From Candidatus Caldarchaeum sp. (GTDB lineage Archaea > Thermoproteota > Nitrososphaeria_A > Caldarchaeales > Caldarchaeaceae): 64,000 nucleotides of DNA. A program made the translations under genes and the position numbers. The stretch lies in assembly GCA_038844785.1 (NCBI GenBank), contig JAWBRA010000004.1, positions 1,496 through 65,495 of the forward strand, in the 5' to 3' direction. Below, piece by piece: positions 1 through 64,000 of this stretch. The notes under the pieces are model-generated. The model had not been told where the DNA came from and made no database searches. It saw only the letters and a list, made by a program, of their open reading frames with translations. Positions within the stretch are counted from its first letter, which is position 1. Each line of letters begins with the position of its first letter.

Positions 1-2
1 GC

Positions 3-857
3 GAGCTTCAGGTTAAGGTTGTCGACCCGGACGGCAAACCGGTTAAAGGCGTTGGAATACTTGTAGGAGCTGCAGGGTATGGGAACTTCACAAGCGGTTT
101 CTCAGATGACCACGGAACCTTCTCAGCAGGCCTTCTTCCACTGTCCTCGAAAGTGGGAGACTATGTTGTGTCTATCTTCAGAGGCAGGGCTAGGATACAG
201 GCTGAACCGATATCACTCGACTCCGCCAGGAAAGTAGGGGAGATAATTCTGAGGTTTCAGCAGCTTAGTCTAAGGGTTACGGATTACGCTGGAAACCCGT
301 TGAACAACGCTGAGATAATGGTCATCGACCCGCAGACAGGCCGTCAGTCAAACACAACGACGGCGAACGGCGTCGCCAGCCTAAACGTTTTCCCGGGGAC
401 GAACGAGCTATTGATAACATACAAGCAGAAACAGGTTTACAGACGAAGCATAGATATTGCAGGCGGCGAGCTAAGCATAAGGCTCAACAGCGTCAACTTC
501 CCCGTCACCGTGAGGGTTTTAGACGGAATTGGCAGGTTTGTTGAAGGCCTGCGCTTAACCGTTAAGGTTGACGGCGTTGAGGTGGTTGACAGGCTGACCG
601 GCGTTGAACCCGTTTCAGTTATGCTGGAGCTTCCCGGAGAGGTTGTTGTAGAGGTTCACGACGGCGGAAGGCTGCTGGCCAAGGAAAGGCTTTTCGCCGA
701 AGGCCCCTCCAGCATGGAGATCCGGTTTACAGACTTCGTCGCCGTTGGGGGAAGCCTCATCCCACTCCAGACCATAGCCTCGACAGCTCTTGCCGCTGTC
801 CTAGCAGGAGCGCTAGGTGTTTTGGCTTATCGTCTACTGGTGAAAAGACAACGTTAA
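3..857 (+). CDS. 5'-partial surface/secreted protein with repeated beta-sandwich (carboxypeptidase-regulatory-like, VKVVDxxGKPV) modules and a C-terminal TM anchor followed by KRQR
   Basis: Frame 3 is open from base 3 (ELQVKVVDPDGKPVKGV...) into the listed 153..857 ORF. Repeated short motifs typical of Cna-B/CarD-like beta-sandwich domains. The C-terminus is a hydrophobic stretch plus basic tail. Confidence 0.45.
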   Translation, partial: ELQVKVVDPDGKPVKGVGILVGAAGYGNFTSGFSDDHGTFSAGLLPLSSKVGDYVVSIFRGRARIQAEPISLDSARKVGEIILRFQQLSLRVTDYAGNPLNNAEIMVIDPQTGRQSNTTTANGVASLNVFPGTNELLITYKQKQVYRRSIDIAGGELSIRLNSVNFPVTVRVLDGIGRFVEGLRLTVKVDGVEVVDRLTGVEPVSVMLELPGEVVVEVHDGGRLLAKERLFAEGPSSMEIRFTDFVAVGGSLIPLQTIASTALAAVLAGALGVLAYRLLVKRQR

Positions 858-888
858 AATTAGGGCAGCTCGATTTTTCCGCGCCAGA

Positions 889-1200
889 GTGAGGGTTAAA
901 TTGCCCAACTGGACGCTTAGTAAAGAGCCGACACCTGTCTGCAACCCTCTCTGCAGGTTCTTCAGATGCGCCAAGAAAGTCCTTGACTTCCGACACGACC
1001 CGCCGTGGTGCAACTGGGTTGACGCACCATGCATAGGCTACCAATGTCCCTACGCCCAGTGCAACCAGATGAAGCTGCTGCCGGACGGCCGGTGCGGGCT
1101 CTTCGTCAAACGTAAAACCGTCGAGGAAGAGGCGGAGCTGAAGCTCCAGCCGTTAGCTGCTTCGAAGGCACGTAAGAAGCTCGACAGGCTCGGGCTGTAA
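889..1200 (+). CDS. small cysteine-rich protein (9 Cys, CxxxC/CxxxxC spacing), possible metal-binding; hypothetical
   Basis: ORF translation with regularly spaced cysteines; basic C-terminal tail; sits between the surface-protein gene and cofE on the same strand. Confidence 0.3.
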   Translation: MRVKLPNWTLSKEPTPVCNPLCRFFRCAKKVLDFRHDPPWCNWVDAPCIGYQCPYAQCNQMKLLPDGRCGLFVKRKTVEEEAELKLQPLAASKARKKLDRLGL

Positions 1201-1209
1201 CACAGCCTG

Positions 1210-1974
1210 GTGTTCCAGTTGAATAAAATCGAGATAATCCCCGTAAAGGGGATTCCAGTCGTCGAGGAAGGGTTGAGCGTGGGTGAGGCCATTGTTAAGG
1301 CTCTCGAGAGCTCCGGCGAGAGGCTTTTTGACGGGGATGTGGTGGTTGTGGCGCACTCGGTTGTTTCGAGAGCCGAGGGGTGTAGGGTTAGGCTTTCGGA
1401 TGTTAAGCCTTCGCCCTTCGCAGTCCAGCTTGCAGAGATGACGGGGAAAGACTCTAGGCATGTCGAAGTAATTCTCCAGAACAGCAGGAAAATCGTCAGA
1501 ATCGGCGACGGCGTGATAATCTGCGAGACTCCCCACGGGTTTGTATGCGCCAACGCTGGAGTCGACGCCTCCAACTCAGGCGGTGTCGAATACGTCATAA
1601 CACTACCCAAGGACCCCGACAAATCTGCGGCGAAGATACGTGAAGACATTAGACGGCATGCAGGTGTAGACGTGGCCGTCGTGATAACCGACACGTTCGG
1701 GAGGCCGTTCAGGAAAGGAGCTGTCAACGTCGCCATTGGATGCAGCGGAATAAACCCGTTGTGGGACAGACGGGGGGAGAAAGACCTTTTCGGCAGAACT
1801 CTCCTCTCGAAAGTCATCTGCATAGCGGATGAGATAGCTTCAGCGGCGGAGCTGGTCATAGGCGAGGCGGACGAAGGCATTCCAGCAGCCGTGGTGAGAG
1901 GGCTTCGTTTTGACAGGACAAGCCTTCCAGCCAAAACACTCGTCCGAGAAGAGGCTGAAGACCTTTTCCGCTAG
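1210..1974 (+). CDS. cofE: coenzyme F420-0:L-glutamate ligase-like protein (CofE family)
   Basis: GTG start. Translation contains ICETPHGFVCANAGVDASN and GVDVAVVITDTFGRPFRKG, characteristic of the CofE/FbiB N-terminal fold. The long antisense ORF 1050..1934 is low-complexity and rejected. Confidence 0.65.
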   Translation: MFQLNKIEIIPVKGIPVVEEGLSVGEAIVKALESSGERLFDGDVVVVAHSVVSRAEGCRVRLSDVKPSPFAVQLAEMTGKDSRHVEVILQNSRKIVRIGDGVIICETPHGFVCANAGVDASNSGGVEYVITLPKDPDKSAAKIREDIRRHAGVDVAVVITDTFGRPFRKGAVNVAIGCSGINPLWDRRGEKDLFGRTLLSKVICIADEIASAAELVIGEADEGIPAAVVRGLRFDRTSLPAKTLVREEAEDLFR

Positions 1975-1980
1975 GAAAAC

Positions 1981-1988
1981 TTTTAAAA
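1981..1988 (+). promoter_or_regulatory. TATA-box-like element (TTTTAAAA) about 28 nt upstream of ATG 2013, implying a leaderless transcript
   Basis: AT-rich octamer in otherwise GC-rich context at canonical archaeal spacing. Confidence 0.4.
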
Positions 1989-2012
1989 CAAACTTGCTAG
2001 GAGAAAACAACG

Positions 2013-3125
2013 ATGTATAAAGGCGGCCGCAAAGCTGTGAGCACAGTCATAGCCGCGATGATAGTAACGGGGGTTTTGCTGGCGTTGTTCAGCGGCCTCT
2101 TATCCGTTCAAACCCGCTTACATCAGGCCGAGGTTGAAGCCGTCAGAAGAGAGGCTGAGAGAGCGATGGAAGCACCGTTCCAAATATACTGGATAAACAG
2201 CACGCATGTGAGGCTCTTTAACAACCACAGCAGCGTACCAGTTATTCTAAGGTTTTGGATAACTTCAGGTGCAACGGTTTCGGTGACAAGCCTAGACCCA
2301 TCCATTTATTCGGTCGGGCCTGGAACGTTCAAAGATGTGAAGGCCGCCGACCTGCCGCGGGTAGTTAACAAGGTTTACAAAGTTGTTTCCGAGAGGGGGA
2401 GCGTTTTCGTCGTGGGTGACATGCCGTCTGAACCCTTCTCCCTCTTCAAGATGTTAGTAAGCGAAAAGCAGGTCAGGCCTGGTTTCACAAGCTCCTCTCA
2501 AGGACCGTTGACAAGCATATTGCTCGGAACCGGGCCAGAGTTCGGTGGAGGGCAGGTAAGCCTTTCATGCGTCTCAGCCTTCCCACCACCAGCATCATGC
2601 GTAGGATGGAGTATCTCGTTCAACCCATCAAGCCCTGTGTATGTTCCGTCGGGTGGAGCCTTGGTAGTAAACGTGCTGGGGAACATACCTGTCGGAACAC
2701 CTTCAGGAACATACTTCATCCGCCTCCGCGCCGACACGGGGGGTTTTGTGAAAGAGTTTCTGCTACAGGTGATGGTGGGAGATTTTACCTTCGCTGTAAA
2801 CCCCGGCTCGATTACTATAGGACGGGGTTGCGCCGGATCGGTGACTCTGTCAATAACGCCGACAAACTATGGAGAATCCATCTCCTTCAGAGTGCTCTCC
2901 GTGACTCCTGCCGACGCCAGGTTTCATTTCGCGTTCACGGCAAACCCGCTCGACCTAAGCCACGGTCAATCAAGCACAAGCCTGTTGATTTACATCAATT
3001 TCGCGACACCTAACACGGCTGTAACTAGAACGGTAGTTGTGCAGGCCTACGACGGCTTAGGTCCTTCAAAAACTGCTTCGATAACCGTAACGGTGAACCC
3101 CAGGTCTGCTACTGGAAACTGTTAG
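2013..3125 (+). CDS. large pilin-like protein with archaeal class III (type IV prepilin-like) signal peptide
   Basis: N-terminus MYKGGRKA|VSTVIAAMIVTGVLLALFSG: basic patch, Ala cleavage context, then an about 20-aa hydrophobic helix. The rest is Ser/Thr/Gly/Val-rich beta-type sequence. Confidence 0.6.
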   Translation: MYKGGRKAVSTVIAAMIVTGVLLALFSGLLSVQTRLHQAEVEAVRREAERAMEAPFQIYWINSTHVRLFNNHSSVPVILRFWITSGATVSVTSLDPSIYSVGPGTFKDVKAADLPRVVNKVYKVVSERGSVFVVGDMPSEPFSLFKMLVSEKQVRPGFTSSSQGPLTSILLGTGPEFGGGQVSLSCVSAFPPPASCVGWSISFNPSSPVYVPSGGALVVNVLGNIPVGTPSGTYFIRLRADTGGFVKEFLLQVMVGDFTFAVNPGSITIGRGCAGSVTLSITPTNYGESISFRVLSVTPADARFHFAFTANPLDLSHGQSSTSLLIYINFATPNTAVTRTVVVQAYDGLGPSKTASITVTVNPRSATGNC

Positions 3126-3228
3126 GATGGCCAAAGTAGTACCAGTCCACTATCACCGTAAAAAAAGTACAGTATATCCAAAAACCGCTCGACTCAAACT
3201 CATATACCAGAAATGCCGACCCCTCGCC

Positions 3229-3672
3229 ATGAAGGGTCGGTCTTCGGTTGGGTTAAGCCCTCTGGTTGCTGTGATACTGTTGATAGCCATAACGGTCGCT
3301 GCAGCGGTGGTGGTGGCAGGCGTTTTCTTCAACCTCAGCAGCATAGCCGGCAGAAGGCCGACAGCAATCATCGACCAGATAAAGCTCGTCGCGACCCCTG
3401 CTGGAGCAGGAACGTGGGCGGTTGTCATCAAAAACACAGGCGACGTGAGAATTACAGGCCTCTCTACTCCTACGTTCCCCGATGGATGCTCGGCGGCCGC
3501 CGGATGGACCTGGAACCCCTCAACAAACGTTAACCCCGGCGCGACCACCGCCGGCACTGGTAGCGCGTCTGGATGTACGCTAGGAAACACCTACCGTATA
3601 TCAATAACAGTGACCTTCCAAGACGGTTCAACACAGGTTTTGGCAACGGCGGTAACAGCATCAATAGCCTAA
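3229..3672 (+). CDS. archaeal type IV pilin / archaellin-like protein (class III signal peptide)
   Basis: MKGRSSVGLSPLVAVILLIAITVAAAVVVAG matches the archaellin/pilin N-terminal consensus. The listed ORF begins at 3127, but the internal Met at 3229 gives the canonical prepilin N-terminus. Confidence 0.6.
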   Translation: MKGRSSVGLSPLVAVILLIAITVAAAVVVAGVFFNLSSIAGRRPTAIIDQIKLVATPAGAGTWAVVIKNTGDVRITGLSTPTFPDGCSAAAGWTWNPSTNVNPGATTAGTGSASGCTLGNTYRISITVTFQDGSTQVLATAVTASIA

Positions 3673-3716
3673 ACCCATAAACATTTTTTAAAATAAACCT
3701 GCAAAGACTTAAAAAG

Positions 3717-3724
3717 GTTATAAA
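3717..3724 (+). promoter_or_regulatory. TATA box (TTATAAAT) with A-rich BRE-like upstream, about 27 nt before ATG 3747
   Basis: aaaaaggttataaatcat motif in the 75-bp intergenic region. Confidence 0.45.
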
Positions 3725-3746
3725 TCATTCCACACCCAGACGACGG

Positions 3747-4151
3747 ATGGCTGTGAAAACCGGTGGAATCAGCTACGTAGCCGGAGTCCTCCTCGTCCTA
3801 GCCGTAACCGTCTCGACCATAGCCCTTTACACTACGGTGGTGGGATTCCAGTCCCAAACCATCCTCAGCCTCTCAGCCCTCGACATACGCAGAGCAAGCG
3901 AAAGCCTCATTATCGTCGAATACCACAGACCAACCAACACTTTAGTAGTCTACAACAACGGGCTCATCCCGACATGCTTCGTCGAAATAACCGTCGCCGG
4001 AATGGGCGTGGTGTACAGCAACCCATCCTGCACCCCAATCCCACCAAATCAAGCCACAACCCTAACCCTAGCACTTATAAACCCGCCACAAACACTCACA
4101 CTAATAGCCAGAACAATCCACAACAAAATACTCACATACACAATCAGCTAA
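3747..4151 (+). CDS. small pilin-like protein (class III signal peptide) with Thr/Pro/Asn-rich C-terminal low-complexity tail
   Basis: MAVKTGG|ISYVAGVLLVLAVTVSTIAL N-terminus; third consecutive prepilin-like gene. Confidence 0.55.
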   Translation: MAVKTGGISYVAGVLLVLAVTVSTIALYTTVVGFQSQTILSLSALDIRRASESLIIVEYHRPTNTLVVYNNGLIPTCFVEITVAGMGVVYSNPSCTPIPPNQATTLTLALINPPQTLTLIARTIHNKILTYTIS

Positions 4152-4201
4152 ACAGCAAAAAGACTTATACCAACCCAGCCAAAAAATAACACGGGAAACA
4201 A

Positions 4202-5128
4202 TTGGCGGCAAAGACAAAGAAAGAAATACTCAAACTCCTCAAAGAAGACGAAGAATTCCGATACGCAGTAGCAGGACTCATAGGGCTGGAGGAAACCCTG
4301 AGAAGACTGGACAAACTCGACCAAAGAATGACAGAACTCCACGAACAACAGGTAAAACTCTGGGAGGAACTCAGAACCCTGAGAGAGGGCCAGGAAAAAC
4401 TCTGGGAGGAGGTCAGAAGCCTAAGAGAGGGCGAGCACAGGCTTTGGGAGGAGGTGAAAAGCCTTAGAGAGGGTCAGGAAAAGCTTTGGGAAAACCAAGG
4501 CAAGCTATGGGAGGAGGTCAAAAGCCTAAGGGAAGGGCAGGAGAAGCTGTGGGAAACCCAAAGCAAACTCTGGGAGGAGGTTAAGAGCCTTAGAGAAGGT
4601 CAGGAAAAGCTTTGGGAGAATCAAAGCAAGCTATGGGAGGAGGTCAGAAGCCTTAGAGAAGGGCAGAACAGGCTGGAGGAATCCATGATCCGCCTTCAAG
4701 ACGCCGTTACACTGCTGACTCAGGCTCACAGGGAGTTGGCGAAACAGGTTGGCGCCCTCTCCGAAACCGTTGGCTTCGGGCTTGAGGACATAGCTAAAGT
4801 CGTTGTTCCTGGCTGGCTCCAAAGGCATGAGGGAATAGTGATGGCGGAGGAGTTCGTCCGCAGATGGATAACGGTGGACGGGGAGGAGATAGAGGTAAAC
4901 CTTTACGGCGAAGGGGTGAAAAACGGCCGGAAACTAGTCATCGTCGGCGAGGCCAAGTCGAGGATATACAAGCGTGAGGTTGAGGCATTTGACGCATGGG
5001 CTGAGAAGGTATCTGCGAGCGTCGGCGGGGAAGTGTACAAGTTCATGTTCGGATACCTCATACATCCGTCAGCCGAGGAAGAGGGAAGGAGAAGAAAAAT
5101 AACGCTAATAGCGTCCTACATGCGTTGA
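4202..5128 (+). CDS. coiled-coil protein with about 9 tandem 14-aa repeats (KLWEEVKSLREGQE) and a C-terminal putative PD-(D/E)xK nuclease-like domain
   Basis: DNA-level 42-bp (and 21-bp half) repeats at about 4350-4680 with synonymous variation. C-terminus has ITVDGEEIEVNLYGEG...KLVIVGEAKSR, a D...E-x-K pattern in beta-strand context. Confidence 0.55.
   Translation: MAAKTKKEILKLLKEDEEFRYAVAGLIGLEETLRRLDKLDQRMTELHEQQVKLWEELRTLREGQEKLWEEVRSLREGEHRLWEEVKSLREGQEKLWENQGKLWEEVKSLREGQEKLWETQSKLWEEVKSLREGQEKLWENQSKLWEEVRSLREGQNRLEESMIRLQDAVTLLTQAHRELAKQVGALSETVGFGLEDIAKVVVPGWLQRHEGIVMAEEFVRRWITVDGEEIEVNLYGEGVKNGRKLVIVGEAKSRIYKREVEAFDAWAEKVSASVGGEVYKFMFGYLIHPSAEEEGRRRKITLIASYMR
4350..4680 (+). repeat. 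in-frame 42-bp tandem repeat array (about 9 units) inside CDS 4202..5128
   Basis: Repeated gggaggaggt(c/t)a(a/g)aagcct(a/t)agaga(a/g)gg(c/t)cag... units visible by eye. Confidence 0.7.
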
Positions 5129-5203
5129 GAGAATTTTAAACGAACAGCGAGGCTATCCAGTATACCCAAAAGGCGTGATTATTAATGCTACGGCTCTAAA
5201 CCT

Positions 5204-5751
5204 GGGACTGTCAACTTAAGGTCTATGGCCTGGGTCTTTCTATTCGTTGGGGTGGATAGAGTTGGGGTTGGCCTAGGCCGTCTTATAGGTTTCTTCGGTG
5301 ATAGGAATGTTTTTCCCCGTCTCAGGACGTCTCCGTGGGTTTAGGGCTGTCGGCGTTAGGCTATATGTCGAGGGGCTCAGGAGGGTAGCTGGGATGTTAT
5401 GCGAGCTAGGGTTTCAGGTAAGCCTTGAGTCTGTCAGGGGTTGGTTCCATATCTCGTCAGGAGGGCCTATGTATGGGCTGATAGCCGAGTGTATAAGGTT
5501 TCTTGAGGTGGTTAGGGTTAGGTACGCTAGTAACCCTGCCGTCTACAGGGATAGAGTTCCATGGTATGGATGGCCTATGAAGGTTCTGGGCTTGAGGAGG
5601 GTGGAGACGTTCGGCAGGAGGAACACGATAGAGTCATGGTTCAGCGGGCTGAAGAGGAGGATAAAACAGTTCAACACGTGCTCCCCAACATACAGGCCGA
5701 AGGTACCGGAGAAGTGGATAAAGGCATGGGTGTCATTAAGTTGACAGTCCC
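5204..5751. mobile_element. IS6-family insertion sequence derivative (internally deleted, about 548 bp) with perfect 16-bp terminal inverted repeats GGGACTGTCAACTTAA and 8-bp target-site duplication CTAAACCT (5196-5203 and 5752-5759)
   Basis: TIRs at 5204-5219 and 5736-5751 are exact reverse complements. The flanking 8-bp direct repeat matches IS6-family TSD length. The internal ORF has an IS6-like HTH and C-terminal N-x-IE-x7-KRR motif but lacks the DD catalytic core. Confidence 0.65.
5298..5744 (+). pseudogene. truncated IS6-family transposase (N-terminal HTH plus C-terminal E-motif region; central DDE segment missing)
   Basis: GMLCELGFQVSLESVRGWFH resembles the IS26 Tnp HTH. RRNTIESWFSGLKRRIKQFN resembles NNxIExxHxxxKRR. 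Length is 148 aa against about 230 aa for intact IS6 transposases. Confidence 0.5.
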
Positions 5752-6056
5752 CTAAACCTCGTCGCCAAACTGAAGGCTACCTCACCCTTGGCCACAGCCC
5801 GTCTCACATACCTGATGTGGATAGAAACACCTAAGGCCAGAACAAAGACTTCAACCGCTAAGCCCAGCGATATGTTGAGGAAAAACGTGAGGGGAACCAG
5901 CAGAATGATTGAAACGATTGCTTCACCGGGGTTTTCGACGGTGTTCACATATCTTCTCCGTCTTTGACTCTCCAGCGCGGTCGACGGTCCAAAATCTTTC
6001 TCGAGCTCCTCCACCATCCCAAAACCGCTCTCTAAATCTGCCCAAAAAGGCGAAAC
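5736..6056 (-). pseudogene. partial paralogous copy of the FlaJ/TadC-like membrane-protein gene (equivalent to about residues 120-250 of the 6156..7544 product), truncated by the IS insertion
   Basis: Translation ...WADLESGFGMVEELEKDFG...RRRRYVNTVENPGEAIVSIILLVPL... aligns with ...GEDLESGFGVVEKVEKYLE...WRRYVDTVETLGEAIVSIILLVPL... of the intact gene. DNA similarity is visible (5913-6060 vs 7046-7190). The stop codon is supplied by the IS terminal repeat. Confidence 0.55.
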
Positions 6057-6155
6057 TCATGGCTTAGATGGCAATACTTGGTCTAAAATGAACACGGGAA
6101 ACCACTGGTCATGCGGAACGTGAACCAGGGAGGTAGTCACGAAACCCCGCATGCA

Positions 6156-7544
6156 CTAGACAAAGAGCGAAGCTATTGAGTAGGCGACGAGCGTGGCTAT
6201 TACTCCTGCACCAGCCCTCCAGACGGCTGCAACAGTCTGGTCTTCGGTCTTGGAAACCGCCACCCCCAGACTGAAGGAAACTATGAGTGCGTTTGGCAGT
6301 ATGGGTTCAAGGGACGGCGTTATGACAAGCTTTTGAACCTCACTTGAGACTTCAGGCGGTAGTGACGTGAACGGCATGATTGCGAAGCTTGAAACGGCTA
6401 TGATTGCCGCGCCGCTTGCGATGGCTAACGCGTCGTAAAGCTTCATCCTTGCTCTTGCGTTGGTGAAGCTAAGGTAGATTGTTATGGCTAGTCGGGCCAT
6501 CAGGCTAAGAGCTTCCGCGCCCAACCCGCCTAAACGAGCCAGCTTGACGGTTTCGATGGACATTCTCATGAACCGGTTCAACGGCTTTACTTCAATACCT
6601 CTCACGATAGCCTTTGCGTACCTAGCGTAGCGCGGGTCGGCAACCATCTCCAAGCTCTTGCCCACAGGGTACCCCGCCCTAAGCCGTGCCGCCACGCTGT
6701 CGAGAAGCAGGAAGGAAGACTCTCCTTCTGAAACACAACGCCTGATATATCGAAAGTGTACGAACAATCCCCAGCCCAGAAGGAGAAGACCGATGGCGGG
6801 CGGAATCATCACCAACGACGTGTTGAGAAAGAACATGAACAAAAATGCTCCAGACACGGCTATGAGAGCTGTTGAGGTGTAGACAATTATGCGTGGGATG
6901 TCAACCAGATGCATAGGCTCGCTTGCAGACGCAATAGTATAGAAGACCGCCGCAGCACCCACTGAAATGAACACGGAATAAAAGGGGGGGAAACCTCCCA
7001 ATATGCCGCCCACGACGTACATCAAAGGAACCAGTAGTATGATTGAGACGATTGCTTCTCCGAGAGTTTCGACGGTGTCGACATACCTTCTCCATCTCTC
7101 GCTCTCCCTCGATATAGATTGTTCCAAATACTTCTCAACTTTTTCCACGACTCCGAATCCGCTCTCCAAATCCTCTCCTAGGGAACCTATCAACAGAGAG
7201 AACTCGCGGCTCGGATGAACGTATTTCTTGAAGCTCTCAGCCAGAGTTGTTTTTTCCCCGACTCTTCTCAGATAACCCGCCTCATGTGAGAGCTTGGCGA
7301 TTATTTCTCGCTTATGCGCCGCCTCCGTCAAAGCATGCAGCACCGTCTTGCCGCTTCTCAAGATGATGTACAGTATCGCAAGAAAATACGTCTGCTCCCT
7401 CTCGGCCGCGGCCTTTTTCTCAGAGTCTGAAATCCTCCGTCGAAGCAAAAGAACCGCTACGGCGAATGATACAATCGATATATGAGGCCAGTAGCTGGAC
7501 ATGAAGCTGAGCAAAAAACGACCTATCGCTTGGGTTTCAAGCAT
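6156..7544 (-). CDS. FlaJ/TadC/PilC-family polytopic membrane protein (type II secretion system F-domain), pilus assembly platform
   Basis: 462 aa with multiple TM helices and two cytoplasmic helical domains. Sits in an operon with the PilB/FlaI-like ATPase. Confidence 0.65.
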   Translation of the reverse strand: MLETQAIGRFLLSFMSSYWPHISIVSFAVAVLLLRRRISDSEKKAAAEREQTYFLAILYIILRSGKTVLHALTEAAHKREIIAKLSHEAGYLRRVGEKTTLAESFKKYVHPSREFSLLIGSLGEDLESGFGVVEKVEKYLEQSISRESERWRRYVDTVETLGEAIVSIILLVPLMYVVGGILGGFPPFYSVFISVGAAAVFYTIASASEPMHLVDIPRIIVYTSTALIAVSGAFLFMFFLNTSLVMIPPAIGLLLLGWGLFVHFRYIRRCVSEGESSFLLLDSVAARLRAGYPVGKSLEMVADPRYARYAKAIVRGIEVKPLNRFMRMSIETVKLARLGGLGAEALSLMARLAITIYLSFTNARARMKLYDALAIASGAAIIAVSSFAIMPFTSLPPEVSSEVQKLVITPSLEPILPNALIVSFSLGVAVSKTEDQTVAAVWRAGAGVIATLVAYSIASLFV

Positions 7545-7555
7545 GACGCCAGCAC

Positions 7556-8503
7556 CTAAATCTTCTCTACCTCTATGCCGAATGTCTCACCTGTTTTAAA
7601 CGCGTTATCCTCCACGTCCGCTCCAGCGATGAACCATCGAACGCGGCCCACAACACCTTGGATGGCTGTCTTCTCGATGTCAAACCTTTTGACCGTCCAC
7701 GAGACTATGTCAAGTGAGGTAACCCTGTACTTGACTGTGTATATCCTTGTCTCAGACTTCTCGCCGCTTATTGCTACAATGTCGAGGAGGTGTTTGGTTC
7801 CGCTTATGCCGATAACTTCAACTTTCTCCCTTACTTCAAACCCCTCTGAGATGAGTTTTCTGATGAGTATCTTCAAAGGGTTGGCTGACTCTATCAGGCT
7901 AAGACCTTGGTCGGTCAGCTCGTATTCTCTGAGAATCATCTGGTCAGCATTTTTTAGTTCGTCGAACCATTCGCATGAAAGACATTCAGCAAGGTAAAGA
8001 GGTTCTGTGAAGATGTTTCCGCACGTGTTGCAGACAAACCTGAAGCCCGCGGTGTTTAAGCTTTTTTCAAGGGTATCTCTACACTTGGGACATACGTCCA
8101 AAGTTTTGACGACGTTTTCAGGTATTACCGCACCGCAGCTATGCATAAAGATGAGAGATTTTGTGATGTCTTCAGACCTGCACGACGTGCAAGCTGTCCG
8201 CGGGTTGAGAAGCGCGCCGCTACATTTAGGGCATCTTAATAGTTTTCTCGAAAACTTTGACCTGAGAAGGTTGTTGTTAACAAGGAAGTCAAGTCTTTCC
8301 ACAAGTTGTTGAACTGACGTGTTTGCTGGCAAATCAGACGAGAGCCTGACCTCGTTAAAAGGCTGGATGACTTCGAAAAAAGTATATGGTTTTCCCTGCC
8401 TAAACATCTCGGCAACACGCATGAGGATCGCAAAATCCTCGGGCTTTAAGCTACTCTGCGACAACTTCCTCCCATCTTCGCTGTTGGTCAACTGCTTTTG
8501 CAA
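7556..8503 (-). CDS. winged-helix-like N-domain plus double zinc-ribbon (CPKC..CTSC, CPKC..CNTC, CLSC) protein of unknown function embedded in the pilus operon
   Basis: Cys pairs in the translation. N-terminal helical HTH-like segment. Lies between the ATPase and the membrane-protein genes. Start may be the internal Met at 8422, which removes the 53-nt overlap. Confidence 0.45.
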   Translation of the reverse strand: MQKQLTNSEDGRKLSQSSLKPEDFAILMRVAEMFRQGKPYTFFEVIQPFNEVRLSSDLPANTSVQQLVERLDFLVNNNLLRSKFSRKLLRCPKCSGALLNPRTACTSCRSEDITKSLIFMHSCGAVIPENVVKTLDVCPKCRDTLEKSLNTAGFRFVCNTCGNIFTEPLYLAECLSCEWFDELKNADQMILREYELTDQGLSLIESANPLKILIRKLISEGFEVREKVEVIGISGTKHLLDIVAISGEKSETRIYTVKYRVTSLDIVSWTVKRFDIEKTAIQGVVGRVRWFIAGADVEDNAFKTGETFGIEVEKI

Positions 8504-10022
8504 GTTCCTCCGCCCTCATTTTAGCATTTTGCTCAAGAAGTTTTTCAATGATGGCAACATTCAACTCGTATCTTCTTCTCAGCTTTGCATCGTTTACAAG
8601 CGTTGGGGAGTTCAAGGCCAGCTGTCGCCGGTTCTCGGGGAAAAATCTATTCAGCGACTGGTCGTACCATGATATTAAATGCTCCTTGCCGACTTTCTCG
8701 ATCTCCCAAACACCTATGACTCTTCTGCCTCTAGGAGTTCCTCTTATCAACACAACGACGTCAAGGAAGCTGAGTTCTTCAGGTAACACGCCCATGCTGA
8801 CCGACGTTAGCCTCTGGTAGACATCTTCGAGGCCTTCGGCATGTATTGTCGAGGCCATGCCATGGCCTGTTGCGGCCGCGGAAAACATGACCCTAGCCTC
8901 TAATCCTCTAACCTCGCCCACAACCGTGTAGTCGGGTCTATGTCTTAGGCTGAGTCGCAGTATGTCGGCGAGGCTGTAGGCTGTTTCGCCGAGTGTTCTT
9001 CGGGTAACGAACCTGTGCCAGTTTTTGTGCCAAGAAAGATTGATCTCTGGATGATAGTCCTCGAGCGTGAGGATTTTGGCGTTGAAGGGTAGGAGCTGGA
9101 GCATGGCGGACAGGAACGTGGTTTTCCCACTTCCCGTCGGCCCAGCCACGATTACGAACTTCTTCGCCTCCAGCATCGTCCAGATGTATGCCGCAGTTAT
9201 TGGGTTGACTGTTCCGTTTCTGATGAGGTCTAAGATTGTGTAGGGCGATCGTGGAAACTTGCGGATGGTTATTGTGCTGGCGCCGGGTGTAAGCTCTCCT
9301 GCATATGTTAATGCAATCCTGTCGCCGTCATGTGTCATAACCTCGGCTGAAGGCTTTGCGATGCTCAGCTCGGCACCGTTCCTCTCAGCAAGAAGCCTCA
9401 CCTGCTTGTCCAGCTCCTCAGCCGTGAACTCGATGTTCGTCTCAATCCAAAGCAGGTCGGGATGTCTTCTGTGTATCACATAGGCTGGCCCAGGCTTGGT
9501 CACGGTTATGTCTTCCAGCTCCTCGTCACGTATCAAAGGCTCAAGCTTCCAGCTGCCCTTCAAATCCTTGACAACATGATATGTAACAGTTTTGAGCTCT
9601 ACTTCATCAAGCTCCAGGTCCTTGAGAATCTTTGAAGGCTCAACACCCTTCTTCACGTAGGCCTCCTCTATCTCGGCGACAATCCGCGCCAGTCTTTCGT
9701 CCAGAGCCGGTTCCTCCACAACGTATTTCACAGACCCATCCTTTTCAATTATCTTCACACTTAGGATTTCATCCACAGTATAATGTTCGATTACAGTTGG
9801 TTCAACGGTCTCTTGAGCAGGATGTGTTTCCTCCTCCTTTTGCATGGGTTTACGACGTCTTCGAAGAAAAGCAAAAGTTACTAAGACGGCTGCTCCTACG
9901 GGTGCAGCAACTATGGATGCGTTTAAGGGACTGGAGAGGATGAAACTGATAAAAATCAGGAATAGGGAAGTCACGATAGCGGCTACCTGTGATAGCGAGG
10001 AGAGCAGCTGCTCTAAGAACAT
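8451..10022 (-). CDS. type II/IV secretion-system ATPase (PilB/FlaI/VirB11/GspE family) with N-terminal hydrophobic extension
   Basis: Walker A VIVAGPTGSGKTTFLSAML, Walker B/His box region, and typical N-terminal domain. The first about 55 aa contain two hydrophobic segments. A TATA element 30 nt upstream supports the 10022 start. Confidence 0.8.
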   Translation of the reverse strand: MFLEQLLSSLSQVAAIVTSLFLIFISFILSSPLNASIVAAPVGAAVLVTFAFLRRRRKPMQKEEETHPAQETVEPTVIEHYTVDEILSVKIIEKDGSVKYVVEEPALDERLARIVAEIEEAYVKKGVEPSKILKDLELDEVELKTVTYHVVKDLKGSWKLEPLIRDEELEDITVTKPGPAYVIHRRHPDLLWIETNIEFTAEELDKQVRLLAERNGAELSIAKPSAEVMTHDGDRIALTYAGELTPGASTITIRKFPRSPYTILDLIRNGTVNPITAAYIWTMLEAKKFVIVAGPTGSGKTTFLSAMLQLLPFNAKILTLEDYHPEINLSWHKNWHRFVTRRTLGETAYSLADILRLSLRHRPDYTVVGEVRGLEARVMFSAAATGHGMASTIHAEGLEDVYQRLTSVSMGVLPEELSFLDVVVLIRGTPRGRRVIGVWEIEKVGKEHLISWYDQSLNRFFPENRRQLALNSPTLVNDAKLRRRYELNVAIIEKLLEQNAKMRAEELAKAVDQQRRWEEVVAE

Positions 10023-10047
10023 CCCCGGACTCCTACGGTAACGGTTC

Positions 10048-10056
10048 TTTATAAAA
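10048..10056 (-). promoter_or_regulatory. TATA box (TTTATAAAA) about 30 nt upstream of the ATPase start at 10022
   Basis: AT-rich nonamer in the divergent intergenic region. Confidence 0.4.
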
Positions 10057-10135
10057 ACTTGAGAAAAACTTGGAGGGGCTAGCTTGGGAATAGGACATAT
10101 GAATTATCGTGCATATACCCGAGTAGTATTACAGC

Positions 10136-10144
10136 TTTTATATT
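10136..10144 (+). promoter_or_regulatory. TATA-like element (TTTTATATT) 26 nt upstream of ATG 10166
   Basis: Spacing is consistent with a leaderless start at 10166 rather than the GTG at 10148. Confidence 0.35.
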
Positions 10145-10165
10145 CACGTGTTGTTGTGGTGGGTG

Positions 10166-10735
10166 ATGCCAACAACCAGCTTCTCGTCAAGAGTTGAGGC
10201 GGCGCTGGCTGCGGTTGAGCAGGGTGTTGAGCCTGAGAAAGTTGTTAGAGAACTGTCTTGGAAGGAGATGGAGGAGTTAGTCTCCGCCGGCTGCAGCCGT
10301 GCCGGCTTCAAATGCGTCAGGGACCTGCGTCTTAGCTTTGGAGGTAAACGTATCCAAGCAGATGTGGTCGCTGCAACGCCAAGCCTTTGTCTTGTCATAG
10401 ATTGTAAGAGATGGAGGAAAAGTTTGTCGGGGCAGGTTCTCAGCACGACAGTTATCAAATCCGTTGAAAGGACTAAGATTGTGGCTGACTTTTTGGGCAG
10501 CCAGTACCCGGGGGAATGCTTGGTGTTCTTCGCTCCTTTGATGATATCGCTCTACGAGCCTGACAAACGCATTGTGGCGGGTGTGTTCGTTCTTTCGGTT
10601 AACGCTTTGACCGGTCTTCTCAGAAACTCCGAGAATTTGCTTGCAGGGACGACGATAGTGAAAAAGCTCAGCCCCCGCTGGCTGGGATTTTTCGAAAGCT
10701 ACAACTTAAATCAAAGCAGGTTGAAAAAGGTTTAG
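10166..10735 (+). CDS. hypothetical protein with putative PD-(D/E)xK nuclease-like core (ADVVA...LVIDCKRW)
   Basis: ORF translation; the D...(D)xK motif arrangement is only suggestive. Confidence 0.35.
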   Translation: MPTTSFSSRVEAALAAVEQGVEPEKVVRELSWKEMEELVSAGCSRAGFKCVRDLRLSFGGKRIQADVVAATPSLCLVIDCKRWRKSLSGQVLSTTVIKSVERTKIVADFLGSQYPGECLVFFAPLMISLYEPDKRIVAGVFVLSVNALTGLLRNSENLLAGTTIVKKLSPRWLGFFESYNLNQSRLKKV

Positions 10736-10736
10736 A

Positions 10737-11228
10737 TTGGACAGGCTGTGGGCGCCTTGGAGAATGAGCTACATAAAGTCGTCGAAAAAAGAGCATGGAT
10801 GCATATTCTGCGAAGCTGTTAAAACCACTGACGACAGATCCAAATATGTTGTCCACCGTGGTAGCTCTGCTTTAATCATGATGAACCTATACCCTTACAA
10901 CAACGGCCACCTAATGGTTTCACCTTTCCGCCATATTCCATCCCTAGAGGACATGTCGGACAACGAAATGCTGGAGGTCATGAAGCTGTTGAAGCTGGCT
11001 ATAGAGCTGACTAAGAAGGTTTTGAACCCTGAGGGCTACAACATAGGGGTCAACTTGGGGAGGTCTGCTGGCGCTGGGATAGAAGACCACATCCACTTTC
11101 ACGTCGTGCCTAGATGGAGCGGTGACACCAACTTCATGACTACCCTGTCGGAAACGAGGGTCCTTCCTGAAACCATCGACCAAACGTATAACAGGCTTTT
11201 GGAGGCTAAGTCCGGTTTAAGCGTGTAG
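10737..11228 (+). CDS. HIT-family (histidine triad) nucleotide hydrolase
   Basis: HIHFHVVPR histidine-triad motif and CIFC zinc-binding motif. Confidence 0.75.
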   Translation: MDRLWAPWRMSYIKSSKKEHGCIFCEAVKTTDDRSKYVVHRGSSALIMMNLYPYNNGHLMVSPFRHIPSLEDMSDNEMLEVMKLLKLAIELTKKVLNPEGYNIGVNLGRSAGAGIEDHIHFHVVPRWSGDTNFMTTLSETRVLPETIDQTYNRLLEAKSGLSV

Positions 11229-12216
11229 CGACATCCAGATAATAACGGCTCGAAGGGTTGGCGAGAAGGACAACCCTGCTTACATCATCCTCAACAACTT
11301 TCTTAAAGCCTATTAAGCCAGCAAGGTTTTCAGCGAACACCCCTATCTCTTCAACGGATGGCATGTTTGTCTTCTGGAGCCTTAGCTGCGACTCGCCCAC
11401 ATGTGTATAGCCCTTGCATTCTACAAAGTCTGGTGAGGCCAGCTTGATGAGGTCGGCATATTTTTCAGGGCAGTGCATGTTGACGTTCTTGACTAGGGTG
11501 AGCCGTATTACCTTCCTGCAGGAGAACTTAGCCATCAGCTCCAGGGATTTGAGCAGCCTCTCCCAGCTGTCTGGAATGAGCGGTTTACATGTCTTAACAT
11601 GAGTCTCTTTATCTGGTCCGTAGAGGCTTATGTAGAGAGATGTAGGCTGAGCTTTTTGGATAAGCTCTTCAAGCCTCTCCGGCATCGTTCCGTTTGTTAC
11701 AAGGAAAGTGGTCATACCCCTGTTGGAAGCCTCCTGTATGAGGTCGGCGAGATATGGGTAGAGAGTTGGCTCCCCGTCCAGCGAAATCGCTAAATGCTTT
11801 GGCGTCATAGCCTCATTAAACATCTGTTTTGATACTTTGGGGTTGCCGCCGAAGCCTGACAAAAGCTGGCGTTGTTCAGCGATAATCATGTCCAGGAGCT
11901 TAGAAGGCTCTTCCCAGCCGCCGTCGAAAGGCTGAACCCTGTTGAGAGTATGGAAACGCCAGCAGAAGACGCACATCATGTTGCAGTACTGCAGCGATGG
12001 AGTCATCTGGATACATCTGTGGCTTTCTATCCCGTACCAGCTCTTGTAGCACATCTTTCCCCCGCGCAAAGCGGACTTCGTCCAGTGGCATACTTTGACG
12101 GCTGAATGATTTCCCACTATCCTGTATCCCGCCTGCTTAAACTTCTCAACCTGCTTCACTTCTTTTCGGAAGGGTTTCTCGACTCTAGCGACCTCAATCG
12201 TCTGAGCCATTCCCAA
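11206..12216 (-). CDS. taw1: radical-SAM tRNA 4-demethylwyosine synthase (Taw1/TYW1 archaeal homolog)
   Basis: CNMMCVFCWR radical-SAM CxxxCxxC. Upstream auxiliary cluster region KVCHWTKSALRGGKMCYKSWYGIESHRCIQMTP matches archaeal Taw1. Confidence 0.75.
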   Translation of the reverse strand: MGMAQTIEVARVEKPFRKEVKQVEKFKQAGYRIVGNHSAVKVCHWTKSALRGGKMCYKSWYGIESHRCIQMTPSLQYCNMMCVFCWRFHTLNRVQPFDGGWEEPSKLLDMIIAEQRQLLSGFGGNPKVSKQMFNEAMTPKHLAISLDGEPTLYPYLADLIQEASNRGMTTFLVTNGTMPERLEELIQKAQPTSLYISLYGPDKETHVKTCKPLIPDSWERLLKSLELMAKFSCRKVIRLTLVKNVNMHCPEKYADLIKLASPDFVECKGYTHVGESQLRLQKTNMPSVEEIGVFAENLAGLIGFKKVVEDDVSRVVLLANPSSRYYLDVATRLNRT

Positions 12217-12410
12217 ACCGTTAAGAAATCCGACCCATTAAAAAAGGTTGAGAAAATACATGACTAAAAACCGTCTCTGGAGCGAAGGGGAGGAGAAAAC
12301 ACTTCAGTCCTCAATATTTATAAATAGGCGTCCAGAAGCACCTTTTTTCCTGTAAACGGTTTGTGTTTTCAACGGAAATTGAAGGTAGGGAAAAATAGGG
12401 GGGAGGTTTG

Positions 12411-12498
12411 GCTGGAGGCAACCAGCATGACAACACTTGAGGCAAAACGTGTTGGAAACCCAAGCGACCTAACACTGGAGGCAACCAGCATGACAACA
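12411..12498. repeat. two exact 25-bp direct repeats CTGGAGGCAACCAGCATGACAACAC separated by a 38-bp unique spacer
   Basis: Copies at 12411-12435 and 12474-12498. Geometry is CRISPR-like but there are only two units and no cas genes in the window. Confidence 0.6.
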
Positions 12499-12824
12499 CC
12501 TAAGAACCCCCAAAGAAGAGAGAGGCCGGTATGTTAAATACATAGTCATGTATGGGATTGTGAGACCCATACATGTTAAAGGCTTTGTCATACCGGCTTG
12601 GGGTTTTTCTCTGCTGTCTATGGTGGTATGACCTCCAGCCTCTCTCCTGACAGCCTCTCTGATTCTTCTTATCGTTTGTTCCTCGTCTTTGGCCTTTATC
12701 CCTGTTCCTCCTTTTGATACCATCGTCAGACGCTGTAGCGTTTTTCGGAGATGTCCGTTGAATATCTTCGGTTTTCCGCTTTTCCTGTCTACCTTGTACA
12801 GTCTGAGGTAGTCTTTGATTTTTC

Positions 12825-13160
12825 TTATAAGTCTATGTATGTCATAAGCTCGGCTAAAGATTCTCTCGCCATCAGATGGTTATCTCCCCCGATTCCCAGA
12901 GCCTCGACAACCCTATTGTAGGCGGGTATCCTTTTACCCGCCTCAGAGACTATAATCTCCGCCATTTTAGTCATCTTCTCCTCCAAAGACTTGACAGCAT
13001 CTTTCAAGACCTCTCTTTCAACTCCGCTTAAAGCCCTCATCCTGTTCAACACGCTTCGACAGCTCTTAAACAGGCCCCTATACCCGCAGGTTAATCTACG
13101 CATAACAAGGATGTCTTCATTGACCTCTTTGAACCCTCTGCTCTCCAAAGCCATCAACAC
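12825..13160 (-). CDS. hypothetical small protein (111 aa)
   Basis: ORF with protein-like composition in an otherwise degraded region; no recognisable motif. Confidence 0.25.
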   Translation of the reverse strand: MLMALESRGFKEVNEDILVMRRLTCGYRGLFKSCRSVLNRMRALSGVEREVLKDAVKSLEEKMTKMAEIIVSEAGKRIPAYNRVVEALGIGGDNHLMARESLAELMTYIDL

Positions 13161-13379
13161 CTAGAATATCCCTATGGGTTGAAGACGGAACACCACATTT
13201 CAGCTATGGGAAGCCTCTGTTTATTCCATCAGGCCGTCAGCCAAATTATGACAGGAGATATTGTAGAAAATGCTGTCAAACCTTCTCCAACAGGGATAAA
13301 CACCCCAACTACAACAGAATACTAAGGAAAAAACCAAGAAAAAAGAGAAAAAGAGCGTCTCAGAGCTTTTAACAAGCCC

Positions 13380-13687
13380 TTTAGGAACTTCCGTAGGCTT
13401 TGCAGAACCTGTTGGTGGAGACAGCTGGCGATGTATTTCGGTGCTGTTCCGGTAGTAAGCGATCACTTCGCCATGCCTGAAATAGTGGGTGACGCCGGTG
13501 TCGTGGTAAAGTGCCTAACAGGCTCTGGAACGACGATGGAACTCACAACTGGGAGTTTAAGAAAAAGCTGGACGAAGGGCCTTACGAGGAGTTGGTGGAA
13601 AGGATTGTGGACGTGGTTCACGTGCTCTTAGACGACGATTACTGGGAAAATCTTTCCGTCAAACCCATAAATCGAGCAATCTTTTAA
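13380..13687 (+). pseudogene. C-terminal remnant of a family-1 (GT4-type) glycosyltransferase, split by a frameshift near 13505-13515
   Basis: Frame A reads ...LAMYFGAVPVVSDHFAMPEIVGDAGVVVK. Frame B reads NDDGTHNWEFKKKLDEGPYEELVERIVDVVHVLLDDDYWENLS. Both resemble the conserved GT1 C-terminal region. No N-terminal half is present. Confidence 0.45.
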
Positions 13688-13696
13688 AAGAAACTG

Positions 13697-14581
13697 ATGC
13701 GGGTTGCTGTGGTGGGGGCCCTCACAATAGACATCACACACGGTAAAACCTGCATTATCGGGGGCCCACCTTGGTATGCGGGCACAGCTGTACATGCTTT
13801 GAGAGCCGACGCCGTGCTATACTCAGCAGTGGGAGGGGATTTTCCAGACGATTTCATGCTGAAACTGGCGGAAGCTGGGCTTGACACCTCTAACGTCATA
13901 AAAGTTGAGGATGCCAGCAGCTATGTCTTCGAACCCGTTTTTAAAGACGGGGTGAGGGTTCTTAGGCTAGTCTCACAAGGCCCTCCGCTCCCTCAAAACA
14001 TTCTCGAAAACGTGGACACCGAAGCTGTGATAGTTTCGCCCGTGTTCAAAGAGGTTGGGAAAGAACATGTTATGCAACTTCGGTCGAGGACAGAGGTTTT
14101 GTCAGTGGATCTGCAAGGTTTTCTGAGGCAGCGGGACAGCAACGACTACATATTTTTACGCGGTCTTACGTTAACTGAAATATTCAGGGTGGCGGATGTA
14201 ATCCATTGTTCAGCTGAGGAGGCGGTTGCCTTGACCGGCCGCGAAAATGTTTTGGATGCTGCCTCTGCCTTGGCGAAGCTAGGGGCGAAAAACTGTTTGG
14301 TCGGTTTTACGGATGGGCTTCTCCTCACAGACTCCCGAAGTTTATCGCTCATTGAGGTAGTTGAACCAGTCATTACGGACGAAGGAACAGGCGCCGGAGA
14401 CATACTTACTGGCGCGTTCACCACGTTGTCTGCGGCTGGAACACCTCCTGAAGAAGCTGGCGTTAAAGCCTTGGAGGTTGTCGCGCGCTCACTCAAGAAT
14501 CCGCCGCCTGACCGTGTTCCCAAAGACTTGGAGCTCACTGGAAAGCTTTGCCGCGTTGTCTGGAGGAAATCTCTCGCCTAG
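13697..14581 (+). CDS. PfkB-family carbohydrate/nucleoside kinase (ribokinase-like)
   Basis: C-terminal TGAGD motif (EGTGAGDILTGAF) and N-terminal GG-type glycine motif. Confidence 0.7.
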   Translation: MRVAVVGALTIDITHGKTCIIGGPPWYAGTAVHALRADAVLYSAVGGDFPDDFMLKLAEAGLDTSNVIKVEDASSYVFEPVFKDGVRVLRLVSQGPPLPQNILENVDTEAVIVSPVFKEVGKEHVMQLRSRTEVLSVDLQGFLRQRDSNDYIFLRGLTLTEIFRVADVIHCSAEEAVALTGRENVLDAASALAKLGAKNCLVGFTDGLLLTDSRSLSLIEVVEPVITDEGTGAGDILTGAFTTLSAAGTPPEEAGVKALEVVARSLKNPPPDRVPKDLELTGKLCRVVWRKSLA

Positions 14582-14816
14582 CCTTCGAAAAAGCAAACCT
14601 AGCTTTAGAGGTAAGCCTAGGATATTTTTGTCTAAGCGCTGACTCAACTATTTTAGCCAGCTCGTCACTTATGCTGTACCTAGGTATAACGTTTTTTCTG
14701 TAGTTCAAGATTGCGGCTGCTAACGGCGAGTAGAAGGCCAGCCTCGGCTGCTTTAGAGCTTGCTTCACTGCTTCTCGCAGTTTTTTCTCATCTATCTCTT
14801 CTTTCTGTTTTTTCAT
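14535..14816 (-). CDS. hypothetical small basic protein
   Basis: ORF only; overlaps the kinase 3' end by 47 nt. Confidence 0.2.
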   Translation of the reverse strand: MKKQKEEIDEKKLREAVKQALKQPRLAFYSPLAAAILNYRKNVIPRYSISDELAKIVESALRQKYPRLTSKARFAFSKARREISSRQRGKAFQ

Positions 14817-15216
14817 GATTATTTGGTTTAATTTTTACCTTATAACGTTTACCTCTTCTTAGCAAATTTTCGTTGTTCGAAAAATCGAACAAAGTATGAG
14901 ATTAAATAGGAAGGCGTTAATTCAACCAAGACCGCATCTCAAGGGAGACCGAGTTATTTCCTCTTTGATAAGTAAACGGAGGTTGTTTTAGGTGGTTTTC
15001 AGCGGCTATAGAAGCGGGATAACACCCCCAGAGTCCACTTAAAGCAGGTTCAAGTAAGCAAATCGGTTTTGGGTATCGGACAGTTGGATGAATAATTCGA
15101 TGCTTGTTTAGTTAACTTTTTGGGTCCGAAGCCTGTCTTTCCCTAGGCGTTTTAAAAATAAAACAAGGAGCTTTACCTCCGTTAGGCAGTGTATGTTCTG
15201 GTAAAAGGTAAAAGTT

Positions 15217-15594
15217 TTACGCCGAAGACCTGTCAGCTATATGTTTGACGAATCTTTCTGGACGAAGTCGTTGGACCACAGCCTCGAAGGCTTTCTCCGG
15301 CTCTGACTCCTCTCCGCAAGTGTATATGTCGACTGTGGCGTACCGGTATTGGTGCCAGGTGTGGATGGCTATGTGGCTTTCCTTCACCAAAGCTATGACG
15401 GAAACGCCTCCCTTCTCCCCTCCGAACTTCCACGACCTGATCGAGACAAGCGTCATCTTGGAAATGTTGACTGCGTCCAAGACGGTCTGTCTGAGGAACT
15501 TCTGGTCTTTGAGCAGGTTTTCTGGACATCCATAAAGGTTGCCGAAGACGTGTTTACCGACAATCTGCTTTTGAATTGCTTTGCTTTCCAGCAT
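15217..15594 (-). CDS. speH: pyruvoyl-dependent S-adenosylmethionine decarboxylase proenzyme family (SpeH/archaeal ArgDC-like)
   Basis: KESHIAIHTW self-cleavage (ES|S) motif; size 125 aa. Confidence 0.75.
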   Translation of the reverse strand: MLESKAIQKQIVGKHVFGNLYGCPENLLKDQKFLRQTVLDAVNISKMTLVSIRSWKFGGEKGGVSVIALVKESHIAIHTWHQYRYATVDIYTCGEESEPEKAFEAVVQRLRPERFVKHIADRSSA

Positions 15595-15803
15595 CGCTTA
15601 CTCTACTTACCTCGCTCGTTTTCAAAAAATCATAACTTATAAAGTGTTTGCTTGAAGAAGATTTGACTTCATAGAAATTCACCAATTTTTGTCGGCTGAC
15701 TAATTTTTTTACCTGAAAAATACGCCGAGTTACTGATTGTACAGCGATGCAAAATTTTGGCCATCGAAAAAGCTAATTTACCTGTCTTTTACATCAGTGT
15801 TTG

Positions 15804-16244
15804 ATGCGAACACCTGAGCCTGGTGTGTACAGCAGGGGGGAGCTGAGCTTCACAACTCTGTTTGACTCCGTTTTGAAAGAGGTTTCAGACGGATCATGCG
15901 GTGCAGCAGCTTTTTTTGTGGGGATCGTGAAAAGACGTGGAAGAGGTGTCAAAGATGTGGAGAGCCTTTACATGGAATCCTATCATGAGCATGCGAACAA
16001 GGCATTGAGAAAACTGTGCGAGGAAGTGAAAGCAGAATATGGTTTACGGTTTCTTGGAGTCTGGCATTTGGTCGGCAGCTTCGCAGTCGGAGAGGCTGTG
16101 GTGATGGCGGCCGCAGCGGGGGGGAGCAGGGAAGAGGTTTTCAGGGGCTTGAGATTAGCCGTCGAAAGATACAAAAGAGAGCCTGCCCTTTTCAAAAAGG
16201 AAGTCTACGTCGACGGCTCTGGAGCCTGGCTTGAAGGGGCATGA
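15804..16244 (+). CDS. moaE: molybdopterin synthase catalytic subunit MoaE
   Basis: ESYHEHANKAL...GLRFLGVWHLVGSFAVGEAVVMAAAAGGSREEVF conserved MoaE core; ATG at 15804 preceded by TTG. Confidence 0.65.
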   Translation: MRTPEPGVYSRGELSFTTLFDSVLKEVSDGSCGAAAFFVGIVKRRGRGVKDVESLYMESYHEHANKALRKLCEEVKAEYGLRFLGVWHLVGSFAVGEAVVMAAAAGGSREEVFRGLRLAVERYKREPALFKKEVYVDGSGAWLEGA

Positions 16245-16525
16245 AAATACAGACTAGGTATTTTGCATTCATGAGGGAGAAACTCGGCAGGGATTCCGAG
16301 GAGTTTGAACTACATGAAGGCGCAACCGTCCAAGATTTCATAGAAGTTTTCAAAGCTAAGTATGCCGAAAAGCTCAGCGACCTGTTTGAAGCAGAAGGTC
16401 TAAAGACTGGTTTTGCACTAGCATTGAATGGTGAAAACCTCGATAAGCCACGCTGGCGTCAAACGAAGCTGAAGGAAGGTGATGTAGTGGTTATCCTTCC
16501 GCCTATTGCTGGAGGGTTTACCTGA
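16241..16525 (+). CDS. moaD: MoaD/ThiS-family ubiquitin-like sulfur carrier; C-terminus is ...PPIAGG followed by two extra residues (FT)
   Basis: Beta-grasp-size protein ending GG+FT, overlapping moaE by 4 nt. Confidence 0.5.
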   Translation: MKIQTRYFAFMREKLGRDSEEFELHEGATVQDFIEVFKAKYAEKLSDLFEAEGLKTGFALALNGENLDKPRWRQTKLKEGDVVVILPPIAGGFT

Positions 16526-17036
16526 AGCTGGGAAGCCTAACACCCCTCTGGCCCTGATATCTCCCGCTGTAGGGTTTCTCTACTATCGACGAGAGACGGG
16601 CAAAGACAACGTGGAGAAATCTATCGCCGCTGTACAGCCTAACGGGAAAATCTCCGCCCACTATCTCTATCGTCAACTCCCCCTCAAAGTTTGCGTCAAT
16701 GATTGTGGGTGGGATTGTGAGCCCTATGCGGGCGTAGCTGCTCCGAAGGTTTACGAACCCCATCAAATCCTTCGGCAACGCAAGGTACTCCTGCGTATGG
16801 AGTAGAACATGTTCCCGCGGGTTTATTAAGAACGAATCACCTTCCTCGAAGAAGTAGAAATCGGCTGCGGAAGAGGTTTTCGTGTCGAAGATTTTGTCGT
16901 TTTTGTTAAACCTGGCGACCTGCCGTCCTATCCTGAGGTCTAACCCGTTCTCCCTTACGATGTCTTCGCTGAAAGGCTCTATCTTCAGCCTCCCGCTTCT
17001 GATGTAGTTCCACAGGTCGAAGTCTGACAGAATCAT
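16518..17036 (-). CDS. dcd: dCTP deaminase
   Basis: MILSDFDL N-terminus and dUTPase-fold motifs (GxVDxGYRGE-like EGELTIEIVGGDFP). Confidence 0.8.
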   Translation of the reverse strand: MILSDFDLWNYIRSGRLKIEPFSEDIVRENGLDLRIGRQVARFNKNDKIFDTKTSSAADFYFFEEGDSFLINPREHVLLHTQEYLALPKDLMGFVNLRSSYARIGLTIPPTIIDANFEGELTIEIVGGDFPVRLYSGDRFLHVVFARLSSIVEKPYSGRYQGQRGVRLPSFR

Positions 17037-17058
17037 AGGAGGGCTACGGCAAGCCCAT

Positions 17059-17841
17059 TTATATCTCTATGAAAGCCATGTCCTTGGCTATGATCAGCTT
17101 CTCGAGACCAAGGTTTTCCAGAGCTTTCTTAATCCTGTCCTCCCGCCCCTGCCATGCTGGGTAGAGATGGGTTACAATCAGCACTCTCGGCATTATCTTG
17201 GAAACGATGGTCGCTAGCAGTTTTTCAGAGGTGTGTTTTCCTAACAATTTCTCGTGGGGGAAGCTGCACTCATGTATGAGTATGTCGCAGCCGCGGGCGA
17301 GCTTTACCAACCTATCGTCAGGGATTGTATCCCCCGAGTAGACAACCGACCCCTCGGTTGTTTCAAAGCGGTAGGCTATGCCGTTGTAGTGCTCAACCTC
17401 AGCTGAAGAAACTTTCACCTGCATCAAATGCCACGAATCTCCGTCAGCCATTTCCTTCACGGAAGTATACCTTAGACAGCCCATAGTTTTAGAGAGGTAT
17501 GAGAATGCATCTATATCGACCGCTATGTTTTGGATAAGTCTTGCGAGTCCGCGGGGGCCGATGAGCCGGAGGGGTTTTGGACTTGGTGACGGGCTGCCGT
17601 CGACATCGTACGCCCAAAGCATCAAAAGTGGAAATAGGTCGGAGACATGGTCTAGGTGGAAATGAGATATAAAAACTGCGTGGAGGTCTTGAGGCTTCTT
17701 TCCTAAGCGCCTCAACTTCTCCAGAACTCCGGGTCCAGGGTCTATCAGAAAGCTTACGCTTGAGGACTCAGCATAGACGCCGCTTCCAAACCTGTCCTCT
17801 GTGGGTACAATACTGCCTGAGCCGAGGACGATGATTTTCAA
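17059..17841 (-). CDS. metallo-beta-lactamase-fold hydrolase, RNase Z-like
   Basis: HFHLDH motif and downstream His/Asp ligands. Confidence 0.55.
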   Translation of the reverse strand: MKIIVLGSGSIVPTEDRFGSGVYAESSSVSFLIDPGPGVLEKLRRLGKKPQDLHAVFISHFHLDHVSDLFPLLMLWAYDVDGSPSPSPKPLRLIGPRGLARLIQNIAVDIDAFSYLSKTMGCLRYTSVKEMADGDSWHLMQVKVSSAEVEHYNGIAYRFETTEGSVVYSGDTIPDDRLVKLARGCDILIHECSFPHEKLLGKHTSEKLLATIVSKIMPRVLIVTHLYPAWQGREDRIKKALENLGLEKLIIAKDMAFIEI

Positions 17842-18368
17842 GCCGGTCTTCCCCTAGCTATGTATACTATGTGCGGTAGCTCAGGCCCGAAAATCTCTAG
17901 AGCGAGGCCGACGGCCTCAGGGGAGCCGGGCAGCGCTATGACTAGTTTTCCGTTGGCGACGCCTGCAATCGTTCTTGAAAGAGCTGCCGCTGGACCTATC
18001 CTTTTGTAGCTCTCGAGCCTGAATATCTCTCCCCAGCCGTCAAGCTCCTTTTCCAGCAAAGGGCGTAAAGCCTCCACCGTCACGTCTCTGGGGGAAACAC
18101 CCGTCCCCCCTGTGACGAGGATGACGTCAAACTCTGACTCAAAGGCTTTGACGACCTTGTTCCTTATCATCCAAAGGTCGTCGTTGACAACCCCTAGGTA
18201 TTCAACATCGTGTCCAAGATTTCTCAAGATGGATACTGCTTTGTCGCCTGACTCGTCGGCGAACGGTTGGCCGCCTATTTTCTTGAAGAACCTAGAGCTG
18301 CTAGCCGTTATCACCGCTATCTTCAGTTTTTTCGGGCTTTCGTTCCTATGGTGCTCGTGTGGTTTCAT
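17838..18368 (-). CDS. moaB: molybdenum cofactor biosynthesis protein MoaB/MogA family
   Basis: GGTG motif (ILVTGGTGVSPRD). Confidence 0.7.
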   Translation of the reverse strand: MKPHEHHRNESPKKLKIAVITASSSRFFKKIGGQPFADESGDKAVSILRNLGHDVEYLGVVNDDLWMIRNKVVKAFESEFDVILVTGGTGVSPRDVTVEALRPLLEKELDGWGEIFRLESYKRIGPAAALSRTIAGVANGKLVIALPGSPEAVGLALEIFGPELPHIVYIARGRPA

Positions 18369-18807
18369 CAGCCTTCACCTTAGAAACGACTTTAACGCCG
18401 TATATCTCTGTGTTTGGATATTGTCCCTGTTCGTCTTTTTCATACTGCTTCACGGCATCCCAGATGTTTAGCAATGCGAGGGATACAGCGGTTAACGCCT
18501 CCATCTCTACACCTGTTTTCTCAAACGCCACGACCTTTACACTAACCTCGACATAGTCTTCTCCGATTTTCTCACGCACTTCTACATTTTCCAGCTTCAG
18601 CTGATGGCATAGGGGTAGAAGCTGAGGCGTTGATTTAGCTCCTAAGATTGCGCCTAAACGGGCCAGCTGAAGTGCGTCGCCTTTCTCCAAAAACCCCTTC
18701 CTAATCCTTTCCAGCGTTTCGGGTTTGAGCTTTATTCTGCCCACTGCCGTGGCCTCCCTCCTCTGCACTGGTTTTCCAGAGACGTCAACCTGTTTAAGGC
18801 TCAACAA
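18346..18807 (-). CDS. moaC: cyclic pyranopterin monophosphate synthase MoaC
   Basis: Conserved MoaC core (...MEALTAVSLALLNIWD...). Confidence 0.75.
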   Translation of the reverse strand: MLSLKQVDVSGKPVQRREATAVGRIKLKPETLERIRKGFLEKGDALQLARLGAILGAKSTPQLLPLCHQLKLENVEVREKIGEDYVEVSVKVVAFEKTGVEMEALTAVSLALLNIWDAVKQYEKDEQGQYPNTEIYGVKVVSKVKADETTRAP

Positions 18808-18852
18808 ACCACCATCTTTTCAGACGTTATGTTGGGAATAAAGCATTATCTC

Positions 18853-19290
18853 TTACACGCGCCTACCCCTGCGGCCTCCTTTCTTCCTGACACTGTCGTG
18901 AGGGATAGGGGTTACGTCCTCTATACGTCCTATAGACACGCCAGACCTTGCAATAGTCCTGATGGCGGCTTGTGTGGCTGGTCCAGGAGTCCTTGACTTA
19001 ACTCCTCCCGGAGCTCTGACTAGAATGTGTACGGCGTTTATCCCCGCCGCTTTCGCCGCCTCCATAATATATGCAGCCGCCCGCATGCCTGCGTAAGGCG
19101 TAGGCTCAAGCCTGCCAGCGTCCACAAACATCCCTCCAGAGGCCTTAGCTATCGTTTCAGCCCCAGTCAAATCCGTTAGATGTACTATGATGTTGTTGTA
19201 GGATGAATATATGTGGACGATGCCCCATTTCTGCTGTGTTTTATGCTCGGCGGCCTGTTTCTGTCCCTGCGGTTGGCTCTCCTCAGCCAT
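18853..19290 (-). CDS. rps11: 30S ribosomal protein S11 (uS11)
   Basis: [18 protein letters not shown]...[11 protein letters not shown] signature. Confidence 0.85.
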
Positions 19291-19810
19291 TTGGGTTGCT
19301 CACCTTTGCTCCCGCAACCGCTGGAATAGTCTCCGCAAGCCTAATGGTTTCCTCCTCATCTCTCATGACATGGTAACTGGGAGCTCTTACTTTTCTACCG
19401 CCGACGTAAACTTTACCATGGGTTATCAGCTGTCTTGCGTGGAAGATTGTTTTGGCTAGTCCAAGCCTGTAGACCATAGTCTGAAGCCTTCTGTCCAGCA
19501 TGTCTCTGACCGTCAGCTTGAGAACATCATCTAGAGTGGCTCCTTGAGGAAGCAGACCTAGACGATAAAGCTTACCCATTAGCTTGGCCTCCAACTGCAC
19601 ACGCTTCTCGCCAACAGCTGTGAATAGAGACCTAGCCATAGCTCTGTATTTCCTCAGCTTGCTCAGAGCTCGCCACAGCTCGCGCTTGTTTCTTAGACCG
19701 TATTCGCCGACAAGCTTCAGCTCCTCTTCAAGGTTCTCCCTCCGCCAAGGATGGCCTGGGGTTTCATACTTTTTGCGGATTCTTTTGGGGTCTCCCATCT
19801 TCTGAAGCAT
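19283..19810 (-). CDS. rps4: 30S ribosomal protein S4 (uS4)
   Basis: [19 protein letters not shown]-terminus and S4 domain. Confidence 0.85.
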
Positions 19811-19892
19811 GTTGAAAAGCTATGATATAAATGTCGGCTTTCCTGCAGCGTGTCCAAACAACGTTTAAATAAACTGGGAGTTTAAACCACGC

Positions 19893-21032
19893 ATGCAAGA
19901 GCGTGACGTGATAGTCGTCGGGGGTGGTCCAGCCGGGGTCTCGGCCGCCAAGGCTGCTGCATCCCTGAATGTTGAAGTCCTGCTCTTGGAGAAGTATCCT
20001 ACGATAATGGCCAACAAACCCTGCGGAGAAGCTGTGAGCAAGGAAACCCTCGTCACCGCCGGGGTTAAGCCGAGCCCACGAATAGTAATGCATGAGGCCT
20101 ACGCCCTCGTGTATTCGCCCAGCATGATCGAGGTTGTAATCCCCCAGATAGGATACAACATAAACAAGTCGTTGTTCATCCAGGAAATAGCTGCTCAGGC
20201 CGCTGAATATGGTGCCGACATACATGTAAGAGAAGAGGTAAATGGAGTCAAGAGGGAGGATTCAAGGGTTGTGGTTAAGACGAACAGGGAGACATACCTT
20301 GCCAAAGTAGTGATAGGCGCAGACGGGTACAACTCAACAGTTGCAAAAAGCCTGAACATCACGGAGAGGCCTGAGCCCATACCGACTGTCCAATACATAA
20401 TGGCTAACTGCAAGCTTAAGCACCCTGACGCTGTCAGGTTTTACCTCGGCAACAAGGTGGCTCCGGGTGGTTACGCATGGATATTCCCCCGCAGCGAGAA
20501 GCTGGCTGAAGTGGGCATCGGAGTCAGAGGTGGCGTGGCAAAAGAATACCTCGACGCATTCGTAAAGAGGTTCAGCGACGAACTAGGAGGCGCAAGAATA
20601 ATCGACTACAGAGGGGCTCCAGTTCCCATAGGGGGTGCGATATCCGAAAGCGTCTTCGACGGCGTCATGCTTGTGGGAGATGCGGCTGGACATGTAATAC
20701 CTTTGACAGGAGCTGGAATCCATTCATCTGTCGCAGCAGGCCTTGCCGCTGGACGCGTTGCCGCCGAAGCTGTAAAAGAAGGCGATACATCCAAGCAAAG
20801 GCTTTCACAGTTCTATAAACTCTACGAAAACTGGCTGACCAGGATTAGAAAAAGCCTGAAGGCGATGAGGGCTGTTGAGAAGCTGTCGGACGAGGAGTTA
20901 GACACATTGGCGAAGATCTTCCAGGCTGACGATATACTGGACTTGGCGAACGGCTTGGACGTAGGCAGGGTGGCTAGGAAACTTCTTAGTCATCCGGTTC
21001 TGGCTATGAAGCTGGCTCGCCAGCTCTTATGA
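19893..21032 (+). CDS. geranylgeranyl reductase family FAD-dependent oxidoreductase (archaeal lipid saturation)
   Basis: DVIVVGGGPAGVSAA FAD motif and GDAAG motif. Confidence 0.7.
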   Translation: MQERDVIVVGGGPAGVSAAKAAASLNVEVLLLEKYPTIMANKPCGEAVSKETLVTAGVKPSPRIVMHEAYALVYSPSMIEVVIPQIGYNINKSLFIQEIAAQAAEYGADIHVREEVNGVKREDSRVVVKTNRETYLAKVVIGADGYNSTVAKSLNITERPEPIPTVQYIMANCKLKHPDAVRFYLGNKVAPGGYAWIFPRSEKLAEVGIGVRGGVAKEYLDAFVKRFSDELGGARIIDYRGAPVPIGGAISESVFDGVMLVGDAAGHVIPLTGAGIHSSVAAGLAAGRVAAEAVKEGDTSKQRLSQFYKLYENWLTRIRKSLKAMRAVEKLSDEELDTLAKIFQADDILDLANGLDVGRVARKLLSHPVLAMKLARQLL

Positions 21033-22356
21033 AAACCAGCGCATGATGAGCAACCGACTTCCAGAAATGACTTGCATATATGTTTTCGTTGGGAGCGTGA
21101 AGCCTCGACCCAGGATGTGAAAGTGATGTCAGCATAGCTGTAGGCACTCCCATCTTAGTGAAGTGGTACAGCGGGCCGGTTCCGAACATGTTCGGAAGAA
21201 TGTTTGGCCTCCTTCCGTAAACCTCCTCAGCTGCTTTGACGGCGATTTTCACGATGGGCTCGTCTAAACTGATGCGAGAGGGGTAAGCCATCGAATGAAC
21301 TACGACATCAACGTCGCGCAGCATTCTTTTCAGGGCTCTTAAAATCTTCTCAGGGTCCTGGTTTGGGACGAGTCTAAAATCTATCTTCACCGAAGCTGTT
21401 GAGGGCACTATCGTTTTGGAGCCGGGTCCTGTATAACCCGATACAATGCCCGCGATGTTGCATGTGGGTTGATAGACAAGGCTCTCCACCAAATCCGTCT
21501 TCCTCACCGTCAGTTTTTCGACGCCCAGAGCTTTTGCGAGCGCTTCTGGCTGCAGCTTCACTGAAGACATCATCTTCCTCTCAGATTTTGTTGGTTTTAA
21601 AACGTCTCTGTAAAAGCCTGGGACAGTTATGCGGCCTTTTTTATCTTTAAGCTTCAACACCGTTCTTGCCAGCTTCTCGGCTGCGTTTTCAATGATTGGA
21701 GCGTACATCGAATGTGCGTCTGCCTGTGCTGTCTTTACGCTCAGCTCTACGTAAAGCATTCCTTTCACTCCTAGGTAGAAGCTTGGTGTATCGTTTACCA
21801 TGTCTCCCCCTTCCCACAAACATCCGATAGAGCCTTTGAACAATGTTGCGTGCTTGGATAAGAGCTCCGGAATGCTGGGGCTTCCAACTTCCTCCTCCCC
21901 TTCGATGAACCATTTAATTGTGACAGGCAGTTTTCCCTGCAGTTTTTCAACGACACGGACAGCCGCTAGCCTTGCAATTATTTCGGCCTTGTTATCGGCG
22001 ACACCCCTTCCGTATAAAAATCCGTCTCTCTCAACGAGCTCGAAGGGTTTGGTGTTCCACTGCTCCAAAGGCTCCGGAGGCTGTACATCATAATGGTTGT
22101 AAAGCAGGATGGGTTTTTCACCGTCCCTTTTCTCCGCATATACCGCAGGCCTGCCTGTTTTAGTATCCAGCAGACGAGTCTCAAAACCATCACGTTTAAG
22201 AAGCTGTTGGACCAATTCGGCACATTCAACTACTCCCTCGTTTCTTGCGGAGACGCTTGGCTGCGAGACGATTTTTGAAAGGTCTGAAAGAATTGTATCC
22301 TTCTCGTTCTCGATAAGCTCGTTAATCTTGGCCAGAATCTCGCTGGAGGCGCTCAC
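21004..22356 (-). CDS. M20-family metallopeptidase/deacylase (ArgE/DapE/LysK-like)
   Basis: LYNHYDVQP and GRGVADNKA metal-binding motifs. Confidence 0.7.
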   Translation of the reverse strand: MSASSEILAKINELIENEKDTILSDLSKIVSQPSVSARNEGVVECAELVQQLLKRDGFETRLLDTKTGRPAVYAEKRDGEKPILLYNHYDVQPPEPLEQWNTKPFELVERDGFLYGRGVADNKAEIIARLAAVRVVEKLQGKLPVTIKWFIEGEEEVGSPSIPELLSKHATLFKGSIGCLWEGGDMVNDTPSFYLGVKGMLYVELSVKTAQADAHSMYAPIIENAAEKLARTVLKLKDKKGRITVPGFYRDVLKPTKSERKMMSSVKLQPEALAKALGVEKLTVRKTDLVESLVYQPTCNIAGIVSGYTGPGSKTIVPSTASVKIDFRLVPNQDPEKILRALKRMLRDVDVVVHSMAYPSRISLDEPIVKIAVKAAEEVYGRRPNILPNMFGTGPLYHFTKMGVPTAMLTSLSHPGSRLHAPNENIYASHFWKSVAHHALVFIRAGEPAS

Positions 22357-22405
22357 GCTGAGTTAGACTGCAACGTTATTATTTTAGAGTTATCTTTCAA
22401 CATTT

Positions 22406-22996
22406 GTGGCGGACGTGGAAATTCCACAGCCCCAGAAGGTAAAGCTAAGCCCAAAAGACTCTGGGCTGATAATAGTGGACATGCAGAACGATTTCTGCCA
22501 CCCAAGCGGCCGCTTATACGTGCCCGCGGCGCCTTCAACAATACCCGCTGTAAAAAGGCTTTTGGACATGGCCAGGAAGAGCGGCGTGAAGGTTTTCTAT
22601 ACCCAGGACTGGCATGATAAGGGTGATCCCGAGTTCGCCATATGGGGTGAACATGCTTTGGCGGGCAGCTGGGGGGCTGAGATTGTTGAAGAGCTTAAAC
22701 CCGTTGCTGGGGAGATTGTTGTTAGAAAGCTAAGGTACGACGGGTTTTACGGAACACCCCTAGAACACTACCTACGGCTTTACAACGTCAAAAACCTCAT
22801 AGTCACAGGGACGGTTGCAAACATCTGCGTCCTTCACACCGCCGGTAGCGCAGCCCTTCGGTGGCTGAACGTCTACATTCCCGTGGACGCCGTCTCCGCC
22901 TTGAACGAGTTTGACATGAAAGCAGCACTAAGACAAGTCACATTCCTTTACAGAGGTATTTTAACACGCTCAGACCTGGTTGAGATAGAACAATGA
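22406..22996 (+). CDS. pncA: isochorismatase-family nicotinamidase/pyrazinamidase
   Basis: IIVDMQNDF and catalytic Cys in TGTVANICV; adjacent to NAPRTase. Confidence 0.65.
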
Positions 22997-24204
22997 GTAG
23001 AAAGCCTTCTCTCTTCGTGGCTTCTCCAGATAGAATTAAGAAAGGAGACGTAACCGATATTTACTTTCAAAGGACTAAGGCGATTTTGGAGAGAAACGCC
23101 ACTTCGGATGTTTCGGTTGTCGCTGAAACCCACGCCTATTCTCTGCCGCCGGGCTATGAATGGGCTGTTCTAGCGGGTGTTGAGGAAGTGGCTTGGCTTC
23201 TTGAAGGCTTACCCATCAACGTTTACTCGGTGGATGAAGGAACTATCTTCACTGAGATGGAGCCGGTTATCAGCATTGAAGGCCGTTACACGGACTTCGC
23301 TGTCTACGAGTCCTCTCTTCTAGGGATACTGAGGCATGCCAGCAGCGTGGCTACAAAAGCCGCAAGGGTTAAGATTGCGGCAGGCGAAAAATCTGTTTTG
23401 TTTTTTGGATTAAGATGTGTGCATCCAGCTGTAACCCCCATGGTTGACAGGGCCGCATATATAGGGGGTTGTGATGCTGTTTCAGGCGTTGTTGGAGCCG
23501 AGATGCTGGGCGTCAGGCCAATGGGCACTATGCCCCACGCCTTAATAATAGCTATGGGAGATCAGAGGAGGGCGTGGAAACTCTTTCACGAGGTAATGCC
23601 CCCCGAGGTCCCCCGTATAGCCTTGGTTGACACTTTCTCCGACGAGAGGTTCGAGTCGCTGTTGGCCGCTGAAACGCTTGGAAAAGACCTGTACGGCGTC
23701 AGGCTGGATACGCCGAGCTCCAGACGAGGGAACATCCGTAAAATCATAGAAGAGACGCGCTGGTCTCTTGACATCAACGGGTTCAAGAATGTAAAGATTT
23801 TTCTGAGCGGTGGAGTGGATGAGGAGACGGTTAGGGAGCTGAGGGATGTAGTCGACGGCTTTGGTGTTGGAACATCGATTGCATTCCCAGCCTCCATAGA
23901 CCTCTCCCTCGACATAGTTGAAAGGGATGGGAAACCCGTCTCCAAGAGGGGGAAACTGCCCGGAAGAAAGCAGGTTTACAGATGCAGCAGCTATCATGAC
24001 ATTGTTACATTGTGGGGTAAAAGATTAGAATCATGTCCTGTATGTTCCTCCGAGGTCAGACCTTTGTTGAAGCCTTTGATAGAGAACGGTGAAATAGTCG
24101 GAGAACTGCCATCACCGAACGAGATCAGGGAATATGTTTTGAGCCAGCTGCGGCAGCTAAGTAAGCCGGGCGTTGTCTTCGGCAGGCCTAAGTTTTTCCT
24201 ATAA
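22993..24204 (+). CDS. pncB: nicotinate phosphoribosyltransferase (archaeal type)
   Basis: Size and conserved NAPRTase regions; 4-nt overlap with the nicotinamidase gene. Confidence 0.65.
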
Positions 24205-25591
24205 TGCCTCCTTTCGTCAGCTTCAGAAGGTCTAGGGTTTTTTCCACTTCAGCAGGCATTAGGATGTTTTCCTCAACCAGAACATCTTTGATGGTCTTGT
24301 TTTCTGCAAGCATCTTCTTCGCCACCTTGGCAGCCGCATCATAGCCTATGAGTGGTGCAACAACTGTTACCAGCGCTGGACTGGATTCCGCAAGCTTTCT
24401 GGCCCGTTTGACGTTAACCTTTATGCCTGCTATGCACTTCGCCGTAAGGTTGTCGCAAGTGTTCGAAAGCGTTGCAATTGATTCAATTAAGTCGTAGGCG
24501 ATGAGCGGCAGCCCCATGTTTAGCTCCAGCTCACCTAGCTTGCAGGCCTCCTCAACCGCCTTGTCATAACCTATGACCTGTGCGGCGGCAAGCATAGCTG
24601 ACTCAACGATAACCGGGTTGACTTTGCCGGGCATTATTGAAGATCCTGGCTGCACTGCGGGCAGCTCTATCTCGTTGATCCCTGTGTTCGGGCCGGAGGA
24701 CAGAATTCGCAGGTCGCCGCATATCTTCAGTAGCGAAACTGCGATGCTTCGTAGGGCTGCGGAGACTTCGAGGCAGCAATCCCGGCTTCCCATGGCTTCA
24801 AACCTGTTCTCAGCCAGTCGAAAATCTATGCCGGTCATCTGTTTCAGCTTCTCAACTACAAGCTTTCCAAACTCTGGATGCGTGTTAAGCCCGGTTCCTA
24901 CAGCCGTTCCCCCTATAGGAAGCTCGAGAACACTTTCGAAGGCTTTCGTAACCCTCGCCTTACCTTTCCTCACCATGGCTGCGTATCCTGAAAACTCTTG
25001 GCCGAAGGTCAGCGGGACAGCGTCCTGGAAATGAGTCCTCCCAGGCTTGACAACTTCACTGTATTCCTCAGCTTTCTTCGCCAGCTCTCTCTCAAGCCTT
25101 TCTAGGGCGGGGACCAGTCTCTCCTTTATCAGCATCGCGGTTGAAACGTTTATGGCTGTAGGTATGACGTCGTTGGTCGACTGGCCCATGTTCACATGAT
25201 CGTTTGGATGAATTATCTTCTTGTCTCCCCTTTTCTCACCCAGTATCTCCAAAGCTCTGTTGGCTATGACCTCGTTTGCGTTCATGTTGGTTGACGTACC
25301 TGACCCGGTTTGGAAAACGTCTACCACAAACTCCTTGTCGTGAAGACCGTCTGCTACCTCTATCGCCGCTTTCGCTATCGCCTCGCCTATTCTTCTGTCG
25401 AGGAGTCCGAGCTGCATGTTGGCTTCTGCAGCCGCATACTTGATTAAGCCCAGAGCCCTTATGAAGGGACGTTGAAACCTCAAACCTGATATCGGGAAGT
25501 TTTCGACGGCTCTGGCGGTTTGGGCGCCGTACAACGCGTCCGCAGGCACCCTCATCTGCCCAAGAGTGTCATATTCATACCGGTACGCCAT
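24188..25591 (-). CDS. fumC: class II fumarate hydratase / aspartase-family lyase, probably FumC
   Basis: GSGTSTNMN and [10 protein letters not shown] signatures. Confidence 0.7.
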
Positions 25592-25623
25592 GCAGGAATT
25601 TCGGTACAGGTAGATAATATATG

Positions 25624-26658
25624 TTAGATGAGCTGCGTTTCGGACAGGATGTTGACTATCTCTGGCTTGCTGAGCTTTCTTCTGTGGAGAATTGTGTATC
25701 GGTCAGGCCTTATCTGCGGCGCTTTTTCGACAGCTTCTATGAAAAGATCGGCGTCTACGCCCAATTTCTCGAGGTTGTGGGGTGCGCCCATAATGGCTAG
25801 GCTGTCTCTTAGCTTTTTCCAGTTACCTTTATGGAGGTATGAGGTGAAGACGGCAGCCACTCCGCATCTCTCGCCGTGTAACGGCGGCTTCTCCATCAAA
25901 GTTTCTAAAGCGTGTGCGATGAGGTGCTCGCTTCCGCTGCATGGCCTGCTGCTTCCTGCAACGCCCATCGCAACCCCGGCGCTTATCAACGCCTCCACCA
26001 CAGTTCGGACGCCTTCCAACGAGCCGTCCGCTATCAGCCTTGCCGACTTTATTACAACCGACGCGCTCAAGTAGGCGAGATGAGCTGCATACCGGCCGTA
26101 ATACTCGCCTGTTACCTTGTGCGCCAACCACCAGTCCCTTACGGCGCTGTGCTTAGCCAGCAGGTCTCCGCACCCGCTTAACAAGTATCGACGGGGGGCT
26201 AGGCTTATCACATCCATGTCCGCGAAGACCTCAGACGGCATTACGGATTTTCTCGAGTAGGCTTGGCTGTTCTGCCGGTAGGAAGTCATGGGGCTGGCTA
26301 TTCCGTCATGTGATGCGACGGTCGGCACGCTGAAGAAAGGTTTCCCAGCGACCTCTGCAACGACTTTCGAAACATCAGCAACTCTTCCGCCACCCAAGCC
26401 CATGACGACGTCAGCAGACCTAGACTCCCTAGCAAAGTCTTCAAAATTCACCAAAAGCTCGTCGATAAAACTGACCTCAAAGAGCAGGTCGTCACCAGCA
26501 GCTTCCACAATCTTAGACCCATACAGCTTAAACGGTGTTTTGCTGGTTATCATTACACACTTCCGGTAACCGTGTTTCCTCAACCGTTGGACAATCGTCT
26601 GCTCAAGCCCCCTGCCTATAGCCACGTACCGGGGTAGCTCCATGTCATGCTTATCCAT
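25624..26658 (-). CDS. egsA: sn-glycerol-1-phosphate dehydrogenase (archaeal lipid backbone synthesis)
   Basis: GGGRVADVSK and ASHDGIASP motifs of the DHQS-like/Fe-ADH superfamily with G1PDH-like spacing. Confidence 0.6.
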   Translation of the reverse strand: MDKHDMELPRYVAIGRGLEQTIVQRLRKHGYRKCVMITSKTPFKLYGSKIVEAAGDDLLFEVSFIDELLVNFEDFARESRSADVVMGLGGGRVADVSKVVAEVAGKPFFSVPTVASHDGIASPMTSYRQNSQAYSRKSVMPSEVFADMDVISLAPRRYLLSGCGDLLAKHSAVRDWWLAHKVTGEYYGRYAAHLAYLSASVVIKSARLIADGSLEGVRTVVEALISAGVAMGVAGSSRPCSGSEHLIAHALETLMEKPPLHGERCGVAAVFTSYLHKGNWKKLRDSLAIMGAPHNLEKLGVDADLFIEAVEKAPQIRPDRYTILHRRKLSKPEIVNILSETQLI

Positions 26659-26671
26659 CTAAAGTTTTAAC

Positions 26672-27646
26672 ATGCCTCTGCTTTATAAACATCCAGCGCG
26701 TCTTATAGACGTGTTCCCTCCCTGCGAGATTATGGCTAGGTATTTCCTGCCTGCGGTAAGAGGTGTTGTTGTCCACATGCTGAGGAGAAACGGCGTAGGC
26801 CAGCCGACCATAGCCAAGATGGTTGGCGTAACTCAGGCAGCGGTAAGCCAAATACTGCGGCGGGATGAAAGAAGCTACTTGAATGCGTTGGAGAAGATGG
26901 GTGTGGAGAGAAACGAAGCATTGTTGCTGGCTGGAATTCTCTGTGATGCCTTGGCTGAGAACCCGGCCCAGTCCACCGGCATACTTTACTCGTTCTGGCG
27001 TGGCCTGCTTTCCGAGGGGAGGCTATGTGCCTTCCATAGAAGTATGCATCACCAGCTATCCGACTGCGACATCTGCATGTCGCCGTCGCTCGATAGGTTT
27101 TTGGATGAGGAAAGGATGGCTGTTCTCCGAACTCTTGACAGATGTGTTAAAAGGCTTGAGGCATCTGTAACGTTTGAAAAGCTGATACCTGAGGTAGGCT
27201 CCAACATAGTATACTGCCTTCGGAAGGCTGAGACAATAAACGACGTGGCTGGCGTGGCTGGCCGCATAGTGGTGGTCGACGGTCGTGTGAGGTCTGTCGG
27301 CAGACCATCTTTCGGAGGCTCACGTCACCTAGCCAGCGTACTCCTAAGAGTTAGGGTGTACGACCCCTCTGTACGTTCTGCCATCAACATAAAAAACAAC
27401 CAAGATGTGAGGAGGATTCTTGAGGAGATGGGTGTGGAGTTGACTGAGGTTGAGCCGCGTTCCAAGCTTTTGTCAGAGGAGGAGGTTTTGCAGGATGTTG
27501 AAAGTTGTTTCAGAGAAAAAGTTGTCGAAGCCGTGCTTCACGGAGGAGGGATAGGATACGAGCCGGTGACATACCTCTTCGGAAAAAACCCAGAAGAGCT
27601 CGTCGAGAAGGTCTTGAAAATGTCGAATAGAATACTTAAGCCTTAG
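26672..27646 (+). CDS. HTH DNA-binding domain fused to ThiN-like (thiamine-phosphate synthase-like) ligand-binding domain; ThiR-type regulator candidate
   Basis: QPTIAKMVGVTQAAVSQIL HTH; C-terminal region with PEVGSNIVY...AGRIVVVDG pattern. True start is probably the Met at about 26732. Confidence 0.5.
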   Translation: MPLLYKHPARLIDVFPPCEIMARYFLPAVRGVVVHMLRRNGVGQPTIAKMVGVTQAAVSQILRRDERSYLNALEKMGVERNEALLLAGILCDALAENPAQSTGILYSFWRGLLSEGRLCAFHRSMHHQLSDCDICMSPSLDRFLDEERMAVLRTLDRCVKRLEASVTFEKLIPEVGSNIVYCLRKAETINDVAGVAGRIVVVDGRVRSVGRPSFGGSRHLASVLLRVRVYDPSVRSAINIKNNQDVRRILEEMGVELTEVEPRSKLLSEEEVLQDVESCFREKVVEAVLHGGGIGYEPVTYLFGKNPEELVEKVLKMSNRILKP

Positions 27647-28020
27647 ACGCAGACGTTGCACGAATCCACGTCTATATCTGGCTCTAGCTTTTTGTGTATC
27701 TCGCATAACATACGCATGCTACGTATGTTTTTAACAGCCTCGTTAATCTTTCTAGCAACCTCTTCCTTTGTCTGGTTTTTCAACACGGCTTCCACGACGA
27801 AGTCAACCCACTTGTTCAGCTCCTCGTTCCTCTCCCATTCGACCGACCATCCACGGACGCCTCTCAAGTAGTTGCTGACGGCTGCCTGAGTAACCCCCAG
27901 AACCTTGGCCACCTGTTCCTGCGTGAATTTTTTCTCGTAAACAAGCTTCTTCGCAGTAAGAGCCCTTATCATCGGTATCGTGACCTTCGACTCTATTTCA
28001 GCGGGCAGCAGCATTACCAA
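27643..28020 (-). CDS. small HTH regulator paralogous to the N-domain of 26672..27646, with C-terminal Cys cluster
   Basis: FTQEQVAKVLGVTQAAVSNYLRG against GQPTIAKMVGVTQAAVSQILRR; CEIHKK...DSCNVCV. Confidence 0.5.
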   Translation of the reverse strand: MVMLLPAEIESKVTIPMIRALTAKKLVYEKKFTQEQVAKVLGVTQAAVSNYLRGVRGWSVEWERNEELNKWVDFVVEAVLKNQTKEEVARKINEAVKNIRSMRMLCEIHKKLEPDIDVDSCNVCV

Positions 28021-28062
28021 TTAACATGTATTTCATCGATATATAAACGCTTACCAACATAA

Positions 28063-28865
28063 CTAAACTTTGATAACTTCAACGCCGAGCCTTTCGAGTG
28101 TTTTAAGCAGGTTGTTACGGTGCTCCGCTTTCAAGCCATCCCAGTCGACGAGGGCTGTTCGAGGGTTTTCCAAAGTCTTCTCCAAAGCTTGGCTGACCAT
28201 TCTCTCCGGCAGCGGGAAATGATGTTTCGAGGCTATGTGGCCTACAGCCGCGTCACCTTTCAAAACCGTCCTGAAGATATCTCTTGCGTAATGGCCTCCG
28301 CCAAAGCCGACGGCGTAGGTCTTGGGCTTTTCGCTTTTTTGGCCGCATACCTTGACACATGCTTCGGCCGTGGCCTCCGCCATTCTCAAGTCACTCCAGC
28401 TCTCCGGTGATGAACCCACTTCAACGAATATCAAAGGTTTTTCCGAGTATGGTCCGTGATGTGTTGCCTCTAGTCCGACCTCGACGTTTGTGAGCCCTGC
28501 ATTTTCGACAGCTTGAAGGCATGCGTGAACCGCTCTGTAAACAGCTTCCGCCGAAGTCATGGAAAGCGTCCACGGCCTACCCCCGTAGTCGGCTTTTTCA
28601 CTCCAGTTACCCGTGGAATGGACTAAAATGCATCTTCGCCCTGTTTCTGAAACATGTTTTGAGGCTACGACTATCAGGTCTGCGTTGACTGAGGCAACTA
28701 CTTTGTCTGCATAGAGCATGGATTCGTCCACAACCACCGCTTCCACCTCTTCTCCACGGTAAACGTTTGGAGAAGCATCTTCGACGAACCCAAATTTCTC
28801 CCTCAACATTTTTAGAATATTGGCTGCAGCGATGTCTTCAGAGGACATCATTATGACCGCCTTCA
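28063..28865 (-). CDS. dtdA: archaeal-type D-aminoacyl-tRNA deacylase (DtdA/DTD2)
   Basis: VHSTGNWSEKADYGG, ATHHGP, GFGGGHYAR and VDWDG match DtdA. A likely TTG start at 28865 (LKAVIMMSS..) replaces the 60-aa N-terminal extension of the listed ORF. Confidence 0.7.
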
Positions 28866-28922
28866 ACCCGCTGGTTCCCGAGCATGCTTGGTTAAATATT
28901 AATGCCTTATCTTTGATTATGT

Positions 28923-29768
28923 TTGTGGACGCCTCGAAGTATACCTCTTTTGGCGGGTGTTGAGGCACAGCGAATACTAGGGCTGAAGGGGAAGAAAGGT
29001 GAGGCAGAGGTCTCGCTGGACATAGGTTTGACACGTAAACCCTGTCTAGTGAGCGGGGACGGGATGTTTGTCGGCAAGCTTAAGGTCGGCTGGCGGCAGT
29101 TGGAGGAGATGGCGGAAAGCCCAGAGGATGTCTTCATACTCAAACGGAAGCCCCAAAGGCTTAGCTGGTTCGACGGCTCCTATTATAGAATGGTCCTCCC
29201 CAAGTGGGGGCATGCACCAACCCTTGAGATCAACGGCATCAGAATGCATCGAACGGTCGACATCTCTCCTGAGAGGGATGCGTTGCAGAAAGTTAGCCTC
29301 CTTCCAAGCCTCAAAAACTCCACAGTCTTAGACGTTTGCACTGGCCTCGGCTACACAGCCATAGCAGCCCTCAGGAGAGGTGCCTATCGTGTAGTGACCG
29401 TTGAAAAAGACCCTAACGTGCTGGAGATGGCTTCATACAACCCTTGGTCTAGGGAGCTGTTTGACAGACGTGTTAAGATTGTCTTGCGGGATGCTTTAGA
29501 TTTTCTACCCCGTTGTAGAATGGTATTCGATGCCGTGGTCCACGACCCGCCAACCATCAGAATAGCCGGCGACCTATACTCCCTAGATTTCTACCGCGAG
29601 CTTCACAGAGTTTTAAGGAATGGAGGTGTGTTGGTCCATTACGTGGGGCAGCCGGGCGTTAAAAAAGGTGTAAAAATTTACGTGGGGGTTATGGAGAGGC
29701 TCAGGATGGCCGGGTTCAAAACCCGCTACGTTCCATGGGCTCGCTGTGTATGGGCTGTTAAGGTATAA
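28923..29768 (+). CDS. class I SAM-dependent methyltransferase (RNA/protein MTase-like)
   Basis: VLDVCTGLGYTAIAA motif I and D/E-loop VEKDP; start may be an internal Met. Confidence 0.55.
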   Translation: MWTPRSIPLLAGVEAQRILGLKGKKGEAEVSLDIGLTRKPCLVSGDGMFVGKLKVGWRQLEEMAESPEDVFILKRKPQRLSWFDGSYYRMVLPKWGHAPTLEINGIRMHRTVDISPERDALQKVSLLPSLKNSTVLDVCTGLGYTAIAALRRGAYRVVTVEKDPNVLEMASYNPWSRELFDRRVKIVLRDALDFLPRCRMVFDAVVHDPPTIRIAGDLYSLDFYRELHRVLRNGGVLVHYVGQPGVKKGVKIYVGVMERLRMAGFKTRYVPWARCVWAVKV

Positions 29769-29776
29769 CAAATACC

Positions 29777-31372
29777 ATGAAGACCTCCTTTCGGGCAATG
29801 GACGAAAAACAAATGATAGGGCTTGGCACGTGGATAGACAAGCTGGCTTGGCGGATTGTTGAGAGAGAAAAGTCGTTAGAAAGGAGTCTAGAGATGCTAC
29901 GGACTGAGGCTGGGATAGCCGCGTCGGGTTTCGTACACATAGGCAGCATGTCAGATTCTGTCAGGGCTTACGCGGTTTCCCTCGCTCTCAAAAACCTCGG
30001 CTACAATTCTGAAATGGTCCAGTTTGCCGACGACATGGATGGGCTGCGAAGCGTGCCCGCCGAGATACCCAGAGAATACGAGAGATACTTGCTCCAGCCC
30101 GTTTCGCTGATACCCGACCCTTTCGGCTGCGATGAATCATACGCCGTCCACATGGAAAACATGCTCCTTGAAGCTCTTTCGAAGGCTGGGATGGAGGCTA
30201 AGCTTTTACGCGGATACAGAATGTACGCCGACGGGTCGCTTAAGAAACAAATAACCGCTATACTCTCTAACTGGAAGAGCATCGGCGAAATCATAGAGAA
30301 GTTCACAGGACAGCAGAAGTTCAAGACGATGCTGCCGTATTTTCCATTATGCCATGCGTGCGGAAGGATTTACACGACGCATGCAGAGGTCTTCGACGAA
30401 AAAACCGGCCGCGTGCATTATGTCTGTAAAGGGGTTGGAATTAAGAAAAGGTGGTTTGATGGATGCGGCTACGAGGGAGAAGCTGATGTTTCGAAGGCCG
30501 AGGGGAAGCTCTCGTGGAAGGTGGAATGGGCTGCTAGATGGGCTGCGTTAGACATAAGGTTTGAGGCATACGGCAAGGATTTAGCGGACTCGGTCAAGGT
30601 CAACGACTGGGTATGTAAAAACATTCTTGGGTTCGAGCCTCCCATGCACGTCCAGTACGAGCTGTTCTTAGATGAGTCTCGAAGAAAAATCTCGAAGTCG
30701 AGAGGTGTTTCTGTATTCACGCCCAGCGCTTGGTACAGGTATGCAAGCCCTCAAAGTCTCGTGCTGTTGCTGCTCAAAAGAATTAAAGGAACACGAGTTG
30801 TGTCACCAAGCCTGATACCAGCACTTATGAACGAGCTAGACCGTCTCGCTCAACAGCACTATTCAGGTAAGGGTGACCCACGTAAAACTGGACTTTATTC
30901 TTACGCCTATCTTCTTAATCCGCCGAAAACCCCTCCGAACACCATACCGTACAATCTCTTGGTTTTTCTGGCCTCCCTAGCCCCGCAAGGCCGTGAAATC
31001 GACTTCATCTTGTCGAAGCTCAAACGCTACGGATACAAAGTTGACGAACAGGCGGCAGAACGCGCCCAAATGGCTATAAACTACTACAAGTCATTCGGAG
31101 AACCTTCTGTTCAACACGTAGTTTTGGAGGGGCCGGTTAAAGCCGCTGTTTCAGAGGTTGCTGAAGCCATCAAACAGGCAGCCGACGTTGAAGGGCTGCA
31201 GTCCTCAGTTTTCGAAATAGCGCGAAAGCACGGAATCAAGCCCCCGATGCTCTTCCAAACTCTTTACAGGATTTTGCTGGGTCAGGACAGCGGTCCACGG
31301 TTCGCCACATTTGTGGTTGAAGACCTTGGGAAGGAAAAGGCTTACGAGATGATCAAAGCCTGCCTAGCATAA
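29777..31372 (+). CDS. lysS: class I lysyl-tRNA synthetase
   Basis: HIGS (HxGx) motif, DPFGCDESYA, KISKSRG (KMSKS) and archaeal LysRS-I layout. Confidence 0.85.
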   Translation: MKTSFRAMDEKQMIGLGTWIDKLAWRIVEREKSLERSLEMLRTEAGIAASGFVHIGSMSDSVRAYAVSLALKNLGYNSEMVQFADDMDGLRSVPAEIPREYERYLLQPVSLIPDPFGCDESYAVHMENMLLEALSKAGMEAKLLRGYRMYADGSLKKQITAILSNWKSIGEIIEKFTGQQKFKTMLPYFPLCHACGRIYTTHAEVFDEKTGRVHYVCKGVGIKKRWFDGCGYEGEADVSKAEGKLSWKVEWAARWAALDIRFEAYGKDLADSVKVNDWVCKNILGFEPPMHVQYELFLDESRRKISKSRGVSVFTPSAWYRYASPQSLVLLLLKRIKGTRVVSPSLIPALMNELDRLAQQHYSGKGDPRKTGLYSYAYLLNPPKTPPNTIPYNLLVFLASLAPQGREIDFILSKLKRYGYKVDEQAAERAQMAINYYKSFGEPSVQHVVLEGPVKAAVSEVAEAIKQAADVEGLQSSVFEIARKHGIKPPMLFQTLYRILLGQDSGPRFATFVVEDLGKEKAYEMIKACLA

Positions 31373-31424
31373 ACTTATATACTCCACACAACGTGCATAA
31401 CTGCAAAAAGAGTGAACAAAGGAA

Positions 31425-31853
31425 TTGAGCGAGCTTGTTAAGATTGGAAGCCTAACCCCGCGTTCTAGGGGTGTAAACCTTGTTGCAAAAATTGTTGAGA
31501 AACCAGAGCCACGCATTGTCTCTTCGCAGTATGACCAGGCTGAGCATCGGCTGACGGAGGCGTTGATAGCAGATGAAACAGGCGCCATAACCTTGGTTCT
31601 ATGGGACGACAACATAGACATTGTGAGCGAAGGTGATTCGGTGAAGGTTACTAACGGGTTCATAAAGTTGTTTAAAGGTAGGATGCAGCTGAACCTGGGA
31701 AGGTTTGGGAAAATCGAGCCCGCAGACGTAGAGGTAACAAACGTAAACGTGGAGAACAACCTTTCGCAGAAGGAGAGCTATTTCTCGGAGGAAAGAAGAG
31801 GGAGAGGCGGGTTCAGGTCTAGAGGTTTCCAGAGACGGCGGCCGTTCAGGTAG
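31425..31853 (+). CDS. ssb: single-stranded DNA-binding protein (OB-fold) with C-terminal RGG-rich tail
   Basis: ALIADETGAITLVLWDD OB-fold core similar to crenarchaeal SSB; RRGRGGFRSRGFQRRRPFR tail. Confidence 0.6.
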   Translation: MSELVKIGSLTPRSRGVNLVAKIVEKPEPRIVSSQYDQAEHRLTEALIADETGAITLVLWDDNIDIVSEGDSVKVTNGFIKLFKGRMQLNLGRFGKIEPADVEVTNVNVENNLSQKESYFSEERRGRGGFRSRGFQRRRPFR

Positions 31854-33114
31854 CGTTCTCCGGTTCTACGATGAAAACGCCTTTCTCACGCCCAACTATT
31901 TTTACCTTTTCCTGCTCCCCCACTTTTTTGAGAGCTTTCGCCTTCCAATATTCCCCGTCCACCACGATATAGCCTATCCCGCCGGGCTCAATCGGTTCAA
32001 CAGCCCTGCCATATCTTGACATCCATTCCCCAGGCCTTTTTTTCTGGGCTCTGTAGGATTTGTAGCCGAGAAACCCTAGGAATGCTGCAGCAAACACCGC
32101 AATAGCTATCACGGTTGTCTGGAACCGTGTGAGCCATTCCTGAGCGACGAATCTAGGAACCGGATTGTATCCTCCCAGAAGTATAATCCCTACTGTGAGG
32201 GCGAATATACCACCAGCTCCCGCCAATCCGAACCCCGGAGACATGAGCTCGTACAGCAGTAAACCGACGCCCACGGCGGTTAGCAGAGCGCCCGCAACGT
32301 TGATGTTTAAGCCCTGACCCACCAAGCCTAGGATTATCATCAATCCTCCAGCCACTTCACCGCCCCAGCCTGGCGAGGTGAGCCCAACAAGAAGGACCAG
32401 TATGCCTAGGGTTATCAAAAGGCTTGAGACAAGCGGGTCTGAGAGCAGAGCAACAGCACCCGCCGTAATGCTTGGTCCTACCTTCGTAAGCGGCAGGCCT
32501 TTCACTCTTAACACTTTCTCACCGGCTAGGGTTTTAACCACTTTGCCGTCGGCATTTGATAGAAGTTCCTCCACATCGGTGGCCACAGCCTCGATAAGGC
32601 CTGCTTGCAAGGCTTTCTGAGGGTTGAAGTTTTTGTTCTCCAACACTATTTTTACAGCCTCGTCCCTGTTACGGCCTTGGGCCTCTGCAAGGGTTCCCAT
32701 CTTCTCGGCGAAAAAGTTCAAAACCTTAGAGTCGGTGACGGGCTCGCCTCCCGACACGGGCTGGGCGGAGCCTATAAGCGTTCCAGGAGCCATGGCAGCA
32801 TAATGCGTAGCCATAAGGATGTATGTCCCAGCCGACAGAGCCTTTCCCCCAGCCGGGTAGACATACCCTATCACTGGGACGGGTGAACGCTGAATTGTTT
32901 CTACTATCTTCAGCATCGCATCAGCCTGGCCGCCCAACGTGTCGATGGTGATCAACACAGCTGAGTACTGGGATGCATGTGTGAACGCTTCCTCGACGTA
33001 GGTGGCTGTCCCAAGCGAGATGTAGCCGTTTATCTCAACCCATAAGATGGCATTCTGTTGGCCGGCTGCTGAAAAGACGGCTGCCAGCAAGATAGCCGCG
33101 AATAAAAACCTCAT
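31846..33114 (-). CDS. NfeD-family membrane-bound serine protease (stomatin-operon partner)
   Basis: ClpP-like fold motifs (IDTLGG, GKALSAG) plus C-terminal TM and OB domain. The Met at 33114 gives an ATGA overlap with the stomatin gene. Confidence 0.7.
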   Translation of the reverse strand: MRFLFAAILLAAVFSAAGQQNAILWVEINGYISLGTATYVEEAFTHASQYSAVLITIDTLGGQADAMLKIVETIQRSPVPVIGYVYPAGGKALSAGTYILMATHYAAMAPGTLIGSAQPVSGGEPVTDSKVLNFFAEKMGTLAEAQGRNRDEAVKIVLENKNFNPQKALQAGLIEAVATDVEELLSNADGKVVKTLAGEKVLRVKGLPLTKVGPSITAGAVALLSDPLVSSLLITLGILVLLVGLTSPGWGGEVAGGLMIILGLVGQGLNINVAGALLTAVGVGLLLYELMSPGFGLAGAGGIFALTVGIILLGGYNPVPRFVAQEWLTRFQTTVIAIAVFAAAFLGFLGYKSYRAQKKRPGEWMSRYGRAVEPIEPGGIGYIVVDGEYWKAKALKKVGEQEKVKIVGREKGVFIVEPENAT

Positions 33115-33929
33115 TCCTGTTTTTTGGATCCCACGACCCCTAGCATAGTGGCCAGCTCTCTCGCACCGGAATCTGTAACCACAATCATGTTCTTTTCTCT
33201 GGCTATCTCGCTCCATGTCTGAAGCTCCCTTAAACGTAGTGCGATTGGGTGTTGTGCGTAGTAGTCAGCGGCTTGGGCCATTTTCTCAGCGGCCATAAGC
33301 TCTCCTTCAGCCGTTATTATCCTGCTCCTACGCTCCCTCTCAGCTTCAGCCTGCTTAGCTATGGCACGCTGCATCATTTCTGGGATGACAACATCCCTTA
33401 ACGCCACTGTGGTAACTTTAATCCCCCACGGCTCTGTTGACTCGTCAAGAATTTGCTGAATCCTCTTGTTGAGCTCGTCGCGTCTGGTCAGCAGGTCGTC
33501 AAGCTCGACCTGTCCTATCACATCCCTTAAAGTCGTTTGCGCCAGCAAAGCAGAAGCCGTAAAGTAATCCTTCACCTTCAGCACAGCCATCTGCGGGTCT
33601 ATGACCCTGAAGTACACTATGGCATCCACATCGACTGTAACGTTGTCTTTCGTAATAATACGTTGTTTGGGGACGTCGAACGTAACAAGCCTCAGGTCTA
33701 TGATACGGCGTCTATCTATGAATGGTAGAATTATCACTACGCCGGGGCCCTTGACGCCGATAAGCCGTCCCAAACGAAAAATGACCGCCCGCTCATACTC
33801 GGTGACTATCTTTATCGATGCTGAGAGAATTATCAAAAGCAGGAGCAGAAGTAAGAACAGTGGAATTATAGTTTCTGCTCCCAGCAGCAAGGAGAGATAA
33901 ATTGATTTAACTTCTGGCAGCAAGTTCAA
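33111..33929 (-). CDS. SPFH/stomatin-prohibitin family membrane protein
   Basis: N-terminal TM followed by SPFH domain (YERAVIFRLGR...). Confidence 0.8.
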   Translation of the reverse strand: MNLLPEVKSIYLSLLLGAETIIPLFLLLLLLLIILSASIKIVTEYERAVIFRLGRLIGVKGPGVVIILPFIDRRRIIDLRLVTFDVPKQRIITKDNVTVDVDAIVYFRVIDPQMAVLKVKDYFTASALLAQTTLRDVIGQVELDDLLTRRDELNKRIQQILDESTEPWGIKVTTVALRDVVIPEMMQRAIAKQAEAERERRSRIITAEGELMAAEKMAQAADYYAQHPIALRLRELQTWSEIAREKNMIVVTDSGARELATMLGVVGSKKQE

Positions 33930-34052
33930 TCCACTAAACCCATAGATATTTCGAGGTTATTTAGGCTTTCTTTATCGGCGAAATACCTATGAATCATCTT
34001 AAAACATATTCGAATTATATGTAAAAAGAGGGGAAGTTATAGTCTTATATCA

Positions 34053-35513
34053 TTGCGTTTTGAATTAGACATGACAACTATGGACGACGGCTCTGAAAGC
34101 TTTGGCCAGGAGGCGAAAGGTTTGGAGGAGGGTGAGACAACCGAGCTTCTAACCGCTTTGAAAAACATGGGAGTAGGCCCTAGTCAGGTAAAGAAGTACG
34201 TCAAAGCAGCGTTGAGGCTTAGGGAGCTGGAGAAACAGTATGGAAAAAGCTACAACGTGCTCGTCAGAGATTATGAGAAAAAGTTCAGGGATAGCGTGAA
34301 GCTTGAGTACACCATAAACGAGCTTCTCGAGAAAAGAAAGCGTATCGAAGACGACTTGAAGGTTTACATGGAGCAGCACAAACTCACGCTCGAGACAATA
34401 AACAAAGTCGTCGCCGTCCTCAAAACGCTTGAACAATATTCTGTTGACGTAAACAACCTCGAAAACCTTGCCAAAACAGCTGCCAAAATGTCTCAGGCAG
34501 GGCTTGATGTGAAAACGGTGTTCGAACGGTTCGCCCGTCTCGAGGAAGCTGAAAACAGCTTAAAGGCTGTTAACGAGAAGATTTTGGAGCAGCAGATGAA
34601 ACTTTCTCAGATTCAGTCCGAGCTCGCTGAAAAAGAGGAAAGGCTGCGTAAAATTACCCAGTGGATGCCTGAGCTGGAAAACCTCGAGCAGGTGAGGGAG
34701 ACGCTGGAAAACAAGGTTTCCGAGCTTGAAACCAAACATGCCGAACTCTCCAAAAAGCTCGAGAAGATGGCCAAAGAATACGAGACCCTATATGGTTTCA
34801 AGGGTGATGCGGAGGCCGTCTTCAAGGCCATAGAAGAAAAGAAGGCTGAGCTTGAGAGGCTTAACGATGAAATCGAGAGAAAAAGGGAGACCGTGGAGAT
34901 TTTGGAAGAAGAAGTCTCATCCGCCCGCTCGCTGTTGATGCTCCTCCAAAACCCGGAGCTGGTCAGAAGGGAGGATCTCGAGACGCTTTCACGCCAGCTT
35001 GCAAACGTAGCCAGCGTTAAAGCTGGTGAGATACCTATTCTAAAGCCTTTGGAACAACCTCTCGTGGAAAACGTTAGGAAAAGAGTAGTTGAACTCGTTC
35101 TTCCAGTGATAAAGAACGACCTCATACCGCGCTGGGTTTTTGAAAAGCTTGAGAAAGAGTTTAAGGAGGTTGTTGCCAAGAAGGCGCAGCTGGAGGAGGA
35201 GAACGAAAAGCTGAAAACCGAGCTGCAGCGATACACTGCCGCAAAACCCGTCTCATCCGAAGCTGCTCCTACTCAATCTGCCGTCTTCTTCAGGCTTCGG
35301 AAGAAAGCGATACTCCTTCAAGACGACAGAGGTGTCAGGGTTAGGCTTAAATGCCCATACTGTCAATCGACCAATCTTCTGGTCCTTCCTTCTAAGATGG
35401 AGTTAGAGAGATGCATGGGCGACGGCGAACTGCTGGTGACGACATGTAATGGTTGTGGAAAAGACATCTCAGTGGACCCTGTCTACCTACATGAGAGGTT
35501 CTACAAGGGGTGA
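34053..35513 (+). CDS. long coiled-coil protein with C-terminal zinc-ribbon (CPYC...CNGC)
   Basis: Heptad-rich translation for about 400 aa; four Cys at the C-terminus. Confidence 0.5.
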   Translation: MRFELDMTTMDDGSESFGQEAKGLEEGETTELLTALKNMGVGPSQVKKYVKAALRLRELEKQYGKSYNVLVRDYEKKFRDSVKLEYTINELLEKRKRIEDDLKVYMEQHKLTLETINKVVAVLKTLEQYSVDVNNLENLAKTAAKMSQAGLDVKTVFERFARLEEAENSLKAVNEKILEQQMKLSQIQSELAEKEERLRKITQWMPELENLEQVRETLENKVSELETKHAELSKKLEKMAKEYETLYGFKGDAEAVFKAIEEKKAELERLNDEIERKRETVEILEEEVSSARSLLMLLQNPELVRREDLETLSRQLANVASVKAGEIPILKPLEQPLVENVRKRVVELVLPVIKNDLIPRWVFEKLEKEFKEVVAKKAQLEEENEKLKTELQRYTAAKPVSSEAAPTQSAVFFRLRKKAILLQDDRGVRVRLKCPYCQSTNLLVLPSKMELERCMGDGELLVTTCNGCGKDISVDPVYLHERFYKG

Positions 35514-35893
35514 TGTTTTTGAGAGACGTTAACCCTGTTGTTAAAATGTTGAAATGGAAGACTAGGTTGTTGACTGAGGAAGAGATCATGCAGGTGTTGG
35601 CGGCCGTGGCCAACATCGGTAAAACACCTTTCACGCTTACCGACTTAACAGACACGCTCGCCGACTCGCTTTCGAAAGACGAGAAAAAGAGGCGAAGCAT
35701 TTCAACGTTCCTGACAAACTTGGTTGAGATAGGCTATCTGTCCAAGCCATCCGAGAGAAAATGGGTGAAGAACGCTGCAAGCTTCAGCAGATACCTAAGC
35801 CCGTTACTTATAGAGCTTAACGAGATAGAGAAAAACCCGCCTGCACGTGAAAGGCAGGAGAGAAAGATTATACAGTTGGAAGGCAGCCGATAG
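35510..35893 (+). CDS. small winged-helix-like hypothetical protein, translationally coupled to the coiled-coil gene
   Basis: ATGA overlap; helix-rich with FTLTDLTDTLADSL...LVEIGYLSK segment. Confidence 0.4.
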   Translation: MMFLRDVNPVVKMLKWKTRLLTEEEIMQVLAAVANIGKTPFTLTDLTDTLADSLSKDEKKRRSISTFLTNLVEIGYLSKPSERKWVKNAASFSRYLSPLLIELNEIEKNPPARERQERKIIQLEGSR

Positions 35894-35901
35894 AGAAGGC
35901 C

Positions 35902-36327
35902 ATGCCTAGAAAACCTTCTGACCCGAAGTCACCCCGCTACAAAGCCAGGATTGGATACGAGGGCGAATACAGTCTGCTGAGAAAGTTTGTGGCCATGGGT
36001 GAAAAAGGATTTTACGCTTTGAGGACTCCCGGAAGCGGCTCTGGGAAGATGGCTAAGCCGGACATTGTGGCAGTGGACGGCGGAGAGTTTCTCGCAGTTG
36101 AGGTGAAGAGCAGCGGGAAACCGTATGCCTTGCTCACTGCTGAACAGGTGGCGAGGTTGATGGAGTTTGTTCAGAGGTTTGAAATCAAATGCCCCCACTG
36201 CGGTAAAAGATTTAACCCTAAACCTGTCGCCGCTATAAGGTTCGTGGGCAGGGGATGGCGTTTTATCGACTTGTCAAAACATACCATCGAGAAAGGAGTT
36301 ATCGTGAGATGGGATGAAAATGGCTGA
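35902..36327 (+). CDS. hjc: Holliday junction resolvase Hjc
   Basis: GYEGEYSLLRKF..GFYALRTPGSGSG..PDIVAV..EFLAVEVKSSGK...RGWRFIDL matches the Hjc catalytic core (E..D..E.K), with a short CPHC-containing insertion. Confidence 0.75.
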   Translation: MPRKPSDPKSPRYKARIGYEGEYSLLRKFVAMGEKGFYALRTPGSGSGKMAKPDIVAVDGGEFLAVEVKSSGKPYALLTAEQVARLMEFVQRFEIKCPHCGKRFNPKPVAAIRFVGRGWRFIDLSKHTIEKGVIVRWDENG

Positions 36328-36772
36328 AGTCGACGATCTTGATAAAAAGATTCTATCAATACTCTACGAGGACGGTAGGGCTTCTTTCGCGGAGATAGGT
36401 AGAAGGCTTGGAGTAAGCGAAAACACCGTTCGTTTTCGTTTCAACCGGATGGTGAAAAACGGCGTGATAAGAAGAGTGACAGCATTGACCGACCATGCAA
36501 AGCTAGGGTTGAAAAACTCAGCGGCCTTGATGATTAAAATTGAACCATCCGGATTAGAAAACGTCCTTGAAGAGCTTAAATCCTTCAGGGAAGTTTACAA
36601 CATTTACCAGCTTTCAGGAGATTATGATGCGATAGCTGTTGTAATAGGCTACGACCTTAACCACGTTAGACAGGTCGTTGAGAGCATAAAGAAGATTAAA
36701 GGGGTTTTGTCGGTTAATACCTACGTTACGCTGAGGGTTGTCAAGGCTGACACCCGCTACGCTCTTGTGTAA
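36314..36772 (+). CDS. Lrp/AsnC-family transcriptional regulator
   Basis: LDKKILSILYEDGRASFAEIGRRLGVSENTVRFR HTH plus RAM domain. Confidence 0.8.
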   Translation: MKMAEVDDLDKKILSILYEDGRASFAEIGRRLGVSENTVRFRFNRMVKNGVIRRVTALTDHAKLGLKNSAALMIKIEPSGLENVLEELKSFREVYNIYQLSGDYDAIAVVIGYDLNHVRQVVESIKKIKGVLSVNTYVTLRVVKADTRYALV

Positions 36773-36796
36773 AATACAGTAATATCCCTCGATTGT

Positions 36797-37960
36797 GTGT
36801 TAAGCAGCATGGAACCTAAACCATATGCCATAGTTCTACAGCATGATAGGTATAGACGTGAGTGTCTGAACCTAATAGCCAGCGAGAATGTGCTAAGCCC
36901 TGCTGCCAAAAGGGCCCTAGCGTCAGACATGGCCTCTAGATACGGCTTCAGACCAGAGTTTTACTCGGGCACTAGTAAGATACATGAGATTTGGATGTTG
37001 GCTGAGGAGCTTGGGAAGCAGGTTTTTAAAGCAGAGCACGTCAACGTCACACCTCTCTCAGGACACGTTGCCTTGATGACCTGTCTATATGTTTTGTGTG
37101 GAAAAAATGGAAAGATAGCCTGCGTAGACCCTTCAGCTGGTGGTTACCCTGGTCTTTTGCCCGACAAGATTCCGGAAATCTACGGATGTAGGGTTGTAAA
37201 CATCCCCTATGCCGACGTACATGTTAAAGCCGAAGAAGCCTTGAGCATACTGGACCGCGAAAAGCCTGATGTGGTTGTACTTGGGGCGAGCCTGTTTTTG
37301 TATCCCATTCCCGTCAGGGAGATTTCTGAATTCGTTCACTCCTACGGCGGACGCGTGGTATACGATGGTTCCCACGTGCTAGGACTAATAGCGGGCGGAG
37401 TTTTTCAAAAGCCTCTCGAAGAAGGGGCCGACGTGCTGCTAGGTTCTACACATAAATCTTTCTTCGGACCACAAGGAGGCATAATCCTAACAAACGACGA
37501 AAAAATTGCAAAACAGGTTGACGTCTCCACTTTCCACAAGTTTGTCGACAACATACACTTCAACAGGGTTGCAGCGCTTGCCGTTGCTCTTGACGAGATG
37601 AAAAGAAATGGACGCAGGTATGCTGAGAAAGTTGTGTCAAACTCCGCTGAGCTGGCCCGTTCTCTTGAAAACAACGGTCTTAATCCCTTTAAAACAGTTC
37701 ATGGATACACTAAATCTCATCAAGTATACCTGCCTTTTAAGGAAGATGAGGCTGTTAAAGTTAGGGACGTTCTTGAACGGTCGCGAATACTGGTGGACAT
37801 GGGGGTTAGGGTTGGAACAGCTGAAGTGACGAGAAGAGGTATGGGGCTTAAACAGATGTCAGCGATTGCAAAGCTCTTCAGAAGGGCTTTGAACGGTGAA
37901 AAAGTCGCCGCTGAAGCACGAAGCCTCGCTCTACGTTTCATCGATGTTAAGTTCACGTAG
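36797..37960 (+). CDS. glyA: serine hydroxymethyltransferase-family PLP enzyme (short archaeal form)
   Basis: LIASEN, VNVTPLSGHVA, STHKSFFGPQGG (THKTLRGPRGG-like) motifs. Confidence 0.6.
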   Translation: MLSSMEPKPYAIVLQHDRYRRECLNLIASENVLSPAAKRALASDMASRYGFRPEFYSGTSKIHEIWMLAEELGKQVFKAEHVNVTPLSGHVALMTCLYVLCGKNGKIACVDPSAGGYPGLLPDKIPEIYGCRVVNIPYADVHVKAEEALSILDREKPDVVVLGASLFLYPIPVREISEFVHSYGGRVVYDGSHVLGLIAGGVFQKPLEEGADVLLGSTHKSFFGPQGGIILTNDEKIAKQVDVSTFHKFVDNIHFNRVAALAVALDEMKRNGRRYAEKVVSNSAELARSLENNGLNPFKTVHGYTKSHQVYLPFKEDEAVKVRDVLERSRILVDMGVRVGTAEVTRRGMGLKQMSAIAKLFRRALNGEKVAAEARSLALRFIDVKFT

Positions 37961-37969
37961 GCGGGCGGT

Positions 37970-38935
37970 TTGAAGGCACGGGCCACAGCCCACACCATGG
38001 AGGGCTTAATCAAATACCACGGACTTAAGGACTGGAGTCTCAGAATACCCTACCACGACAGTATATCTGTAAACCTAGATGCTTTCACAACAGTAACTGA
38101 AGTTGAGTTCGGTGATTTTGGAGAGGATGCTGCTTTCATTGACAACGTGGCTGTTTCGGGTAGAGAGTTTGAAAGAATACGTCAATTGGTTGACCATGTG
38201 AAGAAACTCGCCGACATCTCCGAGAACTTCAGAGTTGTTTCCTTCAACTCTATACCTAAGGGGAGGTTTAAGGGATTGGGTTTTTCTTCCTCGGCGGGCG
38301 CGGCCTTGGCAGCAGCAGCCTACAAAGCATCTGGCCTGCATAAAATCTATGGATGGGACATGCGTCTTGTCTCGAGAATAGCTAGAAGGCTGGCCGGCTC
38401 AGCTTGCAGAAGCGTTGTGGGGAAGTATGCTAGATGGTTTGCGGGAACTTCGGACGAAGACTCTTACGCTGTTTGCTTTGCCGATGAGAAAGACCTTCCG
38501 CTCAAGGTTGTTGTTGTACCTCTTTCGTCAAAATACTCGACGGAAGAGGCTCACAGGGAAGCCGAGCTATCCACCTTTTTCGAGGCAAGGTTGAAAAACG
38601 CCAGCCTTAGATGCGACGTTATGGAGAGGGCCATCAGGGAGGGTGATTTCAAAACATTTGGCGAGCTCAAGGAGCTCGACGCAATAGAGCTCCATGCAGT
38701 CACTGCTACTGGTCCAAAAAGACTCATACTCGCTACAGACGAGAGCCTGAGGGTAATCTCTGAAGTCCGACGGCTGAGAGAGGAGGGGGTGGAGTGCTAT
38801 TTTTCGATGCAGACCGGGCCGACGGTCTTCATAAACGTACATCCAGAAGACTCTGGCTACGTTTTCGGCATGGTTGAGGACCTTGGGTTCAAGCCCATTC
38901 TCTCAGGGGTGGGCGGCCCCGTCAGAGTTGAGTGA
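37970..38935 (+). CDS. GHMP-kinase superfamily mevalonate-pathway decarboxylase (diphospho-/phosphomevalonate decarboxylase-like)
   Basis: EGLIKYHG (KYWGK-like) and GLGFSSSAGAALAAAA GHMP motif. Confidence 0.55.
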   Translation: MKARATAHTMEGLIKYHGLKDWSLRIPYHDSISVNLDAFTTVTEVEFGDFGEDAAFIDNVAVSGREFERIRQLVDHVKKLADISENFRVVSFNSIPKGRFKGLGFSSSAGAALAAAAYKASGLHKIYGWDMRLVSRIARRLAGSACRSVVGKYARWFAGTSDEDSYAVCFADEKDLPLKVVVVPLSSKYSTEEAHREAELSTFFEARLKNASLRCDVMERAIREGDFKTFGELKELDAIELHAVTATGPKRLILATDESLRVISEVRRLREEGVECYFSMQTGPTVFINVHPEDSGYVFGMVEDLGFKPILSGVGGPVRVE

Positions 38936-38973
38936 AGTTATTAAGCAGCTTTAACGTTATATGCGGTGCAAAA

Positions 38974-39141
38974 ATGGTTGAAATATCCGAGGAAGACATA
39001 CCGTTCTTCGCAGAGGTAACAGCAGGGGGAAGGATAACAATCCCTGAGGAGATTAGGAAAATCTTCGAGATAAAGGACGGCGACTCGCTGCTGTGCAGGA
39101 TAAGAATCGTCAAGAGGAAAATACAGCACGCCACCACATAA
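38974..39141 (+). CDS. AbrB/SpoVT/MazE-type swapped-hairpin DNA-binding protein
   Basis: GGRITIPEEIRKIFEIKDGDSL motif; start at MVEIS (38974). Confidence 0.5.
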   Translation: MVEISEEDIPFFAEVTAGGRITIPEEIRKIFEIKDGDSLLCRIRIVKRKIQHATT

Positions 39142-39150
39142 CCCTGGCCT

Positions 39151-39426
39151 TCACAGCCTTAGACCGAAAACTGCGGCAAACCTCTCAAAACGTCTGAACT
39201 CGGAGAGATAGCTCAACCCTTTCTCAGTTATTGTGTACAGGGTTTCAGACTCACCTGTTTTCTCTACCAAGCCTTTCTCCAAAAGTATGTTCAGGTATTT
39301 GACAAGCCTGTCGTAGGAGAGGTTGGCGTCCGTCATAATTTTAGTTGGTCTCGCATATTTTTGTGAGGCGATTGACTCCAGTATGTCGGCGTATATTCTA
39401 GCCTTAGAACGATAGTCTTTCACCAT
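39151..39426 (-). CDS. small winged-helix transcription regulator
   Basis: ARIYADILESI...LSYDRLVKYLNILLEKGLVEK wHTH; internal Met start preferred. Confidence 0.4.
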   Translation of the reverse strand: MVKDYRSKARIYADILESIASQKYARPTKIMTDANLSYDRLVKYLNILLEKGLVEKTGESETLYTITEKGLSYLSEFRRFERFAAVFGLRL

Positions 39427-40036
39427 GCATGAGCACCAGTAACACAGCTGTGAGGAAGAAAGCCAGCGAGACCATCTGGACAAAATGAGCCACCAGATAC
39501 AACAGGATCGATAAAGGCGTCAGCAAGAAGAGTAGATGGCTTACCAAAAGCAGCGAGAATGCTATCAAAACATAGCTCGAACGGTTTTCGCCAGAGACCT
39601 TTAGTAGCTGGTAAACGACGAACATCAGCATGACGGCCGAAAGAGCTTCGAAGAGAGGGTTGTATATGAAAGATACTGGAGCCAGTAGAGCCGCTCCACT
39701 ATTTTTCTTCAAAGGATAGGCTGCGTAAAGATAGAGAAACACAACGTAAGCGCTGAGCCTCACAACCGAGTAAACAAACTCCTGAACCTGAAGGAGTAGG
39801 AGTGGAAGTAAACGCAGCGGCGGTGTTGGGGTAGATGCCGTAAAAGCCCAGCTTACCAAGATGACACGAGCTATCATTGCCGCTGCCATCAGATAGAAAC
39901 CGAGTGAAAAAAGAAAAAGAGACCTAGCTCCAACTCTACGCCATGCTAGGAAGGCTATAGACGCTATCATGAAGCTGAATACGAAGCTTACAGCCTCGAA
40001 CACAATATCCAGTCTTAACAGTGTTGGAACTATCAA
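39404..40036 (-). CDS. polytopic integral membrane protein (6-7 TM), unknown function
   Basis: Strongly hydrophobic translation; upstream of the wHTH gene. Confidence 0.45.
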   Translation of the reverse strand: MIVPTLLRLDIVFEAVSFVFSFMIASIAFLAWRRVGARSLFLFSLGFYLMAAAMIARVILVSWAFTASTPTPPLRLLPLLLLQVQEFVYSVVRLSAYVVFLYLYAAYPLKKNSGAALLAPVSFIYNPLFEALSAVMLMFVVYQLLKVSGENRSSYVLIAFSLLLVSHLLFLLTPLSILLYLVAHFVQMVSLAFFLTAVLLVLMHGERLSF

Positions 40037-40078
40037 CCCATGATCTTGAACTGCAAAGAAAATAAATAGGTGTGGGTT

Positions 40079-40570
40079 TTAGGCTGTGGGAGTTGAGAGG
40101 AGATTCTGGGGAAGAATGGCTGAAGCCTCGACACCAGTTGACAGGTCTGATATGCTTTTGAGTATGCGCGCTGTGGTGATGACTCCGCTTGGCCTGGTCA
40201 CCGTTATGCTGAGAACAGTGGCTCTAATTCTGTCGCCTATGTTTAGGCTGTCGTCGGCGAAAAGCTTGAACCAAGTCTTTCTCTGTCCTTGCACTGTCCA
40301 GTGATGCGGCGCAGCCAGCCTTACCTCTCCGTTGTTTGTGTTGACAACCAAGTAGCCCCAGTCAGCGTCAACTATAACGCCTTCCACGGCATCCTCAGAC
40401 GTTGTCACTCGGGTGTAGTTATGCCAAAAACCACCGCCTCCCCTTCCCCATCCCCATCGATGTAGCGGGCCCATGGCATTGGAGGCTGCCAAAGCGTTGA
40501 CAGCTGCTAACCCAGCCACCAACGCCGCCAAGGATGCCAGCAAAACCGTTGCAGCGACCATTCTTTTCAT
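40079..40570 (-). CDS. secreted hypothetical protein with N-terminal signal peptide and Gly-rich segment
   Basis: MKRMVAATVLLASLAALVAGLAAVNA signal-like N-terminus. Confidence 0.4.
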   Translation of the reverse strand: MKRMVAATVLLASLAALVAGLAAVNALAASNAMGPLHRWGWGRGGGGFWHNYTRVTTSEDAVEGVIVDADWGYLVVNTNNGEVRLAAPHHWTVQGQRKTWFKLFADDSLNIGDRIRATVLSITVTRPSGVITTARILKSISDLSTGVEASAILPQNLLSTPTA

Positions 40571-40913
40571 GACTCCCCAGTATGGGATGCCTGTTCTCAG
40601 CATATATATGCGATGTATGAAAGGTCTATGCCAAACCTTTTCTAGAGATTTTCACACGCCAGAACCCATCATACCTGATAACGACGGAGTCCTAGCGGTT
40701 CGCAGACGAGAGTATGGAGGTCTTGGCTGTGGATTCAACGTCTGTTATTATCTCCGCAACATCATCTTGCCCCATCTTCTCCGAGAGCTTTCTCGTCTCA
40801 ACCATGGAGTACGGACATATCCGACCCCGTGTATCCAGAGTGACGGATGGCTGCGTCTCGAGAAGTCAGCGCGAGTTCTGGGTGCGCATGATTTCGACAC
40901 GCAATCCCCTTAC

Positions 40914-41263
40914 CTAAATGAATATTACGATACCTCCGTTTTTCGCCGCGGGCAGGGCCTGTTTTAAGAACAAGCCTAGATCTTCCAAGCCTACGCCATC
41001 CTCAACAGTTTCTGCCGTTATGCCTTCTTTTGTAAGCACATCTCTTGATACAGCGCATGCAAAAACCTTGTCGCCAAGTTTTAAGGCGTCCCGCAAAACT
41101 TTGTCAAACGGCGGTAACCCGGCGGCTGTAAGTTGGCCGCCTTTCGGAGAATGTTCAAGGCCCTCTGGCTATAGTATATCTGTGCCTTCAAACCTATGGA
41201 CGCAACACCCATCGCGAGCTGGAATGCTGGATAGACGCGCGGGGGCTCGTCGCTCACCAACAC
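40914..41263 (-). pseudogene. DsrE/DsrF/TusD-family protein split by a single frameshift near 41105-41120
   Basis: Frame 1 gives MLVSDEPPRVYPAFQLAMGVASIGLKAQIYY... Frame 2 gives ...LTAAGLPPFDKVLRDALKLGDKVFACAVSRDVL...GGIVIFI. Together they form a typical 115-aa DsrE-like protein. Confidence 0.5.
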
Positions 41264-41340
41264 TGTGTGAGCCTCTACTGGCTCATTGCTTTAGGCTGGT
41301 ATAAGCCCATGTTTATATTTAGAAAATTTTCGTTTGATGT

Positions 41341-42315
<975 letters not shown>

Positions 42316-44271
42316 TCACCCCCCGCTCCTCTTAACTATCCTAGGGCTGCCCCGAATCACTGCTTCCTTCAACCCGTCTCTCATCTCCGAGAAAGAGAAA
42401 GGCCTGCCGTTGTACTTGCATATTAGGTGGTCTACTTGATATCCTGTTCGGGCTCTCAGTAACGTGGCCAGCTGTCCCGTGTAGTTCTGCTCGACGCAGA
42501 TGACTTTTCTGTATGAGGAGATTAGGTTTTGCATGAACCTTGTGGGGAACGGGTTTAGAACTTTTATCTGGGCGAAGGCGAACCTCAGCCCCTCAGTCTG
42601 AAGATACTCTAAAGCATCCAGTATAGCTCCCTTGGTGGACCCCCAGCTTATCACTAGGTATGGAGCGTCGTGGTCCCCGTATATGGCAACTCTCTCGCTG
42701 TCAGGGATTTCTGCATCAGCTATCTCAATCTTTCTCATCCTCTTCTCCATCATTCTATCCCTGGTCGAAGGTTCTTCGCTTATGTGGCCGAACTCATCGT
42801 GCTCGTCGCCTGTGTTCCAGAAAATTCCGTTCTCAGTGCCTAAAACAGTGCGTGGTGATATGCCGTCCTCAGTAAATTTGAAACGTTTGTAGAGCCCGAG
42901 GGAGCTGTCCCAAGAGGTGAGTATCTTCCCACGGTCTATCAGGACTTTACTGGTGTCAAACACGTCGACTGTCATAGTGCTGTTCGCCAGAGCCTTGTCA
43001 AGGATGTGGATTACAGGTGTTTGATATCTTTCGGCGTAGTTGAACGCCTTTGCCACATCGTAGAAAGCTTCCTCTATGTCCCCCGAGGCCAAGACTATTC
43101 TGGGAAACTCTCCGTGTCCGCCGAAGATCGAGAAGAGTAGCTCTCCCTGCTCGTGTCTGGTCGGGAGACCTGTGCTCGGCCCGCCCCTTTGGTAGAGGGT
43201 GATGACTATAGGCACTTCATTCATCCCAGCCCATCCAATACCTTCAACCATGAGGTCGAACCCTGGACCAGAGGTTGCGGTGGAAGCTCGAACCCCAGCC
43301 AAGGCCGCTCCCGATATCATGTTTACAGCAGCTATTTCGTCCTCGCTCTGGACCACCACAATGGAGCCATGTCCGTTAAGAACCTCAGCCTCCTCGAGAT
43401 GTGGAAACTCGTTCCTGAGGTTGAAAACTTGATGGTCCTCAAGGTAAACGCTTTCATCGGCTGCCGGCGTGATGGGGTAGTATGTCTGGAATCTACATCC
43501 AGCCACAATTTTTCCAAGAGCGACGGCGGAGGTTCCGGAGATAAACAGCATTGGTTTTTTCTGTAGTGGTTGGACACGGTATGGGAAGTCCGGTGGAAAT
43601 GTTTTCTGAGCGAATTCCGTCGCTACCTCGGCGGCGGTTAGATTGTATTTCACCACTTTCGCCTTGGCTTTGAAAACCTGCGCCAGCGCCGTCTCAAGAT
43701 GGGTCAACGGTATGTTAAGCAAATGGAGGGAAACACCAACGGCTATTGTGTTTGTCATTCTTGCGAGAGCGCTGAGCTGTTTCTCACCCGTCAGCCCGCC
43801 AACCTTCTTAAGAAGTTCCATGTACGGTATTGGGTACAGTCTTACGCCGTTCCGACGCGCCACCTCCAAAACATCTCCAACTGTTTCACCCAGCTGTTCC
43901 CGTGTAAGTCTGGCTTGAACCCTTTCGAGAACGTTTTTCTCCAAAGTGGGGATTGAAGTTATTTTCTCGTTGACGGCCATCGAATCATAGATTATGCCGC
44001 CACCCCCAACCACCTCCCACGCATGCCTTATGATGGTTTCAGAGTCGAATGTGGCTAGAAGATGAACCTCATCCATGTGAGATCGAACCGGTTTGTCGGA
44101 GATGACGACGGAAAAATAGCTATGCTCACCTTTTATGTTTGAGTAATATTCTCTTTTTCCGAAAACATACAGGCCGTAGATGGCTGCTGCTCGGGCGAAT
44201 ACGTTCGCGGACGAGTCCACACCGGAGCCCTGCGCACCTCCTATCATCCAAGAAATTTTTGTATTAGCCAT
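42316..44271 (-). CDS. korA: 2-oxoacid:ferredoxin oxidoreductase alpha subunit (fused alpha/gamma, Sulfolobus-type two-subunit OFOR)
   Basis: 651 aa; N-terminal gamma-like domain and PFOR domain I/II motifs; directly upstream of the beta subunit. Confidence 0.8.
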   Translation of the reverse strand: MANTKISWMIGGAQGSGVDSSANVFARAAAIYGLYVFGKREYYSNIKGEHSYFSVVISDKPVRSHMDEVHLLATFDSETIIRHAWEVVGGGGIIYDSMAVNEKITSIPTLEKNVLERVQARLTREQLGETVGDVLEVARRNGVRLYPIPYMELLKKVGGLTGEKQLSALARMTNTIAVGVSLHLLNIPLTHLETALAQVFKAKAKVVKYNLTAAEVATEFAQKTFPPDFPYRVQPLQKKPMLFISGTSAVALGKIVAGCRFQTYYPITPAADESVYLEDHQVFNLRNEFPHLEEAEVLNGHGSIVVVQSEDEIAAVNMISGAALAGVRASTATSGPGFDLMVEGIGWAGMNEVPIVITLYQRGGPSTGLPTRHEQGELLFSIFGGHGEFPRIVLASGDIEEAFYDVAKAFNYAERYQTPVIHILDKALANSTMTVDVFDTSKVLIDRGKILTSWDSSLGLYKRFKFTEDGISPRTVLGTENGIFWNTGDEHDEFGHISEEPSTRDRMMEKRMRKIEIADAEIPDSERVAIYGDHDAPYLVISWGSTKGAILDALEYLQTEGLRFAFAQIKVLNPFPTRFMQNLISSYRKVICVEQNYTGQLATLLRARTGYQVDHLICKYNGRPFSFSEMRDGLKEAVIRGSPRIVKRSGG

Positions 44272-44335
44272 TCTTGGCCTATGGGAATCGTTGCTTTATT
44301 TAACTGTGTTTAAAAAACAAAGAATTTTAGTCTTG

Positions 44336-44914
44336 TCACTCCACCTTGATTCTCTCGCCCTTAGGTTTGGTGGTTTCCTTCTTAGGAAGGGTAACGCTGA
44401 GAACTCCGTTGTTGTATTCGGCTTTAACCCCCGTGCTCTCAACTTCAGCGGGCAGCTCCAACTCCTTGTAGTATTTTCTCTCAGCCGTGTCAACCCTTAT
44501 CGTAAGCCTCCTATCCTCAAGCAATAGCTCAATATCCTCCTTCCTAACTCCAGGCAGTTCCGCAACAACCTTAACAGTCTTGTCCTCGTCTATAATGTCT
44601 ACCAATGGCTCTCGCTCCGCCCTGACTTCAACCCCTTTAGGCAGGGCAGAAGGCAGTATGTTTCCGAACTGTCTGAACACAGGTTTTCCGTCGGGGCCTA
44701 TAGTGATGGAGTAACCGTACACAAAAGGCCCGTACTGTCTTCTCACACCTGTTGGTGTTCTGGTCTCTCTCACCAGCTCTCTCGGTATGTAGTCCATCAT
44801 CCTTCTCAGCTCCTCCATAAACTCCCTCTGCATTTCCTCTATCATAGACTCGAACTCTTCAAAGAAGCTTGCCGGCCTTCTTTTCCTTCTGCTAAACCAC
44901 CATTCGTCTGACAT
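44336..44914 (-). CDS. small heat-shock protein (Hsp20/alpha-crystallin)
   Basis: Alpha-crystallin domain (VKVVAELPGVRKEDIEL...AEYNNGVLSVTLPK). Confidence 0.85.
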   Translation of the reverse strand: MSDEWWFSRRKRRPASFFEEFESMIEEMQREFMEELRRMMDYIPRELVRETRTPTGVRRQYGPFVYGYSITIGPDGKPVFRQFGNILPSALPKGVEVRAEREPLVDIIDEDKTVKVVAELPGVRKEDIELLLEDRRLTIRVDTAERKYYKELELPAEVESTGVKAEYNNGVLSVTLPKKETTKPKGERIKVE

Positions 44915-44953
44915 CGGTTATACTAGCGTAAAAGTTGTATAAAACGTTTAACG

Positions 44954-46120
44954 GTGAACAAAGTGATGACGGATTTCTTTCAAGTCTTCACCACGACGCT
45001 AGCCTTGTTGTTTGTCATCGTATGGGCAGCTATATTTTGGGCAAAGCTTAGGATATCTCGTGTGGTTGAAAAAATCTGCCGCTATCCATCTGAGCCTGTA
45101 CAAGACAAAGTTTCTATAATCATACCCGTGAGAAACGAGGAGAAGACGATCAAAAAATGTATTGAATCGCTGTTGTCCCAGAAGGGTTTTTCGAAAGAGA
45201 TTATAGTTGTTGACGACAATTCGACAGACTCGACATGGGAGGTGGCTAAAACATTCATTGCTGAGGGTGTCAAACTAGTTAGAGTTGGTGACCTGCCTGC
45301 TGGATGGGTTGGAAAAACATGGGCCTGCAACGTCGGGTATGAAAACTCAACAGGTGAATGGCTTCTTTTCACCGATGCGGATACAGAGTTTTCCGATGAT
45401 GTGGTGGTACGGGCCTTAAATGCTGCGAAAAGCTTGAGCGTCGACATGCTCACGTTTTATCCACGTTTAAGGTTCAGCAGTCTTCTCCACAAGACAGTGA
45501 TGCCCATACTTTTGACCGGGTTGTACTTTACGGGTAGGCCGCATGTTTTTTCAAAAGGGAGGTCGGCCTTCGCTTTCGGCAGCTTTATGCTCATAAGAAG
45601 ACAGGGTTACGAGAGGATAGGAGGGCATTCAGCGGTCAGAAACGCTGTCCTAGAAGACCGGGCTATAGCTGTTAGGGCTATGAAAACCGGGCTGCGTGCA
45701 TACTTTATCGACGCTACTGAAAAGCTTACTACTTCATGGAACGATGACTCCAGATCGTTGTGGAACGGTATGTTAAGGCTCTTCATACCTCTGTTTCTTA
45801 ATGCAGATTTGAAGCAGTTTCTGGTCTACTTTTCTCTGGCCGCAGCATGCTTTACGATTCCGTTGTCCGTTTTCCTGATGGGAAACTATTTGGCTGGGTT
45901 TGTCAGCTATGCTGCGGCTGTGCTGGTTCTCGGCCATGAAGCAAGACATCATTCGGCATCTGTCTGCCATGGTTTGCTCTGGCCACTGGGTGTAGCTGCT
46001 GTGGCGGCGGCCTTGCTAGTCGCATTCTATAAGTCGAGGACGAGACCCACGGTTAGCTGGCGAGGTAGAAAATACTTTGTAGAAATGGGCGAGCTCCACG
46101 AGGTTGCTACCGTTTGCTGA
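44954..46120 (+). CDS. family-2 glycosyltransferase with N- and C-terminal TM segments
   Basis: VSIIIPVRNEE...IIVVDDNSTDST DxD-type GT2 motifs. Confidence 0.7.
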   Translation: MNKVMTDFFQVFTTTLALLFVIVWAAIFWAKLRISRVVEKICRYPSEPVQDKVSIIIPVRNEEKTIKKCIESLLSQKGFSKEIIVVDDNSTDSTWEVAKTFIAEGVKLVRVGDLPAGWVGKTWACNVGYENSTGEWLLFTDADTEFSDDVVVRALNAAKSLSVDMLTFYPRLRFSSLLHKTVMPILLTGLYFTGRPHVFSKGRSAFAFGSFMLIRRQGYERIGGHSAVRNAVLEDRAIAVRAMKTGLRAYFIDATEKLTTSWNDDSRSLWNGMLRLFIPLFLNADLKQFLVYFSLAAACFTIPLSVFLMGNYLAGFVSYAAAVLVLGHEARHHSASVCHGLLWPLGVAAVAAALLVAFYKSRTRPTVSWRGRKYFVEMGELHEVATVC

Positions 46121-47075
46121 AGTAAATAATGCTTTCACGAGTCTCACCTATTTTCACTACTCTTCTGGTTGTGGCAGCCCTTTTACTAACAGCCACTATC
46201 CTGTCTACGGTCAACCCGACATCCTCAGCGATTTTAGCTGTCTCAACATCTGTTTCCACAACTTTGTCGGGAAAAACTCCTCCCCCGACGACCATCACAC
46301 CCTTTCCCCCCGGTTTGAGAACCCTGTTGATTTCAGCCAACGCCCTCTTCATGTCCTCGAAATAAAGAAAGGCCGCTGGAGGAAGGTCTCCGGAATACTC
46401 TGAATAGTTGATTTCTCTAGGCCTGACCCCTATGTAGGAACGCATGGATGGATGGCCTTCCCCCGAAAAGAAAAGCTCGTATTCGGGCCAGTAGCACTTG
46501 GTATACTCGATTTTGTTAAGATAGGGAGGTGAAGTGATTACGGCGTCAACTGTCTCATCCTCTAAGAAGCTTAAATCTCTGGCATCCCCTAACCTGACCT
46601 CCGCCGTCACATTCTTCAGAGGCATAGCTTCCACGTCTTTTATCATCATGTTGCACACCCTTCTCAAGGCCTTTCTCAACGACGGTATTCTAGGCTTGTC
46701 CCTCACCACTTTGACCACGGCCCCATCCCTATAGATGTAGGATGATCTTTCGGCGGCGGTGATTAAGGCTAGGGTGAAAAACCTTCGGTATTTTTCGTCC
46801 TCCACAGTCTGAAGCACTTTTTTGAAGAAAAAGATGTCTTCGAGGACGGGTTTTGGGAAAAGTTTTTTCAGAAAAGGCTGAACGACATATTTCTGCGGCT
46901 GAAACCTTTCACCAAGTATCCTGTCCCTTAGACTCCTGAGCAGGGCTACGTTGTAGTCCTGGATTTTGACGTCAGCTATGAATTGGAAGAGGGGTGAAAC
47001 CTCCACCCCCACAGAAGGAATTCCAACCTCACGGCAGGCCAGGCATGTTGTTCCAACACCCACGAACGGGTCCAA
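46107..47075 (-). CDS. (D/S)PPY-type amino-methyltransferase (DNA N6A/N4C MTase-like), TTG start, possibly 5'-truncated
   Basis: Motif I LDPFVGVGTT at the extreme N-terminus, motif IV VITSPPY about 155 aa later; no restriction endonuclease nearby. Confidence 0.5.
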   Translation of the reverse strand: MDPFVGVGTTCLACREVGIPSVGVEVSPLFQFIADVKIQDYNVALLRSLRDRILGERFQPQKYVVQPFLKKLFPKPVLEDIFFFKKVLQTVEDEKYRRFFTLALITAAERSSYIYRDGAVVKVVRDKPRIPSLRKALRRVCNMMIKDVEAMPLKNVTAEVRLGDARDLSFLEDETVDAVITSPPYLNKIEYTKCYWPEYELFFSGEGHPSMRSYIGVRPREINYSEYSGDLPPAAFLYFEDMKRALAEINRVLKPGGKGVMVVGGGVFPDKVVETDVETAKIAEDVGLTVDRIVAVSKRAATTRRVVKIGETRESIIYFSKR

Positions 47076-47240
47076 GACTATGTGTTTCTCTGAAAGGTTA
47101 AGCTGGGAGATAATTAGTTTGACGAAGGTGTGCGAAAAACCTTCTTTAAAGAAAAAACCATCTATGACGAGGTATGTTTCTGTTGGGCTTGAAGGTCACC
47201 AGAACGCCTAGATCATAACGTTCTTCAACCGTGAAAACTT

Positions 47241-47747
47241 TCACCGGAATTCACCGGGCTTTATTATTGCTTTTACGAAAAGATGGAGGTCTGAGGGGCC
47301 TCTGGACGTTATCAGGTTTCGGTCGACTACGACAGGTTTGTCGACGTATTTTGCTCCAGCGTTTTCAACATCGTCTTTTATCGCGGCTGCACATGTAGCC
47401 GTATAGCCTTTGAGTGTTTTAGCAGATATAAGAAGCTGAGGACCGTGGCATATTGCTGCAACAGTTTTGCCTGCGTTGAAAAACTTCGCGACAAAGTCGA
47501 CAACTTTTCTGTTTCTACGCAGCCGGTCAGGCGCCCAGCCGCCGGGTATGACCAAAACATCGAAGTCATCTGGCTTCACCTCATCGATTGACTTTTCAGC
47601 TTCAACGTTTATGCCGTTCTTCCCTGTGTAAACGGTCTTTTCAGGCCCAACCACGGTCACCTCGTACCCCTCCTCCTTCAACCTGATCAGCGGATAGTAA
47701 AGTTCCAAGTCTTCAAACTCGGGACCGGCAAGGATACAGGCTTTCAA
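47241..47747 (-). CDS. pfpI: DJ-1/PfpI-family intracellular protease/glyoxalase
   Basis: AICHGPQLL nucleophile elbow; VLVIPGG. Confidence 0.8.
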   Translation of the reverse strand: MKACILAGPEFEDLELYYPLIRLKEEGYEVTVVGPEKTVYTGKNGINVEAEKSIDEVKPDDFDVLVIPGGWAPDRLRRNRKVVDFVAKFFNAGKTVAAICHGPQLLISAKTLKGYTATCAAAIKDDVENAGAKYVDKPVVVDRNLITSRGPSDLHLFVKAIIKPGEFR

Positions 47748-47844
47748 CCCGTAGACCTTGATGTTCGCCTAGCTTTAATGGTTTAACCTATGCTTTACGC
47801 TAGCTTGCTGCATACTTATATTTACGGAATCCGTTGTCTGCTAC

Positions 47845-48150
47845 ATGCCATCAGTCGAGCAAGTGATGGAGGCGTTGAAAAACTGCTACGACCCTGAGAT
47901 TCCAGTCAATATCGTCGACCTTGGGCTAGTATACGACGTCAAGATAGTTGACGACAAAACTGTCTATGTAAAGATGACTTTGACCGCGCCCGGCTGTCCT
48001 GTGGGAGCGTTTGTAGCAGAGCAGGTGAGGGAGGCTGTCATGACGCTCGTAGAAGGGGTTGAGAAAGTTGACGTTGAAATAGTGTTCGACCCGCCTTGGA
48101 CTCCTGACAGAATGAGCGAGGAAGCCAAGGCTATTCTCGGGTTCGTCTAA
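47845..48150 (+). CDS. DUF59/SufT (MIP18-family) Fe-S cluster assembly protein
   Basis: CYDPEIPVNIVDLGLVY...LTAPGCP motif. Confidence 0.7.
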   Translation: MPSVEQVMEALKNCYDPEIPVNIVDLGLVYDVKIVDDKTVYVKMTLTAPGCPVGAFVAEQVREAVMTLVEGVEKVDVEIVFDPPWTPDRMSEEAKAILGFV

Positions 48151-48184
48151 ATCTTAAATTGTTCGTCTAAACCGTTCAAAAAGG

Positions 48185-50512
48185 ATGAAGCTTAAGCCCC
48201 TCATCGAAGAGAAAGCATGGAACCCTAGCCTAGAAAAAGACATATTCAAAACTTGGGAAGAGACGGATATTTACAGGTTTAACAGCAAATCTCGGAAGAA
48301 AAAGTTCGTCATAGACACGCCTCCTCCATATCCGTCGGGTAGGCCCTGGCATATAGGCGCTGCAGCACAGTACAGCCAAATAGACATGATAGCGAGGACG
48401 GCGAGGATGAGCGGCTACATGACGCTGTTCCCGATAGGGATTGACAGGAATGGGTTGCCTGTGGAGATGTACACCGAGAAAGAGTACGGCATATCACTAC
48501 GCTCTACACCTCGTGAAAAATTCATCGAGCTCTGCGCAAAATCTCTCGACGAGCTCGAAGATGAAATGATAGCTATAATGAAGAGGATGGGGTTGAGCGG
48601 CGACTTCAAACACCGCTACAGAACTGATTCGCCGGAGTTCAGGAGGTTGACGCAAGCTACTTTCGCAAAGCTTTGGAAGAAAGGCTTGGTTTACAAAGCG
48701 ACGCGGCCAAACAACTACTGCCATGTATGCGGGACGACTATAGCTGACGCAGAGGTGGAGCATGAACCTTTACCAGCCAAACTCCACCATATAAAGTTCG
48801 GTCTTGAAGACGGGGACGAATTAGTCATAGCTACTACGAGGCCTGAGCTAATAGCCTCCTGCAGGGCGGTGGTCGTAAACCCCGATGACGGAAGGTATTC
48901 CGGTCTACATGGAGCGAGCGTCATAACACCCATATATGGAGAAAAAGTACCCATAATTCCACGGCCTGAAGCCAGGCCTGAATTCGGAACAGGAGCTGTA
49001 ATGGTCTGCAGCTACGGCGACTACATGGACGTCAGGTTGTTCAGAGAGCTGAAGCTAGAGGAGAAGATAGTCATAGGCCTTGACGGAAGGATGAATGAAA
49101 AAGCAGGTTTCCTAGCAGGCCTCACGGTGGAGGAGGCGCGTTCTAGGATTGTTGAGAGGCTTGGGGAGGAGGGTCTCCTGGTGAAATCTGAGGAAATCAT
49201 ACACATGACACCCGTCTGCGAAAGGAGCAAAAACCCGATAGAAATAATCCCCATGGATGAGTACTATCTTAAACAGCTTGATTTCGCCGAAGACCTTAAA
49301 AAAATGGCGTATAAGACGGAGTTTCTACCTGATGGGTCCCGGCAGCTCCTTATCAACTGGATAAACTCCCTCACCATCGACTGGCCTATCTCAAGACGTA
49401 GATATTATGCAACCGAGATACCTGTATGGTACTGTGTGAAATGTGGCGAACCTTATGTTGCTGACGACGGCAAATATCACAGGCCATGGGCTGAGAAACC
49501 GCCGATAGATGCTTGTCCGAAATGCGGCTTCAATGAATTTGTAGGCGACGATAGAACCTTCGACACCTGGATGGACTCAAGCATCACCCCGCTTTTCATA
49601 ATAAGCGATAGGAAAACAGGGAAGATCTCTTGGAACCTTTACCCAGTAACAATAAGGCCTCAAGGCAAGGACATCGTTAGAACATGGCTGTACTACACCA
49701 TGCTACGCTGCTATCAGCTGACTGGAAGACCGCCTTTTAAGAAGGTTTGGCTGGGAGGACTAGGTTTAGACGAACATGGTGAAAAAATGAGCAAAAGCCG
49801 CGGGAACGTCATAGACCCAATACCTATTCTGGAGAAGTATGGAGCGGACTGTTTTAGGTTCTGGTCAGCCCAAGAGGCAAGCCTGGGTGAAAACTTCAGG
49901 ATCTCCGAGGCGCGGATCGCAGGTGCCGGAAAGTTTCTGTCGAAGATTTGGAATATCGGAAGGTATGTTTCCATGTTCGCTAGACCGAGAAGAGCTTTTC
50001 TACAACCTTCTGACAAGTGGATTCTCTCTGAACTTTCAAGAACCGTGGACATCTGCTTAAAAGGTTATCGCGAGTTCAACTTCTTCATACCCGCAAACGA
50101 GGTGAGAAGATTTGTCTGGAACATCTTTGCACCACATTACATCGAGATGTCTAAGCCTCGGGCCTACGGGTTAGGCTTCACCCTTGCCGAGCAGAAGGCA
50201 GCAGCATACACCCTCCACACAGTCTTCAAAACAATTCTCCTACTTCTCGCCCCGATAACACCATTCATCACAGAATATCTTTGGCTCAAGCTCTACGGCA
50301 AGAAAAGCATACACTTAGAAACTTTTCCAAAACGGCTATGGCGGAGGGATTTCGCAAGATACACCGAGAGGATTATGGAGTTCAACTCTAAGGTTTGGGC
50401 TTATAAAAAGAGTCACGGTCTTTCTCTCAAGGATGAGGTTAGTTTGGAGGTTCCTCCGGCGCTCAAACTATTTGAGAAGGATTTGAAAGCGATGCATAGG
50501 TTGAAAGGTTGA
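48185..50512 (+). CDS. valS: class I aminoacyl-tRNA synthetase, most likely valyl-tRNA synthetase
   Basis: DTPPPYPSGRPWHIGAA (HIGH), GIDRNGLPVE, KMSKSRGN. HIGH-to-KMSKS spacing of about 470 aa and total length 775 aa fit archaeal ValRS better than Leu/IleRS. Confidence 0.6.
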   Translation: MKLKPLIEEKAWNPSLEKDIFKTWEETDIYRFNSKSRKKKFVIDTPPPYPSGRPWHIGAAAQYSQIDMIARTARMSGYMTLFPIGIDRNGLPVEMYTEKEYGISLRSTPREKFIELCAKSLDELEDEMIAIMKRMGLSGDFKHRYRTDSPEFRRLTQATFAKLWKKGLVYKATRPNNYCHVCGTTIADAEVEHEPLPAKLHHIKFGLEDGDELVIATTRPELIASCRAVVVNPDDGRYSGLHGASVITPIYGEKVPIIPRPEARPEFGTGAVMVCSYGDYMDVRLFRELKLEEKIVIGLDGRMNEKAGFLAGLTVEEARSRIVERLGEEGLLVKSEEIIHMTPVCERSKNPIEIIPMDEYYLKQLDFAEDLKKMAYKTEFLPDGSRQLLINWINSLTIDWPISRRRYYATEIPVWYCVKCGEPYVADDGKYHRPWAEKPPIDACPKCGFNEFVGDDRTFDTWMDSSITPLFIISDRKTGKISWNLYPVTIRPQGKDIVRTWLYYTMLRCYQLTGRPPFKKVWLGGLGLDEHGEKMSKSRGNVIDPIPILEKYGADCFRFWSAQEASLGENFRISEARIAGAGKFLSKIWNIGRYVSMFARPRRAFLQPSDKWILSELSRTVDICLKGYREFNFFIPANEVRRFVWNIFAPHYIEMSKPRAYGLGFTLAEQKAAAYTLHTVFKTILLLLAPITPFITEYLWLKLYGKKSIHLETFPKRLWRRDFARYTERIMEFNSKVWAYKKSHGLSLKDEVSLEVPPALKLFEKDLKAMHRLKG

Positions 50513-50964
50513 GTACGAAGATTCCCGAGCTGACGGTTGGAGCTTTTATAGTAGCTCATGATGGCAGCGTTCTACTTGTCGTAAGCCCCAAATGGGGTTA
50601 TCTTTACTCTATACCGGGCGGGCACGTCCGTCACGGCGAGAGTGTTTTTGAAGCCGTCGTCAGAGAGGCGAGAGAGGAGGTGGGGGTTGAAGTAAAACCA
50701 GTGAAAGTGATTGCTTTCCAGGAAGTTTGCCACCCTACGCAGTTCTACGATAGAGACAGGCATTTCATCTTCGTGGATATTTTATGTAGAGCTTCTTCGA
50801 AAAAGGTGAGGGTGGACGGGCAGGAGGCAGTTGGCTACGCATGGGTTATGCCGAGGAAAGCGTTGGAGCTTCCGCTTGAACAATACACCGAAAGACTCAT
50901 ACTTTATTATCTGAAAAGCAGGAGGCTCACCAGCCCAGCCTTCTTCCCATCAGCTTTCCAATAG
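50509..50964 (+). CDS. NUDIX hydrolase
   Basis: GGHVRHGESVFEAVVREAREEVG Nudix box. Confidence 0.7.
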   Translation: MSTKIPELTVGAFIVAHDGSVLLVVSPKWGYLYSIPGGHVRHGESVFEAVVREAREEVGVEVKPVKVIAFQEVCHPTQFYDRDRHFIFVDILCRASSKKVRVDGQEAVGYAWVMPRKALELPLEQYTERLILYYLKSRRLTSPAFFPSAFQ

Positions 50965-52210
50965 CAACCGCCGAAACAAGACTTACGGCTGCGATGGTTG
51001 TCGCCCACCACTCCATATTCTCCCCGACGATGTTGGGGATGGAGATCTGGAAGGAGAGTGAGGCCGAAGACCCTATTATGACGACCTTCGTAGACCAGTG
51101 TGGGATGTAGAGTACTATCTGAATCCCGCTGCCGGTTATGGCTAAAAAGTATTTGGGCTCGTTTGAACTGCCTGAAAGAACTTCTGTCACGGTTTGCGCA
51201 AGCACTGCTGGAGAGCCGTCCACCCTGACCGTGATGTCACGGGTCAGGTAGTTTCTCATGAAGCTTTTGTCCACGTCTATTATCACCAGCTTTCCAGCGT
51301 TTTCTCTGGTTGAGGAAAGAACGAGACGGACGAGGTTTTGCTCAAAGGCATAGCTTTGGACGACCACGTCGTACTCTGTTTTGTCTAGCTGAAGCTTGTT
51401 TGACGGCCTGCTGAGAGAGATCACCGCTCCTATGGCGGTGTTTTCACCTAAATGTATCTCTTTTTCCTCGTTAGCCGGCCCGACGCTTTTCACGGTCTCC
51501 CGCTGTATTATCAACGTGTTACCTAGGTTTATGAAGGCGTTTTTTGAGACTACGACGGTGTCGTTCGGATAGCGCAGCCTCTCCTCTGTGAAATATACTT
51601 TAACAACTTCCCTTGAGGTTGAAATCGACGCAATGCTAACTTCTGTCTCTTCCCCTTCGGCCTCACCGGTTCTCCTGACTTTTATGTTCAGCGGTTTGCC
51701 GGCTAGAACTGTTTTGACACCCTCCAGAAGTGTTTCGGCTTTGCTGAGCAAGGATGATGAACCGGCGTCGTCAGAGGCCTGCTCGAACAGTTGTTCTGCT
51801 GCGTCAACCAAGGCCGCCGCAACTCCCTGAGCCATGCTCTTAAGCAGGTAAACATCGCTCAAAACGGACAGAGCTTTACCAGCTTTCTCCGGGTCTTTTT
51901 CGTAGAACCTCCAGACCTTTTGGAGCTGGCGGGAAAGCCTGCTCACTGTTGTCTGCATCTCCGCAAGAACGGTGGACGGGGTTGCAGGATCTTTTAGACG
52001 CGTCTCTGCCTGCGTTAGGATGTTTTCGAAGACTTCAACCTTGAACCCCGCTTCTTTGAGTTTTGTCAGAACGGTGTGAGCGTTGCGGATATTTTCATTC
52101 CCCTGTATGCTGAGGGAGAAAGCTGGATCGGCCAGAGTGAATGCCGAGAAAGCCAGCACCATCACGGCCAGCAAAGTAGCTAACGCGACTCTTACCAAAC
52201 CTAGCTCCAC
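50927..52210 (-). CDS. membrane-anchored/secreted hypothetical protein (N-terminal signal-anchor, C-terminal TM)
   Basis: Hydrophobic termini, otherwise beta-rich sequence. Confidence 0.4.
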   Translation of the reverse strand: MELGLVRVALATLLAVMVLAFSAFTLADPAFSLSIQGNENIRNAHTVLTKLKEAGFKVEVFENILTQAETRLKDPATPSTVLAEMQTTVSRLSRQLQKVWRFYEKDPEKAGKALSVLSDVYLLKSMAQGVAAALVDAAEQLFEQASDDAGSSSLLSKAETLLEGVKTVLAGKPLNIKVRRTGEAEGEETEVSIASISTSREVVKVYFTEERLRYPNDTVVVSKNAFINLGNTLIIQRETVKSVGPANEEKEIHLGENTAIGAVISLSRPSNKLQLDKTEYDVVVQSYAFEQNLVRLVLSSTRENAGKLVIIDVDKSFMRNYLTRDITVRVDGSPAVLAQTVTEVLSGSSNEPKYFLAITGSGIQIVLYIPHWSTKVVIIGSSASLSFQISIPNIVGENMEWWATTIAAVSLVSAVAIGKLMGRRLGW

Positions 52211-52299
52211 ACTCTAAAGCCCCTATTTATTGAAATTATAGTCTAACTAGTTAGAACAAAACAGTTTATACCCTCCGAGTTCGAAGTTAGAAGGTAAAC

Positions 52300-53163
52300 A
52301 TGGCGGCGGAAAAAGGTTCAGATTTAGTTAGCGTGTCTAATGCATTAGAACAGAAGGATGAAAAACTACTGTTTTATACTCTGCTGAAGAATCCGGTAAG
52401 GAGACAGATAATATCCCTTTTAAAGGAAAACGGCGCCATGGCCGCCACCGAGCTTAAAAAGATTTTAGGGATTAGCGTGGGAACCCTCTACTACCACCTG
52501 GAGTTTATGCATCCATACGTTGTCAAAACCTCGAAAAGAAAGTACATGCTGAGCGATAAAGGGTTTCGCTTGGTCGAGTCGATGAAAATATCCGATTTAC
52601 TCGCCGAGTCGAGCTTAGGAACACTGCAGGGGCCGAGGAGAATTCTTCTAGCCCTGTCTCTCAACCCGTTGCTTGACAGAATACAGCTTTCCAACGCGAC
52701 TCTGATACCTGTTTCAGCCCTCTCAGCAATCCTCTACATGCTGTTTTCATGGCGTGTCTCCAACAGCCAGCTGCTTTTCCATTTTCGGCAAATGCCTTCC
52801 CCAGAGCTGGCTTTGTTGATGTCGGCGGGAAACATTCTGCTTCTGTTCACGCTTTTAACTTTGGCCGGTCTTGCTGCCAGCATGCGGTTCGGAGGAGAGT
52901 CGGTAATACTTGCAACGCTGCCTATCGCGCTAACCCCCTCGAACATCCTATTGACATACTTTACAGTTCTTTCAGGCTTCGGCCTGCTATCCAACCCTAC
53001 AGTAGCATCAGCTACCACTTTGGTGTACATATTCAGTCACGTGTGGCAGCTAGCAGCGATATCAGCTGTCTTGGTGAGCGCGAAGGGTGTCAGCTGGGAA
53101 AAGTCTGTAGCCGTTACAATAGCCCTGTCATACGTCAGCCTTTTTATCTCACAGAACTTTTAA
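52300..53163 (+). CDS. ArsR-type winged-helix domain fused to a C-terminal multi-TM domain
   Basis: LLKNPVRRQIISLLKENGAMAATELKKILGISVGTLYYHL wHTH; about 5 TM helices downstream. Confidence 0.5.
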   Translation: MAAEKGSDLVSVSNALEQKDEKLLFYTLLKNPVRRQIISLLKENGAMAATELKKILGISVGTLYYHLEFMHPYVVKTSKRKYMLSDKGFRLVESMKISDLLAESSLGTLQGPRRILLALSLNPLLDRIQLSNATLIPVSALSAILYMLFSWRVSNSQLLFHFRQMPSPELALLMSAGNILLLFTLLTLAGLAASMRFGGESVILATLPIALTPSNILLTYFTVLSGFGLLSNPTVASATTLVYIFSHVWQLAAISAVLVSAKGVSWEKSVAVTIALSYVSLFISQNF

Positions 53164-53195
53164 ATTAACGTCTTGAGTCATCTGCGGTTGAAAAA

Positions 53196-54032
53196 ATGAA
53201 GGACTACGTCAGGATGACCAAGCCTAAGATAACTCTACTCAACATTCTTACGGCTGCAACAGCTCATATACTCGCCGGCTGGCATCCCGCCAGCCTTCTA
53301 CATCTGGCTGTGGCTGGCTATCTATCTGTCGGCGGTGCTAGCGCGATTAACCACTACTTTGACAAGGATGTTGACGCCAAAATGGCTAGGACTGCGAAGA
53401 GACCTATCCCATCAGGCCGTGTCAAGCCAAAGTATGCGTTGGCGTTCGGCTGCGGGCTTTTAGCGTTGTCTGCTGTCTACTCGGCGGTTTTCCTGAACCT
53501 TTTGACCTTAGGATTCATCATGCTCGGCGCCTTTATTTACATCTTTGTTTACACGGTTTGGCTTAAGCGCCGGTCTATGTTGAACATCGTGATAGGCGGG
53601 GCTGCGGGAAGCTGCTCCCCTCTGGCTGGATGGGCGGCTTCCGGAAGAGAGATAACACTCGTTCCGATACTCATGGCCTTGGTCGTATTTCTATGGACGC
53701 CGGGCCATTTCTGGGCTCTCGCCATCAGGGCTGCCAAAGACTATCAGGCTGCAGGAATCCCCATGCTGCCCGTCAAGCATGGTGTGAAAGCCTCGGGTGT
53801 AGCTGTTTTGGTGTCGAACTTGGCGGCTGTAGCTGCAGCAGCAGCCCTCGCCGCATACGTTCAAGACCCGGCAGCATATCTAGCTATAACAGCTCCGGCT
53901 TCCGCCTGGCTTTTGTACGAGAATTTTAAAACAATTCAGCTCTCTTCCATGGCTTATGCTTGGAGGTCTTTCAAAGTATCGAGCCCATGGCTTGCCGCCG
54001 TCTTTTCAGCTCTACTCTTATCACTACGTTAG
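53196..54032 (+). CDS. ctaB: protoheme IX farnesyltransferase (heme O synthase), UbiA family
   Basis: NHYFDKDVDAKMARTAKRPIPSGR first Asp-rich motif; about 8 TM. Confidence 0.8.
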   Translation: MKDYVRMTKPKITLLNILTAATAHILAGWHPASLLHLAVAGYLSVGGASAINHYFDKDVDAKMARTAKRPIPSGRVKPKYALAFGCGLLALSAVYSAVFLNLLTLGFIMLGAFIYIFVYTVWLKRRSMLNIVIGGAAGSCSPLAGWAASGREITLVPILMALVVFLWTPGHFWALAIRAAKDYQAAGIPMLPVKHGVKASGVAVLVSNLAAVAAAAALAAYVQDPAAYLAITAPASAWLLYENFKTIQLSSMAYAWRSFKVSSPWLAAVFSALLLSLR

Positions 54033-54737
54033 AAAGACTGGGAGGTTTGACGAACACCAGTAGACAGTGCCAAATACGTCCATGTGTGTTTTCACGGCGC
54101 GTACTTCGACACCAGCCTCAGCTGCCTTCAGGAGAAGCTTCCTGATTTTAGGGTCTCCCTCATCGCAGGGGGTGAAAAACTTTGCTAGCGGGTGGGCTGC
54201 CACAAAAACAATTATCGAAGGGTTTTGTTTGCGGAGAGACTCAAGCAGTTGTATGTGGCGTCTCCCCCTCATGGAGACTGTGTCGGGGTACATGGCCGCC
54301 CCGTCCTCCCGCAGGTAGACAGCGGATTTAAGCTCGACGAAAGTTTTTCCCCCTCTCTCGTCTGCAAAAACATAGTCTAGCCGGGTTTTCCCGACGACAA
54401 CCTCTCTTCCAACCATTTTCAATCCTTTTAACCATTGTATTAGGCCGTTGTTGAAAGCTGTCTCGAATGCTTTAGATTGAAGCCTTGTGTCGATTAGGGC
54501 TGCGTGTTCTCCCACCACAACCCCGACCAGCGTACCAGCTGTTTTATGGGACTTTTTGGGTATGTACAGTATTTCAGCTCCTTCGACGAGCAAGTCCGTG
54601 AGCTTGCCAGTGTTGGTTATGTGCAGGACCAGCTTCTCGCCGTCTAGTTGAGCCTGTCCAGAAAACCTGCTGAGCCTCGTGTTGAAACGGGCGCGTCGAA
54701 CATCGAGTCCGAATAACGGCGTGCAGTCACCTTTCAT
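54024..54737 (-). CDS. sfsA: SfsA-family (sugar fermentation stimulation protein) nuclease-fold protein
   Basis: Conserved SfsA N-terminal OB region and C-terminal PD-(D/E)xK-like core (LDYVFAD...GGKTFVELKS). Confidence 0.65.
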   Translation of the reverse strand: MKGDCTPLFGLDVRRARFNTRLSRFSGQAQLDGEKLVLHITNTGKLTDLLVEGAEILYIPKKSHKTAGTLVGVVVGEHAALIDTRLQSKAFETAFNNGLIQWLKGLKMVGREVVVGKTRLDYVFADERGGKTFVELKSAVYLREDGAAMYPDTVSMRGRRHIQLLESLRKQNPSIIVFVAAHPLAKFFTPCDEGDPKIRKLLLKAAEAGVEVRAVKTHMDVFGTVYWCSSNLPVFLT

Positions 54738-55859
54738 CTAGCTGCACATACTTTCTAGGAGACGGGCCAACATAAACAGCTCTCGGCCTTATCACACGGT
54801 TATCCTCCCAGTATTCCAGCACATGAGCTATCCAGCCCACAGACCTGGCAACAGCAAACATCGGTGTGAATATTTCCTTCTCGAGCCCTAGCAGATGGAA
54901 GACAGGCCCCGAGTAGAGGTCTATGTTTGGAATGACCGATTTCATACCCAGCTCACGCACCATAACCTCCCCCAGCTTGTTAGCTATGTTGAGAAGCGTG
55001 TAGTCTTTTTTAATCTCGGACAACTGTTCAAGGTATTTTTTGTAGATAACGGCCCCAAGGTCAAAGGTCTTGTAAACCCTGTGTCCAAAACCCATTATCT
55101 TTTTCTTTGCAACAGGCTGTTCAAGGACATATTTTTCGGCTTTCTCGGGAGACCCTATTGACATGAGCATTTCGAGAGCGCGTTCATTTGCACCACTGTG
55201 CAAAGGGCCCTTCAAAGCCCCTATCCCAGCGGTGATAGCTGAGTAAAGGTCTGCCATCGTTGATGCAACCACTAAGGCTGCGGTCGACGAGGCTGGAAGC
55301 TCATGCTCCGCATGTAAGATGAACGCCATGTCTATAACCTTTGATTCAAAACTGCTTGGCCGCCGTCCAGTAGCCATGTAGAGAAAGTTTGCGGCATGCG
55401 GTAGGCTGGGGTCTGGGTCAACGGGTTCGAGGCCTTTCTTCAACCTGTAGACGGAGGCGGCCAAAGTTGCCAACTTTATTATTCTCACGGCGGCTTTCAT
55501 CCATGCATCAACACACGTATTTTCAGCGTCGTTATCATATAGTGATAGTATGTCTAAGGAAGCTCTGACCACGCTTATCATCGGAGCTTCGCGAGGAAGT
55601 TCTTTAACAATATTAAGACAGCTGCGGGCAGTCTTCTTTCATCCCACAGTTTTCTGGAAAAATCTTCCAGCTCTTTCCTCGTCGGCAGCCTGCAGTGTAG
55701 AAGCAGGAAACACACCTCCTCGTAGGTAGAGTGTTCCGCAAGCTCTTCTATAGAGTAACCTAGGTAGTAGAGCTTTCCCCGCTCCACATCTATGTTTGAG
55801 AGTATTGTCTGCTTGATGGGGATGTTGTCGAGCCTTTTGTAAACACCTATGATGCTCAT
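54727..55859 (-). pseudogene. gltA: citrate synthase split into two reading frames by a frameshift near 55595-55612 (N-part 55859..55578, C-part 55581..54727, ATGA junction)
   Basis: The N-terminal 93 aa (GKLYYLGYSIEELAEHSTYEEVCFLL...) and C-terminal 284 aa (GFGHRVYK signature) together equal a normal archaeal citrate synthase of about 377 aa. The C-terminal frame stays open upstream (..LNIVKELPREAPM..) and aligns to the conserved LPKNTHPM region. Confidence 0.7.
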
Positions 55860-55901
55860 GAAGCGTGTTGAAATGTCGCAGCTATAAATAGATGTAGAAG
55901 T

Positions 55902-57608
55902 TTAAGCTTGCTGTTGTTGGGCCTTCTCTAACACTATTTCCCGTACACGCCTTCTCAACATTTTTCCCACGAGGGTTTTCGGCAACTCGTCGACAAAAAC
56001 AAACTCAGAAGGTCTCTTGTATTCCGCAAGCTTCTTGCTACAACGCTCCATCAGCTTCTCCACCTCTTCAGATTTTTTCCTGTCAGGTTTGAGGACAACA
56101 GCCGCCACGATCTTCTCACCGACCACAGGGTCTGGAACACCGACTACGCAGGCTTCTTTGACAGCGTCGCTTTCGTACAAAACTTTTTCAATCTCCGCAG
56201 GAAAAACAGTAAAGCCTTTATGCTTTATGACATCCTTCGCCCTCTCCACAAAGTAGAAGTAGCCTTCTTCGTCGACGCGGCCGAGGTCTCCTGTCAACAG
56301 CCATCTTCTGCCAGCCTCCATTATGAAGACATGAGGTTCTCGCATGCCTAAATACCCCTGCATAACCTGCGGCCCTGAGACGGCGATTTCCCCGACCTGG
56401 CCTGGAAGGAGAAACTCCCTCGTCTGGGGGTCTACTATAGCTGCTAAAGTTGAGGGTATCGGTATGCCGAAAGAGCCTTTCTTCGTTCTGTCAGGCGGGT
56501 TGACATGGGTCACGGGCGACGCCTCGGTCAGACCGTAGCCCTCGACAATTCTCTTGCCGAACTTTCTTTCAAATTCATCAGCAACTTCTGCTGGGAGCAT
56601 GTCAGCCCCTGAGATAACCAGCTTCAAGCTAGGATACTTCACTTCCTCCGCCAGCTTGTGCTTCGACATAACGTTGAAAAGCGTGGGCACGCCCGGGAAA
56701 ACGGTGACAGCGTATTTGCTCAGGTCTTTCATGAATTTTTCAAGCTCAAGCCTCGGGAAGATGATGAGCTTATTCCCTTTCGTGAGACCGGTGCCTATGA
56801 GAACTGTTTGGCCGTAGATGTGGTAGAACGGGAGTATGGCTGCGAATACCTCCCCAGCCTCCACGACGTAAGGCTTTATCATCTCATACATCTGGAAAAT
56901 GTTTGACAGAATGTTTGCGTGTGTAAGCATGACACCTTTCGGAAAGCCTGTGGTGCCGCCGGTAAACTGCAGAGACGCCAAATCTTTCTCAGGGTCGATT
57001 TCCGCTTTCAGCTTTTCCTCCGGAGTTTTGAGCATGTCTAAATAAAGTTTTATGTAAGGGTGCGATGGAAGTTTTTTAGAAGGTATCTTCTTCAGCAGTT
57101 TGCCCAATGTTCTCTTGAAGCTTGGAAGATGGTCGGCTATGTTGGTCACAATAATATGTTTAAGATTGGTTTTCGGCAATGCCTCCATTACGCTGTCTAC
57201 GAAGAGGTCCAAGCATATTATCGCTGACGCCGAGGAGAGGCTGCAGAGCTGGGCAATCTCGCTCGCTGTGCTTAACGGGTTTATTGGAACGACGGTTGCA
57301 CCTGTTTTCAAGCTACCGTAGTAAGCAACGATAAACTGAACGCTGTTGGGTAGGAGGATGGCAACGTTACTACCTTTACCAACCCCAAGCTTGGACAAGG
57401 CCGTCGCAAACCTAGCAACATACTGTTTCAGAGCAGAGAAGGTGAAGGACGTGTCTAGGAAAACGCATGCAACTTTTTCGCTGTACTGGTCGCAAGCTTG
57501 GTCAAAAAAATCTGGCAACGAAATTCGAGGAGCCGATATGTTCGGGTTAACCGTTTTATCGTAAAACCTTGTCCAAGGTCTACTAAGCACAAACTCTAAA
57601 CCATTCAT
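55902..57608 (-). CDS. AMP-forming acyl-CoA synthetase / fatty-acid--CoA ligase
   Basis: LQFTGGTTGFPKGVMLTHANI AMP-binding signature. Start at the internal Met (57608) is supported by TATA spacing; the longer 57716 start is rejected. Confidence 0.75.
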   Translation of the reverse strand: MNGLEFVLSRPWTRFYDKTVNPNISAPRISLPDFFDQACDQYSEKVACVFLDTSFTFSALKQYVARFATALSKLGVGKGSNVAILLPNSVQFIVAYYGSLKTGATVVPINPLSTASEIAQLCSLSSASAIICLDLFVDSVMEALPKTNLKHIIVTNIADHLPSFKRTLGKLLKKIPSKKLPSHPYIKLYLDMLKTPEEKLKAEIDPEKDLASLQFTGGTTGFPKGVMLTHANILSNIFQMYEMIKPYVVEAGEVFAAILPFYHIYGQTVLIGTGLTKGNKLIIFPRLELEKFMKDLSKYAVTVFPGVPTLFNVMSKHKLAEEVKYPSLKLVISGADMLPAEVADEFERKFGKRIVEGYGLTEASPVTHVNPPDRTKKGSFGIPIPSTLAAIVDPQTREFLLPGQVGEIAVSGPQVMQGYLGMREPHVFIMEAGRRWLLTGDLGRVDEEGYFYFVERAKDVIKHKGFTVFPAEIEKVLYESDAVKEACVVGVPDPVVGEKIVAAVVLKPDRKKSEEVEKLMERCSKKLAEYKRPSEFVFVDELPKTLVGKMLRRRVREIVLEKAQQQQA

Positions 57609-57630
57609 GGGTTTAATGTCTGAACAAACA

Positions 57631-57640
57631 CTTAAAAGGA
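57631..57640. promoter_or_regulatory. palindromic TATA element (CTTAAAAGGA) flanked by purine-rich BRE-like sequence on both sides, positioned 25-28 nt from divergent leaderless starts at 57608 (-) and 57661 (+)
   Basis: Spacing to both start codons; A-rich sequences on each side. Confidence 0.35.
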
Positions 57641-57660
57641 TTTTCTCCTCCCTATTAGAC

Positions 57661-58023
57661 GTGGTCGAGATAGTATACAGCCCCGTCAAAGCCATAGTCA
57701 TACTGGAGTATATCAAGTACTCGACGGCTGAGGAGCTTATCAGAAACCTGTTGCTTCCGCCAGGCCAGCCCGCTGTCCTCTACTGGGCTGAAGGCGTTGT
57801 CTTTTTCCCGATACCTCTGGCTGCCAACAACACGAAAGTTGTTGAGGAGCTGATGAACGGCCGGATTTACTGGATGAGCGTCTCATTCGCTCCTATGACC
57901 GCTTATACTCCTATGTTGAGCGCTGAGAAAGGCCCTGAGGCGATGGTTATCAACGTCTCCCGCAGCCAAACTCTTTCACAAGTGGCCAAATGGCTTAAAG
58001 AACGGTTACAAGCTGGTTCTTAG
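57661..58023 (+). CDS. hypothetical protein (about 120 aa, GTG start) filling the 400-bp gap between two minus-strand genes
   Basis: Protein-like translation (…AVLYWAEGVVFFPIPL…RIYWMSVSF…). The GTG at 57661 sits 25 nt from the TATA centre. The listed 57607 start abuts the acyl-CoA synthetase start and is unlikely. Confidence 0.3.
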   Translation: MVEIVYSPVKAIVILEYIKYSTAEELIRNLLLPPGQPAVLYWAEGVVFFPIPLAANNTKVVEELMNGRIYWMSVSFAPMTAYTPMLSAEKGPEAMVINVSRSQTLSQVAKWLKERLQAGS

Positions 58024-58788
58024 GTCTAGGACCCAGTGCCACAGCTTCGGAGAATAGGATTTGACAGCCCGTTTGCCTTCCAGCTCCAGTTTAAAACCCT
58101 GCTCGTCTGCTATCGCCTTACAGCGTTCGTAAAGATCTTTCCATCCGTCAACTGGTTTAGCCAGCTCGTGGAAATGTATGTGACCGCCCTCAACCTTAAC
58201 AATCTTTAAAGCCGTCGGAAAACAGTCCAAAGTGCCGGGAAAATATCCCATTACAACCCTGTTGGCTGAAGCCTCTAAACCGTAGGAAGGAGCCTTCCTG
58301 CAGTCGTCCAGGAAAGCCGTCACCTTACGCTCCACTTTGTTGAGCTTGAGGTTTTCAATGAGGTATCTGTATGCTTCGGGGTTTATCTCGAATGCGTAAA
58401 CCTTTTCGGCCTGAGACTTGGCCAGTGGTATGGTGAACTGGCCGACTCCGGCGAACATGTCTACTATAACCTCTCCTCGCCGAGGCAGGCTTCTCATCCT
58501 TCTTCTCTCAAAGCTGTTTCCCAGGGAAAACATCAGCTTTTGGACGTCGAGCTTGTAGACGATGCCGTTTTCACGGTGGAGTGTCTCCGTCACAGGCAAT
58601 CCAGCCAAAACCCTTGTTCTAGGAACCCTGTGAACCCCTTCTACCCCCTCAATCAAAACCACGGTTTTTACCCTGCTGTTCTCTCTTAGAAGTTTCTGAG
58701 CTACTTCCTCCACACTGTCCTTAAACCCCAGAGGGATACGCATCAGAGCAACATGTCCTAAATATTTGACGCTCGGCCTCGACAGCAC
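58006..58788 (-). CDS. Met-10+/Trm5-Taw2 family tRNA methyltransferase (m1G37 or wyosine-pathway Taw2)
   Basis: IVDMFAGVGQFTIPLA SAM motif and NLKLN motif region; 260 aa. Confidence 0.55.
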   Translation of the reverse strand: MLSRPSVKYLGHVALMRIPLGFKDSVEEVAQKLLRENSRVKTVVLIEGVEGVHRVPRTRVLAGLPVTETLHRENGIVYKLDVQKLMFSLGNSFERRRMRSLPRRGEVIVDMFAGVGQFTIPLAKSQAEKVYAFEINPEAYRYLIENLKLNKVERKVTAFLDDCRKAPSYGLEASANRVVMGYFPGTLDCFPTALKIVKVEGGHIHFHELAKPVDGWKDLYERCKAIADEQGFKLELEGKRAVKSYSPKLWHWVLDLRTSL

Positions 58789-58858
58789 GGCTTCCCGGAA
58801 TAAGTTTACGGCAGACAGGTTTTAAGCCTTAATAGATAAAGACAGTTAAGGAAAGCCC

Positions 58859-59239
58859 GTGAGCGAGGAGAAGAAAAAGAAACCTGAAAAGAAGAAGGCA
58901 CCTGAGAAGAAGGAGGAGACAGCTCAAAAAGGGGTTTTAGGCGTGTCCACTCCCTCGTTGGACGAGGTGACCGATTTCCTCAAGGGTGTGAAGGTTGTTA
59001 CACCTTCTCTTTTTGCGGAGAGGTTCAAGACCAGGGTTTCCGTAGCCAAATCGATTTTACGCGACCTCGTCTCCAAAGGCCTGTTACGGGAGGTAGTGGG
59101 CGTCAACAGGATACGGGTTTATGAGCCGTTGGTAAAGGTGCAGGCCACAGCTTCGGGGCCGAAAGTGGTGGAAGCGGAAGTTAAGCCGAAGAAGGCTAAG
59201 AAGTCTTCAAAACAAACCGCATCCGAGACCCAACCCTAG
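58859..59239 (+). CDS. rps25e: 30S ribosomal protein S25e (eS25)
   Basis: Lys-rich N-terminus and VVTPSLFAERFKTRVSVAKSILRDLVSKGLL wHTH typical of S25e. Confidence 0.65.
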   Translation: MSEEKKKKPEKKKAPEKKEETAQKGVLGVSTPSLDEVTDFLKGVKVVTPSLFAERFKTRVSVAKSILRDLVSKGLLREVVGVNRIRVYEPLVKVQATASGPKVVEAEVKPKKAKKSSKQTASETQP

Positions 59240-59570
59240 CTTTCTCCAAAACAACATGCCCAGCGCCTACGGAGCCAATTTTCAAGGTTTGAGCCCTCGG
59301 CACATGTTCTCTCAACGATACGCCGACGACTCTCTCAGGGGGCCAGTAGAATATGTCTCCAGCGGAGAGCTTGGGTGTTGATTTTTCAACACCCCGCTGC
59401 ATGTCTGTTACTATGTAGACCGCATTATCCCAACGTGCCACAAACCCCTCCAAAGGCATTCGCTTAACAATCTCAGCAACAGTCAAGGGTGCTGAAAACC
59501 TGTGGAGCTCGCCTTCAACTGGTTCGAGGCCCTCAACCTGTACAATTATTGGAATGCGTGCGGCTGTCAT
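59196..59570 (-). CDS. hypothetical protein, possibly cyclophilin-like fold family; coupled by ATGA to apgM
   Basis: ORF only; weak recollection of family. Confidence 0.3.
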   Translation of the reverse strand: MTAARIPIIVQVEGLEPVEGELHRFSAPLTVAEIVKRMPLEGFVARWDNAVYIVTDMQRGVEKSTPKLSAGDIFYWPPERVVGVSLREHVPRAQTLKIGSVGAGHVVLEKARVGSRMRFVLKTS

Positions 59571-60799
59571 TCGCCGAACATCTCAAGGACCCCGAGGTAG
59601 TTGGCTATGATAGGCATTAGGTCGACGCCCCGTATCCTTCCAAGCCCGCCTTGCGAGCATGAGATTTCGTCAAACATATTGACCATGTCCCCCCTCACTT
59701 CAGTCCCCCACACAAGCAGCGGAACCGGGTCTCCTCGATGGTCTCCAATCTCCGAGGGAGTGGTATGGTCTCCGGTCACGCTTAAGTATGTGTTTGACGG
59801 TATGCGGTCGACCAAAGCCTCTAACGCCCCCGCTATCTTCTCTATCATTCTGACTTTTTCCAACGGCTTCCTATCATGGCTAACTGTGTCCGTGGCTTTG
59901 ACGTGGAGGAGGACGAACTCATGGGTTTTGAGGGCTTGTAGGGTGGCTTCAACCTTTCCCACGAGGTTTGTGTTAACAGTCCCCGTAGCCCCCTCTACTT
60001 CTACAACGTTGAAGCCAGCAGCCTTACAAACCCCTTTGTAAAGAGCTCCCCCCGCCACCACGGCAGCATTCAATCCATACTTTTCCTTGAAGCTGGGAAT
60101 CTTCGGCAGAACGCCTGCGCCGCGGGTGAGCAGAAAGTTGGCTGGATGCAGCCCCTTCTTCAACCTCGCCAGGTTGACTGGATTGGCTGAGAGCACATCC
60201 TTGCTCCATGCCAGAAACTTCGCTAAAACCTCTGCAGTAAAACGTGCTTCTTTGCTTCCGTCCAACGGCCTAGGCATCTGCACGGGGACACCGTTTTGAT
60301 GCGGGTCGACGTTGGAGACTTTGTGCGAGAGGCCATCGCCCCTCATGACAAGCACGCCCCTGTGCTCTACTGTGTGTTTGATGAAGATCTCCACACCGTC
60401 TATGGTTGTTTTTCCGATTTCCTCAGCCAGCTGACGCCCTTCCTCTGTAGATATCCTTCCCGCTCGACGGTCTATAAGCACGTTGTTCTGGCTGACTGTT
60501 CCGAAGTTGCATCGAAAAGCCACGTCGTTCTCCTTTAATTCAAAACCAGCTCCCAAAGCCTCGAAAGGCCCACGGCCAGTATAGTAGCGGTATGGGTCAT
60601 ATCCTAATAGTGCTAAGTGTCCCGTGTCGCTTCCGTTGGGAACGCCGGGGGAGACTACGTCGACCAGCCCTGTCTCCCCCTCAGCCGCCAGCCTGTCGAA
60701 CAACTTTGCCCGAGCAGTTTGAAGAGGGGTTAAGCCATTTAAAGCCTTGCAACGCCTGTCTCCCAGCCCGTCCAAAACAATCAAAACAGCGTTCATCAC
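59567..60799 (-). CDS. apgM: 2,3-bisphosphoglycerate-independent phosphoglycerate mutase, archaeal type
   Basis: MMNAVLIVLDGLGDR N-terminus; metal-binding Asp/His/Ser pattern typical of ApgM; 410 aa. Confidence 0.8.
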   Translation of the reverse strand: MMNAVLIVLDGLGDRRCKALNGLTPLQTARAKLFDRLAAEGETGLVDVVSPGVPNGSDTGHLALLGYDPYRYYTGRGPFEALGAGFELKENDVAFRCNFGTVSQNNVLIDRRAGRISTEEGRQLAEEIGKTTIDGVEIFIKHTVEHRGVLVMRGDGLSHKVSNVDPHQNGVPVQMPRPLDGSKEARFTAEVLAKFLAWSKDVLSANPVNLARLKKGLHPANFLLTRGAGVLPKIPSFKEKYGLNAAVVAGGALYKGVCKAAGFNVVEVEGATGTVNTNLVGKVEATLQALKTHEFVLLHVKATDTVSHDRKPLEKVRMIEKIAGALEALVDRIPSNTYLSVTGDHTTPSEIGDHRGDPVPLLVWGTEVRGDMVNMFDEISCSQGGLGRIRGVDLMPIIANYLGVLEMFGE

Positions 60800-60869
60800 C
60801 TCAGTCCCAGTAGAGCCCGCTATTAGTTTTTATAAGCCGCAGTAAAATGTTGTAAATAGGGTTGAAGCG

Positions 60870-61838
60870 TTGACAATAAAGGAAACCCGTTACACATACC
60901 TTGAGGAACTTCCCGGCGTAAGCAAGGCTTTAGCGGACAAGCTGAGGGAGATGGGATATACAACGGTCGAATCCGTCGCCACAGCCACGGTAGCCGAGCT
61001 GATGGCGGTAGGTTTTGACGAAAAGCATGCATCACAGGTCATTGCAGCCGCAAGAGAAGGCATCGAAATCTCATGGGTTACTGCGAAAGAGCTCGCTGAA
61101 GTCAAAACATCGATAGGCCGTGTGACTACAGGAAGTAGCAGGCTTGACATGCTACTGGGAGGCGGAGTAGAGACTCAGGCTATTACAGAGTTCTTCGGCG
61201 AGTTCGGAACGGGCAAGTCTCAGATATGCCATCAGCTGGCAGTCAACGTCCAGCTGCCTGTCAGGAGAGGAGGGCTGGACGGAGCCGCCTTATACATAGA
61301 CACCGAAAACACTTTCAGACCCGAGAGAATAGTTGCGATGGCGAGAAACGTGGGGCTGGACCCAGACGAGGCTATGGAACGTATAATCTACTCTGAGGCA
61401 TACACAAGCGACCATCAAATGCTCCTCCTCGAGAAAGCGGACAAGGTGATAAAGGAGAAGAACGTCAGGCTTATAATAGTTGATTCTCTTACATCGCATT
61501 TTAGAAGCGAATACTTGGGCAGGCAGCTGCTTCCCGAGAGGCAGCAGAAGCTCAACAAACACATGCATAAGCTGGTCAGGCTTGCGAGAGCCTTCAACGC
61601 AGCCGCCGTAGTAACAAATCAGGTCATGGCCAAGCCAGACGATATATTCAGCACATCCGCCGTCTTCCCCGTAGGCGGGCACATAGTAGGTCACACCAGC
61701 CACAACAGGGTTTTGCTTAGGAGGGTAGCTGGAAGAGCCATAAGGATAGCGAGGCTCGTCTCAAGCCCATACCTACCCGAGGGGGAAGCAGTTTTCAAAA
61801 TAACTGAAAACGGAGTGGAGGATGTAGAGGATGGCTAG
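60870..61838 (+). CDS. radA: DNA repair and recombination protein RadA
   Basis: N-terminal HhH domain, GEFGTGKSQ Walker A, Walker B IIVDS. Confidence 0.9.
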
Positions 61839-61840
61839 AG

Positions 61841-62203
61841 GTGTTTGAGATGTCGCCGAAAGAGGTTGCTGGGTTTCTCGAGCAGCTTTTCAAAAACAAG
61901 TTCGCCGAAGCGGAGCGGATGCTGCAGCAGCTCGAGGAAAAATATCCAGAAGAGAAGAGGTACATCCACGCACTCAAAGGCATATACCATTCCTATTCGG
62001 GTGAGGACCACGACTCACTAATCTACATGCTCTACTTGAATGAGGAGATTAGGAAACGGAGGCGTGAAATAATCGGCCACTTGGAAAAGCTTTCAAAGCT
62101 GTTGGGAAAGGAGGATAGATATTTTACCGCATGGAGAGACGTTATACAGCTTTCAGACAAGCTTCCAAAACCCGCGAAAGCTTCACCTACATCAGAAGGT
62201 TGA
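61841..62203 (+). CDS. hypothetical helical protein immediately downstream of radA
   Basis: ORF; 3-nt spacing from the radA stop. Confidence 0.3.
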   Translation: MFEMSPKEVAGFLEQLFKNKFAEAERMLQQLEEKYPEEKRYIHALKGIYHSYSGEDHDSLIYMLYLNEEIRKRRREIIGHLEKLSKLLGKEDRYFTAWRDVIQLSDKLPKPAKASPTSEG

Positions 62204-62486
62204 AGAAAACAATCCATGAAAGAAGGTAGACGCCAGCATATCCTCCAGCCCCGTTCACGTATGATTGCCGTCTACGGACCCGCATGCCACCTGCCCTCCA
62301 CAAAACTTCAGCCAAAACCATGTACAGCAAGCAGGCTGAGAACAAGAGTAGGTAGGTGTACAGCGGGGTTTTAAACAGGGCTACGGCGTAGGCGGACAAG
62401 TATCCGTAGACCGCAGCCGTCAAAACCTTTATCCAGTAAACGTAGTCGAAACCCAAAACTATCCGTTGTTCTGCCTTCAAAACCAT
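62187..62486 (-). CDS. small membrane protein (3 TM), hypothetical
   Basis: Hydrophobic translation. Confidence 0.3.
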   Translation of the reverse strand: MVLKAEQRIVLGFDYVYWIKVLTAAVYGYLSAYAVALFKTPLYTYLLLFSACLLYMVLAEVLWRAGGMRVRRRQSYVNGAGGYAGVYLLSWIVFFNLLM

Positions 62487-62543
62487 GAATTAAATCTTGG
62501 CTGAACCGAGGTTTTAATCCAACCATGCCCTAGTTTGTCTGGG

Positions 62544-64000
62544 ATGGTGCAGCTGAGCTCGGCGGAGATAGCCGTGCTGGTTAAGGAGATAGGCCCGATA
62601 GTTAGGCAGTCTTTTGTGAAGAACGTTTATGGAGTGGGCTCTAATTCCTTGGCGCTCAAGCTTTCCAAGCCTGGCTTCGGTACCTTCGAGCTCTGTCTTG
62701 CCGCCGGCTCGGCTTTCTACTACACCGATAAAACCCTGCCCAAGCCCGAAAAGCCCAGCGACCAAATAGCTCGGCTGAGGAAGCTGATAACGGGGCTAAA
62801 AATAACGGAGCTGGTGCAAAAAGGCTCTGAAAGAATAGTAGAGTTACGGTTTGAGAAAAACAATCTTTACCTCGTGGTTGAGCTGATGCCTCCGGGCAAC
62901 ATAGTTTTGTTGAAGGATGGGCTGGTTGTCTGGGCTTTGGAGTTTTATGAAAAGGCTTCTAGGACGGTTAAAAGAGGAGTTGAATACAAGCCTCCCGCTG
63001 AAAAGTTCTCTGCCCTGCCTGGGGTCCTTCCGAAAAACTTTTTCAGCATGCTGAACCCAGGCTCCCCCATCGTCGCCTCCCTGTCAAGAGACCTTGGACT
63101 AGGCGGCAAGTATGCCCAGGAAGTGCTTTTCCGAGCAGGCGTAGACAAACAAGCTAAGACCTCCTCGCTCACGGATGAGGAGAGGCAGAAAATCTCCGAC
63201 GCTTTGTCAGCTGTTTTGACCGAGGTTGAATCGCCTAAGCCAGCCGTCTACTATGTCGGTGATGAAGCGGTCCCATCCGTCATAGAACTGAAGTCTCTGG
63301 CTGACGCCAAACACGTCAGTACAAACATTTTCAGCGAAGCCGTGATGACAGCCCATCTTCATGATATGGCCGAACAAGAGAGGAAACTTTTAAGCAAACA
63401 AATAATCGAGAAAATAAAGAATCTCGAGAAAGAAAAGAACGACAGACTCTATGTTGTGAAAACCCTATCGGAAAAGATGAAAGTCCTGGAAAATTTTATT
63501 GAGAAAATACGTTCTGCATCCCACCTACTCGAGGATGTTTGGACAGATCCTGAGAAAAAGGCCGCAGCTATAGCGGAGGCGGCAGGATGCAAAGCAGTTG
63601 TGAAACAGGATCTTTTACAGCTGGAGATGGGGGAGGCAAAGCTGACCCTTAGGAAAGGCGAGCCACTCCACCGACAGCTGGGTAAGCTTTTTGACGAGAT
63701 GAAAGCTTTGAGGAAAACGGTCGCTAAGCTGCAGAACGAGGTTGAACAGCTAGAAACTAGGATTAAACAAGCTGAAGCGGAGAAGCAGGCTTTAGCCGCT
63801 TTGGTAACTGTGAGAAAGCCTGAGGCAAGAAAACCGAGAAAACCTTTCATGGAGTTCAGGACATCGGGCGGTTTCACCGTCATGTTGGGCAGAGACGCTA
63901 GCTCTAACGTTCTTCTTCTCAGAAAACACCTGTCAGACGATGATTTGGTGCTACATGCCGATATCCCAGGTTCGCCAGCAACCATATTGAAAAATGGAGC
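62544..64000 (+). CDS. 3'-partial NFACT-family protein (archaeal RqcH/Tae2/FbpA-like; NFACT-N, coiled coil, NFACT-R/DUF814)
   Basis: Continuous open frame from ATG 62544 to the window end (about 485 aa) that is absent from the ORF track. N-terminus MVQLSSAEIAVLVKEIGPIV...; C-terminal FMEFRTSGGFTVMLGRDASSN...LVLHADIPGSPATIL resembles DUF814. The antisense ORFs 62945..63172 and 63449..63985 are rejected. Confidence 0.65.
   Translation, partial: MVQLSSAEIAVLVKEIGPIVRQSFVKNVYGVGSNSLALKLSKPGFGTFELCLAAGSAFYYTDKTLPKPEKPSDQIARLRKLITGLKITELVQKGSERIVELRFEKNNLYLVVELMPPGNIVLLKDGLVVWALEFYEKASRTVKRGVEYKPPAEKFSALPGVLPKNFFSMLNPGSPIVASLSRDLGLGGKYAQEVLFRAGVDKQAKTSSLTDEERQKISDALSAVLTEVESPKPAVYYVGDEAVPSVIELKSLADAKHVSTNIFSEAVMTAHLHDMAEQERKLLSKQIIEKIKNLEKEKNDRLYVVKTLSEKMKVLENFIEKIRSASHLLEDVWTDPEKKAAAIAEAAGCKAVVKQDLLQLEMGEAKLTLRKGEPLHRQLGKLFDEMKALRKTVAKLQNEVEQLETRIKQAEAEKQALAALVTVRKPEARKPRKPFMEFRTSGGFTVMLGRDASSNVLLLRKHLSDDDLVLHADIPGSPATILKNG

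Follow-up and report, generated by a model that had tools for sequence, protein, structure and literature searches.

A conserved coiled-coil/winged-helix gene pair beside the Holliday-junction resolvase gene in Caldarchaeales

Introduction

Do four closely packed genes on one strand of a 64,000-nt stretch of archaeal DNA (hereafter, the window) form a conserved functional module, and what might the proteins encoded by the first two do? A preliminary description assigned the last two genes to a Holliday-junction resolvase (Hjc) and an Lrp regulator, left the first two unrecognised, and took the whole as an operon-like block whose conservation was to be checked across Thermoprotei. The host is instead Candidatus Caldarchaeum, a member of the Caldarchaeales ("Aigarchaeota"). 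We analysed the four genes, their homologues and their neighbourhoods across this order.

Results

Gene arrangement

The four co-oriented ORFs were all present where they had been described (Table 1). The reported 4-nt overlap of genes 1 and 2 holds if gene 2 starts at its GTG; with the ATG start chosen by gene callers, it shrinks to 1 nt. The 14-nt overlap between genes 3 and 4 was confirmed (8 nt if the second ATG is taken), whereas genes 2 and 3, described earlier as 9 nt apart, are separated by 8 nt when the sequence is read directly. The tight co-directional run extends past 36772, through the SHMT and MVD genes and a 69-aa ORF; 36 nt separate gene 4 from the SHMT ATG (36809), followed by a 9-nt gap and finally a 4-nt overlap. 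The 69-aa ORF had a single Pfam match, to MazE_antitoxin, below threshold (20.8 bits against a cutoff of 24.7). Purifying selection acts on all four genes, with dN/dS of 0.09–0.13 against the orthologues of locus L030 and ~0.05–0.06 against those of L016; for gene 1, values were 0.06–0.11.

Table 1. Coordinates of the features discussed, as positions in the window.
Feature	Position	Strand	Basis
OB-fold SSB-like protein	31425..31853	+	Pfam Ssb-like_OB E = 2.7e-17; synteny
NfeD + stomatin (SPFH) pair	31846..33929	-	Pfam; divergent from gene 1
Promoter-proximal element GTTATAGTCTTATATCATTGCGTTTTGAATTAGA upstream of gene 1	34036..34069	+	Upstream alignment of Caldarchaeaceae orthologues
Gene 1, coiled-coil zinc-ribbon (CC) protein	34053-35513	+	ORF list; 486 aa from TTG
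Zinc-ribbon domain of CC protein (predicted)	35280..35513	+	Two CxxC knuckles on beta-hairpins, inserted helix
Gene 2, winged-helix (wH) protein	35510/35513-35893	+	ORF list; 127/126 aa
Gene 3, Holliday-junction resolvase Hjc	35902-36327	+	141 aa; Pfam and NCBIfam above cutoff
Hjc insertion FEIKCPHCGKR, ~aa 94-104	36181..36213	+	11-residue gap opposite 1GEF
Gene 4, Lrp/AsnC regulator	36314/36320-36772	+	152/150 aa; Pfam HTH_AsnC and AsnC_trans_reg
SHMT + MVD-like decarboxylase + 69-aa ORF	36797..39141	+	ORF list, Pfam, spacing

The element upstream of gene 1 is kept at the DNA level in Caldarchaeaceae orthologues, with variable spacing to the ATG, and contains a TATA-like box (CTTATATC, 34044-34051). 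The TTG start at 34053 sits 2 nt past this box, and homologues start in the alignment at the counterpart of M10; translation probably begins at ATG 34071 or 34080, which would give a protein of 480 or 477 aa. The element would be a promoter producing a leaderless or short-leader mRNA.

Hjc and Lrp

Both Hjc and Lrp are ordinary representatives of their families. The Hjc assignment was upheld by Pfam PF01870 (66.6 bits against 21.1) and by the NCBIfam Hjc model NF040854 (71.2 against 70), and that of the Lrp regulator by PF13404 (HTH_AsnC, 57 bits against 27) and PF01037 (AsnC_trans_reg, 50.1 against 25); gene 4 reached no specific NCBIfam equivalog, the best being LysM (95 against a cutoff of 180). 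We aligned Hjc to 1GEF, 2WCZ and 1OB8. Its residues D54, E67 and K69 align to the catalytic D33, E46 and K48 of Pyrococcus furiosus Hjc (1GEF), and E22 is, by inspection, the probable counterpart of Pfu E9. Gene 3 encodes a bona fide member of the Hjc family (PF01870; 1GEF, 2WCZ, 1HH1) with the predicted nuclease core present. It differs from known Hjc proteins by an order-specific insertion with CPxCG that separates the second helix from the strand after it, the short CPHC insertion noticed at the outset, which amounts to 11 residues relative to 1GEF. The insertion is conserved order-wide, appearing in distant orthologues as CPHCG, CPQCG, CPECG or CPRCG; since only its two Cys are conserved, one Hjc monomer would be unable to build a four-ligand zinc site alone. 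The Wolframiiraptoraceae Hjc differs further by a disordered Ser/Pro/Arg-rich C-terminal tail.

The coiled-coil zinc-ribbon protein

The CC protein starts with an acidic N-terminal tail, followed by a basic conserved helical N-domain (~aa 30-150, pI 9.4), a coil made of helices 153-247 and 253-299, then a helical middle region (301-397), likewise conserved, and at the C-terminal end a C4 zinc ribbon (~410-486) with C434, C437, C465 and C468. These cysteines are invariant in 17 homologues (alignment A1), and the four-Cys pattern is retained in the remotest orthologues, across the order. In the AlphaFold2 (AF2) model, strands 429-433/440-444 and 461-464/471-474 flank the knuckles, in a block with pLDDT mostly 83-89. 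The invariant Cys and the hairpins bear out the CxxC...CxxC ribbon of the preliminary description, with metal binding as a prediction. The model of the whole protein had low global confidence (pTM 0.23) and gave no fold relative.

The 23 homologues of the CC protein all came from Caldarchaeum or Nitrososphaerota MAGs. Beyond generic coiled coils and zinc ribbons, we found no relative in Pfam, NCBIfam, PADLOC, PDB sequences or PDB folds. Multiple generic Zn_ribbon families of Pfam matched the ribbon below threshold, and Pfam scans of the N-domain and C-terminal half of many members likewise yielded nothing but generic matches below threshold. Profile searches of PDB sequences (A1, A2, A4) returned only designed or natural coiled coils and an insignificant match to bS21, and segment-against-segment hhalign comparison for internal repeats detected only coil-coil similarity (best probability 60%, between overlapping segments). 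A word-indexed search with profile A3, built on the conserved C-terminal half, found at least two proteins and is uninformative on relatives outside the order. The architecture of the CC protein, with a four-Cys zinc module on the C-terminal side of a helical coiled coil, is also found in DksA/TraR, YabA and HP0958 (COG1579). Weak coil-based Pfam matches to YabA occurred, without significant sequence or fold match to any of these three; the CC protein is, moreover, three times longer, archaeal, restricted to one order and accompanied by a dedicated wH partner gene.

The winged-helix protein

The small partner had been described as WH-like, and its predicted structure is indeed a winged helix: the 126-aa protein (pI 9.6) was modelled with high confidence (pLDDT 87) in the topology H1-S1-H2-H3-S2-W1-S3. 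Helix 3 opens with the invariant residues K-R-R-S, and the wing carries an equally invariant G-Y-L-x-K-P-S-E-R-K-W (also read as GYLSKPSERKW). A C-terminal helix is followed, within a variable tail, by a short conserved '(E)KII.LE' motif. That this motif is conserved merely through its overlap with a TATA-like ATTATAC located 29-35 nt upstream of hjc was rejected because KII.LE is retained also at loci with a convergent hjc or none.

Among the best structural matches of the wH protein are wH domains bound to DNA (DpnI, Fur/PerR, histone H1, Stn1), and protein-contact wH domains (Scc1-C, cullin/APC2 WHB, JetB) score equally. Pfam scans across many members yielded only sub-threshold generic matches, among them HTH_IclR in 11 of 30 members and a likewise weak Penicillinase_R. 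Winged-helix domains also serve protein-protein contacts. Beyond generic winged helices, the wH protein, like its partner, had no relative in Pfam, NCBIfam, PADLOC, PDB sequences or PDB folds. In the databases searched, neither the wH nor the CC protein, both unrecognised at first sight, had homology to any characterised protein. The literature found on Hjc in Aigarchaeota and on Caldarchaeales coiled-coil proteins contained no description of either family.

A two-gene cassette

Both proteins are confined to a single order, the Caldarchaeales. A scan of 1.84 billion cluster representatives revealed only 7 related clusters. The wH gene follows the CC gene at -14 to +31 nt in every CC locus whose sequence extends downstream, a count based on ~100 loci, part of them redundant, with CC identities of 31-100%; independent observations come from two families only, Caldarchaeaceae and Wolframiiraptoraceae. 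As a single-copy core-genome locus, the cassette occupies a fixed position. Its assignment to a defence system or mobile element was rejected: the PADLOC matches of the CC protein were only coil-based (JetC/LmuB), the wH protein and Hjc had none, and no cassette relative was found in viral contigs (IMG/VR).

The reported position of the pair directly upstream of Hjc reflects a conserved neighbourhood, as Hjc adjoins the wH gene in all loci of the two families. The idea of a conserved four-gene operon did not hold, however. Among the fetched loci, 24, all from Caldarchaeaceae, have a co-directional hjc, and 39 have a convergent one, the arrangement seen in Wolframiiraptoraceae; 48 metagenome loci showed the same split by family. 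At most of the convergent loci, hjc and the wH gene overlap at their 3' ends, by 6-140 nt. Lrp, SHMT and MVD adjoin the cassette only in Caldarchaeaceae, Lrp being absent beside Hjc in the Wolframiiraptoraceae loci. Since the CC-wH pair is conserved everywhere, whereas Hjc orientation and Lrp are family-limited, the conserved unit is a two-gene CC-wH cassette specific to Caldarchaeales and not a four-gene operon.

In both families, nearly every locus has the SSB gene upstream of the CC gene. Between the two, the NfeD/stomatin pair is inserted in Caldarchaeaceae only (L001-L010, L016-L027, L030, L068-L077) and is absent from Wolframiiraptoraceae loci; NreA and MazG occur near the cassette in many loci. 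The region from LysRS through SSB to Hjc is syntenic as a whole, so that adjacency alone is weak evidence for a shared function. Between Caldarchaeum and Wolframiiraptor, the wH protein (50% identity) is conserved to a degree comparable to its housekeeping neighbours (Hjc 58%, LysRS 54%), and the CC protein shows 33%. In Calditenuaceae (L063, L064), the wH gene stands alone by ribosomal-protein genes, without CC gene or hjc, and P0076, a distant wH homologue, is likewise encoded by a solitary gene, with unrelated neighbours (a HIT protein and an ABC transporter).

Discussion

We tentatively propose that the cassette encodes a DNA-associated scaffold or adaptor complex acting in chromosome maintenance. 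As the gene arrangement shows, the two proteins are made from one transcript with translational coupling, and they most likely form a stoichiometric complex; a conserved TATA-like element belongs to the cassette itself. The wH subunit would bind DNA, as its classical wHTH signature suggests, and the CC subunit would dimerise via its long helices and act as a bridging or scaffolding element that holds the wH partner, other proteins or nucleic acid by means of its basic N-domain and zinc ribbon. The location between the SSB and Hjc genes, often near NreA/MazG, makes chromosome maintenance the most likely field, be it recombination and repair or nucleoid organisation and segregation. The role in repair, recombination or chromosome organisation suggested by the preliminary description would follow from these neighbours and the wHTH features. 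The two findings named there as speaking against it did not turn up: the neighbourhood of the pair is kept in both families, and no known unrelated family is matched by the CC protein. An inversion put hjc directly downstream on the same strand in Caldarchaeaceae alone, and cassette, hjc, lrp and the metabolic genes may be co-transcribed there.

Other explanations have to be weighed against this scaffold complex. The wH protein might be a plain transcription factor, possibly an autoregulator, and the CC protein its target, either regulated by it or co-expressed, whose structural role would be unrelated; we consider this reading unlikely. The adjacency to Hjc and SSB would then be residual synteny reinforced by the overlapping 3' ends; this overlap physically locks hjc and the wH gene together and could explain their adjacency without any functional link. 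The classical wHTH pattern, the weak HTH_IclR and Penicillinase_R matches, the wH genes standing without CC gene or hjc in Calditenuaceae and the P0076 lineage, a synteny that includes even the unrelated LysRS, and conserved upstream elements that could be operator sites (one with a TTCGAA-containing motif) all agree with it. Yet a physical complex is favoured over a regulator-target relation by the coupling and 100% co-occurrence of the two genes in two families, at a CC identity of only 31-35%. Lineage-specific regulators are typically less conserved than the wH protein, whose conserved short C-terminal motif resembles a docking peptide. That the pair is associated with RNA or the ribosome, its wH and zinc-ribbon domains binding RNA, seems hardly credible: both folds are generic, the matches cited for it are all statistically insignificant, and further features resembling ribosomal proteins were not seen.

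A headless SMC/kleisin-like pair, with the CC protein as a degenerate SMC/Rad50 arm and the wH protein as its kleisin/KITE partner, bridging DNA without ATP, is very improbable. Like SMC, Rad50 and ASRP proteins, the CC protein has a long alpha-helical coiled coil, and Rad50 likewise uses Cys-x-x-Cys metal motifs. The initial label 'SMC-like' is justified by this coiled-coil composition and by nothing in the scores, which lie far under the cutoffs (ASRP, 37 bits with E = 1.5e-9 against 300; SMC_prok_A, 26.9 against 729; Rad50, 23.5 against 700), with NCBIfam SMC-type matches covering only residues ~44-400, the coil. Membership in SMC/Rad50/ASRP was rejected, as the expression G-x4-G-K-[ST] finds no Walker A in the ORF; in contrast with these proteins of 600-1200 aa, the CC protein (~480 aa) lacks an ATPase head at either end and has neither Walker A/B nor a signature motif. 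A Rad50 zinc hook was rejected as well: the CxxC pairs, the only Cys motifs of the protein, belong to the ribbon at the C-terminal end and not to an apical hook, and the predicted coil break at ~248-252 (GFKGD) has no Cys. The wH protein was rejected as a kleisin or KITE (ScpA, Rad21/Rec8, JetA, MksE/JetB) for want of profile membership (JetA, E = 0.07 and 12 bits against a cutoff of 26.2; DUF4194, matched by 4 of 30 members with E of at least 0.015). Compared with kleisin C-terminal wH and KITE domains (Scc1-C, JetB, Nse1), it is a single 126-aa wH that DNA-binding wH domains match equally, and its CC partner offers no ATPase head to bind. The canonical SMC-ScpAB operon of the lineage is a separate locus (PMC3082918). 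Improbable, too, is an ESCRT/Cdv adaptor in which the two proteins replace CdvA or mimic ESCRT-I/II, recruiting CdvB/ESCRT-III to the membrane or division site. It would suit a lineage in which Ca. C. subterraneum has CdvB and CdvC and misses CdvA (PMC3082918). The module types of the pair match those wH, coiled-coil and Zn-ribbon modules from which archaeal ESCRT systems have repeatedly been assembled, some of them with SPFH proteins containing a coiled coil and a Zn ribbon (PMC11188069); the Caldarchaeaceae cassette is divergent from the stomatin/NfeD pair, and the CC protein weakly matches PspA/IM30 (20.9-22.8 bits, below the cutoff of 33.9). However, although Zn-ribbon, coiled-coil and wH modules are shared with CdvA/ESCRT-I-like adaptors such as the Thermoproteales Zn-ribbon-coiled-coil-CdvA-like family (PMC11188069), no PRC barrel or CdvA-like domain was detected in the CC protein, its Zn ribbon is at the opposite end, and the cassette is not beside cdvB/cdvC in the sequence examined, its neighbours being DNA-metabolism genes. 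The CC protein as CdvA itself was rejected, with no CdvA/PRC Pfam match for the whole protein or the N-domain and no cdv genes in the loci examined.

The scaffold complex proposed above might go further and be an ATP-independent DNA-organising or recombination-accessory complex cooperating physically with Hjc and SSB, or else the missing CdvA-type adaptor, a reading that we regard as quite unlikely. The wH subunit would load the dimeric CC zinc-ribbon scaffold on DNA, the CPxC insertion of Hjc would be a docking or shared-metal site for the complex, and the latter would act with Hjc and SSB at stalled forks or Holliday junctions.

The apparent four-gene operon, being a one-family arrangement, calls for caution in neighbourhood-based function transfer in compact, highly syntenic genomes. 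Caldarchaeales are thermophiles that stand close to Thaumarchaeota and have not been cultured; what is known of their chromosome biology and division comes from gene inventories alone. A single-copy coupled gene pair without relatives elsewhere, located between SSB and Hjc, is a candidate lineage-specific genome-maintenance factor or, alternatively, a candidate for the missing CdvA-type adaptor, and both of its proteins are small enough for direct biochemistry.

A conserved two-gene cassette and its borders

The genes for the coiled-coil zinc-ribbon protein (CC) and the small winged-helix protein (wH) constitute an order-specific, translationally coupled two-gene cassette. It is under purifying selection, encodes a C4 zinc ribbon and a winged helix, and occupies a fixed core-genome position between the genes for an OB-fold single-strand DNA-binding protein (ssb) and the Holliday-junction resolvase (hjc). 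The four co-oriented ORFs of the preliminary description (CC, wH, hjc and the regulator gene lrp) are present as it reported and, since all of them evolve under strong purifying selection (dN/dS 0.09–0.13 against the homologous locus L030 and about 0.05–0.06 against the L016 orthologues), they are real genes. CC and wH meet in a common GTGATG; the 4-nt overlap proposed initially holds with the GTG start and becomes 1 nt with the ATG picked by gene callers. The gap between wH and hjc measures 8 nt on direct reading instead of 9 nt, and the 14-nt overlap between hjc and lrp is correct, or 8 nt if the second ATG is used. The tight co-directional run passes position 36772, where the block had been closed, and reaches 39141. 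The last ORF of the run has a sub-threshold match to the Pfam family MazE_antitoxin (E = 3.8e-4, 20.8 bits versus a cutoff of 24.7), and ORFs of 55–73 aa are called at its position in several orthologous loci. A TATA-like ATTATAC within the 3' end of wH precedes the hjc ATG by 29–35 nt and might act as an internal promoter from which a leaderless hjc mRNA is made.

CC most likely starts at ATG 34071 or 34080 (480 or 477 aa) rather than at TTG 34053, because a TATA-like element lies only 2 nt before this TTG and the CC homologues begin at the equivalent of Met10. The element belongs to a DNA block that Caldarchaeaceae orthologues share, at varying distances from the ATG, and the CC mRNA is most likely short-leader or leaderless. 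Several of these orthologues have a second upstream motif in common, TTCGAAT-AT-rich and containing the palindrome TTCGAA, ~55–60 nt before the CC ATG; a regulator might bind there, or the motif might act as an alternative TATA/BRE.

Features of the cassette region and other genes in the window.
Feature	Position	Strand	Remarks
TackOD1 protein and T2SSE ATPase genes	7556-8515 and 8451-10103	both -	adjacent genes
ssb	31425-31853	+	OB-fold
TTCGAA motif	34010-34022
TATA-like element CTTATATC	34044-34051		upstream of CC
CC, wH, hjc and lrp	34053-36772		co-oriented
TATA-like ATTATAC	35867-35873		within wH
SHMT gene	ATG 36809	+	36-nt gap after lrp
MVD-like gene	after SHMT	+	9-nt gap
69-aa ORF	38932-39141	+	4-nt overlap with the MVD-like gene; last in the co-directional run
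RadA/Rad51 recombinase gene	60846-61838	+	Pfam Rad51, E = 4e-87; HhH domain

Conservation of the locus across Caldarchaeales

We compared 50 species-level loci from GTDB representatives, retrieved with a wH profile, and 48 metagenome loci, retrieved with a CC profile, typing the neighbour genes in the fetched loci by BLAST. The CC-wH unit is invariant: in every locus with CC and sufficient contig, wH follows at a distance of -14 to +31 nt. Upstream of the cassette, ssb is found in nearly all loci, separated from it in Caldarchaeaceae by a divergent stomatin/NfeD pair. On the other side, hjc adjoins wH in every locus of Caldarchaeaceae (Caldarchaeum, Pelearchaeum) as well as in every Wolframiiraptor, Terraquivivens, Geocrenenecus and Benthortus locus, so that the conserved neighbourhood sought after the preliminary description does exist for CC-wH beside hjc. 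However, the four genes are arranged as the proposed operon only in Caldarchaeaceae, the one family in which hjc shares the strand of the cassette; elsewhere hjc is convergent. Similarly, lrp, SHMT and MVD adjoin the cassette only in Caldarchaeaceae, and Lrp is not part of the unit. As LysRS is likewise syntenic, conservation extends over the whole region, and adjacency constitutes weak functional evidence.

In most of the convergent loci, the 3' ends of wH and hjc overlap by 6–140 nt, with a 232-nt gap instead in locus L031. The overlap spans 86–140 nt in most Wolframiiraptoraceae loci (L057:6302-6390, L038:6275-6381, L046:6260-6399), where the disordered C-terminal tails of wH and Hjc are encoded antisense to each other, and only 6–20 nt in most Terraquivivens loci. 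A locus from an uncultured Nitrososphaeria MAG (L050:3510-4701 and 5989-6769) keeps the wH-hjc pair and misses CC and ssb. Two ORFs lie there ~1.3–2.5 kb upstream of wH; one resembles by eye a TnpB/IS200-605 transposon protein and has a C-terminal CxxC...CxxC pair. Loci L063 (3499-6411) and L064, labelled as one Calditenuaceae MAG and one 'Thermoproteota archaeon' MAG, contain a solitary wH gene, with neither CC nor hjc nearby. It lies downstream of a cluster S11/S4/RpoD/L18e/L13, whose members other than S4 were recognised by eye in the translations.

The locus recurs in identical and near-identical form on metagenome contigs from hot springs, and the named homologues come from Candidatus Caldarchaeum MAGs. 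NCBI taxonomy places this genus in Caldarchaeaceae, Caldarchaeales, Nitrososphaerota, and not in the Thermoprotei assumed initially.

Proteins encoded by the cassette and its neighbours

The CC protein matched no family at threshold in Pfam, NCBIfam or PADLOC. Its similarities to SMC, ASRP, Rad50 and JetC are confined to the coiled coil, with scores that miss the cutoffs by a factor of 10 to 30, and a search for a Walker A motif found none; the original label 'SMC-like' is therefore apt for its coiled-coil composition but not beyond it. Three orthologues (P0005, P0006 and P0020) bear the JGI names 'chromosome segregation ATPase' or 'DNA repair exonuclease SbcCD ATPase subunit', which rest on coiled-coil similarity only, as these proteins have no ATPase domain. 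Homology search retrieved 23 proteins (41–100% identity), all from Caldarchaeum or Nitrososphaerota MAGs, and orthologues of other genera, at 31–35% identity, were recovered by synteny. The family combines a conserved, basic N-terminal helical domain (pI 9.4), a coiled coil of variable length, a conserved helical middle region, and a C-terminal ribbon with four conserved cysteines in two CxxC knuckles. Members outside Caldarchaeaceae have ~38 extra residues directly before the predicted break at GFKGD. The AF2 model is all-helical (helices 153-247 and 253-299) up to the C-terminal zinc ribbon; local confidence is good for the ribbon, and global confidence is poor (pLDDT 73, pTM 0.23). PDB sequence-profile searches, and Pfam scans of the N-terminal domain and C-terminal half over many members, gave nothing specific.

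For wH, homology search retrieved 47 proteins (48–100% identity), and exhaustive HMM scanning of 1.84 billion cluster representatives yielded only seven clusters, the most remote of which (represented by P0076) has an unrelated gene context. AF2 predicted a confident winged helix (pLDDT 87.2, pTM 0.76). The protein is basic (pI 9.6); its invariant residues are KRRS, with which helix 3 begins, and GYLSKPSERKW in the wing. Its C-terminal tail is variable except for a short conserved '(E)KII.LE' motif, kept even where wH is solitary (EKIIRLE in L063 and L064), which may be a docking peptide. CC and wH failed every membership test for known systems and are orphan families made of common folds; in agreement with the preliminary description, they are an uncharacterised pair, conserved beside hjc.

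The products of hjc and lrp are ordinary family members. Hjc is recognised by Pfam PF01870 (66.6 bits, cutoff 21.1) and by the NCBIfam Hjc equivalog (71.2, cutoff 70), and its D54, E67 and K69 correspond in alignment to the catalytic residues D33, E46 and K48 of Pyrococcus furiosus Hjc (1GEF). The CPHC insertion noticed initially is real: it comprises 11 residues relative to 1GEF and is kept order-wide as CPxCG. With only two conserved cysteines, the monomer alone cannot build a four-ligand zinc site. Lrp is a generic Lrp/AsnC regulator (HTH_AsnC and RAM domains) that reached no specific NCBIfam equivalog.

The C-terminal tail of the SSB is rich in Arg and Gly, RRGRGGFRSRGFQRRRPFR. The RadA/Rad51 gene lies ~24 kb downstream of hjc and is not cassette-linked. 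Next to the gene for a type II/IV secretion-family ATPase (T2SSE) lies one whose product has a CxxC...CxxC pair and a TackOD1 domain, 'thaumarchaeal output domain 1' (66.5 bits).

Possible functions of the cassette

The CC-wH pair resembles a general type, a coiled-coil scaffold with a wHTH partner. As the best explanation, we tentatively propose that both products form a complex in which wH would bind DNA and CC would dimerise and serve as scaffold or bridge, acting in chromosome maintenance. It is rather unlikely that wH is instead a plain transcription factor and CC an unrelated co-expressed protein. Neither a defence signal (PADLOC) nor a viral relative (viral-contig scan) was found for the cassette.

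The cassette might also encode an ESCRT-type adaptor substituting for CdvA, since Ca. C. subterraneum has CdvB/C and lacks CdvA (PMC3082918) and archaeal ESCRT modules are made up of winged-helix, coiled-coil and Zn-ribbon parts (PMC11188069). However, no cdv genes were seen near the cassette in the loci examined, and we consider this improbable. A headless SMC/kleisin-like pair appears more improbable still: the lineage has a canonical SMC-ScpAB operon (PMC3082918), and the tests for SMC/Rad50 and kleisin/KITE membership failed. To an RNA- or ribosome-associated pair we would give the smallest chance. For an archaeal order that is uncultured, the cassette offers a clean, testable candidate for genome-maintenance or division machinery specific to the lineage.

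Follow-up and report, generated by a model that had tools for sequence, protein, structure and literature searches.

A citrate synthase gene spread over two reading frames is very probably a decaying unitary pseudogene of one Candidatus Caldarchaeum lineage

In the window, the stretch of 64,000 nucleotides of DNA from Candidatus Caldarchaeum sp., an archaeon of hot springs that is uncultured, which was analysed as a whole, citrate synthase is laid out on the minus strand at 54727..55859 as two overlapping open reading frames. The upstream ORF (55578..55859, minus strand) comprises 93 codons closed by a TGA, and the downstream ORF (54727..55581, minus strand) comprises 284 codons counted from an internal methionine, Met94, and is reported by gene callers as a separate protein (P0003). 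Both appear in the ORF list and both match the Pfam family PF00285 (Citrate_synt), the upstream piece over profile positions 2-82 (E = 8e-21) and the downstream piece over positions 89-357 of 357 (E = 1e-88); the domain is complete in no single frame, the loss of 1 nt that the orthologues retain having spread it over two. The frames meet in an ATGA overlap (55578..55581, minus strand) in which the ATG at 55581-55579 shares bases with the TGA at 55580-55578. The former is the old Met94 codon and the latter an out-of-frame stop that closes the shifted N-terminal frame, the sister gene described below reading CCA ATG ATA AGC at this point. This layout is the one described in the first-pass annotation of the locus, which was right about the family of both ORFs, about their coordinates and about the C-terminal frame remaining open upstream of its ATG, as it does back to a TGA at 55641-55639. 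Its attribution of all 93 N-terminal residues to citrate synthase holds for the 82 codons in the native frame (M1-L82) but not for the last 11 (ILLKNFLAKLR), which are out-of-frame read-through. Neither piece has gained an in-frame stop.

Insertion of a single base near 55615 yields a conceptual product of 377 amino acids. This repaired product is homologous over its full length to the solved archaeal type-I citrate synthases (1vgp, 6abx/6aby and 1aj8), from which the window differs in having its frame broken after codon 82. It aligns with the S. tokodaii enzyme 1vgp at E = 3e-107, with no gap at the junction and one short gap further on, with the M. sedula enzyme 6abx at E = 4e-102, again ungapped at the junction, and full-length also with the P. 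furiosus enzyme 1aj8, the E values against solved structures ranging from 3e-107 to 3e-92.

The site of the missing base is given by DNA alignments to the sister gene, which reads C TTT A where the window reads C TT A (55614..55617, minus strand); the outgroup has GTT TTG AAA. In codons, the sister has GTC TTT AAT and the window GTCTTAAT, and in a wider view GCT GTC TTT AAT ATT in the sister stands against GCTGTC-TTAATATT in the window, with the gap at alignment column 244. The frameshift is therefore a contraction of a three-base homopolymer (TTT or AAA) lying 34-36 nt upstream of the ATG, a little upstream of the 'gttaaagaac' stretch (55608-55599) near which it had originally been placed. 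Across the whole gene the window and sister DNA are 91.4% identical with two gaps, one of 1 nt and one of 3 nt. The second of these lesions, with its junction at 55476..55477 (minus strand), is an in-frame deletion of TCT, the serine codon of RIISKIATL, in a column that is ungapped in 12 relatives.

The best database matches are all MAGs of 'Candidatus Caldarchaeum sp.', formerly placed in the Aigarchaeota. In three NCBI MAGs the two pieces, of 284 aa (P0003) and 93 aa (P0241), are both annotated proteins (accession pairs MEM2237158.1/59.1, MEM2483348.1/49.1 and MEM2745298.1/99.1), and both occur in Logan assemblies as well. Next in similarity comes an intact protein of 378 aa (P0001, MEM4280874.1) that is 88% identical and belongs to a sister lineage, where it is found on nine contigs; the seven of its loci that were retrieved (L003-L009) stem from four NCBI assemblies and three Logan runs. 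A 379-aa orthologue with 76% identity (P0002) lies in the same gene context in a third lineage, which serves as the outgroup. The order AMP-binding synthetase, citrate synthase, SfsA, UbiA, HTH regulator is common to window and sister, so that the sister citrate/methylcitrate synthase occupies the same locus between the same neighbours (the acyl-CoA synthetase upstream, SfsA and UbiA downstream), and it carries the same ATGATA. Unlike the window gene, it runs in one frame, keeps the TTT, the serine codon and the DPRA and GPLHGGAN motifs, and shows no break in any column of at least 98% conservation.

Comparison with orthologous loci, a check proposed along with the first description of the split, thus finds the syntenic orthologues intact and the reading frame broken in the window lineage only. 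In the sister, in the outgroup and in Caldarchaeum relatives further away, the orthologue is one uninterrupted ORF of 378-385 aa, and among relatives the split is unique to the window's lineage, shorter matches being labelled 'partial'. When the GTDB species-representative collection was scanned with lineage-specific peptides, the only orthologues were the intact sister gene and a relative of 75% identity; the species representative with the intact gene is the MAG QQ_201709_bins_146 (contig JAWACZ010000002.1), and it is probable that the species cluster of the sister includes the lineage of the window. The S11 look-up led to genomes of the window's own lineage only. No protein encoded between 44 and 64 kb of the window is identical to its sister counterpart.

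Alignment of the surrounding DNA places the two lesions in context. Between 44,730 and 64,000 the window aligns with the sister over 19,275 nt with exactly two indels, both within citrate synthase, and between 14,182 and 35,592 it aligns over 21,417 nt with 13 indels, all of them intergenic or upstream of likely true starts. Over the roughly 40.7 kb of alignment with the sister in total, no coding indel occurs other than the 1-nt and 3-nt deletions of citrate synthase.

Several other features of the window and its relatives may be recorded here. Seven of the 13 indels in the 21-kb alignment fall in the intergenic interval 14816-15217, a local hotspot that precedes the AdoMet decarboxylase gene. 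At 12216-13697 about 1.4 kb holds only short minus-strand ORFs (62-111 aa) with no Pfam match, which is unusually gene-poor for a compact genome. Four consecutive ORFs of 99, 83, 75 and 56 aa at 62187-63449 (minus strand) likewise match no Pfam family; they contain no indel relative to the sister, and any break there would for that reason be common to both lineages. Next to them, at 63449-63985 (minus strand), lies an ORF of 178 aa with no Pfam match, for which the sister frame (L013) has an internal stop and 21 of the 178 residues differ. The ORF at 46107-47075 (minus strand) is methyltransferase-like, its residues 2-28 matching positions 187-213 of 221, the profile end, of N6_N4_Mtase, and a further methyltransferase motif lying at residues 235-259; its architecture may be permuted or truncated. 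In the sister lineage, a quinolinate phosphoribosyltransferase is called as two proteins of 255 and 129 aa at 11388-12563 of L096 (GCA_038891535.1), the same gene being a single one of 403 aa in L095 and in the window (22993-24204); a frameshift, a pseudogene or an assembly error could each account for the two-piece form. The tRNA and Rfam scans of the window gave no matches.

Relaxation of selection on citrate synthase is apparent from a three-taxon relative-rate test (window, sister and outgroup; Tajima chi-square), in which 27 lineage-specific amino-acid changes fall to the window and 5 to the sister (chi-square 15.1, p = 1e-4). The nine neighbouring genes pooled have 42 against 48 unique replacements and fumarase 14 against 7, neither difference being significant. 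The replacements of the window lineage are found in both pieces, seven in the 82 native N-terminal codons (V4I, G9R, G25V, P36S, R56C, R72W and N76R) and 20 in the 284 C-terminal codons. A foreign or recombinant allele was considered as the source of this extra divergence and rejected, since the dS of citrate synthase (0.20) is like that of its neighbours (range 0.06-0.24) and the changes strike universally conserved columns. Apportioned by branch, dN comes to about 0.050 on the window side and about 0.0085 on that of the sister. On the branch of the window omega is about 0.5, not 1, from which we infer a loss of constraint about midway between the divergence of the two lineages and the present. 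Strict codon parsimony, with small counts, gives nonsynonymous to synonymous ratios of 7/8 for the window and 1/11 for the sister (Fisher p = 0.04).

The replacements include residues that are hardly ever changed elsewhere. Set against 115 full-length homologues, the window copy deviates at seven columns of 98% conservation or more and ranks first of 116, the sister and the median both standing at zero. At a threshold of at least 90% there are 12 breaks: G9R, G25V, M95I, L98V, L202M, G222S, L249P, P268L, R269G, E297G, F310I and P373Q. In the alignment, AGT (Ser222) at 55195..55197 (minus strand) replaces the glycine beside the catalytic His221, changing GPLHGGAN to GPLHSGAN, and CTT GGG (Leu268-Gly269) at 55054..55059 (minus strand) replaces the codons CCG CGG for the proline and arginine of HRVYKTxDPRA, so that HRVYKTFDPRA becomes HRVYKTFDLGA. 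In the residue mapping on 6abx, Gly269 (CGG to GGG) aligns with M. sedula Arg262, a position that we take, via the His+9 spacing, to be that of Arg329 in the pig enzyme. Three M. sedula arginines, Arg262, Arg332 and Arg351', bind oxaloacetate/citrate; in the window the first is lost and the other two are retained as R339 and R360. The role of binding oxaloacetate/citrate is described for Arg262 in M. sedula (PMC6386500) and for Arg329 in the pig (bioRxiv 10.1101/2024.11.06.622199). The catalytic residues, all in invariant columns, are kept in the conceptual translation, the window His221, His260 and Asp314 aligning with M. sedula His214, His253 and Asp307. A further difference, at M. sedula Asn182, where the window has the proline of 'HELPAS', is a known natural variant (PMC6386500) and normal for the clade.

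The decay is thus moderate, with omega at about 0.5, the catalytic residues kept and no in-frame stops, and some residual constraint may still act on the gene. The first-pass annotation had listed a very recent inactivation among the possible causes of the split; inactivation stands, whereas 'very recent' does not fit with a 3-nt deletion, 27 replacements and the loss of a substrate-binding arginine.

Taken together, these observations make it very probable that the two-frame citrate synthase is a decaying unitary pseudogene, fixed in the population of one Candidatus Caldarchaeum lineage: the frame is broken relative to syntenic intact orthologues of 378 and 379 aa, the lesion is reproducible across assemblies and selection is relaxed. 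The gene is that of a citrate or 2-methylcitrate synthase, and the pseudogene is an ordinary one of a kind already known. One base has dropped out of the three-base homopolymer (TTT or AAA) at 55614-55617, such that translation from the normal start shifts frame after codon 82 and stops 11 codons on, at a TGA that overlaps the internal Met94 codon by chance; the '284-aa protein' is the rest of the old frame counted from Met94. Apparently released from selection, the gene has in addition dropped the serine codon and gathered about five times as many amino-acid changes as its sister, with the active-site arginine that holds oxaloacetate among the residues lost. Presumably no active enzyme is made.

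A different reading would have the pieces working as proteins, either the 93-aa and 284-aa chains together or the 284-aa chain alone, expressed through ATGA coupling and acting as citrate synthase or in a new activity. Overlaps of this type are typical of coupled genes, and the junction had been seen at first as a possible sign of a split gene, but the ATGATA (Met94-Ile95) predates the split, being present in the intact sister gene, and the overlap is therefore incidental rather than an evolved coupling signal. No purine-rich Shine-Dalgarno-like motif occurs in the 20 nt before the ATG. The catalytic histidines and aspartate are kept, omega on the window branch is below 1 and NCBI annotates both pieces as proteins, all of which would suit a functional enzyme; set against these are the relaxation of constraint in both pieces and the change of the oxaloacetate-binding arginine to glycine together with the loss of other near-invariant residues. 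Naturally split genes are recognized by a split that is conserved in relatives and by purifying selection on both parts, whereas here the split occurs in no other lineage, the next relatives being intact at 378-385 aa. We regard a functional split or truncated enzyme as very unlikely.

That the true gene is intact and the assembler merely dropped one base is very unlikely indeed. Six contigs carry the split, some belonging to three NCBI MAGs and others to Logan read-level assemblies, and these assemblies can be taken as independent because they differ from the window by SNPs elsewhere (1 SNP in 8,855 nt for L001 and L002; 5 SNPs in 20,438 nt for the third MAG, L093). All data for the locus do come from MAGs, and an indel of one base in a short homopolymer is the classical signature of error, but error would have had to produce the identical split in each of these separately built assemblies, and would do so in surroundings that are otherwise free of coding indels against the sister; it would also leave the additional 3-nt deletion, the excess of 27 over 5 replacements and the lost arginine unexplained. 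Runs of two to three bases are not error-prone on short-read platforms. A search of JGI metagenomes with a pattern permitting either allele of the deletion site returned 0 matches, neither allele being hit. Judging from the assembled sequences, the frameshift is real and fixed in the population across several samples.

The first-pass annotation had also hinted, with reference to DsrE and GT cases, at more general assembly errors or ongoing gene decay. Where it can be tested this is unsupported, given the lack of any other coding indel in the aligned 40.7 kb, and a frameshift or assembly-error problem throughout the window was rejected, Pfam scans of about 65 ORFs having given no other split family. 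A DsrE gene was not found in the window. The GT case is probably the GT2 glycosyltransferase gene at 44954-46120 (plus strand), which is complete (Pfam profile positions 1-167 of 168) and free of indels against the sister; no other protein of the region has diverged as far from its sister counterpart as the GT2 product, in which 52 of 388 residues differ.

Programmed recoding, in which a -1 ribosomal frameshift or transcriptional slippage would restore the full-length enzyme, is scarcely credible, for although a -1 shift near GTC TTA ATA could join the frames, the signals tested give it no support, the orthologues are unshifted and intact, and the product so restored would still be without its substrate-binding arginine. 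Programmed -1 frameshifting is known in archaea from the alpha-L-fucosidase gene fucA1 of Sulfolobus solfataricus, in which a slippery A AAA AAT heptamer is used and active enzyme is produced. Like fucA1, the window gene consists of two overlapping ORFs of one enzyme that could be joined by a -1 shift. It differs in that no slippery heptamer of the form X XXY YYZ is present at or near the site (GCT GTC TTA ATA TTG), in having no stimulatory structure beyond that of shuffled sequences in a stretch of 126 nt that takes in the site and what follows it (z = -0.67; 47 of 200 shuffled versions reach an equal or better fold), in that the shift is not conserved and in the decay of its coding sequence. 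Nor does the site contain a long A or T run on which the polymerase could slip.

Intact genes encode fumarase (24188-25591) and the OFOR subunits (41341-44271), and a decay of the whole TCA cycle is unsupported, the fumarase showing no significant excess of replacements either; as far as fumarase and the nine neighbours serve as a test, the decay appears to be specific to citrate synthase. A second, intact citrate synthase elsewhere in the genome could account for the relaxed constraint. It is very unlikely that the lineage has lost its only citrate synthase, in which case it would make citrate with an unrecognised enzyme or rely on its neighbours, or, more radically, that the two pieces form a working or repurposed two-chain enzyme. 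Citrate synthase has been reported across the Aigarchaeota, for which a reversed oxidative TCA cycle has been proposed (Hua et al., 2018; PMC6053391), so that its loss in one lineage bears on metabolic reconstructions. It may also be that the window gene did not encode a TCA enzyme at all, since an acyl-CoA synthetase adjoins it and the name given by NCBI is 'citrate/2-methylcitrate synthase'.

The public annotation of the three MAGs presents both fragments as 'citrate/2-methylcitrate synthase' proteins with no pseudogene flag, so that automated reconstructions will credit the lineage with a citrate synthase and, by extension, with the full TCA or reversed oxidative TCA cycle. Read as a pseudogene, the locus would provide a clean and datable case of the lineage-specific loss of a gene of central metabolism between close hot-spring populations of about 94% nucleotide identity, in which fumarase and the neighbouring genes have meanwhile remained under normal constraint.
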